Source: a virus (taxonomy: Duplodnaviria > Heunggongvirae > Uroviricota > Caudoviricetes). From it: a stretch of 10,321 nucleotides of DNA. How positions within the stretch are numbered: position 1 is the stretch's first letter; each line of letters opens with the position of its first letter. The notes beneath the pieces were generated by a model that was given only the letters and a program-made list of their open reading frames with translations, did not search any database and was not told where the DNA came from. Made by a program: the position numbers and the translations under genes. The DNA is taken from IMG/VR virus record IMGVR_UViG_2802429251_000008, positions 1 to 10,321 of that record. The stretch is one strand, 5' to 3'. Shown one piece after another: positions 1-10,321 of the stretch.

Positions 1-342
1 ATGATGAAAAAAAGTATTCTGGCGTTTCTGTTACTCACCAGTTCTGCAGCGGCGCTGGCGGCACCGCAGGTGATTACCGTCAGTCGTTTTGAAGTGGGTA
101 AAGACAAATGGGCATTTAACCGCGAAGAGGTAATGCTGACATGCCGACCGGGCCATGCGTTGTATGTTATTAATCCGAGTACCCTCGTGCAGTATCCTTT
201 GAACGATATCGCACAAAAGGAAGTCGCCAGCGGGAAGACCAATGCCCAGCCCATTTCGGTGATTCAGATTGATGATCCTAACAATCCAGGTGAAAAAATG
301 AGTCTGGCACCGTTTATAGAGCGAGCTGAAAAACTCTGTTAA
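1..342 (+). CDS. Small secreted/periplasmic protein of unknown function (host flanking gene)
   Basis: Complete ORF ATG..TAA; N-terminus [23 protein letters not shown] reads as a Sec signal peptide with an AxA cleavage site; followed by an intrinsic terminator. Family not recognised with certainty. Confidence 0.6.
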
Positions 343-371
343 TTACCTAAAATAGCCTTTTGATTTCCAAT

Positions 372-412
372 AAAAAACCGCCTCAGTTCTTTCACCAGAA
401 CAGGCGGTTTTT
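372..412. terminator. Bidirectional rho-independent terminator
   Basis: A-tract 372-377, stem CCGCCT(ca)GTTCT 378-390 pairing with AGAACAGGCGG 397-407, loop 391-396, T-tract 408-412. Can terminate both the upstream + gene and the leftward int transcript. Confidence 0.7.
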
Positions 413-568
413 AACATTTAAGCTGATGACCACCACGCTTTTTATTGACCATTTTGCACGCAAACTGGAAAACCTGGCGTCGTCATCTATTCTTAAAGGG
501 CAAGGCAACTAAGCCTGCATTAATGCCAACTTTTAGCGCACGGCTCTCTCCCAAGAGCCATTTCCCTG

Positions 569-602
569 GACCGAATACAGGAATCGTATTCGGTCTTTTT
601 TT
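569..602 (+). terminator. Intrinsic terminator-like hairpin plus T7 tract
   Basis: Perfect 10-bp inverted repeat GACCGAATAC (569-578) / GTATTCGGTC (586-595), 7-nt loop, then TTTTTTT 596-602. No ORF upstream on + strand; may end a small RNA or be part of the attachment region. Confidence 0.5.
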
Positions 603-636
603 AATTGTATTTAAAATCAATTAGTTGCAAACGCCT

Positions 637-656
637 CCCCGAAATTCCCCGAAATT
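637..656. repeat. Tandem direct repeat CCCCGAAATT x2 near int 3' end
   Basis: Exact 10-bp unit repeated twice, about 80 bp from the int stop; candidate integrase arm-type or accessory-factor binding sites in attL. Confidence 0.4.
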
Positions 657-733
657 TACTCGAATTTCTGTATTCCGGTCTTTTTTGGTTATATCACAAC
701 CAAAATGCATTTAACAATCCATTTACGTTAAAA

Positions 734-1810
734 TCAGAGCAGTAAGTACGTTTTTTCCCTCTCATCAAGATACATTTTTGTTGTCTTCTCCGATGTGTGG
801 CCAAGTAGACGCTGAGCAAATTCTTCTCCACATGTTTCTTTGTACAATCGTCCAGCCAGACTTCTGATCTCGTGAAAAGTTGGTGGGTTTTCACTGAACT
901 GGATACCTGTTAATTTTCTGGCTGCGACAAATTTTTTTGTCAGGCCGTCCGGGTGAATGCTGCCGTCAGGGCTGTTTTTTCTAATCCCGGCACTGATTAG
1001 ATAATCTCCCCGGCTTACCAGGCGGCACTGTTCAACTACTGTACCAAGCCGTAGACCAGCGACAGGAAGGCTGAGTGACAGGGGGATAGCAATCATCATT
1101 CCTGTCTTAATTTGCCTGATGTGGAGACGATCATCATAAATATCACTAAACCGCATATTCGTTATGTCTTCGCGACGTTGTCCTGTTACAAGGGCTAAAT
1201 CCATAGCTAATGGGAACCATGCCGGAAGTTGATCTGCTGCCTCCCTGATGCAGTTGTATGTCTTTAGTTTCAGTCGTTCTCTTGTAACTACTATTTTCGG
1301 TGCTCTTGTTGGTGTTACTGGATTTTGAGATATACGTCCTTCAACAATGGCCTCACGAAACATATCAGACAACACAGAACGCATTGATCCTGCCATTGTG
1401 TTTTTCCCTCCTTCAATCCACAAATCAAGAAACTCGGCAATATGGCGAGTGGTTATTTCTGTCAGTAAAATCTCTCCCAATTTTTCTTTTATTGTCTCCA
1501 GTTGATTTACCCGAATTTTATAAGTATTTCTGGACACTTTTCTCCTTATAAGAATCGTTTTGTAACGTTCAATCCAGTCTGCCATAGTAAATGAGTCGAG
1601 CCCTTTAAGCTTTTCAATTAAGGCAGCAGGAGAGTAGTTTTTGTATATATAATGATTTGCTTCAATTGCCTGCGCTACTGCATCTCTTCTTGAAATTTTA
1701 CCTAGTGTAAATTCTTCTTTCGTCAGAGGGTTGCGCCAGTAATATGCTTTGTCCCTCCTTCGATATGTTAAGTTTTTAGGCAAATTGGGATCGTATTTTT
1801 TCCGCTGCAT
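734..1810 (-). CDS. int: Lambda-family tyrosine integrase
   Basis: 358 aa; aligns by eye with lambda Int (PNLYxR..YY, TGQRxxD box, HExRSL..RLY box, LLGH...Y C-terminal catalytic Tyr). SD GGAGAAG 7 nt upstream of ATG at 1810. Confidence 0.9.
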
Positions 1811-2057
1811 GTTTTAACTTCTCCAGTAACGGACTGTCTCTCCCTTGTCGCCCATTAGGCTGATGGTGTGTTATATCGGTATCAACCTTATTTGGGTTGA
1901 TATAGAAAGCCTCCGGAACCACCCTGTAACTCCTCCCGTGTAGTTCAGGTGCAGGATAAATGTTTCCATTCCTTGCCCATCGTCTCAGCGTTGATATTGA
2001 TGGTGGGTTATCCGGATATCTGAGTTTTCCCCACGTTTTGAGTGTCACAAGATTCAT
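1776..2057 (-). CDS. xis: Excisionase-like DNA-binding protein
   Basis: Immediately upstream of and overlapping int by 35 nt (lambda xis/int arrangement); basic small protein. Start moved to the second in-frame ATG (2057), which has SD AGAGG at proper spacing. Confidence 0.65.
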   Translation of the reverse strand: MNLVTLKTWGKLRYPDNPPSISTLRRWARNGNIYPAPELHGRSYRVVPEAFYINPNKVDTDITHHQPNGRQGRDSPLLEKLKHAAEKIRSQFA

Positions 2058-2079
2058 TGCCATACCTCTTACGATATGA

Positions 2080-2108
2080 CCGCCAGTAAATATACAGAAT
2101 ACTGGCGG
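2080..2108. promoter_or_regulatory. 9-bp inverted repeat (CCGCCAGTA n11 TACTGGCGG) upstream of xis
   Basis: Perfect 9-bp arms read directly; no flanking T-tract, so more likely a protein-binding palindrome or RNA hairpin than a terminator. Confidence 0.3.
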
Positions 2109-2163
2109 ATGTGGTTGATTTTTAATAATCAGCTATGAAGTTCTAATTTGTATATAATGCAAC

Positions 2164-2352
2164 TCACGAGGACAGAAGTTTCTCGCAATTAAAATTTATC
2201 AGCTTTACTTTCTGCTCTCTGGAAACGCCTGCTTCTTTTTTCCCTGAGAGCATTTTTTCGCATTCTGATTTCGTTAATTTAGATTTTGAATATCTTGTCC
2301 AGTTAGTAGGAGTGCCACCTTCCTTTTCAATAGTGGCAGTAATTTTATACAT
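2164..2352 (-). CDS. Small hypothetical protein (Rac ydaC position)
   Basis: 62 aa from ATG at 2352 with strong SD GGAGGT 4 nt upstream; start overlaps the lar stop by 8 nt (translational coupling). Assignment by position only. Confidence 0.5.
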   Translation of the reverse strand: MYKITATIEKEGGTPTNWTRYSKSKLTKSECEKMLSGKKEAGVSREQKVKLINFNCEKLLSS

Positions 2353-2575
2353 GAACACCTCCATTATTATTTCCAGTAGTTCGTTTATTCCATCTTTCGA
2401 GTGCTTCTTTTTCACTTCCACTATAGCCGGTTCGGGATTCGCATCCGTTACACTTTGCGCGGTAATATCCTGAAATGGCTTTCACCGTTACTGATGGACA
2501 ACCACAAAATGGACATGGTTTGACTTTTGTGTATCGCACTGGTTTTTCTCCTGTGAGCTTTGTGGCTGCGCTCAT
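2345..2575 (-). CDS. ralR: Lar/RalR-family restriction-alleviation protein (Cys4 zinc-binding)
   Basis: Contains CPFCGC...CNGCES Cys4 motif typical of the Lar family; sits between exo and the small ORF as ralR does in Rac. Start chosen at ATG 2575 (SD GGGGAG 8 nt upstream), overlapping the exo stop as ATGA. Confidence 0.7.
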
Positions 2576-3252
2576 TTCCATTGCTCCCCAAATACAAAAC
2601 CAATTTCAGCCAGTGCCTCGTCCATTTTTTCGATGAATTCTGGCACCATCTCGTCAAAACTCGCCATGTACTTTTCATCCCGCTCAACCACGACATAATG
2701 CAGGCCTTCACGCTTCATACGCGGGTCATAGTTGGCAAAGTACCAGGCATCTTTTTGCGTCACCCACATGCTGTACTGCACCTGGGCCATGTAAGCCGAC
2801 TTTATGGCCTCGAAACCACCGAGCCGGAACTTCATGAAATCCCGGGAGGTGAACGGGCATTTCAGCTCAAGGCCGTTGCCGTCATTGCATAAACCATCGG
2901 GAGAGCAGGCGGTGCGCATAGTCTCGTCACGATAGATGATCGGGGATTCAGTAACATTCACGCCGGAAGTGAACTCAAACAGGGTTCTGGCGTCGTTCTC
3001 GTACTGTTTTCCCCAGGCCAGCGCCTTAGCGTTAACTTCCGGAGCCACACCGGTGCAAACCTCGGCAAGCAGGGTGTGGAAGTAGGACATTTTCATGTCA
3101 GGCCATTTCTTTCCGGAGCGGGGTTTTGCTATCACGTTGTGAACTTCTGAAGCTGTGATGACGCCGAGCCGTAATTTGTGCCACGCATCATCCCCCTGTA
3201 CGATAGCTCTCACGTCGATCCCGGTACGCTGCAGGATAATGTCCGGTGTCAT
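2572..3252 (-). CDS. exo: Lambda exonuclease (Red alpha)
   Basis: 226 aa, near-identical to lambda Exo from memory ([17 protein letters not shown]...GFVFGEQW); start overlaps the bet stop. Confidence 0.95.
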
Positions 3253-4034
3253 ATTGCCACCTTCTGCTCTGCGGCTTTCTGTTTCAGGAATCCAAGAGCT
3301 TTCACTGCTTCGGCCTGTTTCAGTTCTGACAATGCATGAATGTCGCGGCGAAATATCTGGGAACAGAGCGGCAATAAGTCGTCATCCCATGTTTTATCCA
3401 GGGCGATCAGCAGAGTGTTAATCTCCTGCATGGTTTCATCGTTAACCGGAGTGATGTCGCGTTCCGGCTGATGTTCTGCAGTGCATGCGGTATTTTCGAC
3501 AATGCGCTCGGCTTCATCCTTGTCATAGATACCAGCAAATCCGAAGGCCAGACGGGCACACTGAATCATGGCTTTATGCCGTAACATCCGTTTGGGATGC
3601 GACTGCCATGGTCCGATGATTTCTTTGCCTTCTCGGGTTTTGAATGGTTCGCGACGGCACTCATCCATCCACTCGGTAACGCAGATCGGATGATTACGGT
3701 CCTTGCGGTAAATCCGGCATGTACATGATTCATTGTCCTGCTCAAAGTCCATGCCATCAAACTGCTGGTTTTCATTTATGATGCGGGACCAGCCATCAAC
3801 GCCCACCACCGGAACAATGCCGTTCTGCTTATCAGGGAAGGCGTAAATCTCTTTCGTCCACGGATTAAGTCCGTACTGGTTGGCGACGATCAGCAGCGCG
3901 ATGAATTGCGCATCGCTGGCATTACCTTTAAATGCCGTCTGGCGAAGAGTGGCGATCAGTTCCTGCGGGTCGACAGAATCCATGCCGACGCGTTCAGCCA
4001 GCTTCCCGGCCAGTGTTGCAAGTGCTGTACTCAT
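3249..4034 (-). CDS. bet: Lambda Bet single-strand annealing protein (Red beta)
   Basis: 261 aa, near-identical to lambda Bet from memory ([27 protein letters not shown]...). Confidence 0.95.
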
Positions 4035-4039
4035 TCGTT

Positions 4040-4339
4040 TTATACCTCTGAATCAATATCAACCTGGTGACGAGCAATGGTTTCAACCATGTACCGGATG
4101 TGCTCCGCCACACGTTCCTGAAATTCAACATCGTCATCAAATGCGCGACTGATTGCCTGTTTGCTGGCACCGTGGCGTTGCAAATGGTCGATGCAGAGCG
4201 ATTCAAACAGATGCTGGGGCAGACCTTTTTCCAGGTCGTCCGCCAGCGCCGTTTCTTTTTCTTCGCGAACGATTTGCTGGTAGTGGCGTGACCATGCCTG
4301 CTCTTCAATGCGATCAAAAATTGGGCATGTACTCATCAT
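4040..4339 (-). CDS. gam: Gam, RecBCD inhibitor (short GamS-length form)
   Basis: 99 aa; from residue 13 onward matches lambda Gam C-terminal 86 residues (SRHYQQ...HQVDIDSEV). The first 12-15 residues differ from lambda and the upstream frame is occupied by the ORF672 3' end. Confidence 0.9.
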
Positions 4340-6332
4340 CCGTCACCCCAAAATTTTCAAGTTTGTTTGCAATCATCATTGCAATACCCGGAATTAATGG
4401 CGCTGAGGCTATACCCGCAGGATTTGCACATAAACCGTAAACCGCTGCAATCACCACTTGTCTTTTCCAGTCGAGTTTTTCTAATGATGAAGCTGCTGCT
4501 TCGCCAGTTTCATCACTGCAATCGCGATGCGGATCGCTGCCATCGTTCTCCTTGTGCGGATGTTCAGCACCTTCCATTTCCTCCAGACCTTTTTCCTGAT
4601 ATTCATTCTGATTTTCTTCATTAAAGGTTTTCTGATACGTTGCGTCGCCCATCACCGCGCCGCAGTCAGGACAGTTGCCGCCGCCAGCCTGACCGCAGGC
4701 GATGCAAACTTTCTCCGTTTCCTGTTGTTGCACTACTGGCTCAGGCTGTTTCGTTTCTGGCTCGTTTTGTTGCGTATTTGGGTCGTTCTGTTCCGCTTTT
4801 TGGTCGTTATGTTCCGTTTCTGGCTGATTCTGGTACACAGAGTCGCGGGTCTGGATCCCCTTAACCCATTTCGGATCATTCGGGTCGCTAATCCCTTCAA
4901 CAAATTCTCCGCGAGAGGCAGCCAGTAATTTGTCTGCATCGACAGGATTTTTGGGCGGAATGTTTTTCCGGGCTTCATGGAGTTCTGCCCGCAGTTTCTG
5001 ATATTTCGCATCAACAGAATTTACCTGTGACTGAGCATCCAGCGACTGCGTGTCCTGATGATGTTCAGTTGCATCCGGTTCCACTGTTTCAGCCGTTGCC
5101 TGTTCATCTGCCATTGCGCAAGATGGTTGCAGTTTTTCTTCATCATCCTGTTTTTCTTCTTCTGTTACACGCTGCGGCATCGGGGCAGAGGAACGACCGC
5201 AGGCAATATCCACGATTTCTGGATCAGGGTTGGCATGATCAGTTTCAGTCAGTACTTTGTTTAGATATTCAGTGACGTGTGCGGGGATAACCTCGATCCC
5301 AATTGGTGCTTCTTTTACGGACGCAACCACGATGGCGCGGGAATAATCCAGCCCGCCAGGCATGGTGATGAATTTGTCGCGGAAAACAGAAAAGGGCGGT
5401 TTATTTTCAGCGATAATTTCCTCGACACGTTTAGCGTGTGCCGGATGAAGGTTATAAATGTCCACGTCCATTGAACGAGCCAGTACGCCAGTGGCTACGT
5501 CGCGCGCCAGTGACGTCAGATCGTGAACGAAACCTTCGCCGCGATCGGTGAGGTTCCCGCCGCCAGCATTAGCGCCGGAAGCCGTGCGCGTGATGCGTGA
5601 AACACGATTTCCTTTCATCCACTCTTTTGTCAGCAGACCACGATCGGTGTAGTCTGCGTCCAGGTATGCTTCGAAAAAAGCAGTCATCAGCCCCAGGCTT
5701 GAATTGCCTGGATTAGGGAAAACTCTGTCAGTATCACGCACCAGTTTGTGGAGATCGCGAATTTCCAGCGGGTCGAGCAGGCTGGTTTTGTGGGAAACAG
5801 CCAGGGCAGTAACAGCTGGTAGTTCTTCAGCTCGTGCAATGTGTAATGCCTGGAGTTCGTCGCGTGAAACGTGCGTTACCGGTTTTTCGCTGCCGTGTTG
5901 AGCAAGCCAGCGAATGGGCAGCTCCTGACCGGAAATCGGGAGTAGCATATTCTCCTCAATCTCCGTCATGTCTTCGCCATTAACATTGGTATTGTCAGTG
6001 CTGGCTGGTTTGTCCTGCGCAGAGGATGAGGGCGCGATAAATACCATTGTGATGCCATCTTCCCCGCCTTTTTCGTAACGGTTGCAGAATTCCGTATCAA
6101 ATACGCCCTCTGGTGGAAGGTCATCAACAACGGGCAAATTGACGCGAACAGGTTTTTTAAAGTCATCTTCATCGTAGCCAGCATCGTCAATCGCAACAGC
6201 ACCACGGGATATGGCAATGGATAATTTTTTCGCTTCAGCCCAGTAGAAACCGCCTTTAATACCGAGACGTTTTCTTACTTTGTCATTTTTTGCTTCGTAA
6301 TACAGTGGGTAAACTTGTTTATCGGTGCTCAT
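4314..6332 (-). CDS. Large uncharacterised early-operon protein; possible RecE N-terminal-region relative without a nuclease domain
   Basis: 672 aa uninterrupted; SD GAGG upstream of ATG 6332; stop overlaps gam start by about 26 nt. Globular N-terminal region, acidic low-complexity middle, five heptapeptide repeats, CxxC-x9-CxxC zinc ribbon, and a Gly/Ala/Pro-rich hydrophobic C-terminal tail. Occupies the recE slot of Rac. Confidence 0.75.
4736..4850. repeat. Degenerate 21-bp tandem repeats inside ORF672
   Basis: Units such as GGTCGTTCTGTTCCGCTTTTT / GGTCGTTATGTTCCGTTTCTGG on + strand; encode [35 protein letters not shown] on the minus-strand frame. Confidence 0.6.
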
Positions 6333-6401
6333 TGTTTTTTAACCTCAACTCAGATTAAAATTACTGCGAGTGATGAATAAATGTCCTAGGTTCTTCACTC
6401 A

Positions 6402-6432
6402 GGCCTGCACAGTGTGCAGGCTTTCTTTTTTT
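6402..6432 (+). terminator. Plus-strand-oriented hairpin plus T-tract inside the leftward operon
   Basis: 9-bp arms GCCTGCACA / TGTGCAGGC (6402-6420) then TTTCTTTTTTT (6422-6432), abutting the racC-like stop. Oriented against the surrounding genes. Confidence 0.4.
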
Positions 6433-6707
6433 CAGATTTCACCTTTTAATTTCATTGCAATCAGAGTTGCCAGAAATTCGGCTTTTTTTTCTGCGGGCAG
6501 ATTCTTTCCTATGTGCACCAGACACATTTCTTTAACACCATCGTTAAGTGTTTTAACGTTGCCTGATGGACCGTCGATATCAACCACAGTGAATGGGGTT
6601 TCTTTATTTTCTGTCTTAATCACGTAGCCAATACGCTTTCCTTCCAGGGTAACTTCGTGAACAATGTCATCAGTAGTAACAACAGTGGCTTCATAACTGG
6701 TAATCAT
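6432..6707 (-). CDS. racC: RacC-like small protein
   Basis: 91 aa from ATG 6707 (SD AAGGAG 6 nt upstream); size and position match Rac racC. Symbol assigned by size and synteny, not sequence recall. Confidence 0.55.
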   Translation of the reverse strand: MITSYEATVVTTDDIVHEVTLEGKRIGYVIKTENKETPFTVVDIDGPSGNVKTLNDGVKEMCLVHIGKNLPAEKKAEFLATLIAMKLKGEI

Positions 6708-6781
6708 GTTTTTCTCCTTAATTAAGGTTGATCGAATCCCTGCCATTGCTGGCATAAATTCAGTTTCGGATAGTCAGTTAA

Positions 6782-6952
6782 TTAAAGTTCGTGTGCCATC
6801 TGGTCTTTTTCGGCACAACTTTCACTACAATATTTTTTCATTTCCGTCGTTGGGATAACTCCACGCATGAAATGAAGAGGTCTTTTAATACTTTTGCTTT
6901 CTTCAATTTCTTTATTGCAAAGGTGGTAAGCACATTTTATTTTCTTAGTCAT
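6782..6952 (-). CDS. ydaE: YdaE-like small Cys-rich zinc-binding protein
   Basis: 56 aa, below the 60-aa ORF-track cutoff and found by manual translation: [56 protein letters not shown] (CxxxxC...CxxxC). Start overlaps upstream stop as TGATG. Size and order match Rac ydaE. Confidence 0.55.
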   Translation of the reverse strand: MTKKIKCAYHLCNKEIEESKSIKRPLHFMRGVIPTTEMKKYCSESCAEKDQMAHEL

Positions 6953-7173
6953 CACCATGACTCCGCCTTTACAGGTAAACCATCACGACCGAGGAAGACT
7001 TTAATCATGCAGTCAGAAATGCATGTTTTTGTAGTCAGGTTACGAATATAAAGTTTTCGCTTTTTAATATTGTTTGCCGAGGCGATATATGTCCGGCCTT
7101 CATGAAGAACATAATCACCAGGAGTCACACACTGACGTGGTATTTCATCAGTTCCGAAGTGATGTGCAATCAT
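6952..7173 (-). CDS. kilR: KilR-like small protein (candidate FtsZ/cell-division inhibitor)
   Basis: 73 aa from ATG 7173 (SD GGAG 6 nt upstream; the track start at 7185 overlaps the SD). Size and order match Rac kilR. Function inferred from Rac. Confidence 0.55.
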
Positions 7174-7248
7174 AATTATCTCCATTTTTACAAATGAACT
7201 TTGTTGATGCGGTGCCTGGCGCCTCCAGGTGACTGCAACCAGTTAACA

Positions 7249-7277
7249 ATTACAGTCGGCTTTCCCACCCAAACCAA
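7249..7277 (-). promoter_or_regulatory. Candidate sigma70 promoter for kilR-ydaE-racC
   Basis: Minus-strand -35 TTGGTT (7277..7272), 17-bp spacer, -10 TGTAAT (7254..7249); the leader would contain the CCTGG-n5-CCAGG hairpin. Confidence 0.25.
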
Positions 7278-7346
7278 TAAGGACTAACATGACTTTTAAC
7301 TGTGCCGCGTGCGCTTAGCCGCATTCACCGCATCACAAAATTCACT

Positions 7347-7392
7347 TTAAAAAGGGGCGGCAGGGCAGCCACGGAGTAGAACTGATGCCGCC
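7347..7392 (-). terminator. Candidate leftward intrinsic terminator
   Basis: On minus strand: stem GGCGGCA (7392..7386) / TGCCGCC (7362..7356), 23-nt loop, then CC + TTTTT (7353..7349). Long loop lowers confidence. Confidence 0.3.
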
Positions 7393-7516
7393 AAAGACTA
7401 CACATAGCAATGTCGTTATTTACAACCGGAGGCGCACTCCCACCATTTAAATTTAACAGACAAGACCGACTCTTTATGAATACCGGAAATGCACCTTCGT
7501 GTTGTGCGCCTGTCTT

Positions 7517-7544
7517 TTTACCACTTCAGGCTCGGTGGTATACT
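7517..7544 (+). promoter_or_regulatory. Extended -10 promoter for the + strand 64-aa ORF
   Basis: TGgTATACT (7536-7544) with -35-like TTTACC (7517-7522) at 16-bp spacing; ATG at 7579 preceded by TAAGG. Confidence 0.4.
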
Positions 7545-7578
7545 GGAGTTCTCACACAACCAGTAATAAGGTATTCCG

Positions 7579-7773
7579 ATGGATAATAAAGACAAAGCCT
7601 GGCTACTTGCTTTAGCTTTCAGCATCAGATCGCAGCGAGAAACAACTCATCAAGAATTTTTCTCGGAAATCGAGAATGCTGAGAATGAGTTTTTGTCACT
7701 ACTCAATGAACGTGATGCTAAAAAAAGCTCCGATTCACTTAAGGCTTGGGCGAAACTAGGCTCTTCAAAATAA
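7579..7773 (+). CDS. Small hypothetical protein (64 aa), opposite in orientation to neighbours
   Basis: ATG start with SD-like TAAGG, own promoter, two in-frame stops immediately upstream; 3' end overlaps the convergent 72-aa ORF by 35 nt. No recognisable family. Confidence 0.4.
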   Translation: MDNKDKAWLLALAFSIRSQRETTHQEFFSEIENAENEFLSLLNERDAKKSSDSLKAWAKLGSSK

Positions 7774-7957
7774 TTGCTTCTGTAGCGGCATGAACAACTG
7801 TTTTTGCCGCCTCTTCAACTTCCTTGTCTGGACGACCAGCCTTTACTTTTTCTGCAATGACCTCCAGCACAGTTGGAAGAACCTTGCTAATAAGCATGGC
7901 TGCCACATCTTTGCTGCACAATTGACCGTTAATAACAACCAGATCTTCACCAACCAT
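7739..7957 (-). CDS. Small hypothetical protein (72 aa), first gene after the leftward promoter
   Basis: ATG 7957 with SD AAGGGG 7 nt upstream; downstream of a consensus-like promoter. Not Arg-rich, so not an N-type antiterminator. Confidence 0.45.
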   Translation of the reverse strand: MVGEDLVVINGQLCSKDVAAMLISKVLPTVLEVIAEKVKAGRPDKEVEEAAKTVVHAATEAIILKSLVSPKP

Positions 7958-8022
7958 CTTTTTTCCCCTTAACGCCGGGTGGCGGAACTAAAACCTACAG
8001 CGCCGTGCTGTTCTTGATAGAA

Positions 8023-8051
8023 ATATTAGTAACACGGATATTTTAAGTCAA
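8023..8051 (-). promoter_or_regulatory. Leftward early promoter (pL-equivalent candidate)
   Basis: Minus-strand -35 TTGACT (8051..8046), 17-bp spacer, -10 TAATAT (8028..8023); sits between the racR terminator and the 72-aa ORF in an AT-rich region. Confidence 0.45.
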
Positions 8052-8147
8052 TAGTATGGCGTATGATATTTTTGATTTAGTAACTATGTAAATGTTTTTT
8101 CAAGGGAAAAATATTAGTTATACAGCTGATTTGCAGAAGTTATGGCA

Positions 8148-8177
8148 CAAAAAAACCGACTAAGACGTCGGTTTTTT
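8148..8177. terminator. Bidirectional intrinsic terminator downstream of racR
   Basis: AAAAAAA (8148-8154), stem ACCGAC / GTCGGT with 4-6 nt loop, then TTTTTTT (8171-8177). Confidence 0.7.
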
Positions 8178-8204
8178 TGTTGTGGATGGGGTAGTGAGTA
8201 GTGG

Positions 8205-8666
8205 CTACTGGTTACGTTTCTTTAGTGCCAGCATGTTCTCGAAGGCTTCCTCGTAGAGCTTGTTTAGTCCACGTAGCTGGTTAAGGAGTTTGGCTTTTTC
8301 TGACGCAGGTAGAATCTCGAAGAGGTTAAGTAACTCAGCCTGTTCTTCATTGACCAGCCTCCATCCTTTGCCTGAAAAGCTATCATCATAAGTATCTGAT
8401 GATCTTACATAATTCATTAAGTCTTTAAGGTCTTCTCGAATGTCCTCTGGTTTTACCTTTAACAGAGCCGCAAATTTTAGCGCAGCGTCGGTATTTACCG
8501 GTATCTTGCCGTTCAGATACTGGCTAACGGTGCCTTGAGATTCGAATCCCAACAACTCAGCCGCCAGCTCTTGAGTCAGCTTCAGCTCTTTTTTTCTTGC
8601 ATTCCATGCGGCTTTTAAATTCTTGCTCGCTTCTGGAGTTGCAATCACTTCGCGTGTTTTTTTCAT
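8205..8666 (-). CDS. racR: XRE-family HTH prophage repressor (RacR-like)
   Basis: 153 aa; N-terminal HTH (LTQELAAELLGFESQGTVSQYLNG); divergent from ydaS-ydaT exactly as racR is in Rac. Confidence 0.8.
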   Translation of the reverse strand: MKKTREVIATPEASKNLKAAWNARKKELKLTQELAAELLGFESQGTVSQYLNGKIPVNTDAALKFAALLKVKPEDIREDLKDLMNYVRSSDTYDDSFSGKGWRLVNEEQAELLNLFEILPASEKAKLLNQLRGLNKLYEEAFENMLALKKRNQ

Positions 8667-8690
8667 ACATAGAGTTTATTTGTTTTACCA

Positions 8691-8767
8691 ATATTATCAA
8701 AGATAGTCTGACTGTTGATCTTTAAAATTAGTGGGGCTAATATTTGATCGAGGCATAACGTAGAAGG
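8691..8767. promoter_or_regulatory. Divergent promoter/operator region between racR and ydaS
   Basis: Plus-strand -35 TTGATC (8715-8720), 17-bp spacer, -10 TAATAT (8738-8743) for ydaS; minus-strand -10-like TAATAT (8696..8691) for racR; palindromic elements AAAGAT-n14-ATCTTT (8699-8724) and AGTCtGACT (8705-8713). Confidence 0.45.
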
Positions 8768-8773
8768 TTGGCT

Positions 8774-9049
8774 ATGAACTTAAGAGACTATTTAAAAGAG
8801 AAACATATCACCCAGTTACAGTTTGGGAAGCTAACGGGTTTATCTCAGGTGCATGTAAGTCGAGTGCTGGGGGGCTATGAAAGATTCAGCCCTGAAAAAG
8901 CATTACGTGTTGCTGAAGTAACGAATTTCGAGGTTACACCTCATGAACTCCGGCCTGATATCTACCCGAATCCGACCGATGGTTTACCTGTTGGATGTAA
9001 GGCTAACACACAAAATGCACAGGAGTTGATTCATGAAAATCAGGCATGA
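8774..9049 (+). CDS. ydaS: YdaS-like Cro/HTH protein (toxic when derepressed in Rac)
   Basis: 91 aa from ATG 8774 (SD GAAGG; the track start at 8768 is TTG); HTH GLSQVHVSRVLGG; overlaps ydaT start by 17 nt. Confidence 0.75.
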   Translation: MNLRDYLKEKHITQLQFGKLTGLSQVHVSRVLGGYERFSPEKALRVAEVTNFEVTPHELRPDIYPNPTDGLPVGCKANTQNAQELIHENQA

Positions 9050-9455
9050 GCACATCGAATCAGTGTTGTTAGCCCTAGCCGCTGAAAAAGGGCAGGCGTG
9101 GGTCGCTAACGCAATTACTGAAGAATATCTGCGCCAGGGGGGCGGCGAATTGCCCCTGGTACCAGGCAAGGACTGGAATAATCAGCAGAACATCTATCAC
9201 CGTTGGTTAAAAGGTGAAACGGAAGCGCAAAGGGAAAAAATTCAGACACTGATCCCTGCGGTTCTGGCAATTCTTCCGCGCGAGCTGCGTCACCGACTCT
9301 GCATCTTCGATACCCTGGAACGCCGTGCATTACTGGCGGCGCAGGAAGCGTTGAGTACGGCAATTGATGCGCATGATGATGCAGTCCAGGCCGTTTACCG
9401 GAAAGCACATTTCAGCGGTGGTGGGTCGCCCGGTGATTCTGTCGTAGTGCATTGA
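9033..9455 (+). CDS. ydaT: YdaT-like protein
   Basis: 140 aa; matches Rac YdaT in length and in recalled sequence (MKI.HEHIESVL.ALAAEKGQAWVANAITEEYLRQGGGELPLVPGKDWNNQQNIYHRWLKGE...); SD AGGAG 7 nt upstream. Confidence 0.8.
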   Translation: MKIRHEHIESVLLALAAEKGQAWVANAITEEYLRQGGGELPLVPGKDWNNQQNIYHRWLKGETEAQREKIQTLIPAVLAILPRELRHRLCIFDTLERRALLAAQEALSTAIDAHDDAVQAVYRKAHFSGGGSPGDSVVVH

Positions 9456-9500
9456 TTGAAATTAATCGTGCCGGATTGTTTTGTTCGGTATCAGTTAAAT

Positions 9501-9519
9501 GTAACGCTGCGAGCGTTAC
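9501..9519. repeat. 19-bp perfect palindrome GTAACGCT-GCG-AGCGTTAC just upstream of the O-position gene SD
   Basis: Read directly; copy 1 of a repeated palindrome family. Confidence 0.7.
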
Positions 9520-9532
9520 AAGGTGAAAACAA

Positions 9533-10321
9533 ATGGCTTCAAACTGGATAAAGCTCGAGGTTATTACGCCGGATAAGCCGGAAATATTCAGGCTTGCTGA
9601 GATTCTGAATATTGATCCAGATGCCGCATTAGGGAAGGTTATTCGCTTCTGGGCATGGGCGGATCAACAAATGATAGACGGTAATGCAGATTGTAACGCT
9701 CGCGGCGTTACAAAAAGTGCAATAGATCGCATCACTTTTATGGCTGGTTTTGCTGATGCGTTAATTCAGGTTGGATGGCTGGTCGAAAATGACGTTGGGC
9801 TTTCTCTACCTAACTTTGAACGTCATAACGGAAAAAGCTCTAAAAAACGGGCGGTTACAAACGAGCGAGTTACAAAAATACGCGAACTGAAACGAAAAGG
9901 TAACGCTACCAGCGTTACACAAACGGATCAAAAAGCGTTACCAGAGGAAGAGGAAGAGGAAGATATAAATACTGATCTCCCCCTAAATCCCCCTCGCCAA
10001 AAACGAGCGTCTAAAAAATTCGAGCCGGAGGCTATTGAGCTGCCCGATTGGTTGCCGGAAACACTCTGGCATGAGTGGGTCCGGTTCAGGCAGGCATTGC
10101 GAAAACCGATTCGAACGGAGCAGGGCGCTAACGGGGCGATACGGGAACTGGAAAAATTCCGCCAGCAGGGTTTTACACCTGAGCAGGTGATTCGACACAG
10201 CATCGCCAATGAATACCAGGGCCTGTTCGCGCCGAAAGGTGTTCGGCCTGAGACGTTGCTCCGACAGGTTAACACCGTCTCGTTGCCGGACAGTGCGATC
10301 CCGCCTGGCTTCAGGGGGTAA
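9533..10321 (+). CDS. Putative replication-initiator-like protein (lambda O position; Rac ydaU slot) with internal palindromic repeats and acidic linker
   Basis: 262 aa complete ORF ending at the last base of the window; follows ydaS-ydaT; contains EEEEEED linker right after the DNA repeats. Replication role inferred by synteny only. Confidence 0.6.
   Translation: MASNWIKLEVITPDKPEIFRLAEILNIDPDAALGKVIRFWAWADQQMIDGNADCNARGVTKSAIDRITFMAGFADALIQVGWLVENDVGLSLPNFERHNGKSSKKRAVTNERVTKIRELKRKGNATSVTQTDQKALPEEEEEEDINTDLPLNPPRQKRASKKFEPEAIELPDWLPETLWHEWVRFRQALRKPIRTEQGANGAIRELEKFRQQGFTPEQVIRHSIANEYQGLFAPKGVRPETLLRQVNTVSLPDSAIPPGFRG
9693..9711. repeat. Palindrome copy 2 (GTAACGCT-CGC-GGCGTTAC)
   Basis: 18 of 19 positions match copy 1; lies inside the coding sequence. 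Confidence 0.65.
9900..9918. repeat. Palindrome copy 3 (GTAACGCT-ACC-AGCGTTAC)
   Basis: Perfect 8-bp arms; flanked by degenerate copies (GTTACAAA x2 at about 9853-9876, AGCGTTAC at 9934-9941) and followed by GAGGAAGAGGAAGAGGAAGA. Confidence 0.65.

Follow-up and report, generated by a model that had tools for sequence, protein, structure and literature searches.

The window (here, the whole stretch of 10,321 nucleotides that we analyzed) begins in chromosomal DNA at yebY. It continues through an integrase and an excisionase, the rcbA/ralR region, three recombination genes, a long open reading frame referred to as ORF672, and a series of genes that corresponds to racC through ydaU of the Rac prophage (Table 1).

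Table 1. Features of the window, with their positions, strands, and supporting evidence
Feature	Position	Strand	Evidence
yebY, chromosomal flanking gene	1..342	+	113-aa ORF; annotated YebY in sibling genomes; 96.7% nt identity to K-12
SraC/RyeA sRNA	462..606	-	Rfam RF00101 at 179 bits, RF00111 at 118 bits (for the sRNA pair)
SdsR/RyeB sRNA, antisense to SraC/RyeA	503-602	+	Rfam
Tyrosine integrase with lambda-family architecture, distinct from lambda Int	734..1810	-	Pfam Arm-DNA-bind_1, Phage_int_M, Phage_integrase
Excisionase	1776..2063	-	Pfam Exc PF07825; 29% to lambda Xis
rcbA-like DUF1187 gene	2164..2352	-	PF06688; 98% to K-12 RcbA
RalA antitoxin sRNA	2168-2346	+	Rfam RalA at 223.8 bits
ralR toxin/restriction-alleviation gene, GTG start	2345..2539	-	PF14354; 93.8% to K-12 RalR
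Left breakpoint, Rac-like backbone/lambda-type cassette	2551..2560		Sibling homology ends 2550; lambda homology begins 2561
exo (lambda exonuclease, Red-alpha)	2572..3252	-	226 aa; 96.0% to lambda Exo; PF09588
bet (Red-beta annealase)	3249..4034	-	261 aa; 96.5% to lambda Bet; PF03837
gam, 98-aa short form (RecBCD inhibitor)	4040..4336	-	PF06064 at 189.9 bits; 80.6% to lambda Gam 41-138
Segment matching neither lambda nor Rac	4316..4490	-	No match to lambda, K-12 Rac, or RecET sibling
ORF672: RecE residues 1-613 plus ~58-aa non-RecE tail, no nuclease domain	4314..6332	-	PF06630 only; alignment to RecE
racC homologue	6432..6707	-	94.5% to K-12 RacC
ydaE homologue (zinc-binding)	6782..6952	-	73% to K-12 YdaE; PF04181
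kilR (FtsZ inhibitor)	6952..7173	-	95.9% to K-12 KilR; NCBIfam NF008465
DicF-family sRNA	7355..7406	-	Rfam RF00039 at 60.9 bits (gathering score 48); K-12 annotates kilS at homologous place
orf64	7579-7773	+	phrog_22868 or phrog_23495 (one each for orf64/orf72, no functional annotation)
orf72	7739-7957	-	phrog_22868 or phrog_23495 (one each for orf64/orf72, no functional annotation)
HTH repressor at racR position	8205..8666	-	PF01381; weak DicA-subfamily match
ydaS-like	8768-9049	+	PF15943/PF06254 (ydaS-ydaT pair); 32% to K-12 YdaS over 50 aa
ydaT	9033-9455	+	PF15943/PF06254 (ydaS-ydaT pair); 93.6% to K-12 YdaT
ydaU-like replication-initiation gene	9533..10321	+	phrog_2509, profile positions 1-277 of 277; 63% to K-12 YdaU, C-terminal 179 aa

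Homology to K-12 at the left end of the window stops at position 603, which corresponds to the sdsR 3' end, and we place the chromosome/prophage junction at approximately 603/604. The insertion site of the prophage lies next to yebY, at the 3' end of sdsR/ryeA, an sRNA locus; with its boundary at the ryeB 3' end, the prophage occupies the ryeA/ryeB (sraC/sdsR) insertion hot spot and not lambda attB (gal-bio). Salmonella phage PhiW104 integrates at ryeA/ryeB (Balbontin et al. 2008, as summarised in PMC7380047); as described in that summary, its prophage junction likewise lies at the ryeB (sdsR) 3' end, inside ryeA, although host and phage are different. K-12 Rac sits at ttcA with IntR, whereas the prophage in the window sits at sdsR/yebY with an unrelated integrase. 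At the amino acid level, this integrase is 38.6% identical to lambda Int and 41.5% identical to HK022 Int, and it has no significant similarity to Rac IntR (E = 1.5). The excisionase has no significant similarity to Rac XisR, and blastn detected no nucleotide match between the int/xis region and lambda. The original prediction assigned these two genes to lambda, which the low identities (29% for Xis) do not bear out.

In blastn alignments, lambda matches the window in a single block (2561-4315, 93.5% nucleotide identity) comprising exo, bet, and most of gam. K-12 Rac matches at 2114-2550, 4493-5994, 6325-7539, 9027-9453, and 9960-10321. A sibling prophage that carries recT and recE (the RecET sibling) matches at 1-2550 and 4491-10321, and the Red-bearing sibling M8 matches at 1-7530 with 98.3% identity. 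Summing block coordinates, approximately 17% of the 10,321 bases match lambda, 39% match K-12 Rac (86 to 94% nucleotide identity), 6% are chromosome, and 39% match neither lambda nor K-12 Rac. The alignments did not find the window to be collinear throughout with any one well-known phage. The proposed mosaic of lambda Red and Rac modules is thus present, but its proposed shape, a lambda arm followed by a Rac arm, is not, because the cassette at 2551-4490 (1.94 kb) has Rac-like DNA on both flanks; int, xis, rcbA/RalA, and ralR are Rac-like backbone or derive from neither phage. A two-block history, in which a single junction near gam/ORF672 connects int, xis, and Red from lambda on the left with kil and immunity genes from Rac on the right, would account for the lambda-like Exo, Bet, and Gam, for the Rac-like RacC, YdaE, KilR, and YdaT, and for an integrase with lambda-type arm-binding architecture. 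That history has virtually no chance of being correct and is already refuted by the alignments: nucleotide similarity to lambda occurs nowhere outside the single block, Int and Xis are as distant from lambda's as noted above, rcbA/RalA/ralR to the left of exo are 94 to 98% Rac-like, and the whole stretch between yebY and ralR, inclusive, is collinear in RecET siblings and the window.

The early-left and immunity regions share gene order and orientation with K-12 Rac, in which the order is intR ... rcbA-ralR-recT-recE-racC-ydaE-kilR ... racR-ydaS-ydaT-ydaU. The rcbA-ralR-(recombinase)-racC-ydaE-kilR order of the window is that of K-12 Rac, at 73 to 98% amino acid and 89 to 94% nucleotide identity; considering rcbA, RalA, ralR, recE-N, racC, ydaE, kilR, the DicF-like kilS, and ydaT together, the features are 73 to 98% (amino acid) or 86 to 94% (nucleotide) identical. 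A trio of 91-, 56-, and 73-aa ORFs thought to match Rac indeed corresponds to RacC (94.5%), YdaE (73%), and KilR (96%) of K-12 Rac. A terminator-like site at 7372-7357 lies within the DicF-family sRNA. Where K-12 Rac has sieB/ydaF/ydaG, the window has orf64 and orf72 (7579..7957), which have no Pfam match and no similarity to SieB, YdaF, or YdaG; they are present in sibling L002 and absent from M8. A match of racR/ydaS/ydaT to Rac in order and size holds for position and size and for YdaT (93.6%), but not for the alleles of the repressor, which gave no significant alignment to K-12 RacR, and of ydaS (32% over 50 aa). Because the repressor and ydaS are not K-12 Rac alleles, immunity specificity likely differs from that of K-12 Rac. 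The ydaU-like ORF is complete (262 aa), its final base being the final base of the window, and the sibling's 789-nt ydaU-like gene matches the window to the last base. K-12 Rac is a 23-kb cryptic remnant, whereas the M8 sibling has genes for lysis, terminase, head, and tail and, at 48 kb or more, resembles a complete prophage (we examined 49.7 kb of M8 sequence, and the far prophage end lies beyond that stretch).

The Red cassette has the same three genes as lambda, in the same order and with the same lengths. Exo, Bet, and Gam have full Pfam coverage (profile positions 4-98 of 98 for Gam, PF06064), and bet adjoins exo upstream with a 4-nt gene overlap, as in lambda; judged from their sequences, the Red genes are intact and full-length. 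Near-identity to lambda was correctly anticipated for Exo (96.0% of amino acids) and Bet (96.5%), with Gam at 80.6% to lambda Gam 41-138. Lambda itself is only 93.5% identical to the cassette in nucleotide sequence, and lambda's own neighbors (orf60a/DUF1317 downstream; kil and cIII upstream) are missing from the window. A junction at the gam 5' end was also expected and is found, with lambda homology stopping at 4315; however, only the first 7 to 8 Gam residues, rather than 12 to 15, are unlike lambda, and their codons overlap the end of ORF672.

Between ralR and racC, the majority of prophages in this family have recT and full-length recE. Sibling annotations at the yebY site show a slot that holds either recT and recE or exo-bet-gam and a gene annotated "RecE family", and the same mosaic is already present and annotated in several RefSeq E. 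coli genomes. The proposal that Red naturally took the place of RecET in this slot is directly upheld by the RecET sibling, NZ_CP169399. This prophage is near-isogenic, shares the chromosomal site, and aligns collinearly with the window on either side of the slot, where it has recT and a 1049-aa recE in place of exo-bet-gam. The swap is partial: recT is absent from the window, whereas the first 613 codons of recE are kept and have been given a new conserved tail. Given these comparisons, the window is very probably the early-left (integrase-proximal) arm of an E. coli lambdoid prophage of the Rac family, with Red swapped in for recT and the nuclease end of recE.

The exo stop and the ralR start are separated by a 32-nt spacer, which contains the left breakpoint; we found no convincing microhomology at this 10-nt junction. 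An alternative ralR start, the in-frame ATG at 2575 that overlaps the exo stop, would give a 76-aa form, which is the form called in L012. Among 5426 complete E. coli genomes, the two junctions occur in 17 and 16 (the left junction in 16), compared to 228 genomes with the same integrase and site. Given 16 to 17 independent complete genomes, the junctions are unlikely to be assembly chimeras. Gene order is also conserved in P0128/L012, a third and more diverged lineage whose left-junction sequence is identical. The recT-ralR spacer of RecET siblings resembles K-12 Rac, and the exo-ralR spacer is unique to the Red-bearing group.

The right breakpoint lies inside ORF672 at approximately nt 4491 (codon 613); a junction had been placed around ORF672, but it falls within the ORF, which is itself the RecE N-terminal region. 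ORF672 matches PF06630 (the N-terminal Exonuc_VIII region, E = 8e-38), is 80.6% identical to K-12 RecE 40-587, and is 99 to 100% identical to other full-length RecE alleles. One of these, the 892-aa P0013, has a reported 100% identity over the first 91% of ORF672, with three substitutions by eye. Alignment to RecE runs to ...CSDETGE (K-12 residue 587), in the stretch leading into the nuclease core, then diverges. The PD-(D/E)XK nuclease domain of K-12 RecE comprises residues 564-866 (PMC11611040); a Pfam search of ORF672 found no match to this domain (PF12684). In the AF2 model, residues 1-400 are mostly at pLDDT >90, and no structural neighbor of RecE-N was found in PDB or BFVD. The tail, a conserved hydrophobic two-helix extension encoded by 175 bp, was encountered solely as a fusion to RecE-N beside gam, and its co-occurrence with Red may be simple linkage.

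ORF672 could also be a dead recE pseudogene that was cut short when the Red cassette inserted and that reads through junk to the next stop. It lacks the nuclease domain, falls below the NCBIfam exoVIII equivalog cutoff (1196.8 versus 1269, over model positions 1-600 of 877), and several database fragments carry the label "partial". We consider this very unlikely. Many clusters, as well as inducible Stx phages, contain intact homologues of 657 to 690 aa, and three diverged lineages preserve the tail motif, whereas the acidic linker that precedes the tail and the residues that follow ENFG are variable. Further, dN/dS is 0.06 to 0.12 in the tail core and approximately 0.1 in the RecE N-terminal and core domains, at dS around or above 1 (above 1 for the tail core). 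Because the tail core is under purifying selection, ORF672 does not appear to be a decaying remnant; the RecE-N domains are under purifying selection as well.

Four Stx phages (75/02 Stx, POCJ13, phiSTEC1589-Stx1c, and PhiR5_2) have the same exo-bet-gam, RecE-N with tail (70 to 76% amino acid identity in the tail), racC-like, (ydaE), and kilR genes. They differ in their integrase, in the genes downstream of exo (no ralR/rcbA), in having lambda-like cI/cII/N immunity, and in a tail end that is in another frame after ENFG. They are collinear with window positions 2578-5656 at 83% nucleotide identity, as aligned across the junction for 75/02 Stx and phiSTEC1589-Stx1c. These alignments indicate that the tail/gam junction, common to Stx phages, is not new and that the tail/gam/bet/exo block is older. 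Such age would also suit the reverse order of events, in which Red and the tail came first and were later replaced by recT and the RecE nuclease domain in most members. One RecE-N allele carries both C-terminal types (P0013 versus ORF672 and P0010), so exchange goes both ways in principle. Nevertheless, the reverse order is unlikely: RecET is far commoner at the site, as the genome counts above indicate; siblings have the K-12 Rac-like recT-ralR spacer, the exo-ralR spacer is confined to the Red-bearing group, and ralR is missing from the Stx phages that carry the tail block; and a fused nuclease, present in 8 of 10 diverse RecE-N homologues, is the usual state. Our inference of the RecET-to-Red direction is based on frequencies and on the resemblance of the siblings' recT-ralR spacer to that of K-12 rather than on a rooted phylogeny.

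With replacement of RecET by Red as the preferred direction, the segment at 2551-4490 would have replaced recT and the nuclease-encoding part of recE, bringing exo, bet, gam, and the 175 bp for the tail. The tail-gam-bet-exo block probably arose once, would have been joined to ralR through one illegitimate event, and may now spread among Rac-like prophages by homologous recombination in the flanking recE-N and ralR sequences. The lambda-rev ("lambda reverse") recombinants, formed when lambda took up recET from Rac, likewise exchanged Red and RecET between lambda-like and Rac-like genomes in the same slot (PMC3945230). Lambda-rev was a laboratory event in the opposite direction, whereas the exchange in the window is natural, with Red replacing RecET and the 5' two-thirds of recE retained.

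A Red cassette in a Rac-like prophage is ordinary phage module swapping, and the conserved, nuclease-less RecE remnant is the sole unexplained part of the window. Upon induction, the leftward early transcript is predicted to express KilR, ORF672, Gam, Bet, Exo, RalR, Xis, and Int. The prophage would then rely on Red (5'-3' resection, annealing, and RecBCD inhibition) instead of RecET, and ORF672 would supply a putative accessory role of the RecE N terminus that is independent of a covalently attached nuclease.

We mapped the window from six-frame ORFs together with Pfam, PHROG, NCBIfam, and Rfam scans; no tRNA genes were found in it. For blastn comparison, the references were lambda positions 27000 to 40000 and the K-12 Rac prophage with its flanks. 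Apart from a 35-bp element at 7505 to 7539, the sole block of homology to lambda spans positions 2561 to 4315 (93.5% identity; lambda 31338 to 33091). Matches to K-12 Rac cover 2114 to 2550 (94%), 4493 to 5994 (89%), 6325 to 7539 (89%), 9027 to 9453 (92%), and 9960 to 10321 (86%). The original prediction described a lambda int/xis/Red arm joined to a Rac-type kil and immunity arm. The protein identities bear out the near-identity of Red to lambda and the Rac match of the racC/ydaE/kilR trio. "Lambda int/xis" was wrong, and for the immunity genes the resemblance to Rac is confined to layout, neither the repressor nor the YdaS-like protein being close to its K-12 counterpart.

Features of the window, with identities of the encoded proteins to reference proteins
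Feature	Position	Strand	Comment	Protein identity
yebY	1-342	+	ORF	
SraC/RyeA	462-606	-	antisense sRNA pair with SdsR/RyeB (Rfam)	
SdsR/RyeB	503-602	+	antisense sRNA pair with SraC/RyeA (Rfam)	
tyrosine integrase	734-1810	-		lambda Int 38.6%; Rac IntR not significant
excisionase	1776-2063	-		lambda Xis 29%
rcbA-like	2164-2352	-	DUF1187; RalA sRNA on opposite strand, 2168-2346	K-12 RcbA 98%
ralR	2345-2539	-		K-12 RalR 94%
exo	2572-3252	-		lambda Exo 96.0%
bet	3249-4034	-		lambda Bet 96.5%
gam	4040-4336	-		lambda Gam 41-138, 80.6%
ORF672	4314-6332	-		
allele-variant region	5995-6324		5' 47 codons of ORF672 and upstream region	
racC-like	6432-6707	-		K-12 RacC 94.5%
ydaE	6782-6952	-		K-12 YdaE 73%
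kilR	6952-7173	-		K-12 KilR 96%
DicF-family sRNA	7355-7406	-	Rfam 60.9 bits, gathering score 48	
allele-variant region	7540-7952		sieB/ydaF/ydaG slot	
two small ORFs	7579-7957		phrog_22868 and phrog_23495; function unknown; partly overlapping, convergent	
allele-variant region	7992-9026		repressor and ydaS	
HTH repressor	8205-8666	-		K-12 RacR not significant
ydaS-like	8768-9049	+		K-12 YdaS 32% over 50 aa
ydaT	9033-9455	+		K-12 YdaT 93.6%
allele-variant region	9454-9959		5' part of ydaU-like gene	
ydaU-like replication gene	9533-10321	+	complete 262-aa ORF; final base is the window's final base	

When the whole window was compared by megablast with 5,426 complete E. coli genomes, two classes of close relative emerged, both inserted beside yebY at the same site as the window. 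The first, exemplified by strain M8, has the same layout of exo-bet-gam plus a "RecE family exodeoxyribonuclease" and is 98.3% identical over 1 to 7530 (approximately 100% over 1801 to 6800). The second, exemplified by NZ_CP169399, matches the window at 1 to 2550 (97.8%) and 4491 to 10321 (96.9%) and carries a RecT-family gene and a 1049-aa recE between these blocks. These alignments indicate that the window belongs to a Rac-family prophage in which Rac-like DNA flanks a 1.94-kb replacement (2551 to 4490) on both sides. The two-arm architecture of the original prediction is thus not supported; the swap of Red for RecET that was also proposed is real and well documented by the sibling prophages. 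With near-isogenic siblings whose recombination slot holds either RecET or Red, the window is a clean but textbook case of mosaicism, and it fits a known kind, lambdoid/Rac-like mosaic prophages whose recombination modules can be exchanged. Public genomes and Stx phages already contain the arrangement in annotated form; in the literature, we found no paper on a nuclease-less RecE N-terminal (RecE-N) protein or on the Red-for-RecET variant.

The window's integrase and chromosomal junction occur in 228 of the 5,426 genomes, the right Red junction in 17, and the left in 16. Module states at this site comprise K-12-type RecET, a long RecE with a 362-aa RecT, and Red with the tail. We rejected an assembly artefact because the junctions recur in these 16 to 17 complete genomes and in phage records. 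The M8 prophage has lysis, terminase, head, and tail genes and extends at least 48 kb, its far end lying beyond the 49.7 kb fetched. One gene in its morphogenesis region (L011 23884-25320, the M8 locus) carries the annotation of an anti-CBASS protein of the Acb1 family, and two tRNA genes (Gly, Thr) lie close to its lysis cassette. One deposited phage record has the window's integrase (97.5% aa identity), and it carries RecET. This record, PP818812.1 (H32/H134), is named "Actinobacillus phage vB_Apl-pPE4" and matches 1811 to 9460 in four pieces covering approximately 30% of the window at 94.5% nucleotide identity; the host label looks doubtful, the genome being E. coli-like.

Homology to the K-12 chromosome stops at 603, where sdsR (ryeB) has its 3' end. 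This position is that of the ryeA/ryeB hot spot known from the insertion of Salmonella phage PhiW104 (PMC7380047). The K-12 ryeA annotation begins 38 nt past the prophage junction (603/604), so in the window the RyeA promoter and 5' end come from phage DNA. By analogy with what is reported for PhiW104 in Salmonella, this phage-supplied 5' end may shift the RyeA/SdsR balance.

Outside the replacement, the four allele-variant regions of the table follow Rac-like alleles other than that of K-12, and the first three in map order also vary among close siblings. The boundary at 7539/7540 coincides with the hairpin-containing 35-bp element, which is conserved in K-12 Rac and in lambda (approximately 54 nt upstream of sieB); it marks where homology to either genome breaks off, and the sieB slot beyond it holds the two ORFs phrog_22868 and phrog_23495. 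The DicF-family sRNA, which has a terminator-like hairpin, lies transcriptionally upstream of kilR at the position of K-12 kilS, indicating that Rac-type prophages carry a DicF relative beside an FtsZ inhibitor gene. An operator search of the racR-like/ydaS-like intergenic region yielded only one imperfect 17-nt inverted repeat, which is uninformative.

The left breakpoint is mapped to within approximately 10 nt. Rac-like sibling homology, including the ralR Shine-Dalgarno sequence, runs to 2550, and lambda-like homology begins at approximately 2561. On the coding strand, exo ends ...GEQWK-TGA and is followed by a 32-nt spacer and GTG-CGA-TAC..., the start of ralR. The junction sequence is identical in L012, a more diverged relative. 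No convincing microhomology was found at this junction, where there is faint resemblance to the 5' end of lambda orf60a over approximately 11 nt and to the ribosome-binding region of the sibling ralR over approximately 15 nt. The ralR start (window 2537-2581) is GTG, where K-12 and the RecET siblings have ATG. A further in-frame ATG, at 2575, overlaps the exo stop codon (ATGA) and would yield a 76-aa, exo-coupled RalR, the form picked by gene callers in L012.

At the right, lambda homology stops at 4315, in gam codon 8, adjoining the ORF672 stop codon (4314 to 4316), and RecE homology starts at 4491; the intervening 175 bp match neither parent. ORF672 aligns with RecE up to its residue 613 (K-12 RecE residue 587) and then continues as a non-RecE tail, so the break lies within the segment that leads into the RecE nuclease core. 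In agreement, ORF672 has PF06630 without PF12684 and covers 1 to 600 of the 877 positions of the NCBIfam exonuclease VIII model, scoring below its cutoff. The two-helix tail has the conserved motif WK..IAA..GLCANPA..IP..A.MIAN. Past a conserved ...ENFG, a 1-nt indel puts the window's tail (4314-4345) in another frame than the tails of the Stx phages (L005 3530-3560); this adds six residues to the tail, creates a 23-nt overlap with gam, and changes Gam codons 1 to 7 accordingly. In L012, the tail ORF and gam are a few bases apart.

No independent source gene for the 58-aa tail was found by tblastn against 50,697 phage records or by a word-indexed search of 5.8 billion proteins; in both searches, every occurrence was either a fusion to RecE-N or a fragment of such a fusion protein. 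In window-type E. coli prophages, the tail occurs only as part of a RecE-N protein encoded directly upstream of gam. The same order is seen in four Stx-converting phages (75/02 Stx, POCJ13, phiSTEC1589-Stx1c, and PhiR5_2) and in P0128/L012, a third, diverged lineage that shares the yebY site. Of the Stx phages, 75/02 Stx and phiSTEC1589-Stx1c were aligned with the window; both are collinear with positions 2578 to 5656, across the junction, at 83% nucleotide identity, so the tail/gam/bet/exo block is older than its acquisition by the window prophage. We estimated dN/dS by the Nei-Gojobori method for ORF672 versus its two Stx-phage homologues (dS approximately 0.9 to 2). Values were 0.06 to 0.12 for the tail core, approximately 0.06 to 0.09 for residues 1 to 100, and approximately 0.12 for residues 215 to 400, with the acidic linkers much freer. 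Because the tail is kept across lineages and dN/dS is low, we rejected the view that ORF672 is a decaying remnant. RecE-N is thus retained under purifying selection without its nuclease domain, beside another recombinase system.

Residues 1 to 613 of ORF672 are reported as 100% identical to the full-length 892-aa RecE P0013 (three substitutions by eye) and are 99% identical to P0024, found on 365 contigs, versus at most 94% overall identity for database tail-type proteins. One terminal RecE-N allele is found with both C-terminal types. This allele pattern fits recurrent homologous recombination whose crossovers fall inside recE-N. Homeologous recombination of this kind, between lambda and Rac, is known to be driven by phage-encoded recombinases, and lambda-rev is the classical reciprocal laboratory event, recET into lambda (PMC3945230).

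HMMER, run exhaustively over 1.84 billion cluster representatives, yielded only 232 RecE-N homologues at E <= 0.001, approximately 450 to 1089 aa long. Among ten diverse representatives, RecE-N is joined to a PD-(D/E)XK domain in five, to an Rv2179c-like 3'-5' exonuclease in three, and to neither in two. The Rv2179c-type protein P0078 (L009/L010 6001-8457; PF16473) has a RecE-N allele approximately 96% identical to ORF672; it belongs to a Rac-like prophage inserted elsewhere, in which xis and int follow immediately downstream and an annealase gene is absent. P0138 (775 aa) combines RecE-N with a C-terminal region that has no Pfam match and only the PHROGs label "exonuclease" (phrog_2489, phrog_7838); by eye, this region looks more annealase-like than nuclease-like.

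AlphaFold2 (78-sequence alignment) predicted residues 1 to 400 of ORF672 mostly at pLDDT >90, the two-helix tail at 56 to 77, and the acidic linkers as disordered. For a membrane anchor, the Kyte-Doolittle 19-residue maximum of 1.62 is borderline. No solved structural relative of the predicted RecE-N fold was found. Overall, RecE-N looks like a folded orphan module that is usually nuclease-tethered, with the tail variant as the exception. The function of the RecE N-terminal region is stated as unknown (PMC11611040, also our only source for minimal RecE domain numbering). A joint reading, which we consider unlikely, is that RecE-N is an autonomous accessory module kept whichever exonuclease/annealase pair is used, and that the conserved two-helix tail docks ORF672 onto lambda Exo, Bet, or Gam, replacing the covalent nuclease link.

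RefSeq, GenBank phage records, and PHROGs label nuclease-less RecE-N proteins "exodeoxyribonuclease VIII", "exonuclease VII", or "RecE family exodeoxyribonuclease"; the naming of proteins without the catalytic domain as "exodeoxyribonuclease VIII" is a systematic annotation problem. ORF672 is a natural separation of RecE-N from the nuclease, providing a handle on the role of RecE-N and on possible enhancement of Red recombineering. If the docking reading is true, ORF672 co-expressed with Red might bring the boost in linear-linear recombination that full-length RecE brings to RecET.

Follow-up and report, generated by a model that had tools for sequence, protein, structure and literature searches.

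Phage lambda carries a 138-aa gam ORF, of which residues 41-138 constitute GamS. The long and short products, GamL and GamS, are two isoforms, both active on over-expression (PMC5218532). In the stretch of DNA analysed here (10,321 nt, hereafter called the window), gam is present only as a short ORF with a non-lambda N-terminus, and it is overlapped on its 5' side by a RecE-like ORF of 672 aa, ORF672. Does this arrangement denote a chimera formed by recombination within gam, with loss of GamL, or is it a usual form of the gene? Our analyses indicate that the ORF is very probably a Gam gene that is both functional and typical of its family, carried next to yebY by a Rac-like lambdoid Escherichia coli prophage; homology would assign it RecBCD inhibition.

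The 99-aa gam ORF first detected from the sequence alone is real. Its protein matches the Pfam PF06064 profile with 189.9 bits (cut-off 25; E = 8.7e-57), residues 5-99 aligning with profile positions 4-98 of 98, and a phmmer search of the PDB identified lambda GamS (2UUZ/5MBV; E = 5e-50), to which it is 82% identical overall. The naming as Gam rests on Pfam and the PDB, since NCBIfam has no matching model. The ORF starts with two adjacent ATG codons, that at 4339 giving 99 aa and that at 4336 giving 98 aa; the latter is the start used by PGAP and the Met position conserved in the family. Verbatim matches to both the 99-aa (P0001) and the 98-aa (P0002) proteins were found in public collections, P0002 being identical on 273 public contigs with the annotation 'host-nuclease inhibitor Gam family protein'. 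The gene is ordinary and already known, as public databases carry its protein under the right name. The coordinates of all features are collected in Table 1.

Table 1. Features of the window around gam, DNA homology blocks and junctions between the RecE-like ORF (RecE-N) and gam in related prophages
Feature	Position	Strand	Remarks
int	734-1810	-	
xis	1776-2063	-	
Rac (K-12) homology block	2114-2550		blastn 94.1%
Red module with lambda/933W DNA homology, from gam codon 8 to exo end	2561..4315	-	blastn 93.5% over 1755 nt
exo (lambda exonuclease, YqaJ domain)	2572..3252	-	96.3% nt identity to lambda exo
bet (Red-beta/RecT-family annealase)	3249..4034	-	94.9% nt identity to lambda bet
gam CDS, 99 aa	4040..4339	-	Pfam PF06064, lambda GamS identity, exact database matches
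gam codons 8-30	4247..4315	-	protein conserved; third positions far more diverged from lambda than the rest
gam codons 2-7 (STCPIF), hypervariable N-terminal tip	4316..4333	-	top-entropy window; also last codons of ORF672 in another frame
177-nt segment, neither lambda nor Rac	4316..4492	-	encodes the C-terminal tail of the RecE ORF and the first gam codons
ORF672, RecE (exonuclease VIII) N-terminal region and 59-aa tail, without nuclease domain	4314..6332	-	672 aa
Shine-Dalgarno-like GGGGTGA	4343..4349	-	within the ORF672 3' end; last three bases are the frame-closing TGA (4343-4345)
Rac (K-12) homology block	4493-5994		blastn 88.9%
Rac (K-12) homology block	6325-7539		blastn 89.5%
RecE-N/gam junction, window			23-26-nt overlap
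RecE-N/gam junction, PhiR5_2			4-nt ATGA overlap
RecE-N/gam junction, Salmonella prophage			2-nt gap

Several elements of the sequence-only reading of the start region were borne out. The gam frame is shut upstream by a TGA that lies two codons ahead of the initial ATG, several other stops following farther up, and the region 5' of gam is used by the 3' end of ORF672, whose own TGA (4314-4316) lies within gam, an overlap of 26 nt. The suggested ribosome binding site, GGGGTG, is present at 4344-4349. Its spacing is 4 nt to ATG 4339 and 7 nt to ATG 4336, either of which is acceptable, and by manual alignment GGGGTGA pairs with the 3' end of the 16S rRNA over 7 bp including one G-U. A 107-aa ORF in another frame of the same strand (3994-4317, minus) also overlaps gam. 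In a relative, a protein has been called in this frame and is present in the databases as a 92-aa entry (P0094, starting with MIALKSWHG...). It almost certainly reflects a miscalled frame and not a gene.

Could a sequencing error or a frameshift conceal a full-length Gam frame, as had been envisaged? This is excluded. We searched complete E. coli genomes with a 701-nt query running from the end of ORF672 through gam into the start of bet. Eight independent genomes match it with 98.7-99.7% identity, the best being the chromosome of the mouse-gut E. coli M8 (99.7% over 701 nt), and of 5426 complete genomes, 92 cover 80% or more of the query. The recurrence of the locus in independent genomes, together with that of the 98-aa protein on public contigs, rules out an artefact. 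Furthermore, tblastn and blastn searches detected no remnant of the 40-codon GamL extension of lambda anywhere in the window, in any frame. A hidden or frameshifted GamL was also looked for specifically, and tblastn and blastn-short gave chance-level hits only, the best one (E = 0.07) being on the wrong strand and in the wrong place. The claim that only a short Gam can be made here thus holds, given the TGA upstream and the lack of homology to the extension.

The same reading took the short form to be a departure from the usual gene, which it is not. The PF06064 model itself has 98 positions, and 94 of the 120 best cluster representatives of Gam are 98 aa long. In the aligned representatives the initiator Met precedes the conserved Trp by 14 residues, whatever the tip, and ATG 4336 of the window fits this register. 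In the current records of both lambda (KT232076) and 933W, Gam is annotated as a 98-aa protein. We then walked upstream in frame from gam at eight loci, namely those of the window, lambda, 933W, PhiR5_2 and four from Salmonella. The 138-aa frame is open in lambda alone, as a 40-codon extension with an ATG. The gam gene of 933W is 99% identical to that of lambda, yet a 1-nt insertion throws the upstream ATG out of frame, so that 933W cannot make a 138-aa Gam. The insertion site lies in a segment homologous to the GamL extension (933W 2830-2950 versus lambda 1360-1480, in locus-extract coordinates), and stop codons intervene. A stop is found one codon upstream of gam in PhiR5_2, and in the four Salmonella loci the frame extends upstream by no more than 14 codons.

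The ribosome binding site of GamS and its ATG (ttcAGGAGttcagccATG) are kept from lambda to the Salmonella prophages; the ribosome binding site/start (ttcAGGAGttcagccATGAACGC) is conserved among lambda, 933W and Salmonella prophages. Judging from these comparisons, the short Gam appears to be the ancestral, conserved form of the family, and the 138-aa frame of lambda a lineage-specific extension.

The gam gene of the window is intact and under strong purifying selection. All 27 invariant columns of the family are retained, and comparison with lambda over codons 31-98 yielded a pN of 0.037 versus a pS of 0.42. An AlphaFold2 monomer model built from 38 family members, of moderate confidence (pLDDT 71), is all-helical, with helices at residues 4-37, 41-54, 59-68 and 70-97, and Foldseek searches with this model returned 5mbv_A and 2uuz as top matches with a probability of 1.00. 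As in lambda, gam is directly upstream of bet and exo, all on the minus strand. The protein thus shares with lambda GamS (2UUZ, 2UV1, 5MBV) its family, its length, the position of its start relative to the conserved Trp and its place before bet-exo, as well as the predicted all-helical fold with a long N-terminal helix. The upstream neighbour of lambda gam is kil plus an intergenic region, whereas in the window it is an overlapping nuclease-less RecE ORF, and lambda has the in-frame extension that the gene of the window lacks. Based on the identity to lambda GamS and on the published mechanism, the protein is likely to bind and inhibit RecBCD.

Other phage anti-RecBCD functions have been described, including a GamL-type protein of phi80, Mu Gam, P22 Abc2 and T7 gp5.9, all specified by recombination or early regions of the phage genomes (PMC12315714, PMC9836394); 'GamL' in PMC12315714 designates the phi80 protein type and not the long isoform of lambda. 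Mu Gam acts by binding to DNA ends and Abc2 by binding to RecC, and these phage analogues are unrelated to the Gam of the window in sequence or mechanism. None of the four was detected in the window.

The genetic environment is that of a Rac-like lambdoid E. coli prophage, which in matching genomes adjoins yebY-copD. In addition to the genes of Table 1, the minus strand carries a DUF1187 gene and ralR between xis and exo, and racC-like, ydaE and kil genes past ORF672. Compared with the RecE-RecT region of Rac in K-12, the kil, ydaE, racC-like, ralR/RalA and DUF1187 components are Rac-like, with 89-94% DNA identity. In contrast, the RecE nuclease domain and recT are missing, and a 59-aa tail and gam-bet-exo are found instead. 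The pattern of blastn blocks (Table 1) thus describes a Rac-like prophage in which gam-bet-exo has replaced the RecE nuclease domain and recT.

Several small RNAs were also recognized in the window. The RalA antitoxin sRNA gave a full-length Rfam match (223.8 bits, 2168-2346, plus strand) that overlaps a 78-aa Lar/RalR ORF (2345-2581, minus strand), the two forming, as they do in Rac, a type I toxin-antitoxin pair (RalR/RalA). The SraC/RyeA and SdsR/RyeB pair is at 462-606, on both strands, between yebY (1-342) and the integrase gene, which indicates that the prophage is inserted beside a chromosomal sRNA locus. A DicF-family antisense RNA match (7355-7406, minus strand; 60.9 bits versus a gathering threshold of 48) is located in the early-left region, upstream of the kil-like gene.

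The ORF that overlaps the start of gam is 81% identical to K-12 RecE over RecE residues 40-587 of 866, after which the alignment stops. It matches the N-terminal Exonuc_VIII family (PF06630, 130.8 bits) and, with a score of 1196.8, under the cut-off of 1269, positions 1-600 of the 877 of the NCBIfam model NF007259. By both the RecE alignment and NF007259, the C-terminal catalytic nuclease domain of RecE is absent from ORF672. The 59-aa tail found instead (4314-4495) is unrelated to RecE, and its motif, L(D/T)(W/Y)..Q..IAA..GLCANP...IP..A..IA, is kept in three lineages despite low DNA identity. Versions of RecE with this tail, from E. coli, Shigella phages and Salmonella, are always directly upstream of gam. 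Since the amino-acid sequence of the tail has been preserved in three diverged lineages, the 'truncated' RecE appears to be a maintained protein and architecture. Nuclease-less 'RecE-2' proteins occur in lambdoid Rec modules (PMC12315714), and ORF672 may correspond to these. A strong transmembrane helix in the tail was considered and is unsupported, the Kyte-Doolittle maximum over 19 residues being a borderline 1.62. Scanning of positions 3900-4700, including the stretch between ORF672 and gam, found no promoter or terminator, and so gave no support for an independent gam transcript.

The combination of a RecE-N ORF, its tail and gam-bet-exo is found in PhiR5_2, phiSTEC1589-Stx1c, the Shigella phages 75/02 Stx and POCJ13, and the Stx prophages of E. 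coli O104:H4 genomes. In a Salmonella prophage, the RecE-N ORF ahead of gam has 572 aa. PhiR5_2, phiSTEC1589-Stx1c, the Shigella phages and O104:H4 all have a 98-aa Gam with no long frame, like the window. The DNA of the PhiR5_2-type relatives is ~84% identical to that of the window, uniformly so after codon 7 of gam, and their tip is MNAWLIP where that of the window is MSTCPIF.

How, then, is gam joined to its surroundings? For the 177-nt segment that is neither lambda nor Rac, a distant blastn search against 50,697 phage records returned only six PhiR5_2-type records, with 76% identity and the same layout. A protein search with the 61-aa tail retrieved only six short fragments annotated 'partial exodeoxyribonuclease VIII'. 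Neither the phage records nor the protein search revealed an independent source gene for the segment. On the other side, past its first residues gam had been described as almost identical to lambda. The nucleotide alignment does not bear this out, since over residues 8-98 identity amounts to 84.6% for the protein and 83% for the DNA, with exo and bet at 96.3% and 94.9% DNA identity. The divergence is uneven, as protein identity to lambda is ~67% for residues 8-31 and 91% for residues 32-98.

A maximum chi-square scan against lambda placed a change-point at nt 90 of gam (codon 30, ~4246/4247), a position that rests on ~70-90 nt and ~13 synonymous sites. Identity to lambda is 62% to the left of it versus 88% to the right (permutation p ~0.001), or 68% versus 88% when the tip is excluded (permutation p ~0.007), and third codon positions are identical at 10/23 versus 50/68 (Fisher p = 0.012). 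Rate heterogeneity rather than recombination might conceivably lie behind this change-point. The same break at codon 30 appears between lambda and PhiR5_2, but none is found between the window and PhiR5_2 after codon 7. As the break from lambda is common to PhiR5_2 and absent between the window and PhiR5_2, the 5' third of gam would group with the RecE-tail lineage, and its 3' two-thirds, together with bet and exo, with the lambda-like pool. Furthermore, because the boundary is common to the ~15%-diverged PhiR5_2 lineage, it would be old and predate the split between that lineage and the window. The recombination joint proposed inside gam therefore stands only in part: a boundary does exist within the gene, and blastn homology ends at 4315 in codon 8, but the boundary is best placed around codon 30 and is old. 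From these alignments, the gam mosaic boundary appears to be real, ancient and typical of lambdoid phages.

The extreme N-terminus is a separate matter. The first residues do differ from lambda at positions 2-7 (STCPIF versus NAYYIQ), but D8, R9, E11, Q13 and W15 are shared, and the non-lambda stretch is thus shorter than had been claimed. In a 38-member alignment, residues 2-7 form the most variable six-residue window of Gam, with a mean entropy of 1.60 versus 0.52 bits elsewhere. At least eight tip types were distinguished, namely MNAYYIQ, MNAWLIP, MNAYLTY, MSTC/YPIF, MNAWHTY, MSQSFIF, MAAYHFQ and MGAYYVQ, and the nucleotide identity of codons 2-7 to other gam alleles is 43-52%. Between the window and PhiR5_2, the tip patch is 52% identical, its flanks are 76% and 85% identical, and homology picks up again on either side. 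The notion of the tip as a recombination scar special to this locus is contradicted by this family-wide variability and by the homology to PhiR5_2 that flanks the tip on both sides. The tip rather appears to be a local hypervariable patch and not a recombination joint. An origin of MSTCPIF from MNAWLIP by a pair of indels (frameshift) was checked by eye on the aligned DNA and is unconvincing.

In the GamS dimer, one N-terminal helix inserts deep into the 3'-ssDNA channel of RecB (PMC5218532). Among the PDB chains, the RecB-inserted one, 5mbv_A, is the only one with all 98 GamS residues modelled; the second 5MBV chain and the free GamS crystal forms have 75-89 residues modelled. Judging from this difference in chain length, the tip probably takes on order only when it is inside RecB. 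The potency of the protein could differ from that of lambda Gam, given that its RecB-entering tip is the divergent part, with a proline at position 5.

Against this background, a recent recombination in gam at around residues 8-16, joining a foreign N-terminus to lambda gam and producing a GamS-only chimera devoid of GamL, is very unlikely. The abrupt stop of the blastn homology to lambda/933W, the RecE-like gene upstream where kil would be in lambda and the open 138-aa frame of lambda are all consistent with such a chimera. Nevertheless, the layout and the tail are common to relatives in E. coli, Shigella and Salmonella that are 16-24% diverged in DNA, so that the joining event was not recent. 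The divergence of gam from lambda past codon 8, with its change-point at codon 30, also speaks against it, as does the status of the short form as the rule in the family, GamL being missing even in 933W. Decay of gam within a cryptic Rac-like prophage, leaving an unexpressed or nonfunctional remnant, is very improbable. The Rac-like backbone and a recE truncated relative to that of K-12 might suggest decay, but the ORF is intact and lacks none of the family-invariant residues, purifying selection is strong, the identical protein recurs on public contigs, the regulatory genes are intact, as are bet, exo, int and xis, and the RecE tail is conserved as a protein in the three diverged lineages.

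More is to be said for an adaptive tip, in which residues 2-7 would be under diversifying selection imposed by the RecB channel or by defences that sense Gam or are inhibited by it, MSTCPIF being functionally distinct; we nonetheless hold this to be unlikely. It would account for the tip being the top-entropy window of the family, for the numerous types with conserved length and Met, for the dip in identity to PhiR5_2 between better-conserved flanks and for the full-length chain being modelled only when inserted in RecB. Gam also counteracts KwaB of the Kiwa defence system (PMC11785009), a further point in its favour. Nevertheless, several tip types are found side by side among E. coli prophages, whose target RecBCD is the same. 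Saturation extends to the synonymous sites of the patch, relaxed constraint at a helix end fits the same data, and in the lineage of the window the overlapping frame of ORF672 places a further constraint on these codons. As the synonymous sites of codons 2-7 are saturated and number only ~3, dN/dS is uninformative for the tip. The more specific proposal, that the tip is a hypervariable cassette under diversifying selection and that MSTCPIF, dual-coded with the end of the nuclease-less RecE, is a functionally distinct variant, we regard as distinctly unlikely.

The preferred reading remains that of an intact, family-typical Gam. The gene would be transcribed in an early-left operon composed of kil, ydaE, the racC-like gene, the nuclease-less recE, gam, bet and exo. 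Translation would start from ATG 4339 or 4336, by means of the GGGGTGA sequence buried in the end of the upstream ORF. By analogy with lambda GamS, the protein would form a helical dimer, with an acidic body acting as a duplex-DNA mimic at the entry site of RecBCD, and the long N-terminal helix of one subunit would plug the 3'-ssDNA channel of RecB. Linear phage DNA and the substrates of Red recombination would thereby be protected.

The same gene layout is already present in published Stx and Shigella phage genomes. The comparisons argue for GamS, and not the 138-aa frame, as the conserved gam product, which bears on the annotation of lambda gam; the choice of form for recombineering or cell-free systems is touched by this conservation as well. 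For the biology of the family, the tip of the helix that enters RecB is the most variable part of Gam, and a RecE that lacks the nuclease domain but has a conserved tail appears to accompany gam-bet-exo stably in one lineage of prophages.

Follow-up and report, generated by a model that had tools for sequence, protein, structure and literature searches.

The prophage locus and the host gene of the repeats

The window, meaning the whole stretch of 10,321 nucleotides that was analysed, originates from a Rac-like lambdoid prophage of Escherichia coli and is 99.7% identical to the prophage located beside yebY in strain M8. Its minus strand carries genes for an integrase, an excisionase, a lambda-type Exo, a Bet/RecT-family protein and Gam, together with ORF672, which represents the N-terminal region of a RecE-family protein and hosts the tandem repeat described here. 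The coordinates of these genes, of the repeat units and of the segments that surround them are collected in Table 1.

Table 1. Genes and sequence features of the prophage locus, with positions in the window and, where applicable, residues of ORF672
Feature	Position	Strand	Residues	Basis
Integrase	734-1810	-		
Excisionase	1776-2063	-		
Lambda-type Exo	2572-3252	-		
Bet/RecT-family	3249-4034	-		
Gam	4040-4339	-		
ORF672, RecE-family N-terminal region without nuclease domain, host gene of the repeat	4314..6332	-		ORF list, Pfam, PHROG
60-aa C-terminal tail, in place of the RecE nuclease domain	4317..4496	-		Translation
Second acidic low-complexity stretch after the Cys motif, up to the ...DCSDETGE joint	4497..4658	-	559-612	Composition, pLDDT <50, dN/dS 0.52
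Putative zinc ribbon/knuckle C543, C546, C554, C557 (CIACG...CPDCG)	4659..4706	-	543-558	Translation, invariant Cys
Array of six in-frame 21-bp units	4710..4835	-	500-541	TRF, lag analysis, shuffles, homologue polymorphism
Unit 1, YQNQPET	4835-4815	-		
Unit 2, EHNDQKA	4814-4794	-		
Unit 3, EQNDPNT	4793-4773	-		
Unit 4, QQNEPET	4772-4752	-		
Unit 5, KQPEPVV	4751-4731	-		
Unit 6, QQQETEK	4730-4710	-		
Conserved helical segment upstream of the array, candidate N-terminal anchor of the linker	4863..5039	-	432-490	Near-invariant columns, pLDDT, dN/dS 0.14, kept in distant relatives
Antisense ORF, 133 aa, crosses the array, judged spurious	4527..4928	+		
Antisense ORF, 74 aa, crosses the array, judged spurious	4640..4864	+		

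The family assignment of ORF672 draws on Pfam Exonuc_VIII (PF06630; E = 8e-38, 130.8 bits against a cut-off of 25) and on phrog_607 (E = 2e-250), and its counterpart in E. coli M8 (99.7% identity) is labelled "RecE family exodeoxyribonuclease" in RefSeq. PF06630 was the sole Pfam match; no second domain was found, so ORF672 has no C-terminal PD-(D/E)XK nuclease domain. Over aa 1-612 it is 100% identical to an 892-aa RecE (P0127) that carries the nuclease domain PF12684. Residue 612, at the end of the sequence ...DCSDETGE, marks a mosaic joint, and ORF672 ends 60 aa past it, in an unrelated sequence. This short tail is common to a class of homologues of 657-672 aa; homologues of 885-899 aa additionally carry PF12684, and an 818-aa homologue additionally carries PF16473. 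The search for the source of the tail gave just a weak and non-significant likeness to aa 328-360 of the same family (E = 0.048 in a single comparison).

Structure and periodicity of the repeat array

The array lies in frame with ORF672, each unit of 21 bp corresponding to 7 codons, and in the translation unit 6 is followed by V and then by the 4-Cys motif. Pairwise identity among units 1-4 amounts to 12-17 of 21 nt, while units 5 and 6 are degenerate. Tandem Repeats Finder (TRF) reported a period-21 array at 4747-4825 (3.8 copies, 78% matches, score 86) as well as a period-42 reading at 4736-4832. An exact-seed repeat search at the array returned no direct-repeat family, giving two weak inverted pairs that are unrelated to the units; TRF and lag analysis were needed to reveal the array, the exact-seed search being insufficient for this purpose. 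Across all lags from 3 to 149, the self-match of the array was best at lag 21 (48/63), with lags 42 and 63 next. The maximum at lag 21 was 37 in 300 codon shuffles of the whole ORF and 39 in 2000 local shuffles of 50 codons that kept the composition, none of which reached 48.

These comparisons bear on the view that there is no true repeat here, and that a compositionally biased stretch merely looks periodic by chance. The weakness of units 5 and 6 and the blank exact-seed search would be in keeping with such chance low complexity. It is refuted by the composition-keeping shuffles and by the clean polymorphism in exact 21-bp steps described below, and we assign it a negligible probability.

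The 21-bp tandem repeats encoding heptapeptides that the initial annotation had reported are thus borne out. The span given there, 4736-4850, captures a real array, although its first 15 nt or so lie upstream of the array in the gene and about 26 nt at the array's end are left out; similarly, its count of five units is fair as an estimate, although the array has six, of which the last two are degenerate. The consensus proposed at that stage, x-Q-N-D/E-P-E/N-T, compares fairly with the one obtained from 498 units in 112 alleles, [E/K]-Q(90%)-N(75%)-[E/Q/D/S]-P(68%)-[E/N/K/V]-[T/A]. The placement of the repeats directly before a putative zinc ribbon also agrees with our results, as the array adjoins the conserved 4-Cys motif.

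Copy number variation among relatives

Length variation was measured in three samples, as the separation between the conserved W-V-K-G-I motif and the last residue of the Cys motif. In 90 protein-fragment clusters it amounted to 37, 44, 48, 55, 62, 63, 69 (the mode), 70 or 76 aa; in 115 full-length proteins that share 88% identity or more with ORF672, to 55, 63, 69, 70 or 77 aa; and in 73 DNA loci (71 IMG/VR contigs, the window and L001), to 55, 62, 63, 69 or 70 aa. Measured from DSV to the first Cys in 112 distinct alleles, the tract itself comprises 21, 28, 35, 42 or 49 aa, in some alleles with a single additional residue, and this corresponds to 3-7 units. The extra residue occurs in alleles whose last unit is QQQETEK rather than QQEPEK, and a few shorter deletion forms are also present among these alleles. 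The window contains 6 units and the RecE of E. coli K-12 MG1655 contains 4; in the latter, the array is followed by CNACGQTGGDNCPDCG, and it therefore occupies the same site before the same Cys motif as in ORF672.

The variation is concentrated in the repeats. When 54 unique sequences were aligned over 175 codons, 100% of the gap columns fell inside the tract, and indels of at least 3 aa across the 612-aa N-terminal region of 100 close full-length homologues lie almost exclusively at aa 507-535. The expectation, raised from the single sequence, that copy number would vary across related prophages is therefore matched by exact 7-aa/21-bp steps between 3 and 7 units, and the tract is polymorphic in length instead of aligning as ordinary unique sequence. 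Assembly artefacts are an unlikely source of this polymorphism, since typical reads are longer than the 126 bp of this diverged array, and complete genomes, MG1655 among them, also contain the variants. The sequence types that flank the tract are found in many combinations, which implies that exchange near it is frequent.

Several individual events can be read directly from pairs of closely related alleles. The 7-unit allele L082 is set apart from the 6-unit allele L014 by a single perfect tandem duplication of 21 bp; apart from it, the two show 0 differences in the anchored segment of 231 nt and 1 mismatch in 315 nt of flanks. The new unit of L082, QQNDPNT, is chimeric between units 4 and 3. 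L083 also has an additional unit of chimeric make-up, EQNSQKA; a flank comparison is not meaningful for this allele because its contig comprises only 879 bp. L007 and L029 carry two different 21-bp deletions, the latter with the chimeric unit EQNDQNT, and L084 equals L058 minus 96 bp with identical flanks, retaining about 1.5 units (P0018/L084). Counting by eye, without a tree and in phylogenetically non-independent samples, we arrive at approximately 8 or more independent indel events.

Judged from these alleles, the length changes are recent, in-register and independent events, as would be expected from slipped-strand mispairing or from unequal exchange between units. The chimeric junction units and the in-register breakpoints are compatible with both processes. 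We infer one of these two as the probable process, rather than another route to in-register changes of 21 bp.

Selective constraint on DNA, RNA and protein

Among alleles of equal length, dS and dN/dS were 0.20 and 0.14 in the upstream flank, 0.31 and 0.22 in the repeat tract, and 0.25 and 0.52 in the downstream acidic stretch. The tract peptide is under moderate purifying selection. No extra synonymous constraint was detected on the tract, its dS of 0.31 comparing with 0.20-0.25 in the flanks; folding revealed no RNA structure at the tract (z = +0.47) and Rfam gave no match there, and with both results blank the idea of an RNA element was dropped. Neither dyad symmetry in the units nor inverted repeats within the array were found. 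The synonymous sites of the tract are unprotected, which argues against an array of sites at the DNA level, and the joint lack of synonymous constraint, RNA structure and dyad symmetry indicates that the constraint acts on the protein and not on the DNA.

These results weigh on a second alternative, in which the 21-bp repeats serve the DNA itself as a cis element, for instance as a row of binding sites for a protein or as a hot spot of recombination, while the peptide is incidental. Arrays of this sort do occur within phage genes, lambda O/ori being an example, and the many combinations of flanking types, with the frequent exchange that they imply, would suit a hot spot. However, a cis element of this kind sits poorly with a dS that does not fall below that of the flanks, with the missing symmetry and the blank RNA results, with a unit number that ranges from 3 to 7 instead of being fixed, and with a location in the recombination module rather than in the replication module. 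We therefore regard it as very improbable; an iteron array in particular was rejected for its lack of synonymous constraint and dyad symmetry and for its variable copy number.

The composition of the array also leaves a trace on the opposite strand. Its coding strand contains 7 T in 126 nt, and such a T-poor strand makes antisense stop codons rare; in 45 of 54 homologues, two of the antisense frames run through the tract without a stop. The two plus-strand ORFs that cross the array gave no Pfam or other family match. The initial annotation had attributed spurious plus-strand ORFs to the repeats, and the missing matches are consistent with their being spurious; as a sole cause, however, the repeats do not suffice, because both ORFs reach well past them, so that the array accounts for part of the effect.

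Composition and predicted structure of the tract and its neighbours

The tract of 42 aa contains 10 Q, 8 E, 5 N, 5 P and 4 T, so that these five residues make up 76% of it. With a net charge of -7 and a mean hydropathy of about -2.8, it is the most hydrophilic stretch of ORF672, and its units contain no hydrophobic core residues and no fixed hydrophobic positions.

AlphaFold applied to the whole of ORF672, with an alignment of 103 sequences, gave a mean pLDDT of 30 throughout; this model is uninformative and unusable because the homologues are too similar. A second model, for a fragment of 182 aa (aa 431-612; 75 aligned sequences), is weak overall, with a mean pLDDT of 54.7, and distinguishes several segments. 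Helices are predicted at aa 432-456 and 466-473 (fragment residues 2-26 and 36-43), where the mean pLDDT of 10-residue blocks reaches 63-89. The residues from 493 to 539 are modelled as coil without secondary structure and have the lowest confidence (pLDDT 37-44). The Cys motif shows a slight rise to about 55, and the acidic stretch that follows is low again (<50). A disordered spacer would fit both the composition of the tract and the fragment model. Likewise, the flexible acidic linker suggested by the initial annotation is consistent with the net charge and with the predicted coil.

A periodicity of seven residues could in itself evoke a folded repeat, that is, a coiled coil or a solenoid. 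This period is the one feature in its favour. The units offer no hydrophobic residues at fixed a/d positions, most of them contain proline, more than three quarters of the tract is Q, E, N, P or T, the model places the region in coil at its lowest confidence, and whole units are gained and lost freely. A coiled coil was rejected, being nearly refuted by the prolines and the missing a/d hydrophobics, and we consider a folded repeat of any kind to be scarcely credible.

The motif that follows the array consists of two CxxC pairs separated by about x7-x8, and none of its four cysteines (C113, C116, C124 and C127 of the fragment) varies across the 75-sequence alignment. No Pfam or PDB match was found for it, and a sequence search of the PDB with aa 431-612 gave nothing at E <= 1.

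Distant relatives of ORF672

Matches among 1.84 billion proteins comprise 78 cluster representatives. In the distant relatives, the helical segment is kept and is followed by acidic low-complexity stretches that differ considerably in sequence and length. The Cys motif is present in some of these relatives and missing from others, and beyond the variable stretches lie various C-terminal domains. Heptads of the QNEPE type recur among them, with six units in P0247 and shorter runs in P0261, P0280, P0289 and P0303. In P0251 and P0264, unrelated acidic sequence stands in place of both the tract and the Cys motif. The variability of these linkers suggests that the tract is part of a hypervariable tether, which joins an N-terminal body that is conserved to C-terminal modules that can replace one another.

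A length-variable spacer as the favoured explanation

Taken together, our findings identify the tract as a coding tandem repeat, or small protein-level VNTR, which encodes an acidic and probably disordered spacer rich in Q, N, E, P and T within the N-terminal region of a RecE-family prophage protein. This spacer would tether the helical segment (aa 432-490) to the zinc-ribbon-like motif formed by the four cysteines (aa 543-558), beyond which a second acidic stretch would lead to an allele-specific C-terminal module. Rac RecE has a PD-(D/E)XK nuclease at this place, other lambdoid prophages have a 3'-5' exonuclease, and ORF672 has the 60-aa tail. At the DNA level, the 21-bp units, alike in up to 17/21 nt, may be similar enough to permit replication slippage or unequal exchange, through which whole units would be gained or lost while the reading frame stays intact, given that 21 bp are 7 codons. 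Alleles with 3 to 7 units coexist as a result of these frame-preserving changes. We hold this explanation, a disordered acidic spacer whose length shifts by whole units through slippage or unequal exchange, with considerable confidence. The sequences directly show the period, the polymorphism in whole units, the chimeric junctions, the clustering of indels in the tract, the absence of added synonymous constraint and the moderate purifying selection on the peptide, whereas disorder and the function as a spacer are inferred.

The main rival to a spacer is a multivalent array of short linear motifs (xQNxPxT), in which copy number would tune valency and not length. Such motifs may gather multiple molecules of a partner from host or phage, or may dock onto a surface of the RecE protein, where they could, for instance, act as an auto-inhibitory arm whose acidic character mimics DNA. 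A dN/dS of 0.22 and the frequencies of Q (90%) and N (75%) at fixed positions indicate more conservation than a purely entropic spacer needs, so that some sequence-specific role is possible. In the same direction point the strong conservation of unit positions 2, 3 and 5, the last of these with P at 68%; the lower dN/dS of the tract compared with the neighbouring acidic stretch (0.52); and the recurrence of QNEPE-type units at different places of the linker in distant relatives. On the other hand, some alleles that look viable are nearly free of units, as in P0018/L084, or have the tract and Cys motif replaced, as in P0251 and P0264; in addition, no known motif matches, and the N-terminal region of RecE has no known partner. 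Weighing both sides, we judge a motif array to be unlikely, with the length-variable spacer as the preferred reading.

A further and rather speculative extension, to which we give slightly less credence still, is that RecE-family proteins may possess a tunable tether, or an arm for auto-regulation, composed jointly of the heptad array, the 4-Cys motif and the acidic stretch that follows. It is likewise doubtful, though conceivable, that the number of units would set the reach of the attached C-terminal effector, or its auto-inhibition by DNA mimicry. If such an arm exists, alleles of 3 to 7 units should differ measurably in recombination, for instance in the linear-linear recombination that depends on the N-terminal region of RecE.

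Relevance for RecE-family proteins

RecE/RecT is a workhorse of recombineering. Within the N-terminal region of RecE (approximately 600 residues), a length-polymorphic and probably disordered spacer and an invariant 4-Cys motif have now been located, and the natural alleles of 3-7 units offer a ready-made series for the dissection of this region. The tract also explains differences of 7 or 14 residues between RecE-family proteins that are otherwise near-identical, the breaks in megablast alignments at this place and, in part, the spurious antisense ORFs. The N-terminal domain of RecE is of unassigned function and is dispensable for nuclease activity, while full-length RecE improves linear-linear recombination (2023 review, PMC11611040). 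Nuclease-less relatives of RecE, named RecE-2, have been reported in the early-left Rec modules of lambdoid phages, with an unassigned role (Genome Res 2025 survey, PMC12315714). No description of the heptad array or of the Cys motif was found in the searchable literature.

Comparison with known systems

Among the closest known systems is the RecE of the Rac prophage (exonuclease VIII, K-12 b1350), which belongs to the same gene family and has the array in the same place and the same Cys motif. Unlike it, ORF672 has 6 units instead of 4 and ends in the 60-aa tail where Rac RecE has the PF12684 nuclease; moreover, Rac recE is accompanied by recT, whereas ORF672 is followed by lambda-type gam-bet-exo. 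ORF672 resembles RecE-2 (PMC12315714) in being related to RecE, in lacking the nuclease and in lying in an early-left recombination module. RecE-2 is described as distant from Rac RecE, and this description sets it apart from ORF672, whose residues 1-612 match a Rac-type RecE without a difference.

At the peptide level, the tract recalls the Q-linkers of bacterial proteins, which Wootton and Drummond in 1989 reportedly described as low-complexity, hydrophilic, Q/E/P-rich linkers between domains. It shares with them the hydrophilic Q/E/P-rich character, the location between conserved modules, the tolerance of length changes and the lack of predicted structure. It differs in being periodic in both DNA and peptide, strongly acidic, rich in N and longer (42 aa), with a length that is quantised in units.

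The ori iterons of lambda lie inside gene O, where repeats of about 20 bp in a coding region are translated as a linker-like peptide. The present array is comparable in having repeats of about that size inside a phage gene and a linker-like translation, and it departs from the iterons in lacking dyad symmetry and synonymous constraint, in its variable copy number and in being located in the wrong module.

In its DNA, the array resembles the coding VNTRs or minisatellites of bacteria and phages, with which it has in common head-to-tail units, a unit length that is a multiple of three, copy-number polymorphism in close relatives and chimeric junctions. It differs from them in its small number of units (3-7) and in their considerable divergence (57-81% nt identity), which probably keep its instability modest, and it neither lies in a surface or contingency gene nor acts as a frame-shifting switch. 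Coding tandem repeats that encode a Q-linker-like spacer are a well-known class, of which this instance appears not to have been described so far; the feature is a real but ordinary length-variable linker repeat.

Length variation outside the repeat units and rearranged homologues

Two minor indel sites in the RecE-family protein ORF672 lie outside the 21-bp steps of its heptad tract. At aa 535 (window ~4728-4730), 42 of the 100 homologues carry a single-Q indel that separates last units of the QQEPEK type from those of the QQQETEK type, and the EEEKQDDEE run at aa 390-395 (window ~5148-5165) shows indels of 1-2 aa.

Larger changes are represented by two homologues. In P0250 (756 aa), the sequence ...SGANAGGGN is joined straight to CPDCG, compared with ORF672 aa 253-260 and 548-553. 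The AGGGN motif occurs in two dispersed copies, and a deletion between them has taken out ~290 aa in this homologue, including the whole heptad tract and one half of the adjoining Cys motif (CxxC-x8-CxxC). P0246 (703 aa) retains CNACGQTGGD, the initial half of the Cys motif, and from there reads through into another sequence, presumably RecT-like; apparently, either a deletion has fused recE to recT in this homologue or the allele is frameshifted.

Small RNAs and other repeats in the window

Small tandem repeats elsewhere in the window were detected by Tandem Repeats Finder (TRF) and are listed in the table together with the small RNAs identified with Rfam.

Additional features of the window
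Feature	Window position	Strand	Source
10-bp repeat x2.1 (TCCCCGAAAT)	636-656		TRF
14-bp repeat x2.2	9845-9876		TRF
AGAGGA x3.5, inside ORF 9533-10321	9943-9963		TRF
RalA antitoxin sRNA	2168-2346	+	Rfam, 223.8 bits
SraC/RyeA and SdsR/RyeB sRNA pair	462-606	both	Rfam
DicF antisense sRNA	7355-7406	-	Rfam, 60.9 bits
ORF672	4314-6332	-	
Lambda-type gam-bet-exo	2572-4339	-	

RalA is antisense to a ralR-like toxin ORF; together they form a type I toxin-antitoxin pair, RalR/RalA, of the Rac type. The SraC/RyeA-SdsR/RyeB pair is situated just outside the integrase gene (734-1810); therefore, the prophage adjoins that sRNA locus and yebY. DicF is found near early genes of the kil/ydaE type.

A RecE protein without its nuclease

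As a separate observation, ORF672 is a RecE without the nuclease. Its residues 1-612 are 100% identical to P0127, an 892-aa RecE; past ...DCSDETGE, the protein continues into a 60-aa tail, and its end overlaps the start of gam. The 3' end of recE and recT have been replaced by the lambda-type gam-bet-exo genes. Part of the tail (aa 631-669) is weakly similar to aa 328-360 of the same protein, a non-significant match (E = 0.048 in a single comparison). The 60-aa tail is recurrent, being present in proteins of 657-672 aa encoded on many E. coli and Shigella contigs. ORF672 may be connected with the “RecE-2” proteins described in PMC12315714, which likewise lack a nuclease.

Follow-up and report, generated by a model that had tools for sequence, protein, structure and literature searches.

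For the hairpin and T-tract located between racC and the adjacent gene ORF672, the best overall explanation is a Rho-independent terminator: it would end a small non-coding RNA encoded in the spacer between the two genes. We hold this explanation with good confidence for the window, i.e. the whole stretch of 10,321 nucleotides of DNA analysed here. That the element terminates a short plus-strand RNA, with promoter and ends as in the orthologous locus of E. coli K-12, is highly probable; for K-12 the attribution is based on published RNA-end maps, and for the window on an identical promoter and the same layout. The window accordingly appears to encode an allele of the K-12 RNA, denoted type A in the following.

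Genetic context of the element

The window represents a Rac-type lambdoid prophage of E. coli, adjoining yebY and the SdsR/RyeA sRNA pair, and prophages found in mouse and chicken isolates are 98.7% identical to it. The SdsR/RyeA pair (462–606, both strands) is situated directly beside the integrase end, showing that the prophage is inserted next to a host sRNA locus. The early-left operon is encoded on the minus strand in the order kil, ydaE, racC, the RecE-family ORF672, and lambda-type gam, bet and exo, followed by ralR, xis and int. The annotated racC gene (6432–6707, minus strand) terminates with the stop codon TGA at 6432–6434, and its translation of 91 aa is near-identical to K-12 RacC. 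ORF672 (4314–6332, minus strand) encodes 672 aa with a match to the Pfam family Exonuc_VIII (8e-38), and in a genome with 98.7% identity RefSeq labels it “RecE family exodeoxyribonuclease”. The spacer between racC and ORF672 is 99 bp long, and the predicted RNA is contained wholly within it, reading against the early-left operon.

Several further features of the region deserve mention in their own right. In ORF672 the Pfam domain is confined to the N-terminal part (aa 52–189), and no nuclease domain was detected. Downstream of ORF672, lambda-type gam, bet and exo (2572–4339, minus strand) take the place of recT, with an overlap of 26 nt between the start of gam and the end of ORF672. Judged from sequence, ORF672 and gam/bet/exo together combine RecE-type with Red-type recombination modules in a mosaic arrangement. 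The RalA antitoxin sRNA was identified opposite ralR (2168–2346, plus strand, 223.8 bits), and an RNA of the DicF family at 7355–7406 on the minus strand, with a score of 60.9 bits versus an Rfam gathering threshold of 48. The latter RNA has a terminator-like hairpin of its own (7372–7357), is adjoined by a sub-threshold match to STnc100 (7166–7365, minus strand), and is the homologue, at 83% identity, of an ncRNA in K-12 Rac that carries the annotation kilS and reaches only 39.1 bits against the DicF family. This similarity suggests that KilS is a DicF relative located upstream of kil.

A probable terminator directed against the surrounding genes

The terminator hairpin, AGGCCTGCAC-AGT-GTGCAGGCTT (6401–6423, plus strand), comprises 10 pairs, six of which are G-C and one a G.U pair (6402/6422), and is closed by a loop of 3 nt. 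The U-tract TCTTTTTTT (6424–6432) follows directly 3′ of the stem. Its last base, T6432, also belongs to racC: read on the plus strand, the stop codon TGA appears as TCA, and T6432 is the T of this triplet. Hairpin and U-tract are found 0–9 nt from this stop codon. Within the hairpin, the 8-bp arms GCCTGCAC / GTGCAGGC form a perfect palindrome around a spacer of 3 bp.

In a consensus scan of the window the hairpin ranked first among terminator-like sites, on the plus strand only. A scan of our own, applied to both strands, gave the same result. It accepts stems with 9 or more pairs, 6 or more of them G-C, provided that 7 or more of the next 9 positions are T; the hairpin is the sole such site on either strand. 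When the whole window was shuffled 300 times with its dinucleotides preserved, any such site turned up in only 3 of the shuffled sequences. When read on the minus strand, the stem is reduced to 8 pairs, C.A replacing the G.U pair, and the sequence that follows, CUGAGUGA, is not a U-tract. It should be noted that the 61-nt region folds on both strands, with −16.6 kcal/mol (z = −2.7) on the plus strand and −17.3 kcal/mol (z = −3.0) on the minus strand. The top rank in the scans, the restriction to the plus strand and the rarity among shuffled sequences confirm the first-pass annotation, which had described a strong hairpin with a T-tract at 6402–6432 that reads as a terminator on the plus strand only; its coordinates are right to within one base. 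Likewise, its remark that the terminator opposes the direction of the surrounding genes is borne out, with racC, ORF672 and gam/bet/exo all encoded on the minus strand. No plus-strand ORF in the ORF list of the window ends near the hairpin.

RNA ends mapped at the K-12 orthologue

E. coli K-12 MG1655 displays the same gene order, and in the equivalent place beside its racC stop codon a hairpin of different sequence is found, TAGCCTGCG-CCATA-CGCAGGCTA followed by TTTCTTTC. In the Term-seq data of Adams et al. 2021 (PMC7815308, Supplementary file 1), a plus-strand 3′ end is reported at 1417486 and classed as “antisense” to racC. Its reads amount to 185,664 on average (LB, OD 0.4) and to 146,140 in a second condition sheet, compared to 66,698 for sokC on the same strand; the gene name racC occurs three times in this file, which has three condition sheets. 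The TRS study (PMC10687069), performed with an independent method, lists a plus-strand 3′ terminus at 1417483–1417495 with a dominant position of 1417487, described as “Antisense racC”. A signal of 0.992 is given for this terminus, which ranks 151 versus 225 for sokC (PMC10687069). The mapped K-12 3′ end corresponds to a U located 4–5 nt past the stem, inside the U-tract. No coordinate starting with 14174 is present in the Rho-termination table of the Term-seq study (Supplementary file 2 of PMC7815308).

The 5′ end of the K-12 RNA is provided by the dRNA-seq study of Romero et al. 2014 (PMC4681348), where a forward start site at 1415447 (older coordinates) is one of 728 class I start sites in E. 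coli, class I denoting TAP-enriched sites at the leading edge of transcription. The sRNA table of the same study holds a row “t29”, “recE-racC”, with the orientation <- -> <-, spanning 1415447–1415590 with a length of 143 nt and citing Raghavan et al. 2011. The offset between the coordinate systems was calibrated on fnrS (1407153 in the list of PMC4681348 versus 1409129 in NC_000913.3) and amounts to 1976 bp. Converted in this way, the K-12 start is found at 1417423, a G (position 7424 of locus copy L002) that follows 8 nt after TAAAAT. From this start to the 3′ end the RNA measures 64 nt, antisense to the racC–recE spacer. The two 3′-end maps (PMC7815308, PMC10687069) thereby give 64 nt versus the 143 nt in PMC4681348; the longer value may be a coverage-based estimate or reflect about 1% read-through.

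Together, the K-12 data show a primary transcript (5′-triphosphate start) that is abundant, made in the repressed lysogen, and has its 3′ end at a canonical intrinsic terminator. Of the two explanations offered by the first-pass annotation, a short antisense transcript ending at the hairpin is supported by this mapped primary start and strong 3′ end of the K-12 orthologue, a conclusion that extends to the window by homology. K-12 RefSeq carries no gene annotation for the recE–racC antisense RNA, and our literature searches returned no name for it and no study of it. EcsR1 was considered as a name and rejected, as it denotes the unrelated uspF–ompN RNA.

A separate entry in the same start-site list (PMC4681348) concerns the repressor gene racR. 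A class I reverse-strand start at 1418267 (old numbering) converts to about 1420243 on the minus strand (about 10244 in L002) and precedes the racR start codon by about 2 nt, which suggests that the racR repressor mRNA is nearly leaderless in K-12, as is lambda cI mRNA from PRM. In the window, the repressor gene is located at 8205–8666.

Promoter block and predicted small RNA

Upstream of the RNA, a conserved block of 33 bp (6330–6362) is identical between the window and K-12 at all 33 positions. A role on each strand is assigned to the block: on the plus strand it contains the predicted promoter of the antisense RNA, and on the minus strand the Shine–Dalgarno sequence and the ATG of ORF672 (GAGG as the reverse complement of 6343–6346, and ATG at 6330–6332). 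The promoter candidate consists of a −35-like hexamer TTGTTT (6332–6337), which overlaps the ORF672 start codon, and a −10 hexamer TAAAAT (6356–6361), separated by a spacer of 18 nt. Scored with our own approximate PWM, TTGTTT-N18-TAAAAT has the top sigma-70-like score within the 500 nt upstream of the hairpin, both in the window and in K-12. A strict promoter consensus scan made no call upstream of the hairpin; the −35 hexamer matches the consensus at 3 of 6 positions only, and the spacer is 18 nt. The K-12 start position was predicted from sequence and later found to match the published start site.

When the K-12 start site and 3′ end are transferred to the window, the predicted small RNA, i.e. 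the type A allele of the K-12 recE–racC antisense RNA, spans 6368–6431 on the plus strand with a length of about 61–64 nt, probably starting at about G6368 and ending in the U-tract at about 6428–6431. Folding of this RNA yields two stem-loops with −26.8 kcal/mol and z = −5.0, and none of 200 shuffled sequences was as stable. The K-12 RNA likewise folds at z of about −5. The 3′ stem-loop is the terminator hairpin; the predicted 5′ stem-loop, GAGUGAUGAA / UUCUUCACUC (6368–6400), has a loop of 13 nt and folds at −9.1 kcal/mol with z = −2.3, significant by itself, whereas its K-12 counterpart is weaker (z = −0.75, not significant). The 5′ stem-loop as a part of the RNA is therefore to be taken as suggestive only. 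As inspected by eye, no ORF is conserved between the two RNA types, type A holding only a frame without a stop codon and type B one of 9 codons. A search with the Rfam 15 covariance models gave no match with E ≤ 1, neither at 6368–6431 nor at the K-12 orthologue.

Sequence variation and distribution

We compared 212 copies of the locus from genomes and viral contigs, which include 21 variants of the hairpin. These variants fall into two deep types, type A represented by the window and type B by K-12; E. coli M8 (NZ_CP019953), M6, M9 and M11 are further carriers of the type A allele. The degree of identity between the two is strikingly uneven along the locus. Next to the invariant 33-bp block, identity falls to about 49% in the RNA body that precedes the hairpin; the terminator hairpin is identical at 15 of 23 positions and the U-tract at 5 of 8, and the racC 3′ end reaches about 90%. 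The U-tract is T-rich in both types and longer in the window. The hairpin core GCCTGC/GCAGGC is common to the window and K-12, and in the remainder of the stem pairing is kept by changes on both sides (A-U to G-C and A-U to U-A). At least 8–9 contiguous stem pairs are kept in 21 of 21 variants, and each variant has kept a T-rich tail, although this sequence is non-coding. Alignment of the variants with MAFFT and RNAalifold recovers the terminator stem, most type A rows being missing from that alignment.

One-sided changes allow the two strands to be distinguished. Within the terminator stem, four variable positions are G.U-compatible on the plus strand and mismatched on the minus strand, as compared to one position that behaves the other way. 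In the 5′ stem-loop, assessed by eye, two one-sided changes give G.U pairs on the plus strand and one breaks the pairing on both strands. These changes weakly favour the plus strand, bearing in mind that the positions may not be independent events. Likewise, the compensatory changes are weak proof of selection on the RNA, because the comparison covers only two deep sequence types and perfect palindromes can self-correct by template switching; covariation counts would overstate the evidence, given two deep lineages and loop inversions at the palindrome. The loop itself is found in both orientations among relatives (e.g. L011 and L102), as AGT/ACT in type A (6411–6413 in the window) and as CCATA/TATGG in type B. 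Such loop inversions at a perfect palindrome are a typical signature of template-switch mutation.

The RNA bodies of types A and B each occur with either type of recE, so that all four combinations are found, and both flanks of the 33-bp block are mosaic. The block is therefore identified as a junction at which modules are exchanged. A query of 111 nt comprising the element matched 1766 of 5426 complete E. coli genomes. In 268 genomes at least 80% of the query was matched, corresponding to the full-length type A element; for the remaining genomes, the 33-bp block alone was aligned, at 100%, among the matches listed. With a median of one copy per genome (maximum three), always beside recE, the distribution of the query differs from that of a dispersed repeat of the REP/BIME kind.

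Proposed function and alternative explanations

With regard to function, it is possible, and here proposed tentatively, that the RNA acts in cis on the racC/recE-family junction of the early-left transcript. The predicted RNA is perfectly complementary to the untranslated racC–ORF672 stretch of the leftward transcript, i.e. the 5′ untranslated leader of ORF672 is the complement of the RNA. Pairing of the RNA with the mRNA would give a duplex of about 60 bp, a presumptive substrate of RNase III, and cleavage would uncouple the upstream racC, left with a 3′ hairpin, from the recE-family/gam/bet/exo/ralR message. Additionally, a busy head-on promoter on the ribosome-binding site of ORF672 may interfere with leftward polymerases. 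By either route, the recombination and toxin genes would stay silent in the lysogen despite leaky read-through. Blocking of the ribosome-binding site by the RNA itself is unlikely, because the RNA, with its start about 22 nt upstream of the Shine–Dalgarno sequence on the mRNA, stops short of it by that distance. The combination of a diverging body with a kept promoter, architecture and terminator is expected of a cis-antisense RNA, the target of which changes with the RNA itself, and argues against a shared target in trans.

The latter argument bears on the reading that the RNA is real but trans-acting on host or other phage mRNAs, like DicF or the EHEC prophage anti-sRNAs, and that its position between racC and recE is incidental. 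Such a role would be in line with the abundant, constitutive presence of the RNA in the K-12 lysogen, where the operon targeted in cis is repressed, and with the prophage-encoded trans-acting sRNAs in the same window (DicF-like, RalA). We nonetheless regard it as unlikely: the unpaired and loop sequences are almost wholly different between types A and B (about 49% identity), which renders a shared trans target unlikely, complementarity of the RNA elsewhere in the window is limited to 10-mers at chance level, and the recE–racC antisense RNA is absent from the sRNA tables derived from Hfq RIL-seq that we searched. A similarly low probability is assigned to an element acting mainly on the minus strand, along the lines of the second explanation offered by the first-pass annotation, where an intercistronic hairpin would shield racC mRNA against 3′ exonucleases or form a processing site setting the levels of racC versus recE, the plus-strand RNA being incidental. 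The hairpin does fold on that strand as well, with 8 pairs and the free energy given above, it is located 10 nt past the racC stop codon, and one variant (L118) keeps the closing pair on the minus strand only. However, an mRNA-stabilising hairpin needs no preceding A-rich run, yet this run is kept in all variants. Furthermore, most of the one-sided stem changes break the pairing on the minus strand, the G.U pairs working on the plus strand only, and in K-12 both ends of the plus-strand RNA are mapped, the 5′ end being primary and the 3′ end very strong. A minus-strand hairpin is at the same time compatible with the terminator of a small antisense RNA as the best explanation, and the two are not mutually exclusive.

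A transcription unit without a dedicated function is quite unlikely in our assessment, albeit parts of the data can be described in these terms. An AT-rich ribosome-binding region would then happen to be a promoter, and the terminator would stop spurious antisense transcription into racC, ydaE and kil. Translation of recE is also initiated within the 33-bp block, and this role alone could account for the conservation of the block; pervasive antisense starts are common in E. coli (PMC4681348). Against this stands the strong hairpin with its U-tract, kept about 35–40 nt past the start in two otherwise unrelated RNA bodies, as well as the rank of the K-12 RNA (151) among the strongest 3′ termini of the cell. 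The perfect 8-bp palindrome could furthermore be taken for a DNA site of a dimeric protein, or the inverted repeat for the relic terminator of a lost plus-strand gene. Both notions are extremely improbable, as the sequence of the inner arm and the length of the spacer (3 versus 5 nt) differ between the types while pairing is kept, no plus-strand ORF ends nearby, and the unit is actively transcribed from a start of its own; a relic is contradicted by the mapped start immediately upstream.

A more far-reaching version of the cis-acting role, which we consider improbable and put forward as speculation, draws on a preprint that describes RacC as the blocker and RecE as the trigger of a retron toxin–antitoxin defence. 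The RNA would here be a dedicated switch between the counter-defence genes racC and recE that sets the blocker-to-trigger ratio by cutting the early-left transcript, with the mirror hairpin remaining on the racC message, and the type A and type B bodies would be specificity alleles. If so, co-resident or superinfecting Rac-like phages would be insensitive to each other's RNA.

Implications

Roughly one in three complete E. coli genomes, K-12 included, carries the module as defined by a match to the 111-nt query. The 3′ end of the K-12 RNA is among the stronger ones of the cell, yet the RNA has neither a gene name nor an Rfam family. Its promoter overlies the recE ribosome-binding site, and the RNA separates racC and recE, the blocker–trigger pair reported in the preprint. 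RecET recombineering and the classical sbcA phenotype both go back to recE. Should the RNA gate this junction, it would explain silencing of recE, recT and ralR in Rac beyond repressor control, and a defined antisense control point would be added to a much-used recombination module. Should it be functionless, the locus would still illustrate cleanly how a promoter can arise on a ribosome-binding site and be closed off by a terminator dedicated to it.

Comparison with known systems

Lambda OOP and P22 Sar are short cis-antisense RNAs of temperate phages, about 65–80 nt in length, that are expressed from their own constitutive promoters against an early operon and end at an intrinsic terminator. 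OOP overlaps the 3′ end of cII and acts via RNase III cleavage of the paired mRNA, and Sar is located in an intercistronic spacer and covers the ribosome-binding site of ant. The predicted RNA of the window resembles both in being short, in having its own predicted promoter and an intrinsic terminator, and in its antisense location inside a temperate-phage early operon. Unlike OOP and Sar, it covers an untranslated spacer only and ends about 22 nt short of the Shine–Dalgarno sequence, and the likeness is one of layout, no similarity in sequence being expected.

Antisense RNAs of the FinP/Sok type consist of two stem-loops and a U tail. The predicted layout of the window RNA is similar: its two stem-loops are separated by hardly any single-stranded sequence, and the RNA is fully complementary to a 5′ leader. 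It differs in that there is no toxin or traJ-like target and in the weakness of the 5′ stem-loop in K-12. The arrangement also departs from that of a type I toxin–antitoxin system, as the complement of the RNA is an untranslated spacer where no ORF is listed. With RalA (RF02694), the RNA shares its origin as a plus-strand sRNA of a Rac-type prophage that opposes a leftward operon. RalA, however, is encoded at another locus, is 179 nt long and serves as the antitoxin of RalR, and no Rfam match was obtained at the hairpin locus.

The closest relative is the unnamed recE–racC transcript of K-12 (“t29”, PMC4681348; PMC7815308; PMC10687069), which occupies the orthologous position and has the identical 33-bp block, the hairpin core, a U-rich tail and a similar length in common with the window RNA. 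The two are distinguished by a body of about 49% identity, by the top of the hairpin and its loop, and by the longer U-tract of the window. The K-12 RNA is known only in the form of rows in high-throughput tables. The predicted window RNA is best filed as a further, uncharacterised antisense RNA of the OOP/Sar kind.

Follow-up and report, generated by a model that had tools for sequence, protein, structure and literature searches.

The non-coding gap at 7174-7578 in a 10,321-nucleotide stretch of viral DNA (the window, meaning the whole stretch analysed) is very probably a control region lying between the immunity side and the kil/rec genes of a Rac-like prophage and composed of three known kinds of element. 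Every component of the gap has relatives that are already described (DicF, KilS, STnc100/PasD and the dicBF RNase III site), and by sequence the copy in the window is an unannotated mosaic in which a KilS 5′ module is joined to a DicF hairpin and to kilR. Homology, Rfam scores, helix conservation and complementarities were established directly, while function is worded conditionally in what follows.

Prophage context and extent of the gap

The window belongs to a Rac-like lambdoid prophage of E. coli, with the best matches among complete genomes showing 96–98% identity over 80–88% of its length, and the prophage is integrated beside the ryeA/sdsR locus (SraC/RyeA and SdsR matched at 462-606 in Rfam). 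An integrase ORF occupies 734-1810. On the other side of the gap are a minus-strand HTH repressor-like gene (8205-8666, Pfam HTH_3), promoter-like sites from a consensus scan (~8092-8023), and a 72-aa minus-strand ORF (7739-7957) between these sites and the gap, and the right edge of the gap is formed by a plus-strand ORF of 64 aa (7579-7773). Leftward past the gap the minus-strand gene order is kilR, ydaE, racC, the recombination genes, and ralR with the RalA antitoxin RNA. The gene served by the leader described below is kilR (6952..7173, minus strand), an FtsZ/cell-division inhibitor gene whose product matched PHROG 294, "Kil protein for bacterial septation inhibition", with an E-value of 7e-38. 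RefSeq relatives and the K-12 annotation both start kilR at the second ATG (7173), which on sequence comparison is most likely the start in the window as well. Because kilR begins at 7173, the gap extends from 7174 to 7578; a preliminary description of this DNA had placed it at 7186-7578, and was right that it is non-coding but not about its left limit.

As that description had also stated, no ORF of 60 aa or more is present in the gap on either strand, the largest having 58 aa (7410-7586, plus strand) and no match in Pfam or PHROG. A 37-aa ORF reported at 7476..7589 exists, but only as an internal ATG in the frame of this 58-aa ORF. The gap had been called GC-rich, and this holds in relative but not in absolute terms, as GC is ~0.50 over 7200-7500 compared with 0.37–0.42 in the flanking coding DNA.

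A small RNA gene with a KilS 5′ module and a DicF-type hairpin

The Rfam DicF model (RF00039) matched the minus strand of the gap from 7406→7355 over its full length (model positions 1-52 of 52) with 60.9 bits (E=1e-11 to 1e-12), which is above the gathering score of 48 bits. The DicF-family core (7355..7406, minus strand) consists of a single-stranded seed and then a long hairpin with an ftsZ-complementary loop. Its 3′ stem-loop doubles as a Rho-independent terminator (7349..7392, minus strand), with a GGCGGCA...UGCCGCC stem at 7392-7356 in the Rfam structure line and a U-tract (UUUUU) at 7353-7349, and the terminator scan found a minus-strand stem at 7372-7357 followed by a T-run; the minus-strand terminator proposed earlier at 7347..7392 was thus borne out by both the scan and the Rfam hairpin with its U-tract. 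The setting is also that of DicF, i.e., a prophage early operon upstream of a cell-division inhibitor gene, with kilR downstream and a leader homologous to the Qin dicF-dicB spacer. Judged by sequence, this terminator closes a small RNA gene of the DicF/KilS family and is not a bare checkpoint.

We noted that K-12 Rac has an annotated ncRNA, kilS (b4833), in the equivalent kilR-sieB spacer. In an alignment of the window with K-12 Rac and with the dicF locus of Qin, the K-12 kilS ends (1418502/1418405) fell at window positions 7443/7349. By this alignment the small RNA (sRNA) of the window is orthologous in position to KilS of K-12 Rac, and its predicted primary transcript is ~95 nt long (7349..7443, minus strand, 7443→7349). 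The two agree in location and, through the promoter and the 5′ end, in sequence, with one difference in the 5′ 48 nt, but the 3′ hairpin is not the one found in K-12. As the window hairpin is DicF-type and not KilS-type, we regard this copy as a mosaic of KilS and DicF modules; K-12 KilS itself scored 39.1 bits against the DicF model and fails the threshold of 48 because its 3′ hairpin differs from the DicF-type one in the window.

K-12 KilS was found by Hfq RIL-seq and verified by northern blot (Bar et al. 2021, PMC8175672), and in the supplementary table of that study transcription starts at 1418502 and RNase E cuts at 1418471 (PMC8175672). The RNase E cut corresponds to window position 7412, a column in which the alignment also places the 5′ end that RNase E generates in Qin DicF. 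By analogy, the window sRNA would bind Hfq and be cut by RNase E near 7412/7411, and it is presumably expressed in a strain carrying this prophage. A probable extended −10 element, TGtTAAATT, was read from the sequence on the minus strand at 7450..7458. The last base of its −10 hexamer lies 7 nt before 7443, the transcription start mapped in K-12, and the same stretch is identical in K-12 Rac, where a start is recorded at the homologous base; the element had no −35 match and was not listed by the consensus promoter scan. Folded alone, the sRNA was no better than shuffles (z=−0.9).

An RprA-like seed at the probable processing site

Nucleotides 23-52 of the sRNA (7392..7421, minus strand) aligned with nucleotides 51-79 of RprA, a core sRNA of the host, with one gap and 27 of 30 positions identical; this stretch contains both the probable RNase E site (~7412/7411) and the seed of the processed form. 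The local alignment score was 43, compared with a mean of 14 and a maximum of 31 in 3000 dinucleotide shuffles (z=13), and a weak RprA match was also seen in the Rfam scan of the window. Processed, active RprA is the last 47 nt of RprA (PMC9262595), and its start coincides with the RprA similarity and with the KilS RNase E site. Because the processed-RprA start and the KilS site coincide, we infer a processed form of ~63 nt (7411→7349) made up of an RprA-like seed and a DicF-like hairpin. The RprA match at the KilS RNase E site is, from the alignment, a probable new point. The one searchable paper in which KilS is named mentions neither a KilS-DicF nor a KilS-RprA relationship, and these two relationships may be new, as may the anti-Shine-Dalgarno role that the sequence suggests for the terminator tail (see below).

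Predicted targets of the small RNA

DicF pairs through its 3′ region with the ribosome-binding site of ftsZ and through its 5′ end with xylR (PMC5069750). For the hairpin segment of the window sRNA, the predicted duplex with the region where ftsZ translation starts had an energy of −24.8 kcal/mol and covered CGGAGAGAAACUAUG, and 1.3% of shuffles were as good; the hairpin segments of K-12 DicF and K-12 KilS gave −21.1 and −21.3 kcal/mol, respectively, and across hairpin segments 1–5% of shuffles matched the ftsZ pairing. As a prediction, then, the window sRNA has the antisense complementarity of a DicF 3′ region to the ftsZ translation initiation region, and by this modelling the complementarity appears to be retained and repression of ftsZ would be expected. 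Duplex predictions between ftsZ and the whole-length sRNA were not distinguishable from shuffles, and only the hairpin segment gave a meaningful comparison. Owing to its different 5′ seed, the window sRNA is not predicted to target xylR, the 5′-seed target of DicF (PMC5069750).

The one RIL-seq partner of KilS is yncL. Against the region just past the yncL stop codon, the K-12 KilS seed gave −21.0 kcal/mol (5% of shuffles) and the processed-RprA seed −20.5 kcal/mol (0.6% of shuffles), so that a complementarity of these two seeds to yncL is suggested by the model; the G-to-A seed variant of the window showed no such pairing with the yncL region. We also considered the sRNA 5′ seed as an antitoxin acting in cis or trans on the downstream start codon, as AUGUGUAGUC of the window can pair with GAUUGCACAU at the kilR start. 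The idea did not hold as a conserved feature, since homologues combine the modules in different ways: Qin-type DicF occurs with kilR and the KilS type with a third gene. By eye, GACGUUUGG of Qin DicF can pair with CCAAACGUU of dicB.

A structured STnc100-like leader of kilR

The spacer between the sRNA and kilR (7174..7355, minus strand) is a structured 5′ leader of kilR. It gave a sub-threshold match to Rfam RF02076, and in alignments the whole stretch between the terminator tail and the downstream gene has homologues in K-12 Rac and in the dicF-dicB spacer of Qin. Against the full STnc100 model (RF02076), the window scored 39.7 bits (E=6e-7), Qin 34.4 bits and K-12 Rac 28 bits. Since 39.7 bits is below the gathering score of 47 bits, we call the leader STnc100-like and not a member of the family.

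A 9-bp inverted repeat, GATGCGGTG/CACCGCATC, had been reported in the preliminary description at 7206-7214 and 7326-7334; it lies exactly there, and a repeat search revealed that it is the inner end of longer, 28-nt arms (7187-7214 and 7326-7353). As RNA, with G-U pairs counted, these arms form a long-range duplex of ~29 bp, supported by the minimum-energy fold, the repeats and pairing in homologues. The 5′ arm, CCUUUUUAAAGUGAAUUUUGUGAUGCGGUG (7326..7355, minus strand), includes the terminator tail and the repeat at 7326-7334, and the 3′ arm, CACCGCAUCAACAAAGUUCAUUUGUAAAAAUGG (7182..7214, minus strand), takes in the repeat copy at 7206-7214 and reaches into the kilR Shine-Dalgarno sequence GGAG (7183-7180) as far as its first two G. 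Homologue pairing also supported two minus-strand hairpins, a conserved 10-bp one, GACUGUAAUU-GUUAACU-GGUUGCAGUC (7231..7257), and a conserved 5-bp one, CCUGG-AGGCG-CCAGG (7215..7229), which is in addition part of the Rfam STnc100 consensus structure. The latter had been described as a CCTGG-n5-CCAGG hairpin at 7216..7230; it exists, but its actual position is 7215-7229, one base off. Read-through RNA (7443→7160) folded with z=−3.2, and the ~29-bp duplex was the main feature of the fold.

For pair counts, leader homologues were collected by searching IMG/VR with a 15-nt pattern, and 65 distinct leaders were retained. The two helices of the long-range duplex (2+3) were paired in 93.9% and 99.3% of cells. 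Both hairpins were paired in 99.4% of cells, the 10-bp hairpin (7257→7231) with two compensatory pairs (U-A to G-C and G-C to U-A) and the CCUGG hairpin with one (U-A to G-C, in P7-type copies). A lack of covariation in the repeats had been named beforehand as an outcome that would speak against a structured element; compensatory double changes were found at 6 pairs (21 cells) across the 65 leaders, a result reached by 0 of 500 shuffles. When the partners were slid, pairing was only 35–45% of cells, versus 94–99% with the true partners. Many one-sided changes were from G-C or A-U to G-U, which are compatible only with minus-strand RNA. The covariation is modest, since the 5′ arm hardly varies and the set contains many close relatives. 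The helices of the STnc100 consensus (the closing long-range stem and two 3′ hairpins) were kept in 94–99% of cells in the homologues; the central helices in the window's leader fold were not conserved across the 65 leaders, that segment being a variable insert. Of the options put forward initially, a structured RNA is the one borne out, by the z=−3.2 fold, by helices 94–99% paired across 65 homologues, and by matches to two RNA families. A complementarity between the sRNA 5′ hairpin (7423-7435) and a leader hairpin (7219-7231) was discarded, as inspection of aligned variants revealed no consistent covariation.

Probable RNase III processing and expression of kilR

In Qin, termination, RNase E and RNase III together shape DicF out of the dicBF transcript (PMC5069750, PMC10448788), and a 72-nt DicF is reported to arise when RNase III processes the read-through dicBF RNA (PMC5069750). 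The reported Qin cut would fall ~19 nt past the end of 53-nt DicF, which is inside the 5′ arm of the homologous duplex. A long duplex is thus present at the place where the Qin read-through RNA is reportedly cut, and this duplex of ~29 bp is conserved in both the window and Qin. Given the homology with the Qin dicF-dicB spacer, which is reported to be cut inside the same duplex, the duplex is a likely RNase III site in the window as well, and by analogy it would be cleaved.

The duplex brings the terminator tail together with a purine-rich stretch at the ribosome-binding site. The kilR Shine-Dalgarno 5-mer had a paired probability of 0.46 in the window and a mean of 0.49 in kilR-type leaders, compared with means of 0.86 in dicB-type and 0.84 in third-gene-type leaders. 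As the Shine-Dalgarno sequence is only half paired, the translational effect of the duplex on kilR is uncertain, and an effect of the leader on kilR translation or stability is putative. K-12 normally keeps kilR silent, and the gene turns toxic once NusG levels fall (PMC5793797); both the silencing and the NusG dependence are compatible with a termination barrier upstream of kilR. A kilR promoter that had been proposed at 7249-7277 was not upheld: it scored below the consensus scan and so was absent from its output, and the segment is partly a homologue-variable part of the leader and partly the conserved hairpin at 7257-7231.

A conserved upstream module and plus-strand promoter

The promoter scan identified a plus-strand cassette at 7517..7544 (TTTACC, 16 nt, TGgTATACT) with 9/12 matches plus a TG extension, located 35 nt upstream of the 64-aa ORF (7579-7773) and within a conserved module at 7500-7562. 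This module is 84–91% conserved in SfV, SfII, and phages of Cronobacter, Klebsiella and Salmonella, and its 18-mer core was found in at least 120 IMG/VR contigs; an STnc100-like leader occurred within 110 nt after the module in 55 of 104 contexts, with a DicF core in between in ~15. An ORF on the opposite strand adjoins the module in a Klebsiella phage, where it is unannotated and, judged from the translations, resembles the 64-aa ORF of the window, and in SfV, where it has 81 aa. We had considered the module as a leftward RNA element or a put-like antiterminator, and rejected both on account of the opposite-strand ORF adjoining it in three phage backgrounds and the extended −10. Because of these adjoining ORFs and the good extended −10 promoter, we read the module as the promoter of a rightward gene, and consequently the gap as holding two back-to-back promoters, a minus-strand one for the sRNA and a plus-strand one for the 64-aa ORF. 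In K-12 Rac the rightward gene at this position is sieB. The most conserved part of the promoter module is its 18-bp spacer.

Modularity, distribution and annotation

Four parts recombine among the homologues, namely the sRNA 5′ module, the sRNA hairpin, the leader insert and the downstream gene. The 5′ module is KilS-type or Qin-type, the hairpin is DicF-type, KilS-type or one of several others, and the gene is kilR, dicB or a third small gene (MLNVAIENQ...); in phage P7 the leader precedes terB and is found without the sRNA. The sRNA seed, the sRNA hairpin, the leader insert and the downstream toxin are, in other words, exchanged as separate cassettes. At least 37 complete E. coli genomes, one of them from an O157:H7 strain, carry the exact 111-nt sRNA region at ≥99% identity. 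All 12 perfect-match records listed lacked an annotated feature at this region, and an Rfam scan would name the unannotated sRNA in those E. coli genomes.

Proposed mechanism and alternative explanations

We propose that a minus-strand sRNA (7443→7349) is made from its own promoter and ends at the intrinsic terminator, and that, by homology, RNase E would cut it near 7412/7411 to give the ~63-nt, Hfq-bound form. The loop of its hairpin would pair with the ftsZ ribosome-binding site and lower FtsZ synthesis. The sRNA terminator would at the same time halt most leftward transcription ahead of the toxic kilR; RNA that reads through would fold into the STnc100-like leader, with the terminator tail paired just upstream of, and partly over, the kilR Shine-Dalgarno sequence. 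RNase III, if it acts as reported for Qin, would then cut this duplex and separate the sRNA from the kilR mRNA, which probably sets kilR translation or stability. The upstream 130 bp would carry the two back-to-back promoters, one for the sRNA and the plus-strand one for the 64-aa ORF. Going further, we tentatively suggest, as an idea that may well prove wrong, that the KilS-type sRNAs of Rac-like prophages, this copy included, are chimeras in which the host RprA processing site and processed-RprA seed have been joined to a DicF-type ftsZ-binding hairpin, so that the RNase E-released RNA would act on part of the RprA regulon and also repress ftsZ, with the terminator tail doubling, in read-through transcripts, as an anti-Shine-Dalgarno sequence for the division inhibitor encoded downstream. 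Should the RprA-like seed prove functional, a prophage RNA would here have copied the seed of a host sRNA, and this would offer a concrete handle on how kilR is kept off.

A different possibility is that the leader (7365→7166) is not a cis-acting 5′ UTR of kilR at all but a separate STnc100/PasD-type small RNA that acts in trans. The match to the Rfam STnc100 model is full-length and the model was itself built on an sRNA, STnc100 and PasD are treated as prophage sRNAs (preprint 10.64898/2026.05.13.724894; PMC12370729), and the module precedes unrelated genes (dicB, kilR, the third small gene, and terB in phage P7). However, the STnc100 score is below the gathering threshold, no terminator separates the module from the start of kilR, and the main helix extends with its 3′ arm into the kilR Shine-Dalgarno sequence; furthermore, the promoter scan gave no promoter directly upstream besides the sRNA's own, and a short ORF starts directly after the module in 62 of the 65 aligned copies, the other three being P7-type, with terB following in P7. 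Taken together, these points make a free sRNA unlikely, and we favor a leader that belongs to the kilR transcript.

The preliminary description had itself raised a terminator/antiterminator checkpoint, in which an N/nut-like or put-like antiterminator loaded at 7480-7570 would let pL transcription pass on induction. The terminator half of this proposal stands, as a real intrinsic terminator lies mid leftward operon, ahead of kil/rec genes needed after induction, but the antiterminator switch is not supported because we found no alternative hairpin disrupting the terminator; the fold analysis gave no alternative pairing that competes with its stem. The upstream module is highly conserved and its minus-strand reading can form hairpins, and K-12 kilR expression responds to NusG levels (PMC5793797), yet the module is better explained as a plus-strand promoter, with an opposite-strand ORF adjoining it in the window, the Klebsiella phage and SfV. 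It is covered by no Rfam family, HK022 showed no blastn-level similarity among the phage matches listed, and a likeness to HK022 put or lambda nut was not apparent, with neither phage among the matches listed, no Rfam match, and no N-like gene or ORF identified in the window. We therefore regard such a switch as quite improbable. The last of the initial suggestions, that the gap is what remains of a coding sequence (a recent pseudogene), would make the repeats accidental and could point to the 58-aa ORF (7410-7586, plus strand) and to many short ORFs, but none of the ORFs in the gap has a family match, the region matches two RNA families, and the homologous stretch is non-coding in K-12 Rac, Qin and the RefSeq relatives. 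An intact ORF across the region in related prophages had been named as the sign of such decay; none was found, the region being non-coding in every relative examined. Since, in addition, the variation follows RNA pairing rules, with substitutions that keep pairing and G-U changes that work only as minus-strand RNA, we reject decayed coding sequence as having almost no chance of being correct.

Comparison with known systems

Read as an sRNA gene followed by a kilR leader, the gap can be set beside several described RNAs. Over the whole STnc100 model, the leader shares with STnc100/PasD a long closing helix, a variable center, a 10-bp hairpin, and a CCNGG-AGGCA-CCNGG hairpin; it differs in that one consensus hairpin is not formed in the window (non-standard pairs) and in that the window element is a kilR leader, not a demonstrated free sRNA. 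With RprA, the window sRNA has in common a processing site and a single-stranded seed just 5′ of a terminator-proximal hairpin (27/30 nt), but there is no similarity in the rpoS-pairing 5′ half or the terminator of RprA, and the window copy has a G-to-A change within the stretch common to RprA. In the N-leader of phage lambda, RNase III cuts an early-left long-range duplex that takes in the ribosome-binding region of the first gene to follow. The window leader is likewise a long-range early-left duplex that reaches the ribosome-binding region of the downstream gene, with the RNase III cut expected here by homology, but it has no sequence relationship to the lambda leader, no nut site and no N gene, and its occlusion of the Shine-Dalgarno sequence is partial and its effect on kilR putative.

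The closest relatives are K-12 KilS and Qin DicF. K-12 KilS sits where the window sRNA does, with kilR on one side and the gene at the sieB position on the other, and is identical to the window in the promoter region and the first ~48 nt except for one G-to-A change, with the same terminator tail and leader; the 3′ hairpin is ...CAGUUUUUUUCUUGAAGUUCGGCUGAUGUCCGCCC in K-12 KilS and DicF-type in the window. Qin DicF (RF00039) differs from the window sRNA in its 5′ single-stranded seed (UUUCUGGUGACG... compared with UAUGUGUAGUC... in the window), in being only processed from dicBp transcripts (PMC10448788), whereas the window sRNA apparently has its own promoter, and in its downstream gene, which is dicB and not kilR. 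The two share a 3′ hairpin and terminator with an ftsZ-complementary loop, and the RNase E cut that gives Qin DicF its mature 5′ end aligns with the RNase E site mapped in KilS. Both belong to an early-left prophage operon, in which a conserved leader and then a small gene for a cell-division inhibitor come directly after them. The logic of Qin DicF and DicB, in which an RNA and a protein both hit FtsZ and a processed leader lies between them, would thus recur in Rac-type prophages as the sRNA and KilR.

Similarity of the small RNA to RprA and predicted pairing with yncL

When we compared the DicF/KilS-family small RNA of the window (minus strand, 7443 to 7349) with the host small RNA RprA, we saw that 27 of 30 nucleotides at 7392-7421 (minus strand) were identical to RprA nucleotides 51-79 (z=13), and that the start of this stretch coincides both with the RNase E site mapped in KilS, the K-12 Rac orthologue, and with the 5' end of processed RprA. 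The reported RIL-seq partner of KilS is yncL, and the K-12 KilS seed was predicted to pair with the region directly past the yncL stop codon (17000-17100 of the K-12 yncL locus, L129) at -21.0 kcal/mol, a value equalled by 5% of shuffles; the seed of processed RprA gave -20.5 kcal/mol against the same region, equalled by 0.6% of shuffles. The G-to-A seed variant of the window small RNA is predicted to weaken the yncL pairing.

The kilR leader and the genes behind it

The 5' hairpin of the small RNA (7423-7435) has 13 nucleotides of complementarity (85%) to the CCUGG hairpin at 7219-7231 of the kilR leader, an STnc100-like structured RNA (minus strand, 7355 to 7174), and inspection of the aligned variants found no consistent covariation of this 7219-7231/7423-7435 pairing. 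A similar motif, GUGCGCUUCCGGUUG, occurs in the Qin prophage close to where RNase III is reported to cut in generating the 190-nt DicF.

In several viral contigs kilR or dicB is replaced behind the leader by a third small gene (start MLNVAIENQNGW...; L006, L039, L065, L076 and others in A3, our alignment of homologous leaders), whose position suggests that it encodes another toxic or division-related peptide. In the P1-like phage P7 (L124, 2459-2687) the STnc100-like leader, unaccompanied by any DicF-type small RNA, immediately precedes terB of the ban operon; this cassette therefore moves between lambdoid and P1-like phages.

The promoter cassette and convergent ORFs

Copies of the plus-strand promoter cassette were located at 7500-7562 in the window, at 2501-2545 of L125 and at 2501-2572 of L126 (Klebsiella phage ST405-OXA48phi1.2). 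Among phages of E. coli, Shigella, Klebsiella and Cronobacter the cassette is most strongly conserved in its 18-bp spacer, CCACCGAGCCTGAAGTGG, which is an inverted repeat in its own right (CCAC-n10-GTGG); this conservation might reflect an operator or an RNA hairpin. The Klebsiella phage also carries an unannotated 64-aa ORF (2302-2496, minus strand) that, judged from the translations only, resembles the 64-aa ORF of the window (7579-7773, PHROG 22868), and it is convergent and overlapping with an ORF that is apparently homologous to the 72-aa ORF of the window. The convergent pair is conserved.

Comparison with K-12 Rac

Overlapping small RNA genes for SraC/RyeA and SdsR/RyeB (462-606; Rfam 179 and 118 bits) lie ~130 bp from the integrase ORF (734-1810), so the Rac-like prophage occupies the ryeA/sdsR locus, whereas K-12 Rac uses the ttcA site. 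The RalR/RalA system is probably intact, because the antitoxin RNA RalA is full-length (2168-2346, 223.8 bits) and, by homology with a RefSeq relative and with K-12 Rac, ralR, the gene for the type I toxin, is expected close by. The recombination module (2572-6332) looks mosaic: in contrast to the recE-recT pair of K-12 Rac, annotation in the best-matching genomes gives a RecE-family exonuclease (672-aa ORF, 4314-6332), Bet (3249-4034) and a lambda-exonuclease-family protein (2572-3252).

Follow-up and report, generated by a model that had tools for sequence, protein, structure and literature searches.

A co-inherited pair of convergent small genes between the early-left promoter and the DicF–kilR genes of a Rac-like prophage

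Results

Features of the locus

The window, that is, the whole stretch of DNA analysed here, consists of 10,321 nucleotides of IMG/VR record IMGVR_UViG_2802429251_000008. Two small open reading frames, ORF64 and ORF72, face each other in the slot between kilR and racR. A sequence-only reading of the same DNA had placed them there and had described the slot as the one in which Rac-like phages carry sieB; both points are confirmed, sieB of K-12-type Rac lying on the strand opposite the early-left genes ydaG and ydaF. The features of the locus, in window coordinates, are as follows.

6952–7185, minus strand: kilR, cell-division inhibitor gene (from PGAP on a homologous locus), next leftward after DicF
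7355–7406, minus strand: DicF sRNA and its terminator (RF00039, 60.9 bits against a gathering score of 48)
7372–7357, minus strand: terminator-like site of DicF
7508–7566, plus strand: ultra-conserved promoter/5′UTR block of ORF64, 59 nt
7517–7544, plus strand: candidate ORF64 promoter, TTTACC, 16 nt, TATACT, with upstream TG
7517–7522, plus strand: its −35, TTTACC
7536–7544, plus strand: its extended −10, TGgTATACT
7541–7546 and 7560–7565: inverted repeat TACTGG/CCAGTA within the block
7567–7572, plus strand: Shine–Dalgarno-like TAAGGT, 6 nt upstream of the ORF64 ATG, read from the sequence
7579–7773, plus strand: ORF64, 64 aa, the “A” gene (moron) of the cassette
7739–7773, both strands coding: tail-to-tail overlap of 35 bp
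7739–7957, minus strand: ORF72, 72 aa, the “B” gene, first in the early-left operon
7965–7970, minus strand: ORF72 ribosome-binding site, AAGGGG
7966–7988, minus strand: conserved 23-nt leader, GTTCCGCCACCCGGCGTTAAGGG, leading into that site
8021–8029, plus strand: operator-like 9-mer, AAATATTAG, overlapping the early-left −10
8023–8051, minus strand: early-left (pL-equivalent) promoter, TTGACT, 17 nt, TAATAT (8051–8023)
8109–8117, plus strand, and 8737–8745, minus strand: further exact copies of AAATATTAG
8147–8180: terminator-like bidirectional hairpin, ACAAAAAAACCGAC/GTCGGTTTTTTTGT (repeat I1; 14-nt arms, 100% complementary)
8205–8666, minus strand: gene for a RacR/DicA-like HTH immunity repressor

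The ORF listing agrees with the sequence-only description of a 64-aa plus-strand frame facing a 72-aa minus-strand frame across the 35-bp 3′ overlap. The leftward transcription unit that begins with ORF72 continues into DicF, which separates the pair from kilR; this sRNA had not appeared in the sequence-only reading. Lambda_Kil/KilR is found downstream of the pair in all loci.

ORF64 and ORF72 are genuine genes

Geometry and promoter matches alone do not rise above chance. The window is rich in spurious overlapping reading frames, many of them similar in size to ORF64 and ORF72, and the scan returned six promoter-like sites where shuffled sequences gave 2.9 ± 1.7, so that the promoter matches by themselves are within chance. 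The pair is judged to be real because of the comparative evidence. Both frames are intact, of equal length and with the identical 35-bp overlap in the Klebsiella-type and Escherichia sp. copies, and intact copies at 40–70% identity occur in prophages of Escherichia, Shigella, Salmonella, Klebsiella, Raoultella and Citrobacter. For ORF72 the dN/dS ratio is 0.09–0.14; for ORF64, whose dS has reached saturation, dN amounts to 0.37–0.56. Between lineages, identity at codon positions 1, 2 and 3 is 0.62, 0.73 and 0.32 in ORF64 and 0.74, 0.85 and 0.42 in ORF72. Three of the four antisense control frames, compared between deep E. coli and Klebsiella copies, show no sign of purifying selection (dN/dS 0.43–4.4). 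The control is only partly clean in that frame 1 opposite ORF64 has a low ratio (0.14–0.29), probably because it has its wobble positions in common with ORF64. E. coli and Klebsiella have an identity of 0.84 within the overlap and of 0.55 and 0.67 outside it; distant pairs overlap by 29, 83 or about 104 bp. Judged from these alignments, ORF64 and ORF72 are both genuine genes under purifying selection.

The sequence-only reading had allowed that the two might prove to be frame-shifted pieces of a sieB-like gene. In tblastn searches, SieB and YdaG have no match in any frame of 7186–8204, the Rac-type SieB (L002) giving only noise at E > 1, and sieB fragments are rejected. That the frames are sieB remnants, or chance frames like so many of their size in the window, is extremely improbable: the coding signature and the empty searches refute it, and conservation across genera and full-length matches to PHROG families likewise contradict a chance origin.

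The early-left promoter and the operon of ORF72

The sequence-only reading gave each of the two genes a promoter of its own. Both matches sit where it placed them, but the minus-strand one (8023–8051) is the early-left promoter of the prophage and not private to ORF72. Two aligned loci (L007 and L005) have a TTGAC(A/G) −35 at the equivalent place though their surroundings do not align, the match in L005 being confirmed separately, and in L004 a TTGACA lies nearby, put a few columns off by MAFFT. The 23-nt leader is found upstream of ORF72 in every N-less locus and also precedes ydaG of K-12-type Rac (L002) and rac11 of Rac-SA53 (L003). In N-type phages the ORF72 homologues follow directly 3′ of the N gene. 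In all contexts examined, ORF72 and its homologues come just after the repressor and pL or after N, on the leftward strand and upstream of kil and the recombination genes.

Three exact copies of the operator-like 9-mer (reported as repeat D1) are found in the 10.3-kb window, and only in the two regulatory regions flanking the repressor gene: two at pL and one in the intergenic region between the repressor gene and ydaS. Their position adjoining the promoter suggests control by the immunity repressor. In K-12 Rac without RacR control, ydaG, ydaF and kilR are derepressed 40–70-fold or more (PMC11014345; bioRxiv 10.64898/2026.09.06.749655).

The scan found no terminator-like site on the plus strand from 7773 to 8147, and therefore none dedicated to ORF64 before the hairpin at 8147–8180, nor any on the minus strand from 7739 to DicF. 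The hairpin, which the scan did not flag, would end the repressor gene and would be the earliest point at which the ORF64 transcript could plausibly stop. No intrinsic terminator having been found from one promoter to the other, the geometry leaves room for antisense control or transcriptional interference, as the sequence-only reading had envisaged.

Co-inheritance and exchange of the cassette

ORF64 and ORF72 occur together in 40 of the 42 loci fetched. Even where genes resembling ORF72 have only ~25–45% identity, an overlapping convergent partner resembling ORF64 is still present; two such partners, compared with the ORF64 profile by hhalign, matched end to end with probabilities of 87% (E = 4e-6) and 83% (E = 9e-6). 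Three lineages have another N-terminal module fused to the ORF72 domain, and there too the ORF64-like gene lies alongside. In L011 an ORF72-like gene stands without ORF64, and in L050 it is paired with a different A gene of 80 aa.

Among 5426 complete E. coli genomes the cassette is present in 29, parts of its flanks match in 3835 and the 59-nt block is found in 80. The block also occurs in 114 IMG/VR contigs. In 72 viral contigs it precedes no fewer than 13 unrelated small A genes, so that ORF64 is exchangeable, like a moron, for other cargos. A convergent B gene is present in 66 of these 72 loci, overlapping or abutting the A gene in most and otherwise at most 46 bp away. The family of the B C-terminus follows the A family almost one to one, while the N-terminal modules of B, Bn1, Bn4 and Bn7, are common to different A families and shuffle freely. 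ORF64 and ORF72 are thus a co-inherited two-gene cassette, as the compared loci show, in a hypervariable slot running from the early-left promoter to DicF–kilR.

How far this pairing reflects function can be argued both ways. Since in the other cassettes it is only the B C-terminus, largely overlapping A, that co-varies with A, physical linkage explains part of it. It is possible, though rather unlikely, that the two are functionally independent accessory genes held together by their 3′ overlap, with the recombination joints outside. ORF72 would then be an ordinary early-left gene for host takeover or anti-defence, in the position that lambda gives to ral, and ORF64 an unrelated lysogenic-conversion moron. 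The B modules common to several A families fit such independence, as do the unpaired and re-paired ORF72-like domains of L011 and L050 and the homologues that directly follow N as early genes. Against it, the whole ORF72 domain, well beyond the 11 overlapping codons, accompanies ORF64-like genes down to ~25% identity, and three lineages have kept the pairing despite the fusion of ORF72 to another N-terminal module. Neighbouring cassettes recombine right beside the overlap, which means that separation of the pair was possible, and yet it is rare. Co-inheritance across such deep divergence argues for a coupling of ORF64 and ORF72.

The conserved block in front of ORF64

The block at 7508–7566 is ~95% identical between E. 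coli and Klebsiella, with three fixed differences between the types, beside synonymous sites that are saturated in ORF64 (third-position identity 0.32). It contains the candidate promoter of ORF64, whose hexamers make a modest match at 9 of 12 positions in E. coli and 8 of 12 in Klebsiella. Conservation of 59 nt at 95% exceeds the needs of a promoter and, like the modest hexamer match, speaks against the switch proposed below. An antiterminator like HK022 put, or another structured RNA, was considered and rejected: folding of the block is no better than that of shuffled sequences (z-scores −0.11 on the minus and −0.79 on the plus strand), and Rfam returned nothing for it, even below threshold. 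Bearing on the same idea, the Klebsiella-type loci have no DicF terminator to overcome. Changes from A:T to G:C in the inverted repeat TACTGG-N13-CCAGTA, with a third form, TCCTCT/AGAGGA, in L052, are suggestive. They are not counted as covariation, because the two main forms are linked haplotypes that differ outside the repeat too.

Conservation of the block far exceeds that of any cargo and does not depend on which of at least 13 cargo families follows. In every locus whose downstream genes were examined, the block has the B gene on one side and kil on the other, and no terminator is seen between the block and pL. These features would suit a plus-strand unit whose point is its RNA, the block firing against the early-left operon to curb leakage of DicF and KilR in lysogens, with the suppression brought about by collision, promoter occlusion and antisense RNA and the cargo frames as passengers. 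DicF and KilR both block cell division, so that such leakage would be costly. We nevertheless consider it unlikely that RNA is the whole point, since ORF64 is under selection as a protein: its length is constant across genera, its third codon positions are the least conserved, and the residues D5 K6 A7 W8 L9 L10, F38 and W57 LGS are conserved. A role of the RNA would in any case complement a switch between the two genes (see Discussion) instead of excluding it.

The two proteins

PGAP labels both proteins as hypothetical. The sequence-only reading had recognised neither and had called for profile-HMM and structure-prediction searches. These have now been run: Pfam, NCBIfam and PADLOC hold no family for ORF64 or ORF72, profile searches of PDB sequences gave nothing below E = 0.27, and fold searches linked neither of the two to any known toxin, antitoxin, defence or anti-defence protein, so that the proteins still belong to no named family. 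The only families matched are two PHROGs of unknown function, phrog_22868 by ORF64 and phrog_23495 by ORF72, each end to end. An exhaustive HMM search of 1.84 billion representatives with the ORF72 profile retrieved only 15 proteins, all small and unannotated. A contig scan of species-representative genomes gave one irrelevant match, such genomes rarely carrying this prophage. No homology was detected between ORF64 or ORF72 and rac10 or rac11 of Rac-SA53. In the literature, the accessions and PHROG identifiers are mentioned in no paper, and the only work found on the kilR–racR slot is lists of derepressed Rac genes.

The AF2 model of ORF64 predicts two helices (pLDDT 74), and that of ORF72 a β-hairpin and two long amphipathic helices (pLDDT 80, pTM 0.60). 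ORF64 is hydrophilic (GRAVY −0.77), with no transmembrane segment. The maximum Kyte–Doolittle value over 19 residues is −0.13 for ORF64, a borderline 1.61 for ORF72 and 2.06 for SieB. Natural frameshift variants of ORF64 occur in many genomes (P0029, 30 contigs).

Small size, tight linkage, co-inheritance and the capacity for antisense transcription might also describe a classical toxin–antitoxin (addiction) module stabilising the prophage, either type II-like or type I-like with an antisense antitoxin, and a bona fide type I system, ralR/RalA, is present in the same prophage. Such a module is nonetheless quite improbable here. The genes are convergent, on opposite strands and not co-transcribed; a DNA-binding antitoxin domain and a known toxin fold are absent from both proteins; the hydrophilic ORF64 and borderline ORF72 are unlike type I toxins; both partners are conserved as proteins; and the frameshift variants argue against an essential antitoxin role for ORF64.

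Discussion

A proposed switch between prophage and lytic states

We tentatively propose, with somewhat less than even confidence, that the pair acts as a reciprocal lysogeny/lysis switch, in which ORF64 would be an effector of the prophage state and ORF72 its early-lytic antagonist. The early-left operon would run from the pL-like promoter through the 23-nt leader to ORF72, the antisense ORF64, DicF, kilR and the recombination genes, with ORF64 as a moron inserted against it and driven by the portable, near-invariant block. As no terminator was found between the two promoters, expression of the two units is expected to be reciprocal. In the lysogen, pL would be shut by the repressor and ORF64 made, its transcript running antisense across ORF72 into pL as an extra brake on leakage of DicF and KilR. 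On derepression, strong leftward transcription would make ORF72 and cross ORF64 and its promoter. ORF64 might be exclusion- or defence-like, or might modulate the host; ORF72 would antagonise it, a cognate self-immunity by which the prophage's own induction would go unharmed.

A wider and more doubtful possibility is that the slot is an unrecognised, promoter-anchored hotspot of cognate convergent mini-gene pairs, each a lysogen effector with its early-lytic antagonist, in lambdoid prophages of Enterobacteriaceae. It would be anchored by the 59-nt block on one side and by the common leader or a B N-terminal module on the other, and its units would be drawn from the at least 13 A families and from mosaic B proteins with C-terminal parts that follow A.

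If the switch model is true, the slot would supply new phage-exclusion/self-immunity pairs, with proteins of 60–150 aa, in a compact form that is easy to clone, and as such it looks promising. These pairs escape current defence finders, none of the tested proteins being in PADLOC. The locus would also offer a natural two-protein switch set by convergent transcription at the boundary between lysogeny and lysis, and it bears on how Rac-like prophages silence the cell-division inhibitors DicF and KilR in lysogens. Were the hotspot reading true, the slot would be a reservoir of exclusion/self-immunity or defence/anti-defence systems that are very small, entirely uncharacterised and governed by convergent transcription. 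Whether or not a function is assigned, the invariant block gives a sequence handle for cataloguing such cassettes across genomes.

Comparison with known systems

The closest parallel in position is sieB of Rac, lambda and P22, which sits in this slot too, with kil on one side and the immunity region on the other, and in K-12-type Rac is, like ORF64, opposite in strand to the early-left genes. SieB, a membrane protein of about 190–200 aa, is expressed from the prophage, and lambda and P22 carry their own escape function, esc. ORF64, in contrast, is a hydrophilic helical protein of 64 aa with no sequence similarity to SieB, and the sieB cassette is without the second half of the conserved promoter block. 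Escape in lambda and P22 is an in-frame internal product of sieB, whereas here it would be a convergent second gene.

Face-to-face units in which one state can silence the other are known from lambda OOP RNA and cII and from pR and pL of coliphage 186. Such switches act by RNase III-dependent antisense control or by transcriptional interference. In those systems a non-coding RNA serves as the antisense partner, or else the promoters lie near each other and overlap at the 5′ side; here each partner is the gene of a conserved protein, some 500 bp separate the promoters, and interference between them would be expected from the arrangement.

The Qin dicB operon (ydfA-ydfB-ydfC-dicF-dicB) also belongs to an N-less lambdoid prophage and is controlled by the repressor, as would be the case in this prophage. 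There too, small ORFs of unknown function precede DicF and a gene for a cell-division inhibitor, the inhibitor here being kilR and not dicB. As far as we know, no antisense moron separates the small ORFs of Qin from dicF. ORF72 has no match in Pfam or NCBIfam, and so none to any family there that is based on YdfA, YdfB or YdfC, a comparison at the level of families only. DicF and DicB have been described elsewhere (PMC6832061).

ORF64 conforms to the moron concept (Hendrix/Juhala; Cumby et al. 2012, PMC3594210) as a separate transcription unit with a candidate promoter of its own within a prophage operon, horizontally exchangeable and expected to be on in the lysogen. It departs from it in that the promoter itself is portable, a near-invariant block of 59 nt common to at least 13 unrelated cargo genes, and in that the cargo almost always has a convergent partner, usually overlapping or abutting, with no dedicated terminator found.

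The proposed logic, a prophage function that spares the prophage's own lytic cycle, would be shared with BstA/aba, Tha (PMC11087260) and HepS (PMC13043305). The proteins of the slot are much smaller than those of prophage defence systems, and none of them is listed in PADLOC or looks like a known defence protein. In its organisation the slot is comparable to the P2/P4 defence hotspots (PMC9122126), with a fixed position, conserved flanks and many alternative cargo cassettes.

ORF64 and ORF72 as genes

The interval from kilR to the racR-like repressor gene (the slot) holds a convergent pair of small genes, ORF64 and ORF72. ORF listing and a promoter scan of the window bore out the sequence-only reading both in the 35-bp overlap of their 3' ends and in the positions of two promoter-like matches:

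7579–7773 (+): ORF64, 64 aa
7739–7957 (−): ORF72, 72 aa
7517–7544 (+): promoter-like match of ORF64, TTTACC, 16 nt, TGgTATACT
8051–8023 (−): early-left promoter-like match, TTGACT, 17 nt, TAATAT

The window contains 6 promoter-like sites against 2.9 ± 1.7 in shuffles, and spurious overlapping ORFs are abundant in it. These features alone are not above chance and we therefore relied on comparative evidence. Homologues, all named hypothetical, occur on more than 1000 contigs from E. coli, Shigella sonnei, Salmonella, Klebsiella, Raoultella, Citrobacter and Superficieibacter. The Klebsiella-type copies (identity ~68% for ORF72 and about 41–48% for ORF64) keep both the exact ORF lengths and the 35-bp overlap. 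With the overlap left out, dN/dS of ORF72 is 0.09–0.14, and dN of ORF64 is 0.37–0.56 with synonymous sites saturated; between-lineage identities at codon positions 1/2/3 are 0.74/0.85/0.42 and 0.62/0.73/0.32, respectively. Of four antisense control frames, three lack this signal of purifying selection in deep comparisons (dN/dS 0.43–4.4). Low values (0.14–0.29) in the remaining frame, opposite ORF64, probably come from wobble positions in common with ORF64, and they leave the control only partly clean. No other coding stretch is as well conserved as the overlap (identity 0.84), in keeping with its dual coding. Judged by these comparisons, ORF64 and ORF72 are real genes, and an artefact, which the chance-level ORF and promoter features would allow, is exceedingly improbable.

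ORF64 contains an A7 homopolymer at 7720–7726 (+). A natural A6 variant (−1 frameshift; protein P0029, 30 contigs) encodes a protein of 59 aa whose C-terminus is altered, and such frameshifts persist across many genomes; the tract variants may represent slippage-prone inactivation. Five chicken E. coli genomes carry a cassette 1 nt longer, with a single annotated gene.

Both proteins are already in databases, solely as hypothetical: PGAP annotates them so in E. coli, and their full-length PHROG matches (ORF64, phrog_22868; ORF72, phrog_23495) are of unknown function. That neither was recognisable from sequence held up against the Pfam, NCBIfam, PADLOC and PDB sequence profiles, none of which matched. 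Fragments of sieB, the other origin considered for them, were ruled out, the K-12-type Rac SieB and YdaG queries finding no match in any frame of 7186–8204. An exhaustive HMM search with the ORF72 profile over 1.84 billion representatives found only 15 proteins, small and unannotated. The AF2 model of ORF72 (pLDDT 80) combines a β-hairpin with two long amphipathic helices, and that of ORF64 (pLDDT 74) is a pair of helices; fold searches with them returned generic helical-hairpin matches or nothing. ORF64 is hydrophilic; in ORF72 the hydrophobicity is mild and the best 19-residue window borderline. We found no paper on either protein or on the slot.

[quoted passage not shown] Its genes run int, xis, RalR/RalA, Lar, YqaJ exonuclease, RecT, Gam, a 672-aa protein with a RecE N-terminal domain, kilR, the HTH repressor, ydaS, ydaT and replication genes.

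1–342: yebY (DUF2511)
462–606: SraC/RyeA and SdsR/RyeB sRNA pair
734–1810: prophage integrase
2164–2421 (−): RalR (DUF1187), type I toxin, its pair with RalA intact
2168–2346 (+): RalA sRNA (223.8 bits)
2345–2581 (−): Lar restriction-alleviation gene, adjoining RalR/RalA
7355–7406 (−): DicF sRNA and terminator (RF00039, 60.9 bits against a gathering score of 48)

Since yebY and the sRNA pair directly adjoin the integrase, the prophage lies at the yebY–sdsR locus and not at the K-12 Rac site. The recombination module (4314–6332, 4040–4339, 3249–4034 and 2572–3252, all −) is unusual in combining the 672-aa protein, which has an N-terminal Exonuc_VIII domain only, with lambda-type Gam, RecT and a separate YqaJ exonuclease; the 672-aa protein is 'RecE-2'-like and lacks the nuclease (compare PMC12315714).

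The sequence-only reading correctly set the pair between kilR and the HTH repressor but missed DicF, which separates the two ORFs from kilR. The leftward unit therefore comprises promoter, ORF72, the antisense of ORF64, DicF and kilR, with two cell-division inhibitors (DicF and KilR), in parallel to ydfABC-dicF-dicB of Qin. The DicF–kilR spacer, 7180–7365 (−), has a sub-threshold match to the STnc100 sRNA (37.7 bits, gathering score 47, E 2e-6).

The same reading gave each ORF its own promoter; the minus-strand match is present, but it is the promoter of the early-left operon, of which ORF72 is a member. It lies just past the putative terminator of the repressor gene (8147–8180). Exact copies of AAATATTAG occur only three times in the window, confined to the two regulatory regions flanking that gene: one overlaps the −10, and the last is in the repressor–ydaS intergenic region. 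A leader adjoins the ORF72 ribosome-binding site.

8021–8029 (+), 8109–8117 (+), 8737–8745 (−): AAATATTAG
7966–7988 (−): 23-nt leader GTTCCGCYACCCGGCGWTAAGGG, running into the ribosome-binding site

This distribution is the pattern expected of operators, and the copies are candidate half-sites of the RacR/DicA-like repressor. The leader, with a small CGCC/GGCG hairpin adjoining the ribosome-binding site, is identical before ydaG (K-12-type Rac), rac11 (Rac-SA53) and ORF72 (E. coli, Escherichia sp. and Klebsiella loci), being common to N-less prophages with differing immunity regions; in N-gene phages ORF72 homologues directly follow N. In K-12, ydaG, ydaF, kilR, ydaE and racC are strongly derepressed on loss of RacR control (PMC11014345; bioRxiv 10.64898/2026.09.06.749655). 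From the operator-like repeats and this ydaG precedent we infer repressor control of the operon. In loci L007 and L005 a near-consensus −35, TTGAC(A/G), occupies the equivalent position in otherwise unalignable DNA, and L004 has TTGACA a few alignment columns off.

Right after the predicted transcription start, at 7997–8011 (−), is a terminator-like hairpin, ACAGCACGGCGCTGT then AGGTTTTAGT, which could serve to stabilise the 5' end or as an attenuator; the hairpins that other loci carry in its place differ from it.

A portable putative promoter block and a cassette hotspot

The predicted ORF64 promoter lies within a conserved block:

7508–7566 (+): 59 nt, with −35, extended −10 and ~20 nt more, up to the Shine–Dalgarno sequence

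Its consensus is GCCTGTCTTTTyACCACTTCAGGCTCGGTGGTATrCTGGAGTTCTCACACAACCAGyAA. Only three fixed differences separate the E. coli and Klebsiella types, the flanking DNA on both sides being unrelated or saturated. From this contrast we regard it as an ultra-conserved portable promoter block, conserved far beyond a promoter's needs. There are two main haplotypes, TATACTGG..CCAGTAA and TATGCTGG..CCAGCAA, and diverged forms in L050, L052 and L055. An inverted repeat, TACTGG-N13-CCAGTA, becomes TGCTGG/CCAGCA in the second haplotype and TCCTCT/AGAGGA in one diverged locus; since the two main forms belong to linked haplotypes, we do not take these changes to prove either pairing or an operator. A structured RNA (e.g. 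a put-like antiterminator before the DicF terminator) was dropped on three lines of evidence: the block folds no more stably than shuffled sequence (z = −0.8 and −0.1), Rfam finds nothing in the block, and the Klebsiella-type loci are without DicF.

The block core occurs in 114 IMG/VR contigs and in 80/5426 complete E. coli genomes, only 29 of the 5426 having the ORF64/ORF72 cassette. Among 80 fetched viral loci (L057–L136), 72 have a gene start 22–31 nt past the block pattern. These plus-strand A genes belong to at least 13 unrelated families (59–148 aa), and at 66 of the 72 loci the 3' end of a convergent minus-strand B gene is within 46 bp. The two genes overlap by 4–179 bp (35 bp in two families, 39 bp in rac10/rac11, 63–72 bp in a 113-aa family), except at ~6 loci where a gap of 4–46 bp separates them. 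None of 11 scanned A- and B-type proteins matched Pfam above the gathering cut-off (the single match, a zinc ribbon, was sub-threshold) and none of 10 matched PADLOC. The same slot holds convergent rac10/rac11 in Rac-SA53 (L003, 2872–3372) and sieB facing ydaG in K-12-type Rac (L002, 2793–3701), neither related in sequence to ORF64/ORF72.

A families and the C-terminal families of B correspond almost one to one. The N-terminal modules of B, by contrast, cross A families, and B proteins are thus mosaics: 'ELKHVIALLLEDAKRLQQIEPNAGTEARI' (~35 aa) is fused to unrelated C-terminal parts in the B genes of L057, L058, L078, L128 and L055, and a second module, '..LP..VQ.IAAQ.LA..', also recurs. Module-bearing B proteins all fall in function-unknown PHROGs (phrog_12693, 30817, 2982). 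With the C-terminus tracking A, this mosaicism indicates that the A/B association partly reflects physical overlap and the position of the recombination joint.

Coupling of the two genes

Of the 42 loci that carry an ORF72 homologue, 40 also have an intact ORF64. The ORF72-like genes P0061, P0067 and P0068 (~25–45% identity) have convergent, overlapping, ORF64-like partners of 61–64 aa (hhalign probabilities 87% and 83%, both end to end), and the ORF64-like partner persists in three lineages where the ORF72 domain is fused to a common B N-terminal module. In all such loci the whole ORF72 domain, beyond the 11 overlapping codons, accompanies ORF64. Two loci speak against coupling: L011, where an ORF72 homologue occurs with no recognisable ORF64, and L050, where the gene that a 143-aa ORF72-like gene meets behind the block is a different one, of 80 aa. 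So does the persistence of ORF64 frameshifts (P0029). We conclude that coupling is likely, though not obligatory. The exceptions in L011 and L050, with the partly positional association, favour independent genes joined only through their overlap, a possible reading that the co-occurring whole domain makes the less probable one. A classical toxin–antitoxin module, suggested by the paired small genes and set against the persistent ORF64 frameshifts, is decidedly doubtful.

Proposed function

ORF72 heads the leftward early operon, and ORF64 is a candidate moron facing it from a conserved, predicted promoter. A terminator scan found no terminator-like site between the two promoters, and from this facing architecture we infer reciprocal expression. 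In the lysogen ORF64 would be made, its transcript running antisense across ORF72 into the early-left promoter (pL) and opposing leak to DicF and kilR; on derepression, leftward transcription would yield ORF72 and overrun ORF64. An RNA-level brake with the ORFs as passengers would draw on the same antisense transcript and is partly complementary to a role for the proteins; set beside the protein-level selection on ORF64, it is unlikely. The most economical reading, put forward tentatively, is that ORF64 would be a prophage-state effector (exclusion-like or host-modulating) and ORF72 its early-lytic antagonist. The slot may be taken as a solid, testable lead.

Moron or exclusion slots are already known from the early-left region of lambdoid phages; the recurrent, usually overlapping convergent pairing, the invariant portable promoter block and the mosaic B proteins appear to be undescribed. 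An effector with an early-lytic antagonist would follow the same logic as sieB/esc and as prophage defences with self-immunity.

Follow-up and report, generated by a model that had tools for sequence, protein, structure and literature searches.

A probable lambda-plan immunity region with a non-RacR repressor and a Rac-type ydaT in a Rac-like prophage

In a 10,321-nt stretch of DNA (the window), which covers just the left 10 kb of a prophage and ends at 10321, we found a lambda-CI-like repressor gene unrelated to racR, followed by a Cro-like gene and a genuine Rac-type ydaT. Judging from the sequence, positions 7992–9455 most probably form a lysis/lysogeny (immunity) region built on the lambda plan, in a Rac-like lambdoid prophage whose immunity specificity would differ from that of K-12 Rac. 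The analysis established the gene identities, the mosaic boundaries, and the positions and conservation of the motifs, while the regulatory roles attached to them are worded conditionally below. A preliminary description had read the same DNA as the RacR-YdaS-YdaT repressor-toxin module of Rac. Its three intact ORFs were indeed present, at 8205–8666 on the minus strand and at 8768/8774–9049 and 9033–9455 on the plus strand, and each product matched a Pfam family above the gathering score; the name given to the first gene could not be upheld, and the element is not Rac sensu stricto.

Genes and boundaries of the exchanged cassette

The coding features and the segment that contains the first two of them are as follows.

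7992–9026, no strand: probably heteroimmune cassette with the left operator-like sites and predicted PL, a terminator, the repressor gene, the predicted OR and the Cro-like gene; replaces K-12 racR-ydaS
8147–8180, minus: intrinsic terminator closing the repressor transcript (14-bp perfect stem, 6-nt loop, U-run)
8205–8666, minus: prophage repressor (CI analogue), 153 aa, ATG at 8666; Pfam HTH_3, 38.6 bits
8774–9049, plus: Cro analogue (YdaS-family HTH protein), 91 aa; PF15943, 30.8 bits against a cut-off of 30, and also HTH_3
9026–9043, plus: predicted YdaT box TTGATTCATGAAAATCAG, which covers the ydaT start codon at the right-hand cassette junction
9033–9455, plus: YdaT (CII analogue), 140 aa, overlapping the Cro-like ORF by 17 nt; PF06254, 41.9 bits against a cut-off of 21
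9533–10321, plus: YdaU-like replication initiator in the position of lambda O, following ydaT in the rightward operon; matched phrog_2509 (replication initiation protein, E = 1e-89)

The repressor had been taken for RacR, yet BLASTP detected no similarity to the K-12 protein (E = 26, 6/31 identities), and the Pfam signals differ, with HTH_3 in the repressor and a weak HTH_17 match alone in RacR. In RacR, a linker connects two HTH domains (PMC9638921, Fig. 6 legend), an architecture that did not appear in the AF2 model of the repressor. That model, of only moderate confidence (pLDDT 69.7, and 54–73 in the C-terminal part), comprises one five-helix HTH domain (residues 11–76), followed through a disordered linker by two long helices. 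Among PDB sequences the lambda CI N-terminal domain was matched (E = 3e-4), and Foldseek matches reached target-normalised TM scores of 0.74–0.83, so that the overall layout is a lambda-CI-like HTH at about residues 11–76, the linker, and a C-terminal helix pair with a tail resembling that of DicA; the C-terminal 42 aa, the only part that aligns to K-12 DicA, are 38% identical to it. Both the Pfam search and the AF2 model showed the protein to lack the PF00717 (S24) self-cleavage domain, which N-terminal-domain relatives of 234–259 aa do carry, and induction should therefore not proceed by RecA-stimulated self-cleavage. No antirepressor gene was found in the window or the inspected flanks. More than 1000 contigs carry the exact repressor sequence, and Enterobacter, Hafnia and Serratia have full-length homologues of 57–92% identity in the same arrangement. 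The hairpin behind the gene (8147–8180) was missed by the terminator scan and recovered from the repeat and fold results, as an inverted repeat of 100% complementarity with a predicted RNA fold of −19.7 kcal/mol (z = −7.8).

The second gene had been called ydaS. Its product is a family member, if a marginal one by Pfam score, encoded by the first gene of the operon divergent from the repressor, but it is a distant relative, with 32% identity to K-12 YdaS across 50 aa. It matched phrog_35 (E = 5e-27), and its best PDB matches were entries named "antirepressor protein Cro" (8co2/8c7k); DicC was ruled out as a relative, as no alignment was obtained. A TTG start at 8768 would give 93 aa, while AGAAGG precedes the ATG at 8774, from which the gene is read in RefSeq relatives. 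The analogy with Cro is imperfect even in K-12, where YdaS did not repress racR (PMC9638921).

The third gene proved to be a true Rac-type ydaT orthologue, as described before. Its product is 94% identical to K-12 Rac YdaT and retains H56, R57 and W58, which serve DNA binding, as well as L107 and A110 of the tetramerisation helix (PMC11879457); it also matched phrog_163, a "CII-like transcriptional activator" (E = 7e-36), and the PDB entries 8bt1/3c4r. The predicted box at the ydaS/ydaT junction completes the family assignment, having 1 mismatch to the consensus TTGATT-N6-AATCAA (PMC9986795); the K-12 box, ATGATTCATGAAAATCAA, has been footprinted (PMC11879457). The downstream 9533–10321 product is 63% identical to K-12 YdaU in its C-terminal part, and the order repressor, Cro-like gene, YdaT, replication genes is kept in four genera.

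When the window was compared with K-12 Rac by blastn, homology broke off at 7991 and set in again at 9027, which marks 7992–9026 as a swapped, probably heteroimmune immunity cassette; its right junction coincides exactly with the published YdaT box. Of 5426 complete E. coli genomes, about 180 contain this cassette at ≥95% identity, as does the 52-kb record of phage Rac-SA53. Across those 5426 genomes, a Rac-type ydaT occurs in 1453, the K-12 racR-ydaS cassette in 1085, and a third cassette type, 70% identical to 7992–9026, in about 119. The E. coli cassette of loci L005/L006 is 68% identical, with 70% identity in the repressor and 67% in the Cro-like protein; both recognition helices differ, and its left OR site is another palindrome, TTATGA-N7-TCATAA. 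We dropped this cassette from phylogenetic footprinting of operators, since its specificity is probably different, and used it for promoter conservation only. Prophages of the Rac-SA53 type were reportedly described by Jobling in 2016.

The location of the element sets it apart from Rac. The window starts in yebY, followed by the ryeA/ryeB sRNAs and a 358-aa integrase, placing the prophage at yebY/ryeA-ryeB, whereas K-12 Rac adjoins ttcA and encodes the 411-aa IntR. Neither hallmark of Rac sensu stricto, the ttcA site or IntR, is found here, and the int/xis genes, intact in the window, have no blastn match to K-12 Rac.

Operator-like repeats, predicted promoters and YdaT boxes

The divergent layout and operator-like repeats of the preliminary description were borne out: the repressor and Cro-like ORFs are 101 nt apart (107 nt up to ATG 8774), and the gap holds an exact palindrome, ATTAG-N5-CTAAT, at 8727–8741 (0 mismatches) and a related site at 8678–8692. 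The sites of the two repressor-gene flanks are listed here.

8023–8051, minus: predicted PL-like promoter, TTGACT-17-TAATAT, 9/12 in the promoter scan (putative function)
8025–8039: OL1 operator-like site, core ATTAG-N5-CGGAT, overlapping the −10 and spacer of PL
8063–8092, minus: second leftward promoter-like site, TTTACA-18-TATCAT, 10/12, the best consensus match in the region
8110–8127, plus: distal left operator-like site, AATATTAG TTATA CAGCT, with direct and inverted repeats
8673–8700, minus: predicted PRM-like repressor promoter, TTGATA-16-TAAACT, 9/12 in the scan
8678–8692: OR2 operator-like site, core ATTGG-N5-CAAAT on the minus strand, in the PRM-like spacer
8715–8745, plus: predicted PR-like promoter, TTGATC-17-TAATAT, 8/12 to consensus
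8727–8741: OR1 operator-like site, ATTAG-TGGGG-CTAAT, covering the PR spacer and −10

The recurring motif, AATATTRG (AATATTAG copies included) with the core ATTAG-N5-CTAAT, has 4 copies in the window, all of them in the non-coding DNA on either side of the repressor gene; one copy each falls on the predicted PL, PR and PRM-like promoters, and the fourth adjoins PL. Window-wide, 0.64 copies were expected, and in local shuffles the mean was 0.066, with 0 of 20,000 reaching 3; these enrichment figures are optimistic because the motif was chosen after the repeats were inspected. A single 5+5 palindrome per ~100 nt is not significant alone, but its recurrence is. On the left, AATATTAG lies at 8022–8029 within the predicted PL/OL1, and OL1, read from the sequence, occupies the same register on PL as the operator on PR; the PRM-like promoter overlaps the motif in that register too. 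OL1 and OR2 are both conserved in Enterobacter L008 (repressor 92% identical), which also has AATATTAG at the place equivalent to 8110–8127, and across its sites the operator half-sites are kept while the spacers are changed. In OL sites 2 and 3 the right half-site is a poor match. The RacR operator (T/A)TAGGC-N3-GCCTA(T/A), of which the K-12 sequence has 3 on the OL side and at least 3 on the OR side of racR, had no match within 7990–8775, even at 3 mismatches. Repeated operator-like sites thus appear to flank the repressor gene and to overlap the predicted PL, PR and its own promoter, as in lambdoid immunity regions.

From these positions we infer the operator assignments, promoter use and leaderless start proposed here. 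PR was found by reading the sequence, having escaped the promoter scan because it scores only 8/12; its −35 and −10 hexamers stay 17 nt apart in four homologous but divergent loci (from Enterobacter, Hafnia and the E. coli type with 70% identity), with a variable spacer sequence. The repressor mRNA is probably leaderless, since the PRM-like −10 ends 7 nt before ATG 8666; no Shine-Dalgarno sequence is present upstream of this ATG. The 8063–8092 site, whose spacer holds a weak operator-like TTTAG-TAA-CTAT element (8074–8090), is a candidate alternative or additional PL, giving two PL candidates in all.

A second predicted YdaT box, TTGATT-N6-AATCAG, lies at 2115–2132, 52–69 nt upstream of the xis start, and the two exact matches to TTGATT-N6-AATCAR in the window compare with 0.01 expected. 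Its proximal half overlaps a poor −35, with a good −10 (TATATT) 20 nt beyond. The same box precedes xisR in K-12 Rac, despite an unrelated int-xis module there, and in both elements the xis-side box coincides exactly with a mosaic junction, like the ydaT box at 9026/9027. YdaT boxes may therefore also serve as conserved "linker" sequences for lambdoid module exchange. It is also conceivable, though we lean against it, that YdaT is a fuller CII analogue than published and controls integration/excision genes as well; the YdaT literature cited here does not mention the xis-upstream box. A LexA box considered upstream of xis (CCAGTA-N11-TACTGG region) was rejected as a misfit to CTGT-N8-ACAG.

A proposed switch and competing readings

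In the switch we propose, the 153-aa repressor would bind pseudo-palindromic operators (AATATTAG / ATTAG-N5-CYAAT) on either side of its own gene. Occupancy of OR1 over the PR −10 and spacer would silence the ydaS-like/ydaT/ydaU replication operon, and OR2, in the spacer of the repressor's own promoter, may provide negative autoregulation. To the left, past the strong terminator, OL sites would cover PL and silence the leftward operon of small ORFs, the DicF-like sRNA, kil and recombination genes, and possibly xis-int via read-through. By analogy, the YdaS-like protein would act as Cro, and YdaT as CII, binding the box at its own start codon and driving leftward transcription into the repressor gene. 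For the homologues in K-12 Rac or CP-933P, experiments have shown the function of the YdaT box as well as the box itself, the Cro/CII roles and toxicity upon derepression (PMC11879457, PMC9986795, PMC8630535, PMC5917428). We infer that induction takes another route than cleavage, for instance by an antirepressor, by dilution or through a host factor, and that the repressor may be conditionally essential in the lysogen; the latter stands at about an even chance and would be true of most prophage repressors.

The orthologous "repressor-toxin addiction" module of K-12 Rac, in which an essential repressor silences two toxins, shares the layout and the nearly identical YdaT, and K-12 racR is essential owing to ydaS/ydaT (PMC5700373, PMC5700377). 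Over-expressed YdaT is toxic via rcsA activation (PMC11879457), and the leftward operon of the window carries kil and a DicF-like sRNA, so derepression would probably be harmful, and loss of the repressor plausibly so. Orthology is nevertheless refuted by a repressor unrelated to RacR and by the absence of RacR operators, and K-12 YdaS toxicity is not transferable to a protein with so short and weak a match. The terms "toxin" and "addiction" go back to the 2017 papers (PMC5700373, PMC5700377) and overstate the case: in later work YdaS counts as an analogue of Cro, and YdaT as one of CII that is toxic only if over- or mis-expressed (PMC5917428, PMC8630535, PMC9986795, PMC11879457), and the toxin or toxin-antitoxin (TA) view is rejected (PMC5917428, PMC8630535, PMC9986795). 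Any addiction would also be leaky, because K-12 cells escape repressor loss through prophage excision (PMC11014345) and int/xis are intact here. We consider this reading improbable. A type II TA pair with the divergent HTH protein as third component is suggested by the Pfam names "YdaS_toxin" and "YdaT_toxin" and by weak HigA/HipB-like NCBIfam matches of the YdaS-like protein (18.9 against a cut-off of 47.7 bits, far under it), but seems highly improbable: both proteins are HTH DNA-binding regulators by their PDB matches, YdaT binds DNA as a POU-like tetramer (PMC9986795), homologues showed no TA behaviour in experiments (PMC8630535), nor was any found by Christensen-Dalsgaard 2010 as cited in PMC5917428, and the genes lie in a lambdoid early region, upstream of replication genes.

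The ORFs could instead be intact merely by recent descent in a silent relic, a switch that controls nothing owing to a defective prophage, dead promoters or a dispensable repressor. Many Rac-like elements are cryptic, the late genes lie outside the window, and PR is modest; however, the exact repressor sequence recurs on more than 1000 contigs and homologues of 57–92% identity retain full length and synteny across four genera, which indicates purifying selection, the hexamers of the promoters and the half-sites of the operators are preserved where spacers differ, all ORFs of at least 40 aa with an annotated counterpart in close relatives are uninterrupted, and Rac-SA53 carries the same cassette. 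We regard a relic as quite unlikely and retain the lambda-plan immunity region.

As a textbook lambdoid switch, this biology is unsurprising to a specialist, and the main value of the result is correction: a Rac-type ydaT in a genome does not warrant assuming racR, and K-12 findings on RacR operators, C-protein cross-talk and essentiality are not transferable to the 7992–9026 cassette. The few strains reported with ydaT but without racR (PMC5700373) would be explained by ydaT accompanying other immunity cassettes.

Comparison with known immunity regions

Like racR-ydaS-ydaT of K-12 Rac (b1356–b1358), the region occupies the same position in a Rac-like early region, sets a divergent repressor against a Cro-like/YdaT operon, and has predicted operators that flank the repressor gene and overlap PL and PR; a nearly identical YdaT, a box across the ydaT start codon and a downstream ydaU-like replication gene are also shared. 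Unlike K-12 Rac, it has a repressor unrelated in sequence and architecture, predicted operators of the form ATTAG-N5-CTAAT rather than WTAGGC-N3-GCCTAW, a Cro-like protein of low identity, ydaS and ydaT that overlap by 17 nt instead of lying 22 nt apart, and another integration site and integrase.

With lambda cI-cro-cII it shares its best sequence and fold match (the repressor N-terminal domain), the predicted OL/PL and OR/PR/PRM logic, a probable leaderless repressor mRNA, Cro-like, CII-like and replication genes in that order, and a left arm with kil and recombination genes. It differs in lacking the S24 C-terminal domain and hence RecA-mediated cleavage, in having two clear OR sites rather than three, in lacking rexAB, and in that YdaT is a POU-like tetramer recognising an inverted repeat and not a CII homologue (PMC9986795). 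The Rac-SA53 annotation names the repressor/Cro-like pair dicA/dicC, and DicA of Qin is likewise a short HTH repressor without a protease domain and with a similar tail, but the NCBIfam DicA score (NF007257) is 35.1 bits against a cut-off of 101, too low for DicA membership, and the Cro-like protein shows no similarity to DicC. The PaaR2-YdaS-YdaT region of CP-933P (O157:H7), whose PaaR2 we set alongside by its description, also has a CI analogue without a peptidase motif, YdaS as Cro analogue, YdaT as CII analogue and a TTGATT-N6-AATCAA box at the ydaS/ydaT junction, and its switch is bistable (PMC8630535, PMC9986795). By contrast, the window has no paaA2-parE2 TA genes after the repressor, and CP-933P YdaT is only ~30% identical to Rac YdaT (PMC11879457).

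Immunity genes and the replaced cassette

Comparison of each of the three proteins singly with its counterpart in the retrieved K-12 Rac region showed that the labels of the preliminary description, which saw an intact RacR-YdaS-YdaT repressor-toxin immunity module at 8205-9455, are only one-third right, while the three ORFs themselves are all present and intact as described.

Genes of the immunity region
8205-8666, -, repressor ORF, 153 aa; Pfam HTH_3; PHROGs transcriptional regulator/repressor
8768-9049, +, YdaS-like ORF, 93 aa counted from TTG
9033-9455, +, YdaT ORF, 140 aa; 17 nt shared with the YdaS-like ORF
9533-10321, +, replication initiation protein gene (PHROGs), next after ydaT

The YdaT label was borne out by 94% identity to K-12 YdaT across all 140 residues, with retention of H56, R57, W58, L107 and A110, which matter for DNA binding and tetramerisation (PMC11879457); the protein scores 41.9 bits for Pfam YdaT_toxin (cut-off 21) and belongs to phrog_163, "CII-like transcriptional activator". 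For YdaS, the family name stands at 30.8 bits for Pfam YdaS_toxin (cut-off 30), but alignment with the K-12 protein is limited to 50 residues at 32% identity; HTH_3 also matches, PHROGs assigns it to phrog_35 (repressor-like), and an alternative start, ATG 8774 after AGAAGG, yields 91 aa and is the RefSeq choice in near-identical genomes. The RacR label could not be upheld: the 153-aa repressor has no similarity to K-12 RacR detectable by protein comparison (E=26), and the RacR operator consensus, (T/A)TAGGC-N3-GCCTA(T/A) (PMC9638921), present in K-12 as three copies either side of racR, does not occur in the equivalent stretches around the repressor gene of the window.

DNA homology with K-12 Rac stops at 7991 and restarts at 9027, and 7992-9026 (left operator region, terminator, repressor gene, intergenic region and Cro-like gene) is therefore a replaced cassette, by its sequence a classical lambdoid "imm" substitution. 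We consider it likely that a heteroimmune lambdoid immunity cassette, with a lambda-CI-like short repressor, a Cro-like protein and its own predicted operators, is joined here to a genuine Rac-type ydaT. The lambda CI N-terminal domain matches the repressor N-terminal region by sequence (E=3e-4) and in Foldseek (TM 0.74-0.83 normalised to target, 28-32% identity). In the repressor's AlphaFold model (pLDDT 69.7), residues 11-76 form a five-helix HTH domain modelled with confidence, residues 84-106 are a disordered linker, and two helices follow at the C-terminus. Over its final 42 residues the repressor shares 38% identity with the K-12 DicA tail, but the NCBIfam DicA model gives it only 35 bits (cut-off 101). 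No S24 peptidase domain was found in the repressor; PF00717 is present in more distant relatives of its N-terminal domain (234-259 aa). The exact repressor sequence occurs in >1000 contigs, and its full-length homologues in Enterobacter, Hafnia and Serratia (57-92% identity) are always transcribed divergently from genes for a YdaS-like protein and YdaT, with a 106-nt spacer.

Predicted operators, promoters and YdaT boxes

Operators and promoters were assigned at the sequence level. The palindromic operator-like elements previously noted in the intergenic region are present, for example the exact palindrome ATTAG-TGGGG-CTAAT (8727-8741), and a repeat finder identified two elements left of the repressor gene related to that region (D2, I4, I17). 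The 10.3-kb window contains four copies of the word AATATTRG (8022, 8110, 8688-8695(-) and 8737-8744(-); 0.64 expected), and dinucleotide shuffles of the two AT-rich flanks only gave a mean of 0.066, with at least three copies in 0/20,000, although these enrichment figures are optimistic because the motif was picked post hoc; its fuller form is ATTAG-N5-C..AT.

Predicted promoters
8715-8720 and 8738-8743, +, rightward early promoter PR, TTGATC, 17 nt, TAATAT; spacer and -10 under palindrome 8727-8741
8051-8046 and 8028-8023, -, leftward early promoter PL, TTGACT, 17 nt, TAATAT; promoter scan and sequence
8700-8673, -, repressor promoter, TTGATA-16-TAAACT; second right-operator (OR) site within spacer

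The predicted left operator OL1 has the same register to PL as the palindrome has to PR, and the 17-nt spacing of the PR hexamers is kept in four divergent loci. At the Enterobacter locus (repressor 92% identical) half-sites are kept and spacers altered (OR1 ATTTG-TATAG-CTAAT; OL1 ATTAG-TAATA-CGGAT). Since the repressor promoter -10 ends 7 nt from ATG 8666, which no Shine-Dalgarno sequence precedes, the repressor mRNA is probably leaderless, as is the lambda PRM transcript. Between the repressor gene and PL lies a hairpin (8147-8180) with a perfect 14-bp stem and a U-run (-19.7 kcal/mol, z = -7.8). K-12 Rac shares this layout but has operators of its own.

The leader from PL to the first leftward ORF, 7958-8016 (-), is conserved in all E. 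coli immunity types examined, in K-12 in part (GGCGGAACTAA...CCGGCGTTAAGGGG); it contains the short hairpins ACAGC-ACGGC-GCTGT and CGCC-ACCC-GGCG and may function in antitermination or processing, for instance as a nut-like signal. Two small convergent ORFs within 7531-7957, 7579-7773 (+; phrog_22868) and 7739-7957 (-; phrog_23495), stand where other Rac-like prophages that share this immunity cassette have ydaF/ydaG (DUF1391). The 72-aa member of the pair is the first gene past PL and occupies the lambda N position.

A YdaT box, TTGATTCATGAAAATCAG at 9026-9043, lies over the ydaT ATG, and the right mosaic junction (9027) coincides with it. The footprinted K-12 box, ATGATTCATGAAAATCAA, is needed for a leftward promoter that raises racR expression to be activated 29-fold (PMC11879457); in CP-933P the consensus reads TTGATT-N6-AATCAA (PMC9986795). 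TTGATT-N6-AATCAR has two exact matches in the window, versus 0.01 expected. The second exact inverted repeat of this type, TTGATTTTTAATAATCAG at 2115-2132, lies 52-69 nt ahead of the xis start codon (ATG 2063, -), with a -10-like TATATT 20 nt further on and a poor -35. The same box precedes xisR in K-12 (L001 3504-3521, K-12 1413503-1413520) and in two other compared loci (L002, L004) despite unrelated int-xis modules, and homology starts exactly at the box. This upstream box has no mention in the YdaT literature examined and may be an analogue of lambda PI. The stretch from ydaT to the replication gene, 9452-9520, contains a weak YdaT-box-like repeat, TTGATTGAAATTAATCGT (2 mismatches), and a 7-bp hairpin without a T-run, GTAACGC-TGCGA-GCGTTAC (9502-9520).

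Integration site, mosaic modules and spread

The window begins with yebY (1-342) and the host ryeA/ryeB sRNA pair, in which SraC/RyeA 462-606 (-) and SdsR/RyeB 503-602 (+) overlap, with the integrase gene (734-1810) just after. Because the prophage adjoins yebY and this pair, its attachment site is within the sRNA locus and not at ttcA, where K-12 Rac is located; IntR and the 358-aa integrase encoded here are unrelated, and strictly speaking the prophage is not Rac. At 2164-2581 lies an intact RalR/RalA type I toxin-antitoxin pair: RalA sRNA 2168-2346 (+; 223.8 bits) is antisense to a DUF1187 ORF, 2164-2421 (-), which a RalR-like ORF, 2345-2581 (-), adjoins (labels as in relatives). A mosaic recombination module follows at 2572-6332.

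Recombination genes
2572-3252, lambda-type exo
3249-4034, lambda-type bet
4040-4339, lambda-type gam
4314-6332, RecE-family ORF, 672 aa; followed by exo, bet, gam

K-12 recE matches only part of the RecE-family ORF (4493-5994 to L001, the K-12 Rac region, 5626-7082; 89% identity), and the window has no counterparts of K-12 recT and the recE 3' part; it looks, from sequence comparison, as if Red genes stand in place of recT and the RecE nuclease end.

Prophages at ttcA with IntR also have the same cassette, as does the phage record Rac-SA53 (52 kb), where it is labelled dicA/dicC; it thus moves between lambdoid backbones. Of 5426 complete E. coli genomes, 1453 have Rac-type ydaT, 1085 the K-12 racR-ydaS cassette, about 180 this cassette and about 119 a third type with 70% identity to it. 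The few strains reported to have ydaT without racR (PMC5700373) are accounted for by ydaT also joining non-racR cassettes. The exact YdaT sequence is on record from "Escherichia sp. MOD1-EC5189" (WP_105271429.1), and region 8100-9550 has no match above 98.8% among complete E. coli genomes; a cryptic Escherichia lineage, and not typical E. coli, may be the source of the window.

Possible consequences of repressor loss

In K-12, racR is essential because RacR represses ydaS-ydaT (PMC5700373, PMC5700377), and toxicity of YdaT over-expression acts via rcsA activation (PMC11879457). On RacR depletion xisR and intR rise about 100-fold, and depleted cells survive through Rac excision (PMC11014345; bioRxiv 10.64898/2026.09.06.749655). 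The leftward operon of the window has a DicF-family antisense sRNA, 7355-7406 (-; 60.9 bits, gathering score 48), immediately upstream of kil (6952-7185), and hence two cell-division inhibitors, presumably under PL control. Derepression would also free both, which makes harm from repressor loss plausible, though with int and xis intact cells could probably escape it. Such harm would be the normal property of a prophage repressor, and the cassette is of a well-known kind.

Follow-up and report, generated by a model that had tools for sequence, protein, structure and literature searches.

A predicted lambda-ori-like replication origin embedded in a non-homologous initiator gene of a lambdoid prophage

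The stretch of phage DNA analyzed here, 10,321 nucleotides in length and referred to below as the window, most likely carries a replication origin that is like the lambda ori in its layout, yet is embedded in an initiator gene that is not homologous to that of lambda. We propose that the palindromes and half-sites found in and just before a 262-aa gene are duplex recognition sites for the N-domain of that gene's own product, and that positions 9845-9990 represent the core of the prophage replication origin. The probability of this reading is put at roughly 0.7, and it includes, at the same level and as part of the whole account, GTAACG/CGTTAC as the core recognition sequence. Binding and origin activity are inferred here from the arrangement and the conservation of the sites. 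The putative core would begin with half-sites of right and left orientation, continue with palindrome 3 and one last half-site, and end in a purine tract followed by a segment that melts easily, all lying within the part of the initiator gene that codes for its disordered linker.

The window is an arm of a lambdoid prophage, in which integrase, RecT and RecE-like genes are present. A repressor gene is found on the minus strand (8205-8666), next to a gene for the Cro-like YdaS (8768-9049) and a gene for the CII-like YdaT (9033-9455). The 262-aa initiator gene (9533-10321, plus strand) is located downstream of this cro-like and cII-like pair, in the position that gene O occupies in lambda. It encodes two domains, an N-domain (aa 1-123) and a C-domain (about aa 150-262), joined by a disordered linker (aa 124-149). 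The stop codon of the gene is the end of the window, and the helicase-loader gene is seen in the locus L001, an E. coli prophage region 99.3% identical to the window, where a gene for a DnaC-like ATPase comes next after the initiator gene. A DnaC-like gene also follows the initiator gene in the phage phiPSA1 and in Pusillimonas.

The pattern GTAACGCT-N3-AGCGTTAC occurs without mismatch at 9501-9519 and 9900-9918, and with one mismatch at 9693-9711, where the right arm is GGCGTTAC. When written as a 7-5-7 palindrome (GTAACGC-N5-GCGTTAC), all three copies are perfect. Only 0.04 matches would be expected, and none of 200 dinucleotide-preserving shuffles reaches three, which bears out the three palindromes that an earlier note on this DNA had placed at 9501, 9693 and 9900. 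That note had also called for a search of the rest of the prophage; no further copy was found in the 10.3-kb window, and 25 kb of the 99.3%-identical prophage region likewise gave neither an additional copy nor a second cluster of repeats. The half-site GCGTTAC occurs nine times in the window, against 0.77 expected, with seven of the nine within 9501-9941. With up to one mismatch allowed, half-sites reach a density of 21 per kb in 9481-9952 versus 3.4 per kb elsewhere.

Palindrome 1 (9501-9519, GTAACGC tgcga GCGTTAC) lies in the 5' UTR, its end being 14 nt short of the ATG (9533) and 1 nt short of a Shine-Dalgarno-like AAGGTG. A repeat resembling the YdaT operator is located 32 nt upstream of it. 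Palindrome 2 (9693-9711, GTAACGC tcgcg GCGTTAC) covers codons 54-60 and codes for C-N-A-R-G-V-T, a loop that connects helix 29-48 with helix 61-68. Exactly 12 bp before it stands a degenerate left half-site, GTAATGC (9681-9687), made by a four-codon insertion (NADC) that is found only in enteric homologues. Further downstream, two degenerate right-oriented half-sites (GCGGTTAC, GCGAGTTAC) form a 14-bp tandem repeat (9845-9876), within which GAGTTAC (9867-9873) is a degenerate half-site; the equivalent sites in Serratia and Pantoea homologues are CGCGTTAC. Palindrome 3 (9900-9918, GTAACGC tacca GCGTTAC) is the center of the half-site array and ends 25 nt before the codons P-E-E-E-E-E-E-D (9943-9966). 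The last right half-site is an exact GCGTTAC (9935-9941), read as A-L-P, in a frame that differs from the S-V-T of palindrome 3. The placement given in the earlier note stands for copy 1, in the 5' UTR, and for copy 3, just before the EEEEEED codons, but not for copy 2, which falls midway through the sequence coding for the N-domain.

The polypurine tract, (AGAGGA)x3.5 on the plus (coding) strand at 9943-9963, provides the codons EEEEEE. It starts 8 nt past the CGTTA core of the last half-site and 2 nt past the end of that half-site. The least stable 30-bp duplex segment, beginning GAAGATATAAATACTGATCT (9959-9988), is a candidate unwinding region, with a dG of -33.6 against a mean of -41.3 and a standard deviation of 3.1 for the 30-mers scanned over 9300-10321. 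The AT-richness of the tract in the window is moderate (GC 40-47%), and the array is poorer than in many homologues, with one left half-site, two exact right ones and some that are degenerate; both points weigh against the origin reading. A mosaic junction with YdaU-type genes falls at about 9960, directly past the tract.

The homologous loci were collected with an alignment-based scan, taking one genome per species, which yielded 73 loci at 35-98% identity; a scan with the single protein gave near-identical sequences only, whereas the alignment query reached distant homologues. These 73 loci span Enterobacterales, Pseudomonas, Burkholderiales, Planctomycetota, Verrucomicrobiota (including Akkermansia) and others. 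Most have the palindrome at +148 to +160 from the start codon and once more at +337 to +391. The upstream copy, at -32 to -44, is also found in the Serratia, Pantoea and Winslowiella homologues, and some Verrucomicrobia carry left half-sites or degenerate copies at -21 to -57. The hexamer GTAACG/CGTTAC has a density of 7.1 per kb inside -100 to +480 and 0.40 per kb outside, an 18-fold difference. In two phages that are about 71% identical in their DNA, both intragenic copies are retained and the spacers differ. The earlier note had named a lack of conservation in homologous genes as a result that would refute its reading; instead, both the position and the sequence of the palindromes are kept across several phyla. 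The sole constant gene partner of the sites is the initiator gene, since the neighboring genes vary between loci; in a 41-kb circular phage-like replicon of Pusillimonas, the initiator module supplies the only recognizable replication genes.

This linkage also bears on whether the sites serve some other binder, such as YdaT or a host factor, or some other DNA transaction, for example recombination between modules, a reading that we consider very unlikely. The YdaT-operator-like repeat near palindrome 1 is a point in its favor, and so is the mosaic junction just past the tract, as conserved linker DNA could favor the exchange of modules. However, the published YdaT site, TTGATTN6AATCAA (PMC9986795), is unrelated to the palindromes, and YdaT and all other neighbors are missing from most of the loci that retain the sites. 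YdaT as the binder was rejected on these two grounds, and a host factor would not follow the lineage-specific half-site variants across phyla.

Across the homologues, the downstream palindrome is the center of an array with, on average, two left-oriented and then two right-oriented half-sites. Half-sites of the same orientation are spaced by 11-12 bp (42/55 and 37/48), and the switch from left to right takes 12 bp in 46 of 48 genes. In 33 of 48 genes, the distance from the last site to the start of a 12-33-nt purine run is 7-8 nt. The GA tract as a whole measures 20-50 nt; for about 27 nt it is at least 85% purine at nearly every position and 60-70% AT, compared with 40-45% AT further on. Its sequence is almost unchanged between Enterobacteria and the Planctomycetota and Verrucomicrobiota, also in branches that have a different half-site. 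By strict criteria, 35 of 61 full-length homologues have the full layout, 15 have it in part, and 11 have none of it. Those 11, without array and tract, make up a single Verrucomicrobial subgroup; of three loci inspected there, at least two (L129 and L138) have four dispersed 19-bp sites only.

The Verrucomicrobial subgroup is one of the two observations that favor a purely regulatory role, in which the initiator or another regulator would use the sites as operators, repressing or roadblocking transcription and translation of the gene, with the origin elsewhere; the other is that palindrome 1 abuts the ribosome-binding site. We consider such a role unlikely. A promoter scan of 9300-10321 found no promoter-like site, and the 25 kb of related prophage showed no second cluster of repeats. 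Operators alone would also leave unexplained the phased array, the purine tract conserved at the nucleotide level, the low-stability segment and the lambda-ori-like layout. A terminator scan gave one minus-strand terminator-like match, at palindrome 3, which is no more than chance predicts. For an origin, a spread of 450 bp such as these sites have is unusual, which counts against the origin reading.

Selection on the sites acts at the level of DNA and not of protein, as judged from codon patterns in the homologous genes. The downstream copy is read as xNAxSVT, VTxxAL(P/Q) or SRxxRD, depending on the lineage, which represents all three reading frames; successive sites fall into different frames (S-V-T, then A-L-P) because of the 11-nt spacing. 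In a codon alignment of 65 non-redundant genes, the four-fold sites in the arms are nearly fixed (GGT 45/56, GCT 35/45, GTT 52/60), whereas those of the N-domain outside the arms use all four bases. The six GTG exceptions at the Val codon correspond to the half-site variant GTCACG, for which the left arm changes Asn to His and the right arm is synonymous at Val. In genes with a GC content of at least 55%, Arg codons in the tract are AGA in 45 of 45 cases, versus 13 of 450 elsewhere. A comparison of 63 close E. coli alleles points in the expected direction, with less variation in the arms than elsewhere, yet the difference is not significant (6/49 versus 118/551, p = 0.14).

With the site read in three frames and its synonymous positions frozen, the repeats can hardly be a by-product of the peptide motif N-A-x-S-V-T, even though G50, N51, A52, V59 and T60 are nearly invariant residues. 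The use of three reading frames is the ground on which the peptide-repeat reading was rejected. One copy lies outside the coding region, and no shuffle equals the observed count, which speaks against chance as well; we give the by-product and chance readings together next to no credence.

The arms also evolve in concert. At arm position 3, with the site set by alignment and not by symmetry, there are 51 A-T pairs, 8 complementary double changes and no G-T pair. The half-site variants GTCACG, GTTGCG, GTTACG and CTAACG occur as one variant per genome, the same in all of its copies. Preserved complementarity is what single-strand hairpins would need, either as mRNA stem-loops for stability or translation or as priming or primosome-assembly signals in single-stranded DNA, and each palindrome can fold as an RNA stem of 8-10 bp at -12 to -16 kcal/mol; a DnaT-like C-domain in some homologues would suit a primosomal role. 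However, many half-sites stand singly in direct arrays, and the counts of left and right half-sites are unequal, leaving them with no partner. Hardly any G-T pairs occur (0-3 of 65 per arm position), whereas mismatches are tolerated at inner and outer positions alike. A stem alone would not require the same variant in every copy of a genome. The RNA z-scores are modest (-1.8 to -3.6 versus shuffles), and an Rfam search of 9400-10321 gave no match. The RNA-structure reading was rejected mainly on two grounds, half-sites that stand unpaired in arrays and missing wobble pairs, and we regard hairpins in general as a decidedly improbable explanation. Recognition of the sites as duplex DNA by the initiator is the reading that we carry forward.

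The 262-aa protein matches phrog_2509, "replication initiation protein", with an E-value of 1.4e-89, its residues 1-262 aligning to positions 1-277 of the profile. A Pfam search found no domain in the protein, and the N-domain is without a Pfam model; searches of Pfam, NCBIfam and PDB sequences with the N-domain gave nothing usable, and fold searches gave no significant match. The AlphaFold model (mean pLDDT 76.6) has helices at 16-25, 29-48, 61-68 and 73-80 in its N-terminal part, followed by a beta hairpin (wing) and a long basic helix (101-122), then the disordered segment 124-149 and a helical C-domain. The region 9533-9901 on the plus strand codes for a putative origin-binding N-domain composed of helices, wing and basic helix. 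Both intragenic palindromes map to low-confidence loop or linker segments of this model. Palindrome 2 encodes the loop 49-60, which has low pLDDT, and palindrome 3, the last half-site and the tract encode the disordered segment 124-149; taken together, palindrome 3 and the half-sites (9845-9941) code for residues 105-137, next to or within that segment.

The C-terminal half of the protein has 63% identity with K-12 YdaU over 179 residues, and the last 120 or so are nearly identical. This relation does not extend to the other half, where no DUF1376-type N-domain was matched in Pfam and hhalign gave a probability of 0.1% for the N-domain against K-12 YdaU. By sequence comparison, the 262-aa protein is not a homologue of lambda O: there was no PF04492 match in the window protein or in 26 family members, the hhalign probability was 0.3%, and the BLASTP E-value was 1.4. 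A test for DnaT (PF17948 and the NCBIfam DnaT model) gave only a 19-residue match (E 0.006, 16 bits versus a cut-off of 201), and PF17948 is found in the C-domains of 5 of 26 homologues. The N-domain (aa 1-123) itself is represented by 6,596 cluster representatives (50% identity clusters, E <= 1e-3). Its matches are always N-terminal, in proteins of 200-370 aa with varied C-domains, and the basic helix carries the invariant motif F-E-R-H-N-G-x3-K-x-R-x5-R. Members of the family are found in E. coli and Shigella prophages, in epsilon15-like, Xanthomonas, Ralstonia and Pseudomonas phages, and in Akkermansia and Planctomycetes.

The preferred account, initiator binding at an origin within the initiator's own gene, starts from what the sequences show, namely DNA-level selection on the sites, their concerted change, the geometry of the array, the tract, and the family and gene order. 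It can be set out as a series of steps, in which the identity of the site-binding protein, the opening of the tract, the recruitment of the helicase and the role of the distant copies are all inferred. The initiator gene would be transcribed from the early rightward promoter, and dimers or oligomers of the initiator would bind the phased half-sites. The oligomer would then strain the neighboring GA/A-rich tract, leading to its opening. Recruitment of the host helicase would fall to the C-domain, of YdaU type here, acting through the DnaC-like loader that the following gene encodes. With about 200 bp between them, palindromes 1 and 2 may serve as auxiliary sites and could build a larger looped or wrapped complex, and palindrome 1, beside the ribosome-binding site, could let the initiator limit its own synthesis. 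The earlier note had read the repeats as a possible lambda-like origin, operator set or both. As a prediction this is supported by the conservation, the array with its tract, the phrog_2509 match and the DnaC-like gene. The likely origin core is the cluster 9845-9990 and not the three copies as equals.

A bolder extension is possible but doubtful. The GA tract might be a sequence-specific element for opening and helicase entry, read by the invariant basic helix, and the N-domain, sites and tract might together form a portable cassette, a replicon at work across phyla. H-DNA, a mirror-repeat triplex, was rejected as a general role for the tract: most lineages do have a mirror repeat, (GAGAA)n, but by inspection the (AGAGGA)n of the window is not one.

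The account provides a predicted origin, with a site map, for a large initiator family of 6,596 clusters (50% identity) that has no Pfam model. It also offers a case of two codes in one sequence, in which sites for DNA binding would shape the loops and linkers of a protein: one site is read in three frames, the gain of a 12-bp site appears as a four-residue insertion, and a 5-nt GA repeat results in the peptide R-E-E-K-R. The recombination of these genes would find its explanation, in that the specificity domain and its sites travel together, with the junction right past the tract. If the origin activity is borne out, the cassette could seed replicons for hosts that are without genetic tools.

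The motif, this origin and an epsilon15 origin were not found described in the literature searched, and the same literature yielded no reports of binding, unwinding or replication for any member of the family. The closest parallel in layout is the lambda ori, where dyad-symmetric sites of about 19 bp, ATCCCTC-N5-GAGGGAT, lie inside gene O and an A/G-rich coding-strand tract comes after them (PMC7466680). As in lambda, the sites of the window are about 19 bp with dyad symmetry and lie mid initiator gene, in its linker-coding part; the initiator has two domains, with a helicase-loader gene next; and an AT-rich tract that would open easily directly flanks the sites (9943-9963; 9959-9988). Unlike lambda, which has four tandem full iterons 20-24 bp apart, the arrangement here consists of half-sites at 11-12 bp with one switch of orientation, and each cluster has one full palindrome and not at least four tandem full iterons. 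About 200 bp away there are extra clusters, within the part coding for the N-domain and in the 5' UTR; the tract repeats a GA unit of 5 or 6 nt; and the two N-domains have no detectable sequence relation. Given the unrelated N-domain and the half-site arrays with extra distant clusters, we do not count this system as a member of the lambda O/ori family. In both systems, the gain of sites lengthens the protein: in Stx phages, two extra iterons amount to 13 extra amino acids (PMC7466680), and here one extra half-site amounts to four.

The YdaU-YdaV pair of the K-12 Rac prophage, in the oriJ region, is similar in another way. It also comes after ydaS and ydaT, shares the C-domain, and has the DnaC-like YdaV gene next. 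In K-12 ydaU, TGTTCAAACA repeats and then an A-rich tract occupy the corresponding place, immediately ahead of the shared C-domain. It differs in its N-domain, which is of the DUF1376 type and unrelated by sequence, and in the repeats themselves. Compared at this level, the window gene and K-12 ydaU are alternative cassettes of N-domain plus sites on one C-domain. K-12 Rac is said to be replication-defective after excision (PMC11879457) and, contrary to this, to have an active oriJ (PMC3945230); none of the papers searched gave coordinates for oriJ.

The initiators of Salmonella phage epsilon15 and Pseudomonas phage phiPSA1 are distant relatives in the N-domain, at 34% identity. Their "replication initiation protein" is annotated as DnaT-like or as primosomal protein I. 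Inside the gene, an L-L-R-R array is followed by CCAGAGAAGAGAAGAGAAGA, in the same layout as here. The half-site, however, is GTCCGC/GCGGAC, the first cluster is found at +50 to +110 and not at +150, and the C-domains and the neighboring genes are different.

A last comparison is with the bacterial chromosome, where DnaA boxes directly abut a short-period repeat tract, the DnaA-trio with its 3-nt period, at which opening starts, and where the initiator DnaA is an AAA+ ATPase. The likeness is one of layout only, as the repeat here has a period of 5-6 nt and the initiator, a small protein, is not an ATPase. If the sequence-specific reading of the GA tract were true, the prophage origin would be a phage counterpart of unwinding by initiator boxes plus a short-period repeat, built on a small initiator of this kind.

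The replication module of the window can be carried by prophages of different backbones. The SraC/RyeA and SdsR/RyeB small-RNA pair (window 462-606, Rfam) immediately adjoins the integrase gene (734-1810), and the prophage therefore seems to be located at ryeAB. The 99.3%-identical module of E. coli locus L001 is carried by a Rac-type prophage at ttcA, and one replication module is thus found in two distinct prophage settings. Gathering-level Rfam matches also place two further sRNAs in the window, the antitoxin RalA at 2168-2346 and DicF at 7355-7406; both are usual components of Rac- and Qin-type prophage arms.

Within the initiator gene, a four-codon insertion, N-A-D-C (window 9681-9692), is common to the window gene and several, though not all, of its enteric homologues. 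This insertion supplies exactly one extra left-oriented half-site, which precedes palindrome 2 by 12 bp, and the gain of a DNA site thus shows up as the insertion of a protein loop. The arrangement of sites varies further in distant loci. A verrucomicrobial subgroup possesses initiator genes with neither the half-site array nor the GA tract. Two of its members, L129 (1945-2740) and L138 (1410-2164), have the same sites in an alternative arrangement: four of them, each 19 bp long, are scattered over positions of about -21/-56, +148, +366/+540 and +708/+722. The 'plasmid' of Pusillimonas sp. T7-7 (NC_015459.1), a 41-kb circular record, represents the whole genome of a temperate phage and encodes an integrase, a terminase, capsid and tail proteins and a lysozyme. 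No replication genes can be recognised in it beyond those for this initiator and a DnaC-like ATPase, and the initiator gene contains L-L-L-R-R sites and a purine tract of roughly 50 nt.

Upstream of the initiator gene, two inverted repeats resemble the published YdaT operator, TTGATTN6AATCAA (PMC9986795), for which five matches were observed against 1.1 expected. One of the two, with a single mismatch, overlaps the ydaT start codon (window 9026-9043), and the other, with two mismatches, coincides with the end of ydaT and precedes palindrome 1 by 32 nt (9452-9469). In phage epsilon15 (L158 342-1511) and Vibrio phage 1.211 (L161 504-1508 and 2889-3345), the position immediately upstream of the initiator gene is occupied by C-5 cytosine methyltransferase genes. 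Every half-site variant contains a CpG, so that methylation might influence recognition of the sites.

Directly past the least stable segment, and close to the mosaic junction, the window carries the C-tracts CCCCCTAAATCCCCC (9979-9993), which may represent a proline-rich linker or an additional DNA element. Motifs of the form C5...C5...G5 lie downstream of the GA tract in four other loci (L083, L106, L111 and L122), and the CCCCCTAAATCCCCC motif recurs in ydaU of E. coli K-12 (L157, about 2405-2425). The K-12 gene additionally possesses direct and inverted repeats of its own, TGTTCAAACA, followed by an A-rich tract (L157 2253-2359). The DUF1376-type N-domain is a candidate binder of these repeats, which might also represent the hitherto undescribed core of oriJ.
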